From assembly GCA_002713205.1 (NCBI GenBank), contig PAVW01000006.1:104657-125967 (forward strand): a stretch of DNA of 21,311 nt, written 5' to 3'. The notes beneath the pieces were generated by a model. It ran no database searches. It saw only the letters and a list, made by a program, of their open reading frames with translations, and was not told the DNA's origin. Of this stretch, positions 1-21,311 are shown in pieces. Source of the DNA: Nitrososphaerota archaeon. GTDB lineage: Archaea > Thermoproteota > Nitrososphaeria > Nitrososphaerales > UBA57. A program made the position numbers and the translations under genes. Numbering within the stretch: the stretch's first letter is position 1; each line of letters starts with the position of its first letter.

Positions 1-452
1 TTCATAAGTATTGGATGAAAAGTTTTCTTCTTACTTTTGTATATATTAAAATCATACAGTCCAAGATCTGCACCTTGAACTATTGCTTCAACATCTGCAT
101 TAGAAACATCTTCAGAATCATGATTTAGAACAAATGTTTTGCATTTTAGTTGTCTAGCAGTAAGTGAAGTTTTGGCTGCAATATTTCGAAAAATATCTGA
201 ATTAAAGCTTCTCCTTTTACCAAGACCCAATAATAATATATTATTATTAACAGTTCGTAATAAAATAGAAGTTCCTTCTTTTCCTTCAAATTCTTTATTT
301 TTTAAAATTTTTGAAATGAGTCCATTTATTCTATTGTCTAACAACATAGTATTAGGACTTGGTTTAGAATCTTGAAAAATCGTAGTAGATATAAAAGGCG
401 TATTTAATAAGTTCTTATTGAGTTGTTCAAATTTCTTTTTCAAATAAATCAC
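1..452 (-). CDS. pepA: Leucyl aminopeptidase (peptidase M17), N-terminal part; the C-terminal part lies beyond the window edge
   Basis: The minus-strand frame is open to position 1. Its translation (...FEGKEGTSILLRTVNNNILLLGLGKRRSF...VQGADLGLYDFNIYKSKKK...) resembles the N-terminal domain of M17 PepA, including the LGLY-F--YKSKKK region. It is absent from the ORF track because the window truncates it. The start is uncertain: GTG at 452-450 (overlapping the upstream TGA as GTGA), TTG at 443 or ATG at 347. Confidence 0.7.
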   Translation of the reverse strand, partial: MIYLKKKFEQLNKNLLNTPFISTTIFQDSKPSPNTMLLDNRINGLISKILKNKEFEGKEGTSILLRTVNNNILLLGLGKRRSFNSDIFRNIAAKTSLTARQLKCKTFVLNHDSEDVSNADVEAIVQGADLGLYDFNIYKSKKKTFHPILM

Positions 453-1240
453 TCAATATATGATATACTTAATAAAAACAATATAGAAATTGAAAAAAAC
501 AACATCCATATAGCTTTATTCCAATTAAATACTTTTTTCCCGTCAATGATTCCAAATGGTAACAAATTAAAAGTGGCAAGAAATCCATTAATATAGGCAC
601 TAGTTGAATATACACTCATCCACTCATCAGACATGGCAAATGTATTATAAAGAAAAATAAATACAGAACAAAGAAATATATTGCTTACAGGGCCTGCTAA
701 AGCAATTTTTCCTAATATTTTTGGTGATGGAAAACCAGAAATCGTAACAGCGCCAGGCGCAATAATTTTGAGAGGAATGGGAAATATGCTAATAAAAGTA
801 AAAAACAATCCCATATTATTTAATCGAAATTCTGCATGATAGCCTTTATTCAAAGCATAAAATTTATGGGACATTTCATGAAGTAAAAACGAACTCATCA
901 ATATGATGCCCAAAATTAATACAGACCATGAAGTATAAACAGTGTTTGAAGAACCAAGAAAGAATGAAATTCCAACCAATAAAACTAAAGTCATACCAAC
1001 TACAAGATGTTTAAATTCAGAAGAAAAATTACTGAAGCGTGAATTTACAGATATAATTGGTTTTTTATAAAAGTTAGATTCTGATTTATCAATGTAGGGC
1101 ATGTCACTAGGTTTATGAGTTCTATATAACTGACTGCAATTATGATTTTCTGGTAAATGATGAAGAGAGCACAGTGTCAGTTTACAGTAATAACATGTAA
1201 ATGGTAAATCATCATAAATATCACACTCTGAACAGTGCAT
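449..1240 (-). CDS. Membrane metalloprotease of the M50/site-2-protease type with an N-terminal AN1-type zinc finger
   Basis: Residues 3-35 fit the AN1 pattern C-x2-C-x9-C-x2-C-x4-C-x2-H-x5-H-x-C (CSEC...CYYC...CSLHHLPENHNC). Several hydrophobic helices follow, with HEMSH (HExxH) and a downstream NLLPfgiiDG motif typical of M50/S2P proteases. Confidence 0.75.
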   Translation of the reverse strand: MHCSECDIYDDLPFTCYYCKLTLCSLHHLPENHNCSQLYRTHKPSDMPYIDKSESNFYKKPIISVNSRFSNFSSEFKHLVVGMTLVLLVGISFFLGSSNTVYTSWSVLILGIILMSSFLLHEMSHKFYALNKGYHAEFRLNNMGLFFTFISIFPIPLKIIAPGAVTISGFPSPKILGKIALAGPVSNIFLCSVFIFLYNTFAMSDEWMSVYSTSAYINGFLATFNLLPFGIIDGKKVFNWNKAIWMLFFSISILFLLSISYIE

Positions 1241-1291
1241 GAATGCTTATTCAGCACATGAATAATAAATATTATACTGAAGAAATAAGTT

Positions 1292-2830
1292 TCATAAGAA
1301 TTTATCTAATCCTTTTTTTTCATCATTGATCGAATTCTTATTAGTTAATTTTGTTACGGTTCTCTGTGTTTTAGAAAGCCGTTTTTGACTAATATAATAA
1401 TTAGTTTCATCTCGAGTACCTTTTGTGACAAATGAGACAACTTTACCTGGAGCGTTTCTTCCAGTGCGGCCAAGTCTCTGTATAAACCTAATACCACTAG
1501 CAACATTATCATAAAATACAACTAGTTTACATTCAGAAATATCAAGTCCTTCCTCCCCAACTTGTGTTGCAACTATAATATCATATTCACCAGATTTTAG
1601 TTTCGTTAAAGATTCTAGTTGTTTTTTTTGTGATTGACCTGATTTTCCACTTTTTCCAATTAGTATTCCGACATGATATCCTTCTTTATGTAACACTTCG
1701 TAAATTTTATCAACTGTATCTCTATAACTAGCAAAAACTATGGCCTTATCAGAACCTTTTAAATTATTCTGCAAAGCTATTATTAATTTAGAGAGTTTAG
1801 GATGTTCATCTCCATTGGATTGTAATTTATTGTTTAGGGTTATTGCTTCATTAAAATTAGAATCATTAAATAATTTTTTCACGCCACTAGATTTGGTTTT
1901 AGAAGAAAGGCGTTGTATATATTTTTGAAATGAATAAACACCCTGAGTTTCAATTATAGTCAATCCGTGAAGTAATCGAACCAAAGAATATAAATTACCT
2001 CGAATATCCCACCTATGTGACAAAATAGGATCTTTCTCAATTTGTTGAGTTTTCATAAGAACTGCTTTGAGAGAGGGATTGCTAGGTAATGATTGACCAG
2101 CACTCTGTAATTTTTTTGTATAGAGATAAATAGTCTTTCGAATTAGATTACTAATTTTTTGAATGTCATCAGGTAATTCTAATTCAATCTTTTCAATATC
2201 AGTTTTATGAACATATGGTTTAACATCTTCACTAAAATGATCTCGAGCCTCTAGATGATTAGAGTGAAGATTCATAAGAATTTCTTGTATTTTAATAGAG
2301 TCACTAGGCAGAGATGCAGTCATACCAATTAATCGAGCATCTGGATTTATTGACGAGACTTCCTTTGCAATAAAAACATAAGCATATTTACCAACTGTAC
2401 GATGAGCTTCATCAAAAATAACAATAGAAAATTGTTCAAGATTAACTAAACGTCGAATGATATCAAGTTTTAATATTTGAGGAGTAGCGCAAACTATCTG
2501 ATTTTGCCATTTTTTTTTGCGTTTTTCAAGTACATCTTCACCAGTTATTACACTAATTTCAGTGGGATTAAGGGTTAAAGAATTGGATAAAAATTCATAA
2601 TGTTGATGAACAAGGACTCGAGTAGGAGCTAAAATAATGCAAGATTTTGTAGGATTAGTAATCATCGAGTCAGCAATGGCCAATAACGCAACGACAGTTT
2701 TTCCCAGTCCAGTAGGCAATACAACTATAGAATTCTTAGATTTAACTATATCAGAAATATTATTTTGGTACTCTCTTTTTTCAATTGTATTTTCCTTAAC
2801 GTATTTTTTTTCAATATATTTAGAATCCAA
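1292..2830 (-). CDS. Hef/FANCM-like superfamily-2 DEAH helicase (ERCC4-related helicase), with no nuclease domain
   Basis: REYQ...VLPTGLGKT (Q motif and Walker A), FDEAH (motif II), MTAS (motif III) and QRLGRTGR (motif VI). The N-terminal layout matches archaeal Hef helicase domains. The protein ends after the helicase core. Confidence 0.75.
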   Translation of the reverse strand: MDSKYIEKKYVKENTIEKREYQNNISDIVKSKNSIVVLPTGLGKTVVALLAIADSMITNPTKSCIILAPTRVLVHQHYEFLSNSLTLNPTEISVITGEDVLEKRKKKWQNQIVCATPQILKLDIIRRLVNLEQFSIVIFDEAHRTVGKYAYVFIAKEVSSINPDARLIGMTASLPSDSIKIQEILMNLHSNHLEARDHFSEDVKPYVHKTDIEKIELELPDDIQKISNLIRKTIYLYTKKLQSAGQSLPSNPSLKAVLMKTQQIEKDPILSHRWDIRGNLYSLVRLLHGLTIIETQGVYSFQKYIQRLSSKTKSSGVKKLFNDSNFNEAITLNNKLQSNGDEHPKLSKLIIALQNNLKGSDKAIVFASYRDTVDKIYEVLHKEGYHVGILIGKSGKSGQSQKKQLESLTKLKSGEYDIIVATQVGEEGLDISECKLVVFYDNVASGIRFIQRLGRTGRNAPGKVVSFVTKGTRDETNYYISQKRLSKTQRTVTKLTNKNSINDEKKGLDKFL

Positions 2831-2914
2831 CAGTATACATATGAAACGGATAGTTAAAAATTTAGAACTGTAAGTAGATTTAGCTTAAATAAATCAATGA
2901 CATAACCCACATTA

Positions 2915-3508
2915 ATGAAAATCCGGGGAAAATTCATTGTAATAGAAGGAATAGATCAATCTGGAAAAATGACACAAACTATGATACTTACAAAACAACT
3001 AATCAGACAAGGATATAAAGTCAAATCAATGTCATTTCCTATGTACAATACGCCAGTTGGAAAATTAATTAAAAGGTTTCTCAATAAAGAGGATTTTTTA
3101 CCAAGGGTATCACATATGTTACTCTCAGCAAACCGTTGGGAATTTGAAAGAATTATATCAAATGAATTAATTAATAATGATTTTTTAATATGTAACAGAT
3201 ATTTCTTTTCAAATATAGCATATGGGTTAGCGCATAAATTAGATAAAAAATGGCTAGAAAATTTAGATCATGGTTTACCGAAGCCAGATATAACAATTTT
3301 AATTGACATACCAATTTCTGAATCAAGTGTTAGAAAAACAAAATCTAGAGACAAATATGAAAAGAACAAAAAATTTCTCAAATCTGTTAGAAATAAATAC
3401 AAACTACTTGCTAAGACAAAGAAGTGGTTTATTGTTAATGGAAATAAAGATAAGGCTTCTGTAAGTGATGATATATGGAAGATAATAAAAAAGGCAAATA
3501 AAATATAA
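2915..3508 (+). CDS. tmk: Thymidylate kinase
   Basis: N-terminal P-loop FIVIEGIDQSGKMTQ, about 197 aa, and a DRY-like NRYFFSNIAYG segment, all typical of dTMP kinases. Confidence 0.8.
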   Translation: MKIRGKFIVIEGIDQSGKMTQTMILTKQLIRQGYKVKSMSFPMYNTPVGKLIKRFLNKEDFLPRVSHMLLSANRWEFERIISNELINNDFLICNRYFFSNIAYGLAHKLDKKWLENLDHGLPKPDITILIDIPISESSVRKTKSRDKYEKNKKFLKSVRNKYKLLAKTKKWFIVNGNKDKASVSDDIWKIIKKANKI

Positions 3509-3545
3509 ATATAATATTAAATTTGTATTAGGAGAAGAATTTTAA

Positions 3546-4817
3546 ATGAAACAAGAACCTACGCAAATACGAGATCCAATTCATAGTTACATATATGCCA
3601 GTGAACTTGAACAGGAATTATTAGATTCAGAAGTTTTTCAGAGATTACGTAGAATCAGACAACTAGGATGTGCACATCTGATATACCCAGGTGCAAATCA
3701 CACAAGATTTGAGCATTGTATTGGAACAATGCATTTAGCAAAAATTGCTTCGACTCACTTGCATTCACAAGGTAAAATGAATAAAGAGCAATGTGTTCAA
3801 TTAAATGCTGCTGCACTATTACACGATATTGGACATGGGCCTTTTTCACATCTATTTGAAGAAGTATTAGCAGAAAAAGGCATAACTCATGAAAATATTA
3901 CGACAAGAATTATAAGAGAAACTGAAATTTCTGATATTCTAAAAAAATATGGAATTAATACAAATAAATTTTCTGAATTATGTGTTGGATTGTCTAATAA
4001 TCACCCCAGATTTATGAATGATATAATAGCAGGATTTCTAAGTGTGGATACTATGGATTATCTACTTAGAGATTCATATTTTTCTGGAGTAGAATATGGA
4101 AAGGTCGATGTTCATAGAATTATCAATGCTTATGAAATTTCCAAAGAATCTATTGCAATAAATAGAGATAGTCTTTATGCATTAGAAGCATTAATGTTAG
4201 CAAGATATGAAATGTTTAGAGCCGTTTATTTTCATAAAAGTGTTCGAGCATGTGCAATAATGTTAACTAAAGCAATGACTTTATCAGATGAGACACTACA
4301 TTTTAGTAATTTAAAAGATTTAAAGAATTATTTAAATTTAACAGATGAATCGACGATAAATAAAATAATAAATTCTAAATCAAATAATGAAAATATAAAA
4401 TTTGCAAAAGAATTGGTTAATGATTATTTAAAGAGAAAAATGCTAAAACTAGTTTTTGAAAAAGAAGTATTAAGAACGGATCAATTCATAGGAAAAATAT
4501 TTTCTCAAAGTAAATTTAGAAGCAATGTGTCAGAAGAAATTTCAAAAAAGTCCAAGGTTCCAGAAAAATATATTTTTATAGATGTATCTACGGCTACTTC
4601 AGTTCCTACTACATCATCAAAGAAAACATTAAGTGAAATAACTATAATATCTAAAACTGGAAAGAAAAAAACAGTACAAAAAATTAAAGCCGGAGAATTA
4701 CCATTAATGAACTCAATTCTAGGTTATATGGATATTATTAGAATTTATACAACCGGTAAGTATAAAGAAAAAGTCAGTCAAGCTGTAAACACAATCTTTG
4801 AAAAAGAAAGCAGATAA
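3546..4817 (+). CDS. HD-domain phosphohydrolase, SAMHD1/dGTPase-like (putative dNTP triphosphohydrolase)
   Basis: RFEHCIGTMHLA ... LLHDIGHGPFSH ... DTMDYLLRDSYFSG are the conserved H...HD...D blocks of the SAMHD1/Dgt-like HD superfamily. It lies 37 nt downstream of tmk on the same strand. Confidence 0.7.
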   Translation: MKQEPTQIRDPIHSYIYASELEQELLDSEVFQRLRRIRQLGCAHLIYPGANHTRFEHCIGTMHLAKIASTHLHSQGKMNKEQCVQLNAAALLHDIGHGPFSHLFEEVLAEKGITHENITTRIIRETEISDILKKYGINTNKFSELCVGLSNNHPRFMNDIIAGFLSVDTMDYLLRDSYFSGVEYGKVDVHRIINAYEISKESIAINRDSLYALEALMLARYEMFRAVYFHKSVRACAIMLTKAMTLSDETLHFSNLKDLKNYLNLTDESTINKIINSKSNNENIKFAKELVNDYLKRKMLKLVFEKEVLRTDQFIGKIFSQSKFRSNVSEEISKKSKVPEKYIFIDVSTATSVPTTSSKKTLSEITIISKTGKKKTVQKIKAGELPLMNSILGYMDIIRIYTTGKYKEKVSQAVNTIFEKESR

Positions 4818-4839
4818 TCCTAATTAAAAAAATCTCAAA

Positions 4840-5172
4840 TTAAGATATATGGGATTTTATTTTTTCAAGGATTTTATTAGCCATATCAGGAGTCAAGTCA
4901 TTAGCAAGATAAACCGAAACTACTGCTATACCTTTGGAGAGATTGCATGACATTTCGGAAATTAATTGACAAAAAATAGGAGAATATTTACTGGGAATTA
5001 TAGTATTAGTATTAATTTGTGTATCTGTCTTGATTGAAATTGACAATGAGCCAAATGTATTTACAGTTCCCTCAGTCAGGGTAATAAATAATCCGTTTGA
5101 AAAATAAACAACATCGAGAATGAAAGGACGATTTTCAAATTCAAATGAAGAATTAATTTTATCTTTACTCAT
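4840..5172 (-). CDS. Hypothetical protein (110 aa), tightly coupled to the upstream RNase HIII-like gene
   Basis: Intact ORF. Its ATG lies 2 nt after the stop of the 5175-6011 gene. I recognise no motif with certainty. Confidence 0.5.
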   Translation of the reverse strand: MSKDKINSSFEFENRPFILDVVYFSNGLFITLTEGTVNTFGSLSISIKTDTQINTNTIIPSKYSPIFCQLISEMSCNLSKGIAVVSVYLANDLTPDMANKILEKIKSHIS

Positions 5173-5174
5173 AA

Positions 5175-6011
5175 TTATTTTATATAATCAACTTTAAAAT
5201 ATTTTTCTATATCTATTTGTTCCAAGTTTTTTTGTATGTTAAAAGAGCGTAAATCAATACCTAATTCCTGTGATTTATTATCTATCCAGATTTCTCTAAT
5301 ATTTCTAGCAATAATACTTGCCGAAGCAACTGCTAATTCATTTTCTCCATGAATAGTCTGTTCAAAGATTACATTATTGTAATCGATTTTTTCAAGTTCT
5401 TTGTTTATCTTATCCTTATCAAATTGATCAATAACTACTTTAATCGTCTGTTCTAATTTTGTTTTATCAAGTAACTTGGTGATAACCTCAATGTGTGATT
5501 CAGCTAAAATATGGTTCAATCCTTTTCCACTTTGTTTGTAATGTTTAAATTTATTATTAAAAATTTGTGGGGTTATTTCTATAGTTTCATAATCAATTAA
5601 ATGAATTAGTTTGTTGTAAATTAAACCAATGCGTTGTAGTGACAAACTCTTACTATCCATAACTCCAAAAGAAATAATTTTAGAGCGCAAAGAACCAGGG
5701 ACAGATGCAGCAGCAACAACTAAAGGTCCAAGAGATTCGCCCTTTCCAGATTCATCAGAACCAATAATTAATTGACGGGTAGATGATAAAAGATTATCGA
5801 GATGTTTAAATATAAAAAGTCTAGCAGAAATATTAGTAGATACGATTTTACCGGTGTTATATATAATTATATATCCAGTGTCTTTTTGCAGGCGGTAAAA
5901 TTCATAAGAATTTGTTCTTGGTAAGTTTAATGCGCCATCAGATAGTAATAATTCAACGAATTGTGTAATTTGAGTTTTTTCAATTTGTATTGAAAAAAAC
6001 CCACTAGACAT
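5175..6011 (-). CDS. rnhC: Ribonuclease HIII-like protein (type 2 RNase H with an N-terminal TBP-like domain)
   Basis: The N-terminal segment ends in IIIYNTGKIVSTN (compare RNase HIII YxSGKvlfQG). The catalytic block IGSDESGKGESLGPLVVAAASV, then MDSKSL, and the C-terminal AVASASIIAR match RNase HII/HIII signature regions. Confidence 0.65.
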   Translation of the reverse strand: MSSGFFSIQIEKTQITQFVELLLSDGALNLPRTNSYEFYRLQKDTGYIIIYNTGKIVSTNISARLFIFKHLDNLLSSTRQLIIGSDESGKGESLGPLVVAAASVPGSLRSKIISFGVMDSKSLSLQRIGLIYNKLIHLIDYETIEITPQIFNNKFKHYKQSGKGLNHILAESHIEVITKLLDKTKLEQTIKVVIDQFDKDKINKELEKIDYNNVIFEQTIHGENELAVASASIIARNIREIWIDNKSQELGIDLRSFNIQKNLEQIDIEKYFKVDYIK

Positions 6012-6076
6012 ATAATAATGAATTAATCATTGTTTATATAGTGAACTTTTTTTAGGTTTGTTTTTCAATTTTAATT

Positions 6077-6226
6077 GGGCTCGTAGCGCAGTATGATATA
6101 ATATATGCGAAATATGGATCAGCGCGGCAGAACATAGCCGAACCTCCTAGCTGCGGGGCGTCAGCTGCAAAAATCAAAAGAATAGATTTTGGCTAAAGGT
6201 CGTGGGTTCAAATCCCACCGGGCCCG
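6077..6226 (+). tRNA. tRNA-Arg(CCU), 150-nt gene with four predicted introns (D-loop, 30/31, 37/38, 43/44)
   Basis: Acceptor GGGCTCG (6077-6083) pairs with CGGGCCC (6219-6225); discriminator is G6226. T-arm is GTGGG-TTCAAAT-CCCAC (6202-6218). D-stem is GCGC (6086-6089)/GCGC (6122-6125). Removing 6131-6142, 6150-6162 and 6169-6196 gives anticodon stem GCAGC/GCTGC, loop CTCCTAA and variable loop AGGTC, which is exactly the 17 nt required. Each excised segment is flanked by a 4-bp helix with 3-nt bulges. The D-loop intron is about 6094-6115, with boundaries uncertain. Confidence 0.65.
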
Positions 6227-6240
6227 CTCAATTATATAAT

Positions 6241-6942
6241 CTAGATTTTCTGATTATGATAATACTTAATCAGGGTTTCAGATTCTAAAAATATAAATTT
6301 ATTTTGTTCGGCGATTTTTTTACAGTCTTCTACATTTAGTGAGTCAAAAGTACGACCATCTAACATTTCACACATAATTACAACAGGGGTTAATTCTGCA
6401 AGGTTTGTAAGAAAAAGAGATAGTTCTGTATGCCCTTGTCGTGATTTTATAAGACCTTTGGTGCCAATTAACAATTGTAAATGTCCAGGAGATTCAAAAG
6501 TTGAATAAAAAATATTTTTTAAATTATTGTTAGTCGACCAATTATTACATAATTTTGTTAAAGATATTATAGTATTAGATTTCCCTAGATCAGTTACACT
6601 ACCTAATTTCCTTTGGTTAAAGGTAATTGAATGAGTGGATCTATTGTTAACAGAAACATCAGTATTAATTATATTAGACAGAGAAGAATAACTATCATTA
6701 GCACTATCCAATAATTGCCACATATAAGGCAAGTCAAGTATTAATCCAATTTCATTAGGAATGGCAACACAAAGTAATCCGCCACCTAATTCACGCATTA
6801 TTTGGATATTAGAAGGAGTGGCAAAATTTCCGGCGAGAATTATATCAACCTCATTCTCACGTGATTCATCATCATGTAACAAAATAAAATTTCCTGTACG
6901 AAATTGAGCAATAATAGATTCCATATCATCAGTGTCTTTCAT
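6241..6942 (-). CDS. ribB: 3,4-dihydroxy-2-butanone 4-phosphate synthase (riboflavin biosynthesis)
   Basis: FRTGNFILLHDDESRENEVDIILAG...GGGLLCVAIP matches the DHBP synthase signature (D-x-RENE-x-D ... GG-x-C). The size fits archaeal RibB. Confidence 0.7.
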   Translation of the reverse strand: MKDTDDMESIIAQFRTGNFILLHDDESRENEVDIILAGNFATPSNIQIMRELGGGLLCVAIPNEIGLILDLPYMWQLLDSANDSYSSLSNIINTDVSVNNRSTHSITFNQRKLGSVTDLGKSNTIISLTKLCNNWSTNNNLKNIFYSTFESPGHLQLLIGTKGLIKSRQGHTELSLFLTNLAELTPVVIMCEMLDGRTFDSLNVEDCKKIAEQNKFIFLESETLIKYYHNQKI

Positions 6943-7029
6943 TAAAATAACATATACAAAAAGGAATTATAACTTAATTGATTTTCAAATAAACAATTTT
7001 ATATTAAGAAAATATAATTATCATATAAA

Positions 7030-7614
7030 ATGTCAGAATGGAAAGATTTTTATGAAATGCTTCGTAAAAAATATACCTTTTTTCAAGTAGAAGGATTTGA
7101 TAGTAATATTTTTGAAGAATTGAAGAGTGATTTTGAGGAAGAATTTGAGCGTCAAACTGAACAAATATTCAAAGAATTAGAGCAAAGAGCGTTTGAAAAA
7201 CTTAAAACAGAAGATAATAACTGTTCTGATGAATCATGCTCTTTTGTGTATGAATTTTCAATCAATATTGGAAAAGATAGCAAATCAGAAATTAAAGAAT
7301 TTAAATATGTAAAATCAACCTTGGGGACAAAATCATTGGAAAAAAATTTACATCCAAAAGAAGAATTAATTGATATTTTAGAAAATGAAAAAGAATTTAA
7401 AATAATTTTAGAGATATTAAAGATAAAAAAAAGTGAGATAAAAATGAAAGTGTCAGAAAATTCAATAATAATTTTTACAGATAATAAAAAATACTTTAAG
7501 AAGATTTCTATTCCAAAAAAAATTAAACGAGATTACGCTAAAACAACGTACAATAATGGAATTTTAGAGATAAGTGTTAGAAAAATTGATAATCATGAAC
7601 CAATACAAAAATAA
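7030..7614 (+). CDS. Small heat-shock protein (Hsp20/alpha-crystallin family)-like, with a long acidic N-terminal region
   Basis: The C-terminal about 90 aa (DILENEKEFKIILEILKIKKSEIKMKVSENSIIIF...ISIPKKIKRDYAKTTYNNGILEISVRK) follows the alpha-crystallin domain pattern. The N-terminal half is rich in E, D and K. Confidence 0.55.
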   Translation: MSEWKDFYEMLRKKYTFFQVEGFDSNIFEELKSDFEEEFERQTEQIFKELEQRAFEKLKTEDNNCSDESCSFVYEFSINIGKDSKSEIKEFKYVKSTLGTKSLEKNLHPKEELIDILENEKEFKIILEILKIKKSEIKMKVSENSIIIFTDNKKYFKKISIPKKIKRDYAKTTYNNGILEISVRKIDNHEPIQK

Positions 7615-7657
7615 TTAATGTTGAATAAAATATGATAATGCAATTTTTTTTATATGA

Positions 7658-8044
7658 ATGGATTTTGTTAAAATGAATCTGCCTCTAATTAGATGGGAGT
7701 CAAACTCTAGAAAATGGATAAAAGAAACAGCTGTTCCAGGCAGTATAAAAATAATGAGAAGAAAATCACAATCACAAGCTTCAAATCAAAAGACTGTAAC
7801 AATTGGAGAGGGATTAGTACAATGTCAAAATTGTGGTGAAGGATTTGAAATATGGGGTACAAATAAATCTAGCTCTCCGAGTTTCTGCAGTTTTCAATGT
7901 ATGAAAAAATGGATAGACTATCATATCGATAACAAAGACAATACAGCTGGAAAAAAACGGAAATCATCAATGTCCATACCATCAAATTCTAAATTACCAA
8001 TGATCAGATGGGATAGATCTTCAAGAAAATGGATAACAGGGTAA
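7658..8044 (+). CDS. TRASH/FCS-like zinc-ribbon protein with a duplicated terminal LPxIRWxxxSRKWI motif
   Basis: The centre carries CQNC-x17-CSFQC (C-x2-C...FCS-x2-C, as in the TRASH/L24e-type ribbon). LPLIRWESNSRKWI (nt 7679-7720) is repeated as LPMIRWDRSSRKWI (nt 7994-8035). An alternative start is M6 (7673). Confidence 0.55.
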   Translation: MDFVKMNLPLIRWESNSRKWIKETAVPGSIKIMRRKSQSQASNQKTVTIGEGLVQCQNCGEGFEIWGTNKSSSPSFCSFQCMKKWIDYHIDNKDNTAGKKRKSSMSIPSNSKLPMIRWDRSSRKWITG

Positions 8045-8082
8045 CAATTTCATATTATTCAAAATAATTAATAATATTTTTA

Positions 8083-8472
8083 GTGAGTGAAAAGATGAAA
8101 AATAAAAATAGACGTAACAACAATATATTAGAAAAATTTAACATATCTTATAAAGTATTGATAGCTTCAATGTTAATATTTTTCAGCGGATTATTAATTT
8201 TTTTTGATGAGGGTGGAAGTTTCATGTATGGAATTCCGAGAGAATTCATTATACCAATATACATATTGCAGTTGTCATTAGCGCCTCTTTATCTAAAGAG
8301 GTACAAAAATGTGTATATACTTGGAATTATAACTGCAATTTTTATTGCGGTTACATACAAAGATAATTCATTAATTGCTCGAACTATACCAATTATACAA
8401 TATTTTATAGGCTTCTCTACTCTTTTAGCATATCGAGAAACATTAGAAATAACAAAAAAGATATCAGATTAA
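8083..8472 (+). CDS. Small integral membrane protein (about 4 hydrophobic segments), hypothetical
   Basis: GTG-start ORF (alternative ATG at 8095) with several hydrophobic stretches. It ends 15 nt before the ABC ATPase gene on the same strand. Confidence 0.45.
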   Translation: MSEKMKNKNRRNNNILEKFNISYKVLIASMLIFFSGLLIFFDEGGSFMYGIPREFIIPIYILQLSLAPLYLKRYKNVYILGIITAIFIAVTYKDNSLIARTIPIIQYFIGFSTLLAYRETLEITKKISD

Positions 8473-8487
8473 CAGTAGAAGATAAAA

Positions 8488-9411
8488 ATGACAGAAAAGT
8501 TTGCAATTAGTGTAAAATCATTAATTAAACAGTATGGAAAATTCACAGCAGTAGACGGAATTTCTTTTAAAGTCAAATCAGGGGAAATATTTTCTTTACT
8601 AGGTCCTAACGGAGCAGGAAAAACTACAATAGTTGAAATAATCGAATGTTTAAAGAAACCAACGAAAGGAGAAGTGGAAGTTTTTGGAATAAATATAAGA
8701 GATTTGAAAAAACAAATTAATATAAAAAGAAAAATCGGCGTAATGCCACAAAATTTTAATGCTTTTGATTGGTTGACAGTGAAAGAAAATCTAGAATATT
8801 TTAAGAATATTTATTCGAGTAATAAATCAGTCGTAAAACTTATTGAAGATATAGGATTAGACGGAAAAACAGATGCTTTGTATAAAACTTTATCAGGCGG
8901 AATGAAACAAAGATTGGGAATTGCAATTTCCCTAATAAATGAACCAGAACTACTTTTCTTAGATGAGCCAACTGCAGGACTAGATCCACAAGCGAGAAGA
9001 GATACATGGAATTTAATAAGAAAATTGAAAGAGCAAGGGAAAACTATTTTTTTAACTACACATTATATGGAAGAAGCTCAAGAATTATCAGACAGGATAC
9101 TCATAATTATTAATGGTAAGATAGTTACGGACGGATCACCTAATAAATTAATTGAGGAGTTTGGTGGAAAGAAATTAATAATATTAAGAAATTGTAAGGA
9201 ATCATTACTAGAAAATCACAGTTTAAAATATGAAATCAATTTTAAAGGGGAAGTGCAAATTCCATTCGAGAATAATGAACATCTTTTCAAAATACTTAAC
9301 ATATTCACTGATATTCCAGATATTGAAATTGAAATTAAAAAACCAGATCTAAACGAGGTTTTTCTTAACCTAACAGGAAAACGAATGACTGCTGAAGGAT
9401 TAGTAAAATGA
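8488..9411 (+). CDS. ABC transporter ATP-binding protein (ABC-2/DrrA-NatA-like exporter subunit)
   Basis: Walker A GPNGAGKTT, Q-loop MPQ, signature LSGGMKQRL, Walker B LLFLDEPTAGLD and H-loop TTHYM. Confidence 0.9.
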   Translation: MTEKFAISVKSLIKQYGKFTAVDGISFKVKSGEIFSLLGPNGAGKTTIVEIIECLKKPTKGEVEVFGINIRDLKKQINIKRKIGVMPQNFNAFDWLTVKENLEYFKNIYSSNKSVVKLIEDIGLDGKTDALYKTLSGGMKQRLGIAISLINEPELLFLDEPTAGLDPQARRDTWNLIRKLKEQGKTIFLTTHYMEEAQELSDRILIIINGKIVTDGSPNKLIEEFGGKKLIILRNCKESLLENHSLKYEINFKGEVQIPFENNEHLFKILNIFTDIPDIEIEIKKPDLNEVFLNLTGKRMTAEGLVK

Positions 9412-10496
9412 AAACAGCATTGATAATTTTCACAGTGTTTAGAGGCCATCTAAAAGCATGGAAAAGGAATAAAACAACATTATTCTGGACATTAGCATTT
9501 CCATTGCTGTTAATGTTACTTTTTGGCGGTATTTTTGCACTTCAATCAGATAAGATGGATTTGTATATTGAAAATCAAAATATAGTAAACAATCAACCAA
9601 CGTTAGCATCTTTGCAAATAATTGAATTAATCAACATAACAGATGCATTTAACATAATAGAGACTAATGAAATTGAAGATAGTGATAAGCAAAGAATTAG
9701 AACAATTATAATACCAAAGAATTTTGAACAGGATTTAGACAGTGGAAATTCATCAATTATTTTAATTATGGACGAATCGCATCAAAGTTTTTCACGAACG
9801 ATTTCTTTAGTGAAGGGAATAATTAATGAAATAAATTTAGAACAGCAGAATTCAAAACAGCCATTAACATTAATTCAAAAGCATATCATATCATCGGATT
9901 TAAGTCGTATAGAATATTTTGTGCCGGGAGTAATAGGTATTGCAATAATGTCAACTGGAATTTTTGGAACAATTGGAACAAATACTAAATATAGGAAAAA
10001 CGGTGTAATTAAGAAACTAGCTACCACTCCACTTTCAAAATTTGAATGGATTATTGGACTAGTTCTTTATCATGCAGTAATTGGAATTGTATCTGCAATA
10101 GTTATTTCTATTGTCGCATCAATTGTTTTTGGTATTAAATTAATATGGAGTCCTATAATTATTGTATTATTAATTGCAGGAGCACTAACTTTTCCAGGAA
10201 TTGGTATGATAATTTCAACTGTTGTACGTGAAGAAGAAGAAGCAGACGCTGCAGGAAATATAATAACATTTCCAATGTTATTTTTATCTGGTACATTCTT
10301 TCAAATAGAAACAATGCCAGGTGCCATGCAAATTATTGCAAGAGCACTACCATTAACTTATTTAAATAACGGATTAAGAGAAACAATGATTTTTGGTAAT
10401 TCTCAAGCAGCTTTATTGAATTGTGGAATTGTTGTCATAATTGGCATATTATCAATAGCTATAGCAATGAAAATAACAAAATGGACTGATTTGTAA
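9408..10496 (+). CDS. ABC-2 type transporter permease
   Basis: The start overlaps the ATPase stop (ATGA at 9408-9411). It has an N-terminal TM helix, a large extracytoplasmic loop and then five further hydrophobic helices, the typical ABC-2 permease layout. Confidence 0.8.
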   Translation: MKTALIIFTVFRGHLKAWKRNKTTLFWTLAFPLLLMLLFGGIFALQSDKMDLYIENQNIVNNQPTLASLQIIELINITDAFNIIETNEIEDSDKQRIRTIIIPKNFEQDLDSGNSSIILIMDESHQSFSRTISLVKGIINEINLEQQNSKQPLTLIQKHIISSDLSRIEYFVPGVIGIAIMSTGIFGTIGTNTKYRKNGVIKKLATTPLSKFEWIIGLVLYHAVIGIVSAIVISIVASIVFGIKLIWSPIIIVLLIAGALTFPGIGMIISTVVREEEEADAAGNIITFPMLFLSGTFFQIETMPGAMQIIARALPLTYLNNGLRETMIFGNSQAALLNCGIVVIIGILSIAIAMKITKWTDL

Positions 10497-10518
10497 GTTT
10501 ATTCTGAATTGAATTGAT

Positions 10519-11436
10519 ATGATTACAGTCATTACAGGCGGAACTGGTTCAATAAAACTAGTACGTGGTCTAGACAGTGTTCTAGATGAAAAGATGACAA
10601 TAATTACAAATGTGGGCGATAACATTTGGTTATTTGGATTATACATATGTCCAGATATTGATACAACTTTGTACGGTTTATCTGGACAATTAGATCAAAA
10701 AAGAGGCTGGGGAATTTATAATGATACATTTAATTGGATGACTTCAGTGAATAAGTTTTCTGACAATGCATGGTTTCAGATAGGGGATAAAGATCTAGAC
10801 ACTCACCGACTAAGAACAAAACTATTCAAAGATGGAATGAAGCTTTCTGAGATAACAAAATTAATGTCTAATAGAATGAATATTAAACATCACATCATAC
10901 CTGCATCTAATCATGCTATAGAAACCACAATAACAACAAACGATAGACAAATGCATTTACAAGAATTCTGGGTAAAAAATAAAGGAAATCTTCCGATTAA
11001 AGATGTAACTTACAAAGGAATAGAAATAGCAGAACCTGCAGATAATATTACAAATGTCATAAAAAATTCAGATAAGATAATAATTGCACCTGGAAATCCA
11101 ATTTCAAGTATTGGGCCAACTATTGCAATAACAAAATTAAAAAAATCATTAAAAGAATCAAATGCGAGAAAAATAGCATTAAGTCCAATAATTAGAAACA
11201 AACCAATAAGCGGACCAGCGGGTAAGATGATGAGGGCGAAAGGCTATTCGGTGTCAAATATTGGAGTTGCAAAATTTTATTCAGATTTTATTGATGAATT
11301 AATAATAGATTCATCCGATATAAAATATATGGATAAAATTACAAAAATGGGGATTAAAGTACATCAAACACAAATTTTAATGAAAAATTCATTAAATGAA
11401 ATAGAATTGGCCAAATATATATTAAGTGATAATTAA
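10519..11436 (+). CDS. cofD: 2-phospho-L-lactate transferase (LPPG:FO transferase), coenzyme F420 biosynthesis
   Basis: N-terminal ITVITGGTGSIKLVRGL, followed by NVGDN and DTxLY blocks characteristic of CofD/YvcK-family enzymes. About 305 aa and immediately followed by cofC. Confidence 0.8.
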   Translation: MITVITGGTGSIKLVRGLDSVLDEKMTIITNVGDNIWLFGLYICPDIDTTLYGLSGQLDQKRGWGIYNDTFNWMTSVNKFSDNAWFQIGDKDLDTHRLRTKLFKDGMKLSEITKLMSNRMNIKHHIIPASNHAIETTITTNDRQMHLQEFWVKNKGNLPIKDVTYKGIEIAEPADNITNVIKNSDKIIIAPGNPISSIGPTIAITKLKKSLKESNARKIALSPIIRNKPISGPAGKMMRAKGYSVSNIGVAKFYSDFIDELIIDSSDIKYMDKITKMGIKVHQTQILMKNSLNEIELAKYILSDN

Positions 11437-12089
11437 TGACAGTTGGAGTTATCATACCGGTAAAGAGATTAAGAGATAGTAAAAAGAGACTTTCTTCAGT
11501 GCTTAGTAAATCTGAAAGAAGTAGATTGGTCAAAGCAATGTTTTTTGATGTATTAAAAGCAATTAAAAATGCAAATTGTATAGATGAAATTTTGGTAGTT
11601 ACGCCTGATAATGAATTAATCGAATTGGCGAAAATTGCAGGAATAAGTTATCTTAAAGAGAATCGAAATAATGGTGTAAATGCTGCGGTGTTTAAAGGAA
11701 ATAAGTATTTTATGCAGAAAAATATCAACACGACTTTGGTAATTCCTGCAGATATACCATTAATTGATAAGGTTTGTGTAGAAGAGATTGTAAATTTATC
11801 AAAGAAATATCAAATTGTAATAACACCCTCATTGAAAGGAGACGGTACAAACATATTGGCAAGAAAGCCGCCAAACATACTAGAGACATTTTATGATGAA
11901 GATAGCTTTCATCAACATTTAGTAAAAATAAAAGAAAATAAATTACAATTTACTGTTTTTAGGAAATTTTCATTGATGTTAGACATTGATTCTCCAGAAG
12001 ATTTATTTCAGTTAAAAGACAAGAAAAAGAATTTGAAAACACATGCCATGATAGAAAATTTCGATATAATATCAAATATCAATATATAA
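11436..12089 (+). CDS. cofC: 2-phospho-L-lactate guanylyltransferase, coenzyme F420 biosynthesis
   Basis: N-terminal VIIPVKRLRDSKKRLSSVLSKSERSRLVKAMFFDVL matches the CofC signature (IPvK...aKtRL...L....R..L..aml.Dvl). The start overlaps the cofD stop (TAATG). Confidence 0.75.
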   Translation: MTVGVIIPVKRLRDSKKRLSSVLSKSERSRLVKAMFFDVLKAIKNANCIDEILVVTPDNELIELAKIAGISYLKENRNNGVNAAVFKGNKYFMQKNINTTLVIPADIPLIDKVCVEEIVNLSKKYQIVITPSLKGDGTNILARKPPNILETFYDEDSFHQHLVKIKENKLQFTVFRKFSLMLDIDSPEDLFQLKDKKKNLKTHAMIENFDIISNINI

Positions 12090-12354
12090 TAGAAAAAGAA
12101 TCATAACTCTCTTGTATATTTTTCCAATTCACTTGAACGTCAGAAACTTTACTCCAAGGACTTCCACGTTTACAGAGTTTAATCATTTCAAGTACATTTT
12201 CTTGTGTTCCTACAAGTAACACCTCGACTCTTCCGTCATTTAGATTTTTTATCCAACCTTGGATTTGATTTCTTCGTGCTTGATTTTGTATATAGACTCT
12301 AAAACCGACCCCTTGAACAATACCTGAGATAAACAAGTGTGCTACATTATTCAT
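12079..12354 (-). CDS. acyP: Acylphosphatase
   Basis: 91 aa with SGIVQGVGFRVYIQNQARRNQIQGWIKNLNDGRVEVLLVG, the canonical acylphosphatase V-x-G-x-V-Q-G-V-x-F-R / G-W-V-x-N motifs. Confidence 0.85.
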   Translation of the reverse strand: MNNVAHLFISGIVQGVGFRVYIQNQARRNQIQGWIKNLNDGRVEVLLVGTQENVLEMIKLCKRGSPWSKVSDVQVNWKNIQESYDSFSIIY

Positions 12355-12412
12355 ATTTTCTTTAACTATGAAGAATAGTTATAAAATCTATTGCAGAATA
12401 ATAATTAGTTAA

Positions 12413-13588
12413 TTGTGGAGAGAAATAACATCAAAAATAACATCAAATGAAATTTCTAAACTAGCCTCTGAATTAATAAAAATTCGAAGTGATGAAGAAG
12501 CTGGAGAAAAGGAAATTTGTTATTTCCTATTTAATTATTTAAAGGCATTAGGTTTTTCAGTGGAAATACAAAATGTTTCACATAATAGACCAAATATAAT
12601 TGCTCGTATTAATGGGAATAATAATGGAGAAAGTTTAATGTTCAACGGACATTTAGACACAGTTCCAATTGGCAATATAGAAAATTGGAAATTTGAGCCT
12701 TTTAAACCAGTAATAAAAAATAATAAATTATTTGGAAGAGGTGCAACAGATATGAAAGGCGGTATAGCATCTGTAATAATTGCAATTAAGAAATTTATTG
12801 AAAAGAACGAAAAATTTAACGGTGAAATTATATTTGTGGGAGTAATGGGAGAAGAAACCAAAGGATTAGGTTCGGAAAAAATAATTAAAGAAGGAATAAG
12901 AGCCAACATGGCAATAGTTGGTGAACCATCAGATGGAAACATCTACAGAGCGCATAAAGGAACGCTATGGTTTGATCTTAAAACATATGGCATAGCTGAA
13001 CATTCAAGTCAAATAAAGACTACATCAAATAATGCAATTCAAAATATGTCATATTTTATTGAAGAGATCAGTAAAATGAATTCAGAATTGAAGAAAATAA
13101 ATAGTTTTGTTGGACATCCTACAATTAATATAGGAAAAATTACTGGAGGAATTAAACAAAATATGATTCCAGATAAATGTGTTATTTCAGTTGACAGAAG
13201 ACTATTACCAAATGAAGATCCTCATGAAGTAATTAATAATATTACAAAACGTCTTCAGCGTTTAGAGGAAAAAGATAGTCGTCTGAAGTTTGACATTGAC
13301 ATTAAAATGATCAGGGAAGGAACAGAAGTGAATGAATCTGAAAGAATTGTGTCAGTAGTAAGTAATGCAATAAAACTCGTTTTAAAAACAAGTCCAAATA
13401 TATCAGGTATGCAAGCAACTACAGATATGTCAATTTTAGTAAATAAGGGAAATATTCCCACAGTGATTTATGGTCCAGGATATATCAAACAAGCACATAT
13501 TGATAATGAATTTATCGAATTAAGTCAATTAGTTGATGCGTCCAAAGTATATGCAACAATTTTTAGTGAATTACTATTGAATAAGTGA
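12413..13588 (+). CDS. M20 family metallohydrolase (ArgE/DapE/LysK-like deacylase)
   Basis: MFNGHLDTVP, GRGATDMKGG and GEE(T) metal-ligand blocks with a C-terminal GPG...AH, at M20 spacing. TTG start as given in the ORF track. Confidence 0.75.
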   Translation: MWREITSKITSNEISKLASELIKIRSDEEAGEKEICYFLFNYLKALGFSVEIQNVSHNRPNIIARINGNNNGESLMFNGHLDTVPIGNIENWKFEPFKPVIKNNKLFGRGATDMKGGIASVIIAIKKFIEKNEKFNGEIIFVGVMGEETKGLGSEKIIKEGIRANMAIVGEPSDGNIYRAHKGTLWFDLKTYGIAEHSSQIKTTSNNAIQNMSYFIEEISKMNSELKKINSFVGHPTINIGKITGGIKQNMIPDKCVISVDRRLLPNEDPHEVINNITKRLQRLEEKDSRLKFDIDIKMIREGTEVNESERIVSVVSNAIKLVLKTSPNISGMQATTDMSILVNKGNIPTVIYGPGYIKQAHIDNEFIELSQLVDASKVYATIFSELLLNK

Positions 13589-13622
13589 TTTACGATAAGG
13601 GCCACGAGTACGTTTCCTTGCC

Positions 13623-13668
13623 TTTTTTCTTTTAGAAACATCTTGAAGAATTTTATCTTGGTTTTTTT
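13623..13668 (+). terminator. Oligo-T tracts downstream of the M20 gene (archaeal-type termination signals)
   Basis: T6 at 13623-13628, T4 at 13630-13633 and T7 at 13662-13668, starting 35 nt after the stop codon. Assigned from sequence pattern only. Confidence 0.3.
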
Positions 13669-13756
13669 CCTGAATCAGTTTTAGTTCACAATATAATAAT
13701 GTGTAGCTTTAAATGAATCTTTATTCTTTGATAAGATACGAGCCGTCAGAACACGT

Positions 13757-13856
13757 GGCCGATTACTAGTCAAATCGTGGTGTAGTGGTAACATCGGGGC
13801 TTGTGGACAATTAGATAAATAGCTTCTGATCGTGGGTTCGATACCCACCGGCGGCC
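13757..13856 (+). tRNA. tRNA-His(GUG) with genome-encoded G-1 and two introns (acceptor stem 4/5 and canonical 37/38)
   Basis: T-arm is GTGGG-TTCGATA-CCCAC (13832-13848). The 3' acceptor strand is CGGCGGC with C73. The 5' acceptor strand is GCCG (13758-13761) plus TCG (13775-13777), split by 13 nt (13762-13774). G13757 pairs with C73 as G-1. D-arm is GTGT-AGTGGTA-ACAT. The anticodon arm is GGGGC-TTGTGG[14-nt intron 13807-13820]A-GCTTC. Both introns have 4-bp helix/3-nt bulge geometry. Confidence 0.8.
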
Positions 13857-13858
13857 TC

Positions 13859-13865
13859 TTTTTTT
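13859..13865 (+). terminator. T7 tract immediately 3' of tRNA-His
   Basis: A run of seven T begins 3 nt after the discriminator base, the usual archaeal oligo-T termination signal. Confidence 0.4.
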
Positions 13866-13903
13866 ATAATATTTAATATATAATTATACGAAATTAGAGA
13901 TTA

Positions 13904-14272
13904 ATGATTAAAAAAATATTTGCAAAATATAAAAAATATATTATTTTTTCCAGTATTTTAATTATATTTATTATATTATTAATTACAGGTCTTTCAGTTA
14001 ATAATACAAAAATTATTATAATTAATAATTATAATTTTGAACCAAATGAAATCGAAATAACAGAGGGCGTTAGAGTGGTTTGGGTTAATTTAGATATAGA
14101 ACCACATAATGCAAATCCTGAAAATGATAATCAAGAAAAAATTTCATTAATTCCAAGAAATGCAGGACCATTACAAACATTTTCATATAAATTTACAGAA
14201 AAAGGAGAATATCGATATTATTGTACTATACATCCATATATGAAAGGAAAAATTACTGTGTACTCGAAATAA
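13904..14272 (+). CDS. Type-1 (blue) copper protein, plastocyanin/amicyanin-like cupredoxin with an N-terminal membrane anchor
   Basis: N-terminal hydrophobic helix (IIFSSILIIFIILLITGL). Candidate upstream His ligand in IEPHNA, and C-terminal ligand loop YYCTIHPYMKGKITV (Cys, His, Met). Confidence 0.8.
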   Translation: MIKKIFAKYKKYIIFSSILIIFIILLITGLSVNNTKIIIINNYNFEPNEIEITEGVRVVWVNLDIEPHNANPENDNQEKISLIPRNAGPLQTFSYKFTEKGEYRYYCTIHPYMKGKITVYSK

Positions 14273-14330
14273 ACAAATCATAGAAATTAAGGATACAAGA
14301 ACTTATTTTAATGAGATATTTTGAATTATG

Positions 14331-14412
14331 ATTGCATGACATTCGCAGCTACGACGGGCGATCTGATCTCTAAAAAGAGGATGACGATAATTCGCGGATG
14401 TCATGTAATACA
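14331..14412 (+). ncRNA. Candidate structured small RNA: long hairpin with an internal K-turn and ACA immediately 3'; class unresolved
   Basis: 14331-14346 (ATTGCATGACATTCGC) pairs with 14394-14409 (GCGGATGTCATGTAAT): 16 bp including 2 G-U pairs. The interior has CTGA (14363-14366), an apical stem-loop TCTCT-AAAA-AGAGG and GATGACGA (14380-14387), which gives tandem sheared G-A pairs plus C63-G86, T62-A87 and A61-T88. ACA lies at 14410-14412. The element is GC-enriched against an AT-rich intergenic background. K-turn polarity exists only on the plus strand. Confidence 0.4.
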
Positions 14413-14485
14413 ATTAATAAATCGATAAATCTAGAAGTAACAATATAAAACAGAGTATTTTCTTATTAATGTAAGTAATTAGATA

Positions 14486-15481
14486 ATGATAAAAAATTTA
14501 AAACTTGCAGCTTTATCTTTAGATGGAAAGGCAATAAAAGAACAATCATCAAATATAAATCAATTAATTCTTAATATGAAAAATTTTTCTTTATCTTGGT
14601 TAGAATGTGTTGTAGATGATGTTCAAGCAGAATCAAAAGAAATTATTAAACAATTTGGAATTACACTAGATCCATCAGTAGTTCTAGGAGGTTATTATTC
14701 AAATTATGAAGATTCGGAAGATGTATTAGGTGTTACAATACCATTAATTAATTTCTCAGAAGGTGTAGTTGTTCCTTCACCAGTTTTGATCTATATTTCA
14801 AAAAATAATATAATTTCTATACAAAACGAAAAGGTGGATAAATTATTGCGATTATCAAATTTTGCAGATGGGATAATGAAGAAACTACCACAGAGTAAAG
14901 AAACAGGTGTAGATCGACAAACAATATTGTTTTCTCGAATAATTGATGAAATTGCTGAAAGAAATTACGATACATTAAGACTAATTGTAGAAAGAGCTCA
15001 GACTATTGAAATTGATATGAGTAGTGAAAAAACTACAAATAAAGATATTACAGAAAAAATGACACAGGTCAAAAGAGCAATCCTAACATTCTTAACAGCA
15101 ATTTGGGCAACCCGTACTACTGTTCATTCATTAAGATATGGAGATCCTGAAATGTTAAGCGATGAGGAAGAAATACTTTCTAAATTCGATATTGTATTAG
15201 CAGATCTAGATCGTCAAATTCAATTGGCAGAACAAGTATTAGAAGGTCTTTCGACCAGTGTAAATGTAATTCAAACAAATATTACAAATCGTCTGTCAAT
15301 GATAATTCTTTGGCTTTCTGTAATTGGAACAGCAGTATTAGTCCCCAATACATTGGCTACGATTTTTGCAATTATTCCGAATCCAGAATACATATACAAT
15401 GAATTGATGTTGATATTAGTTATATCTACTATATTATCGTCAGTAATTGCATATTTTGGCGCAAAAAGAATATTGGGTTAA
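14486..15481 (+). CDS. CorA-like divalent cation transporter family protein with a divergent pore motif
   Basis: A soluble N-terminal domain and long helices are followed by two C-terminal TM helices separated by a short loop, the CorA/ZntB architecture. The position of the canonical GMN motif reads IPN (nt 15374-15382). Confidence 0.5.
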   Translation: MIKNLKLAALSLDGKAIKEQSSNINQLILNMKNFSLSWLECVVDDVQAESKEIIKQFGITLDPSVVLGGYYSNYEDSEDVLGVTIPLINFSEGVVVPSPVLIYISKNNIISIQNEKVDKLLRLSNFADGIMKKLPQSKETGVDRQTILFSRIIDEIAERNYDTLRLIVERAQTIEIDMSSEKTTNKDITEKMTQVKRAILTFLTAIWATRTTVHSLRYGDPEMLSDEEEILSKFDIVLADLDRQIQLAEQVLEGLSTSVNVIQTNITNRLSMIILWLSVIGTAVLVPNTLATIFAIIPNPEYIYNELMLILVISTILSSVIAYFGAKRILG

Positions 15482-15537
15482 AAAAAGGACAATATCTAAT
15501 AAAAAAAATATTCATAAATAATAATATATATTCACAT

Positions 15538-17246
15538 ATGAGGGATATACCATATCTGAGAAGAATATCAACAATTCTAGTAGTAAAAGCGATAGAATTT
15601 GGTTAAATAAATATCCGAAAGGATTAGACTTCAATATAGATGTTCCCGAACAAACTTTTGGTGAATATATTGATCAGATCTGTAAAAAATATGCTAATGA
15701 AATAGCATATGAATACCAAGGAAAGAGTTTCACATATAATGAAATAAATGAGTTATCAAATAAATTTGCAAATGCATTAATAAAACTTGGGATAAAAAAA
15801 GGAGATCGGGTTGCACTTTTATTACCAAATATTCCACAATTTCCAATTGCATTATATGGAATTTTAAAAGCAGGAGCAATTTCCGTTGGAACTAACTTTC
15901 TATATACTCCGGCAGAAATTGAATCTCAATTACTGGATGCAAATCCAAAGATTGTTATTGCTTGTACAGATTTAGTAAAAAAACCAATTATGAGGGATTT
16001 ATATCAAGGATTTCATGAAACACGAAAAAACCTTGATGTTGAAAAAGTAATCACTACAAGTGTGACTGACTTTCTTCCAAGTATAAAGAAACGGCTAGCA
16101 TTTGTTAAAGTTAAAAAAAGAAAATTTGACGATACAATTGATTTTGTAGAAGTATTAAATGCAGGCGATAGTGCACTACCAGAAAGTACGTCAGTATCGA
16201 ATGATATTGCAGCGCTTCAATATACGGGAGGAACTACAGGAAAATCTAAAGGTGCAATGTTGACACATAAAAATATCATAACAGAGGTAGAGATGGTTTG
16301 TAAATGGGTAAAATTAAGAGAAAAGAATGATACTGCGTTATTAGTACTTCCATTATTTCATATATTTGGTTTTATTGGTCAGATGATTATGATGAGATCA
16401 GGTTGTAAAGTTGTTTTACTGCCTAGTTTTGAGGAGAAACAGGTTTTAAAAACAATTGAGAAGAGTAAGATTACAATATTTCCAGGCGTTACTACCATGT
16501 TTACAAAATTAATAGATCATCCAAATATGAAGAAATCGGAATTGTCTTCACTTAGAATTTCTTTTGCCGCTGCAATGGCATTGCCAGAAGCAGTAGTAAA
16601 GCAATTTGTTGAAAAATCAAAATCCCCTCTAGTTGAACTATACGGATTAAGTGAAACTACAGGAGCAGTAACTTTTAATCCAATTCATGATATGAATCTT
16701 GCAAAAGTCGGATCTATAGGTGTGCCATTGCCAATGTGTGATGTTGCAATAGTAAATAGTGAAAATCACGAGGAGTTTTGTGCAGTAAATGAAATTGGTG
16801 AAATCGCAGTAAAAGGGCCAATTGTAATGAAAGGATACTGGAATAATAAGGAAGAGACGAGTAATATGATAAAAAATGGTTGGTTATTAACAGGTGATAT
16901 TGGAAAGATGGATGAAGAAGGTTATTTTTACATTATTGATCGTAAAAAAGACATGATCAAAGTAGCTGGATTTAATGTATATCCAAGGGATGTGGAGGAT
17001 GTATTATATGAAAATGAAAATGTACTAGAAGCAGCTGCAGTAGGGATGAAGAACAAAGATTTATCTGAATATATTAAAGCTTTTGTAGTTTTCAAAAAAG
17101 GAAAAACTGCTAGTGAAGAAGAATTAATTGAATTTTGTAGAACCAAGTTAACAGGATACAAAGTTCCTAAAGAGATAGAATTCAGAAAAGAATTACCAAA
17201 GAGTTTAATTGGAAAGATTCTTAGAAAGTCTCTAAAGAATTCATAA
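15538..17246 (+). CDS. AMP-forming acyl-CoA synthetase (long/medium-chain fatty-acid-CoA ligase family); 5' end anomalous with no in-frame canonical start before 15990
   Basis: The ORF-track segment 15990-17246 carries YTGGTTGKSKGA (AMP-binding motif), LYGLSET, TGDIG...DR-KD and a C-terminal GKILRK. The same frame stays open back to 15525 and encodes a conserved-looking N-terminus (WLNKYPKGLDF...YEYQGKSFTYNEINELSNKFANALIKLGIKKGDRVALLLPN). It has no ATG, GTG or TTG in that stretch. The ATG at 15538 is in another frame. Confidence 0.8.
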
Positions 17247-17248
17247 TT

Positions 17249-18022
17249 TTATTTTAATTTATCTAAAAAGATGTCTTTGGGTTGTAAAAGATTAAGCAAA
17301 AGTTCAAAATATTGTAATAAAATATTTCTGAAATTACTATCATTTTTTAAATTAATAGTTATTAGAAAGGTTTCGAGTTTAATAAATTTCTCTGAATTAT
17401 TTGTATCAGTATCGTCAATTTTATAAAAGGATAAAAATTTTTCATTACGTCTTTCCATCTCTTTATCTACATTGAAAAATATATTTCGGCGTTTTAATGA
17501 TGCAATAGCAAAAGCATTTCTAGTGAGAAGAGATGCATCAACTATGTGATTTCCAGTTGGAAGATCTGACATCCAAGTTAAGAAAAATTCCTGAACAAGT
17601 TTAGTTTCTTTTTCACTATTAAGAAGTTCAAAGACTAAATCATCTACGAGTATATTTTGAAGATGTGTAAAGGATTCAGTAAGAAAAGAACCCTCTGCAT
17701 TATTTAGTCCTTCAGAGTGAATTATAGAATGGATAATCTCTTGAATAAGTTCTTGTTGGTGGGAGGGAGATTGATTTTCGGTAAAATAAATATGAGCAAG
17801 TTCGTGTAATATTAATCCCCCAAGCATTTGCGAATCAAGTGCCCAATCAGCTATTACTATAGTTGAACTATGAGAATCAATCTTTGCATATCCCATGAAT
17901 TGGAGATCGGGATCAATTTCTATATTAATAATAGCATCTATCGAATAACCAGCATCTTGCATGCGTTCAATGGCAAATTGAAGAGTTTGATTTACAGATT
18001 CATCTTGATTCGTTGTTTCCAT
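17249..18022 (-). CDS. Hypothetical protein with an HExxH motif (putative zinc metallopeptidase)
   Basis: LILHELAHIYF lies in the middle of a 257-aa soluble protein. I cannot place it in a more specific family by eye. Confidence 0.4.
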   Translation of the reverse strand: METTNQDESVNQTLQFAIERMQDAGYSIDAIINIEIDPDLQFMGYAKIDSHSSTIVIADWALDSQMLGGLILHELAHIYFTENQSPSHQQELIQEIIHSIIHSEGLNNAEGSFLTESFTHLQNILVDDLVFELLNSEKETKLVQEFFLTWMSDLPTGNHIVDASLLTRNAFAIASLKRRNIFFNVDKEMERRNEKFLSFYKIDDTDTNNSEKFIKLETFLITINLKNDSNFRNILLQYFELLLNLLQPKDIFLDKLK

Positions 18023-18119
18023 ATATCATCACTATACTTCATATAATTCGTAAAAGTACATCATATTTAATATCAAATATTTTTTTTCTATAGTTATCAA
18101 ATATAAGAATATCTAGAAA

Positions 18120-18223
18120 TGGACCGTAGGGGAATCGAACCCCTGACCATACAGGTTATTCATAACATTCCGCATGCGAAGCGGATAATGTAGCAATTGT
18201 TTCTACCGCTGAACTACCGGCCC
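18120..18223 (-). tRNA. tRNA-Ala(CGC) with two non-canonical introns (24/25 and 44/45)
   Basis: The minus strand reads GGGCCGG-TA-GTTC-AGCGGTA-GAA[13 nt, 18188-18200]T-A-TCCGC-TTCGCAT-GCGGA-A[19 nt, 18149-18167]GGTC-AGGGG-TTCGATT-CCCCT-ACGGTCC-A. It has the G3:U70 alanine identity pair, and the anticodon CGC lies at 18176-18178. Both introns are flanked by a 4-bp helix (GTAG/CTAC and GCGG/CTGT) with 3-nt bulges. Confidence 0.75.
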
Positions 18224-18305
18224 ATATAACAACCACATCATTATCACATAATTTGTTTACTTTTAGCTCAAAACTTAAACAAAGGTTAATATTAATTATT
18301 TCCGG

Positions 18306-18380
18306 GCGGTCGTCGTATAGTCTGGTCTAATACGTTAGCTTGCCAAGTTAATAACTCGGGTTCAAATCCCGGCGACCGCA
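18306..18380 (+). tRNA. tRNA-Gly(GCC), intron-less
   Basis: Acceptor GCGGTCG/CGACCGC with A73. D-arm GTAT-AGTCTGGTCTA-ATAC. Anticodon arm TTAGC-TTGCCAA-GTTAA. T-arm TCGGG-TTCAAAT-CCCGG. Confidence 0.9.
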
Positions 18381-18403
18381 TTTAGCAAAAAAAAATTTAC
18401 AGG

Positions 18404-19675
18404 CTAACTATTATCAAGTTTATTTAGTAATTCTTTTGCTCGTTGAAAATTAACATTTTTTTCCTCAATCATTATATTTGCAATTTTATCAGTTAATTCA
18501 CCACCAGCTCCAGCAGATATTGCTAAATTTCGGGAATGAAGAATCATATGACCAGTCTGTATGCCTTCAGAAGATAGTGCATAAATGGCTGCTAAGTTTT
18601 GTGCTAAACCAACAGATGCCATAATTTCACCCAATTCTGAAGCAGTTTTAACACCCAAAATATTTAGGCAAATTTTTGCGCTTGGGTGAACTGAGGAAAT
18701 ACCGCCTACAATACCTACAGGAACAGGGAGCTTAATTCTACCGAATAAATTTCCTGAGGAATCTTTTTCCCAATTTGTAAGAGGAAGATATTTACCAGTA
18801 AGTGATGCATAGGAATGAATAGCTGATTCTAATGCTCTAGTATCTTGACCAGTTGCAATAGCTAATGCAATTATACCATTCATGATGCCTTTGTTATGAG
18901 TGACAGCTCGATAAGGATCATTATTAGCAAATTCTGCGGCGTCAAGAATTCTATTAATAATTTCCTCGCCTCCTAAGATTTCTTTGTTAAATATTGCTGA
19001 AGCTTCAACTAATCGTTCTGTGGCAAGATTGGAAACAATTCGTAAAATAGATTTTCCATTAGTCATATCTTCAAGAATTGAAGAAAGAGATTCAGCGATT
19101 TTATTACACACATTAGCACCCATTGCATCCTTACAATCTACAGAAATTTCTACAATTAACATTATACCACGTTGGGTATTAATTTTTTTAAGTGAAATAT
19201 CCTTAGCTCCACCTCCAAGCGAATGTAAAGTTGGTGTGGTTCTATTAGCAATATTTAATAAATCAGATTTTTTCTCAAGAATATTTTTAGTTGCAGTATT
19301 TATATCAGGAATATTAACGAGTTGGATCTGGGACCTCATAATATTTCCTAAACTTTTAGCTTTAAATCCACCCATTAAACGAGCAATACCAGCAGATTTA
19401 CTAGATGCTGCTATAACTGACGATTCTTCAATAGCCATTGGAATTAAAAATTCTTTGGAATTAATTATGTAATTAGTTGCTAATCCAATAGGAATGGATA
19501 TGCCACCAATTACATTTTCAATCATAGTTGAAGCTTGATCAATGGTAATTCCAGACATTGATTTCAAAATGGATAATTCAACATCAGATAAATTAGAAAA
19601 ATCTTTCAAATAGTCGAGCCTATCATGAGGATTTAATTTATAAAAACTAGGAATTTTTGATGTTTTTTTCTTCAC
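18404..19675 (-). CDS. hmgA: Hydroxymethylglutaryl-CoA reductase, class II-type sequence signature (mevalonate pathway)
   Basis: IENVIGGISIPIGLATNYIINSKEFLIPMAIEESSVIAA, DAMGANVCN and VGIVGGISSVHP match the class II HMGR blocks (ENVIG, EEPSVVAA-like, DAMGAN, GxxGG). GTG start. Confidence 0.85.
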   Translation of the reverse strand: MKKKTSKIPSFYKLNPHDRLDYLKDFSNLSDVELSILKSMSGITIDQASTMIENVIGGISIPIGLATNYIINSKEFLIPMAIEESSVIAASSKSAGIARLMGGFKAKSLGNIMRSQIQLVNIPDINTATKNILEKKSDLLNIANRTTPTLHSLGGGAKDISLKKINTQRGIMLIVEISVDCKDAMGANVCNKIAESLSSILEDMTNGKSILRIVSNLATERLVEASAIFNKEILGGEEIINRILDAAEFANNDPYRAVTHNKGIMNGIIALAIATGQDTRALESAIHSYASLTGKYLPLTNWEKDSSGNLFGRIKLPVPVGIVGGISSVHPSAKICLNILGVKTASELGEIMASVGLAQNLAAIYALSSEGIQTGHMILHSRNLAISAGAGGELTDKIANIMIEEKNVNFQRAKELLNKLDNS

Positions 19676-19717
19676 GTGTAAATATAAACATTCATCAGTA
19701 AAATGATTATCTATAGA

Positions 19718-20092
19718 TTATTTTAGAGATGCGAAGGATTCCAATTCAAAACTGTATAAATTGTCTAGTGTTATTGAATAATTCTCGTTTAGATATTCTT
19801 TTGCTTTGTCGCTTAGTGATGCCTTATTTACAATAATCTTAAAACTAAATTTTGGAACATCTATAGATTTATTGTGTTCTTGTTCTAAATCTTTTAAGAT
19901 TTTTTTTTCACTAATAGTTAATGTCGCAATTTGTCGACCATCAGGCAATTGTTCATAAAATTGTACATCTGCTTTGTTATCTTTTTTATTAATATCTAAG
20001 ACATATCCTGTAAGGTCTAACGTTTCTAATTTTTTCATTTTTGCTGAAGAAATTTCTTCTGCTAACCATTTCGGAAATGTGTCTTTTCCCAA
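19718..20092 (-). CDS. Hypothetical protein (124 aa) between pgk and hmgA
   Basis: Intact ORF whose TTG start lies 7 nt after the pgk stop (alternative ATG at M19). Same strand as both neighbours. No recognisable motif. Confidence 0.4.
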   Translation of the reverse strand: MGKDTFPKWLAEEISSAKMKKLETLDLTGYVLDINKKDNKADVQFYEQLPDGRQIATLTISEKKILKDLEQEHNKSIDVPKFSFKIIVNKASLSDKAKEYLNENYSITLDNLYSFELESFASLK

Positions 20093-20099
20093 TTCAAAT

Positions 20100-21308
20100 T
20101 CACCTCTGATTATAGCGAGTTGCTGAGTTATTTAACGCTTGTAAAAGAGGTAATTCTTCACCGGTGAGATAACGTATAAGGGCGCCACCTGCGGTACTAA
20201 CATGATAAATTTTATCTTTTAATTGTAGTTGTTCAAGAACTGCGCTAAGATGACCACCACTAGTAATTGTTTTGGCGTTTGAATTGGCCAATTTATTGAG
20301 AATTTCAACGGTACCTAATCGAAATTCTTGATTTTCAAACATTCCCAATGGACCAGTTATGAAAATGTTTTCAGCATGATCAATTTGCTGTGAAAAATTT
20401 TGAATTGTCATAGCACCTATATCAAAAATCTTATCAGATGCGTCAACATCAACTAATTTTTTTTCAGTTCTTTTTCGATCAACTTCAACAGCAACATCTT
20501 CAGCTAAGATGAATTTATCTGGATATTGTTCAAGTAATGATTTAGCAGTCTTAATTGAATTTTTATCATCTATTGATGTAGAGGATAATGGAACTTGTTC
20601 AGATGCTGCAAGAAATGTATTACCTATAAGACCACCAAGAAGGGTTTTTTCAATTCTTCCGGCATTAATTAGTTTTTGTATAGATTTGAGTCGATCAGGA
20701 ATTTTTGCACCGCCCAATATAGCAGTAAATTTCATATCAGGATTTTGAACAATATTTTGCAGGGCTTTAACTTCACCTTCAACTATTGTACCTGCATAAG
20801 CAGGCATAAGCTCGGCAAATCCTACAATAGAAGGATGAGAACGATGAGATGTGGAAAATGCATCCAGAACACAAACGTCAAAATATGGTGATAATTTCTT
20901 CACCAAATGAGAATTAACAGCATGTTCGGGTGACATTTCTGAATTTTCCTCTGCAAGAAACCGTAAATTGTCAAGTAATAGAATATCCCCATTATCCATA
21001 TTCTGAATTTCAGTAATTACTGTAGGGCCAATTATATCAGGAACAAATTTGACTGTTCGATCAAGCAATTCAGAAAGAGCAATTGCATGTTGATTCATAG
21101 ATATATAATCAGAGTTACCTAATCTGCCTTGATGTGAAGCAACTACCAATTTACAATTATTTAATTTACGAATAGTATTAGATACCTCAATCAAACGAGA
21201 TTTATCAAGTATTGAAAGATCATGAGGATTAATGGGACTGTTTATATCACATCGTAAAAAAACAGTTTTATTAGATAAATCAGCATTCTGAAGAGAAAGA
21301 ATATTCAT
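20100..21308 (-). CDS. pgk: Phosphoglycerate kinase (archaeal type)
   Basis: N-terminal KTVFLRCDINSPI, then ASHQGR, FDIGAMTI, GPLGMFE and STAGGA blocks typical of PGK. About 402 aa, complete within the window. Confidence 0.9.
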   Translation of the reverse strand: MNILSLQNADLSNKTVFLRCDINSPINPHDLSILDKSRLIEVSNTIRKLNNCKLVVASHQGRLGNSDYISMNQHAIALSELLDRTVKFVPDIIGPTVITEIQNMDNGDILLLDNLRFLAEENSEMSPEHAVNSHLVKKLSPYFDVCVLDAFSTSHRSHPSIVGFAELMPAYAGTIVEGEVKALQNIVQNPDMKFTAILGGAKIPDRLKSIQKLINAGRIEKTLLGGLIGNTFLAASEQVPLSSTSIDDKNSIKTAKSLLEQYPDKFILAEDVAVEVDRKRTEKKLVDVDASDKIFDIGAMTIQNFSQQIDHAENIFITGPLGMFENQEFRLGTVEILNKLANSNAKTITSGGHLSAVLEQLQLKDKIYHVSTAGGALIRYLTGEELPLLQALNNSATRYNQR

Positions 21309-21311
21309 TAA

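Follow-up and report, generated by a model that had tools for sequence, protein, structure and literature searches.

What does a tRNA gene encode when its acceptor stem, D stem and T arm are all well formed and enclose 150 nt? This question is raised by a locus in the 21,311-nucleotide stretch of Nitrososphaerota DNA analysed here (the window), which an earlier note had read as a tRNA-Arg(CCU) gene broken by four introns. The three elements are indeed there: GGGCTCG 6077-6083 pairs with CGGGCCC 6219-6225 as acceptor stem (one G.U pair) and is followed by the discriminator G73 at 6226, the D stem is GCGC 6086-6089 / GCGC 6122-6125, and the T arm GTGGG/TTCAAAT/CCCAC occupies 6202-6218. Our analysis supports the assignment of window positions 6077-6226, plus strand, to a tRNA-Arg(CCU) gene with four predicted introns, four because the anticodon arm requires three and the 32-nt D-loop requires another. 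The gene is located in the 229-bp gap between an RNase HII ORF and a RibB ORF, and CCA is absent from the encoded sequence. The window also has another disrupted tRNA, at 18120-18223 on the minus strand. The features are as follows.

6041..6055, plus strand: promoter-like block GTGAACTTTTTTTAG, BRE/TATA-like (archaeal), 22-36 nt upstream of the gene
6077..6226, plus strand: tRNA-Arg(CCU) gene, from position 1 to discriminator G73; five exons, four introns
6077..6091, plus strand: exon 1, positions 1-15; acceptor 5' strand, U8 A9, D-stem 5' strand GCGC, A14 G15
6092..6112, plus strand: intron 1, 21 nt, site 15/16 in the D-loop; placed by bulge-helix-bulge (BHB) geometry and by relatives without intron 1
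6113..6130, plus strand: exon 2, positions 16-30; remaining D-loop UAUGGAUCA, D-stem 3' strand GCGC, G26, G27-G30
6131..6142, plus strand: intron 2, 12 nt, site 30/31, within the anticodon stem
6143..6149, plus strand: exon 3, positions 31-37; C31, C32 U33 C34 C35 U36 A37, with anticodon CCU
6150..6162, plus strand: intron 3, 13 nt, canonical site 37/38
6163..6168, plus strand: exon 4, 6 nt, positions 38-43; A38 and GCUGC (anticodon-stem 3' strand)
6169..6196, plus strand: intron 4, 28 nt, site 43/44; full BHB motif with flanking helices
6197..6226, plus strand: exon 5, positions 44-73; variable loop AGGUC, T arm GUGGG/UUCAAAU/CCCAC, acceptor 3' strand, G73

In-silico splicing at the junctions of this layout (6091|6113, 6130|6143, 6149|6163 and 6168|6197) produced a 76-nt cloverleaf, which ARAGORN called tRNA-Arg(CCT), in agreement with the proposed identity, and whose minimum-free-energy fold was a perfect cloverleaf. 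The product combines a 7-bp acceptor, a 4-bp D stem, an 11-nt D-loop AGUAUGGAUCA with G18 G19, a 5-bp anticodon stem GCAGC/GCUGC, a 7-nt anticodon loop CUCCUAA with U33, a purine at 37 and the anticodon CCU, the variable loop AGGUC, the T loop UUCAAAU and G73. A20, C35 and G73, which we take to be arginine identity elements, are all present. Over 6149|6163 and 6168|6197 the mature sequence is expected to read CUCCUAAGCUGC, whereas a three-intron reading would give CUCCUAGCUGCAGG.

We asked whether fewer introns could give a normal tRNA. Exhaustive enumeration from G26 to A44 left only two decompositions with a canonical anticodon arm, each with three introns and anticodon CCT; the two place intron 3 one base apart. 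No one- or two-intron solution with such an arm was found in this stretch. With the D-loop insert added, the claim that a cloverleaf appears only after four removals is supported. On the other hand, when the same 70-nt stretch was shuffled, some canonical arm could be obtained in 112/120 shuffles, and in 9/120 every intron also had at least 3/4 central-helix pairs. Canonical-arm excision is thus easy by chance and its logic alone is weak evidence; as 9/120 shuffles perform about equally, this sequence has little significance when taken by itself. What we take as decisive, at the level of sequence, is the comparison with related genes.

Seven other variants of the gene have a RibB homologue as neighbour: one belongs to a near-identical strain and six come from more distant loci (RibB 53-55% identical). 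All seven have four introns at identical sites. The P0015 loci (L247-L249), which have another gene order and no intergenic gap after RibB, were left out. Exons of the seven variants are 84-89% identical to the window, as against 57-64% for the introns. Read across the introns, the cloverleaf shows 100% pairing, 3 of its pairs being compensatory, compared with 30-40% in controls in which the partner was displaced by 1-3 columns, and pairs 27-43 and 28-42 of the anticodon stem have changed in a compensatory way across introns. For the precursor BHB structure (alignment A1), pairing reaches 94.4% of cells, against 28-43% in the controls, and 6 pairs are compensatory. The four-intron layout is conserved among related archaea of ammonia-oxidiser type, both from the sea and from soil; the analysis demonstrates the exon-intron layout, the splice-site motifs, and conservation and covariation in related genes.

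We consider it very likely that a marine thaumarchaeon (Nitrososphaeria) has at this locus a functional tRNA-Arg(CCU) gene, with four short protein-spliced introns at 15/16, 30/31, 37/38 and 43/44. That it is instead a decaying tRNA pseudogene, with accumulated insertions and no working tRNA made, seems to us very improbable. Such a reading would fit the frequency of excisable cloverleaves in the shuffle control. It would also fit the fact that the locus escapes standard scanners, as had been foreseen and as proved true for ARAGORN and the Rfam tRNA model: on unspliced 6077-6226 ARAGORN called no tRNA, the Rfam tRNA model gave no match at gathering threshold, and a permissive Rfam scan matched the T arm alone, scored under the tmRNA model. 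Decay, however, is hard to reconcile with four insertions at identical positions in loci where the neighbouring protein is just 53-55% identical, with exon conservation far above that of introns, with substitutions that compensate one another in the anticodon and T stems and in the BHB helices, and with family-wide BHB geometry at every insertion. The promoter-like block is also conserved: in all same-gene-order loci GTGAACTTTT(A/T)T(A/T)AG is found at equal upstream distance. We regard the block at 6041-6055 as a putative promoter; a second TATA-like element, TTTATATA, is at 6033-6040.

Poor detection is shared by the relatives of this probably working gene, as the Rfam tRNA model misses 7/8 four-intron loci tested and ARAGORN (default settings) misses 16/17 sequences parsed as four-intron. 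Because both programs overlook most of these loci, some Nitrososphaeria annotations could omit a tRNA-Arg that is actually present.

As splice motif we used two opposite-strand 3-nt bulges around a 4-bp helix, with the cut after the second bulge nucleotide, and accepted the relaxed forms hBH, HBh' and BHL. All four introns have such a motif, with 3, 4, 3 and 4 of 4 central-helix pairs for introns 1 to 4. The earlier placement of introns 2, 3 and 4 was exact, including their helices and the hairpin inside intron 4. In intron 2 the central helix CGGC 6125-6128 / GCCG 6137-6140 has 4/4 pairs, the bulges are AGA 6129-6131 and AAC 6141-6143, a 5-nt loop stands for the inner helix, and column 51-63 goes from G-C to G.U to A-U across related genes. 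Intron 4 has the central helix AGCT 6163-6166 / GGCT 6191-6194 (4/4 pairs), the bulges GCA 6167-6169 and AAA 6195-6197, an outer pair C6162-G6198 and an inner 6-bp hairpin AAAATC 6170-6175 / GATTTT 6185-6190 with compensatory changes in three pairs. Intron 3 pairs CTCC 6144-6147 with GGCG 6157-6160 at 3/4, U33 being unpaired in 8/8 aligned genes, and has the bulges TAG 6148-6150 and TCA 6161-6163 and, like intron 2, a loop where an inner helix would stand. Its motif is the weakest among the four, because RNAalifold, which finds the intron 1, 2 and 4 helices without guidance, did not recover the intron 3 central helix; covariation is uninformative for this helix as it is invariant with one constant mismatch. 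Single-sequence folding of the precursor supports the intron 1 and 2 helices and the intron 4 hairpin, whereas in its minimum-free-energy fold AGCUG pairs with CAGCU in preference to the intron 3 and intron 4 BHB motifs; we treat this kind of folding as uninformative.

The region of introns 3 and 4 also allows a layout with one intron fewer. The 5' end of intron 3, GCTGC, is a copy of the anticodon-stem 3' strand, and AGCTGC is present twice, at 6149-6154 and 6163-6168. If the first copy were exon, one intron of 42 nt (6155-6196) might be excised via the same GGCT/AAA 3' motif, leaving three introns in the gene. We give this layout very little credence, despite a BHB motif whose central helix has all 4/4 pairs and is flanked by 3 inner and 2 outer pairs, and despite its being favoured by gap-penalised alignment to a mature template. 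Its product would have no A38 and an anticodon loop of 6 nt, the ARAGORN call for it is 'tRNA-?(Gly|Arg)(cc)', and the enumeration returned no canonical arm for it. Moreover, the AGCTGC duplication is absent from the more distant L239, L245 and L250 and from L044, which are readable only with their own 12-14-nt 37/38 intron, then a 6-nt exon AGCTGT/AGCTAT. As for the templates themselves, a CCT-only template with heavy intron penalties merged introns 3 and 4 in the window and mis-parsed the UCU genes, and was rejected; with an ambiguity-code template the UCU genes were parsed correctly and the window was still read as three introns, a reading we rejected because the anticodon loop would be 6 nt.

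Returning to the four-intron layout, the one part of the earlier proposal that had to be moved is the D-loop intron. It had been placed at about 6094-6115 (alternative 6093-6111), and BHB geometry and D-loop length fit 6092-6112 better. There, the central helix GCGC 6086-6089 / GCGA 6107-6110 has 3/4 pairs (4/4 in more distant relatives), with bulges AGT 6090-6092 and AAT 6111-6113 and an inner helix ATG 6093-6095 / TAT 6104-6106. The spliced product stays identical when the intron is moved by +1 to +4 nt; the intron's position was set by comparison with relatives lacking a D-loop intron, whose D-loop (AGTATGGATA) is matched by the 11 nt that the cut leaves. At 6094-6115 the BHB motif is absent, and at 6093-6111 it is present with a 13-nt D-loop left over. 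We see hardly any likelihood that removal is partial, with the insert retained as an expanded D-loop or cut at 6093-6111. The shifted central helix CGCA/TGCG (columns 11-14 / 30-33) does pair in 8/8 aligned genes and the RNAalifold consensus contains an A14-U30 pair, so this register is disfavoured only because of D-loop length and the relatives without the intron: family members of that kind have 10-nt D-loops, exactly as cutting at 15/16 leaves in intron-containing relatives (L166 vs L181). To our knowledge, D-loops of 13 or 32 nt are beyond the range of cytoplasmic tRNAs. Self-splicing can be dismissed, the introns being 12-28 nt only and without an Rfam intron family match, while group I/II introns have a catalytic core of hundreds of nucleotides.

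How would such a gene be expressed? Transcription would start from the BRE/TATA-type promoter about 22-36 nt upstream and give a 150-nt precursor, in which upstream-exon tetranucleotides (positions 10-13, 25-28, 32-35 and 38-41) may base-pair with the 3' portion of the intron next to them. The four motifs would occupy separate exon segments, nested without conflict, so that all could form simultaneously, in competition with the D and anticodon stems. The splicing endonuclease EndA would cleave each 3-nt bulge, eight cuts in total, and an RtcB-type ligase would join the five exons. CCA would be added after splicing, as the gene encodes none, and the end product would be a 76-nt tRNA-Arg(CCU). 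No EndA or RtcB gene is found in the 21-kb window; a broad-specificity alpha2-beta2 ((alpha-beta)2) endonuclease has been reported for Thaumarchaeota (PMC4090602). The intron count alone is new, and the splicing machinery is ordinary.

We also looked at the wider family. The predicted spliced product resembles the intron-free tRNA-Arg(CCU) genes L157/L175, L005 and L053 of other Nitrososphaeria, from which it differs only by one extra D-loop base and C43 for U43; the Rfam tRNA model gives intron-free L157 a score of 68.3 bits. A parse of at least 110 unique Nitrososphaeria tRNA-Arg(CCU/UCU) sequences, one of them mis-parsed, showed 0-4 introns at the same recurrent sites, the last site being 43/44 or 45/46. 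At least 16 distinct four-intron genes were found, the window gene included, their sources being marine relatives that share the gene order and metagenomes of groundwater, soil and peat; these family counts do not measure prevalence, because they are drawn from the matches listed and the metagenome scan pattern demanded one specific 3' half. Among the matches listed, at least 3/4 central-helix pairs were present in 72/74 introns at site 15, 45/45 at site 30, 38/39 at site 37 and 51/51 at site 45, and all spliced products were called tRNA-Arg. One candidate four-intron gene, L083, was left out, since the four introns that the alignment forced on it are false and it is actually a two-intron tRNA-Arg(UCG)-type gene. 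On balance we favour the view, with some reserve, that four-intron tRNA-Arg(CCU/UCU) genes are a conserved, widespread and unreported feature of Nitrososphaeria and the working, perhaps the only, AGG/AGA decoder there.

If this is true, these genes go beyond the three introns that textbooks allow a tRNA gene, and some tRNAs that seem absent from annotations of ammonia-oxidising archaea may be explained. With the window gene and at least 15 other distinct four-intron genes, the published limit would be too low. The processing load would be considerable, with eight cuts and four ligations and with exons of 6 and 7 nt among the pieces. Should all four motifs form together, the 0-4-intron family would be a natural series for the order of splicing and for intron gain and loss. 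The family is equally suited to the study of intron shift (43/44 vs 45/46) and of the tolerance of tRNA genes to disruption.

The published maximum for Archaea, given in reviews and in the tRNAscan-SE 2.0 paper, is three introns per tRNA gene (PMC8450103, PMC4033280), as the earlier note had stated. That note had called four introns exceptional, which stands for the literature, in that no report of a four-intron archaeal tRNA was found in the papers we searched, and not for Nitrososphaeria sequence data, where the layout is common. The window gene needs four and so lies outside the documented class with "two or three introns", being of the same kind with a higher count. In the survey of 11 Thaumarchaeota genomes, 337, 122, 39 and 0 of 498 tRNA genes had 0, 1, 2 and 3 introns, so that no gene had more than two (PMC8450103, Supplementary Table S7). 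These introns, as modelled in tRNAscan-SE 2.0, come from the same phylum, are of the same BHB type and occupy non-canonical sites, the difference being four introns in the window gene against at most two.

Three-intron tRNA genes are described for the Thermoproteales Pyrobaculum, Thermofilum and Caldivirga (Sugahara et al. 2007/2008, through the accounts in PMC4033280 and PMC8450103). As far as these accounts go, the likeness lies in introns that are short, have BHB or relaxed-BHB motifs, fall at canonical as well as non-canonical sites, are closely spaced and break stems, and in presumed removal by an (alpha-beta)2 EndA with joining by RtcB. Within the same accounts, the differences are four introns against three, mesophilic Nitrososphaeria against hyperthermophilic Crenarchaeota, and a layout that in our case is kept across same-gene-order loci and recurs at fixed sites in the Arg-CCU/UCU family. 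A three-intron eukaryotic nuclear tRNA likewise has several BHB-type introns (D arm, 37/38 and a third site) and requires repeated cutting and joining; there the 37/38 intron is removed last of three, an order known from experiment, whereas any order for the window gene, which is archaeal and has four introns, would be a guess. Ours is that the 37/38 intron would again be the last to leave, since the anticodon stem serves as its outer helix and would form only once introns 2 and 4 are out. The split and tri-split tRNAs of Nanoarchaeum equitans and Caldivirga maquilingensis also have a tRNA body in pieces that are rejoined at BHB motifs. Unlike those, and unlike permuted genes, the window gene has every exon collinear on one strand within 150 nt, with no separate transcripts to join; the five exons being contiguous and ordered, splicing would take place within a single transcript.

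The gene at 6077-6226 (+), where inspection of the sequence found tRNA arms bracketing 150 nt, lies in a 229-bp gap between two minus-strand open reading frames. Judged from its sequence and that of its relatives, it is very probably a genuine four-intron tRNA-Arg(CCU) gene, with the following features.

5175-6011 (-): RNase HII
6241-6942 (-): RibB (3,4-dihydroxy-2-butanone-4-phosphate synthase)
6077-6083 with 6219-6225 (+): acceptor stem, 7 bp, one G.U pair
6226 (+): G73
6086-6089 with 6122-6125 (+): D stem, GCGC/GCGC
6202-6218 (+): T arm, GTGGG/TTCAAAT/CCCAC
6077-6091, 6113-6130, 6143-6149, 6163-6168 and 6197-6226 (+): five exons, 76 nt summed
6092-6112 (+): intron 1, position 15/16; central helix GCGC (6086-6089)/GCGA (6107-6110), bulges AGT and AAT, inner helix ATG/TAT
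6131-6142 (+): intron 2, position 30/31; central helix CGGC/GCCG (4/4 pairs), bulges AGA and AAC, a loop without inner helix
6150-6162 (+): intron 3, position 37/38; central helix CTCC/GGCG (3/4 pairs), bulges TAG and TCA, no inner helix
6169-6196 (+): intron 4, position 43/44; central helix AGCT/GGCT (4/4 pairs), bulges GCA and AAA, inner hairpin AAAATC/GATTTT immediately adjacent

[quoted passage not shown] Introns 2, 3 and 4, as proposed in the earlier note, match this geometry exactly. Its D-loop intron, 6094-6115, has no BHB motif; the alternative that it offered, 6093-6111, does have one but leaves a 13-nt D-loop, and the best fit is 6092-6112, after whose removal the D-loop reads AGUAUGGAUCA. 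ARAGORN calls the product left after removal of the four segments originally proposed tRNA-Arg(CCT), and the 76-nt spliced product has a perfect cloverleaf as its minimum-free-energy fold.

We also enumerated all removals of up to three segments, each 8 nt or longer, from the stretch between G26 and A44. Only two of them give a canonical anticodon arm, both with three introns and anticodon CCT, differing by a one-base register shift in intron 3, and the version proposed earlier has the better BHB motifs; one or two introns never yielded such an arm in this enumeration. A three-intron layout with a single 42-nt intron at 6155-6196 also scores a good BHB motif, because AGCTGC is duplicated (6149-6154 and 6163-6168), but it was rejected because its anticodon loop lacks A38 and is 6 nt long, and ARAGORN reports the product as 'tRNA-?(cc)'. 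Through the duplication, intron 3 starts by repeating the 3' strand of the anticodon stem, and in folds that keep the intron GCAGC pairs with this decoy, so that a false anticodon stem closes a loop of 6 nt. The duplication is found only in the window and in L159, the locus of a near-identical strain, and is absent from more distant related genes. When the 70 nt between G26 and A44 were shuffled 120 times, a canonical arm could be excised in 112 shuffles, and in 9 of the 120 every intron additionally had at least three of four central-helix pairs. The four-intron reading thus exceeds chance only weakly on the window sequence alone; the excision logic is not strong by itself, and the case rests on related genes.

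Intron 1 of L159 carries a single substitution, and the proteins flanking the gene there share 93-99% identity with those of the window, while the next-nearest RibB homologues are only 53-58% identical. Contigs fetched for five of these homologues (P0011, P0003, P0008, P0009 and P0005; 53-55% identical) retain the HSP20-RibB-...-HD-thymidylate kinase neighbourhood. At every one of the loci L239-L246 and L250-L258 the gap adjoining RibB contains a gene of 144-150 nt whose four introns occupy the same positions as in the window, and none of these loci has the AGCTGC duplication, which makes the three-intron alternative impossible for them. All same-gene-order loci share a promoter-like block, GTGAACTTTT(A/T)T(A/T)AG, 22-36 nt upstream. 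In the window and L159 the RNase HII gene sits between the tRNA and a 110-aa ORF; at the more distant loci (L239-L258) it is absent from that place and the tRNA directly adjoins a 110-112-aa ORF, a difference that is a local insertion or deletion beside the tRNA gene.

Covariation was computed on an alignment of eight distinct four-intron sequences including the window, in which identity to the window is 84-89% in exons and 57-64% in introns. Results showed that, drawn across the introns, the cloverleaf reaches 100% pairing (30-40% when the pairing partner is displaced by 1-3 columns as a control), with compensatory changes in pairs 27-43 and 28-42 and in one T-stem pair. The precursor with four BHB motifs is 94.4% paired (shifted controls 28-43%), with both-sided changes in six pairs. 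Position 27 covaries both with position 43 of the mature stem and with the intron 2 base that it pairs with, as would be expected of a base used in both structures. Run unguided, RNAalifold found the acceptor stem and T arm. Of the splice motifs it drew that of intron 4 in full and the central helix of both intron 1 and intron 2, and it missed the helix of intron 3. It also drew a long-range helix between alignment columns 39-46 and 72-80 (window about 6115-6122 with 6147-6155), joining the 3' part of the D-loop and the D stem (UGGAUUAG) to the anticodon and the start of intron 3 (CUAAUUCA); this helix pairs well in more distant genes, is partly broken in the window and has no compensatory changes in the alignment.

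A genome scan (one genome per species, queried with the 3' half of the gene) and a metagenome scan recovered numerous tRNA-Arg genes of archaea. Some of these, from Nitrososphaeria, are intron-free and almost the same in sequence as the spliced product; L157/L175 (GGGCTCGTAGCGCAGTATGGATAGCGCGGCAGCCTCCTAAGCTGTAGGTCG...) differ from it by one D-loop base and by U43 instead of C43. The tRNA-Arg(CCU/UCU) genes carry from zero to four introns, at sites that recur (15/16, 30/31, 37/38, and 43/44 or 45/46). Among the matches listed, 110 unique sequences were parsed, with a raw tally of 7, 15, 60, 19 and 9 for zero to four introns; the window and L159 were parsed there as three-intron genes and belong to the four-intron class. 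L083, parsed as a four-intron gene, was rejected as a mis-parse of a different tRNA-Arg type. Members without a D-loop intron have exactly the D-loop that the 15/16 cut produces in intron-bearing relatives, which fixes the position of intron 1. Central helices with at least three of four pairs were found, among the matches listed, in 72/74 introns at 15/16, 45/45 at 30/31 (all 4/4), 38/39 at 37/38 and 51/51 at 45/46. In the 37/38 intron, the base facing anticodon position 34 is G with C34 and A with U34, and ARAGORN calls all spliced family products tRNA-Arg. Outside the marine clade, four-intron genes are L044 (groundwater thaumarchaeon, 180 nt, CCU), L129 (CCU) and L011, L160, L178, L204, L214 and L219 (UCU). 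On these predicted structures, the four-intron gene is conserved within the marine thaumarchaeal clade and is found again in relatives from soil and groundwater. The last intron lies at 43/44 in the marine clade (window 6169-6196) and L044, with central helix AGCT/GGYT, and at 45/46 in most soil and peat genes (L011, L050, L086, L096, L129 and others), with CTGT/GCAR; both placements give an identical spliced sequence, and the difference could be intron sliding or independent gain.

As the earlier note had expected of standard scanners, neither ARAGORN nor the Rfam tRNA model at its gathering threshold matched the unspliced window gene, and a permissive Rfam scan matched the T arm and nothing else. 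Scores from the Rfam model were 68.3 bits for an intron-free relative, 41.6 for a one-intron gene and 29.9 for a two-intron gene; of the loci tested, the model missed 7 of the 8 with four introns and both of those with three. ARAGORN at default settings missed 16 of 17 unspliced sequences parsed as four-intron. An archaeal genome usually has about 46 tRNA genes. Five Nitrosopumilales genomes average 43.6 predicted tRNA genes (PMC8450103, Table S7), which would fit some multi-intron tRNAs going undetected in this order.

The analysis shows the exon-intron layout, the BHB geometry at the four junctions and the conservation of both; the route below would follow from known archaeal tRNA splicing. 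After transcription from the BRE/TATA-like element, exon positions 10-13, 25-28, 32-35 and 38-41 would each base-pair with the 3' portion of the adjacent intron. Because the resulting structure is validly nested, the four BHB motifs do not conflict and could all form simultaneously, at the cost of the D stem and anticodon stem. The splicing endonuclease EndA, reported for Thaumarchaeota as a broad-specificity alpha2-beta2 enzyme (PMC4090602), would cleave at eight bulges; no endonuclease gene occurs within the 21-kb window. An RtcB-type ligase would then link the five exons, with CCA added after ligation since the gene encodes none. Since the outer helix of the 37/38 intron is the anticodon stem, our guess is that this intron is spliced out last; the tRNA-Ile of Cyanidioschyzon merolae loses its other two introns before the 37/38 intron (PMC3728597). 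The motif of intron 3 is the poorest of the four, and when the window's own precursor is folded to minimum free energy, this region favours an AGCUG/CAGCU pairing.

The other window genes are ordinary archaeal chromosomal genes, among them CofC, CofD, a plastocyanin-like protein, HMG-CoA reductase, phosphoglycerate kinase and an ABC transporter. We also noticed a second disrupted tRNA gene, 104 nt long. The Rfam tRNA model gives it 30.7 bits, with an insert of 47 nt, and the Arg(TCG) call that ARAGORN makes in intron mode is probably wrong. Enumeration gave no single-intron solution, and the best two-intron reading has the arm TCCGC/TTCGCAT/GCGGA with anticodon CGC and a G3.U70 pair, suggesting tRNA-Ala(CGC).

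18120-18223 (-): second disrupted tRNA gene
putative intron at about 26/27: 12 nt, poor BHB motif
putative intron at 44/45: 19 nt, 4/4 central-helix pairs
18306-18380 (+): ordinary intron-free tRNA-Gly(GCC), Rfam tRNA model score 60.2 bits, on the strand opposite the disrupted gene and 83 nt away from it

The maximum of three introns given in the earlier note agrees with the literature, which gives 'a maximum of three introns' (PMC4033280) and lists 16 three-intron genes, in Thermoproteales only, with 337, 122, 39 and 0 thaumarchaeal genes having 0, 1, 2 and 3 introns (PMC8450103, Table S7). We found no description of a four-intron archaeal tRNA in the literature searched, whose coverage is incomplete, so that an earlier description is possible. 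The window gene differs from split or permuted tRNA genes in that its exons are collinear, and from self-splicing introns in that its introns are far too short. In conclusion, its mechanism is ordinary and its kind is that of the known archaeal tRNA genes with multiple BHB introns, but its count of four exceeds the documented maximum.
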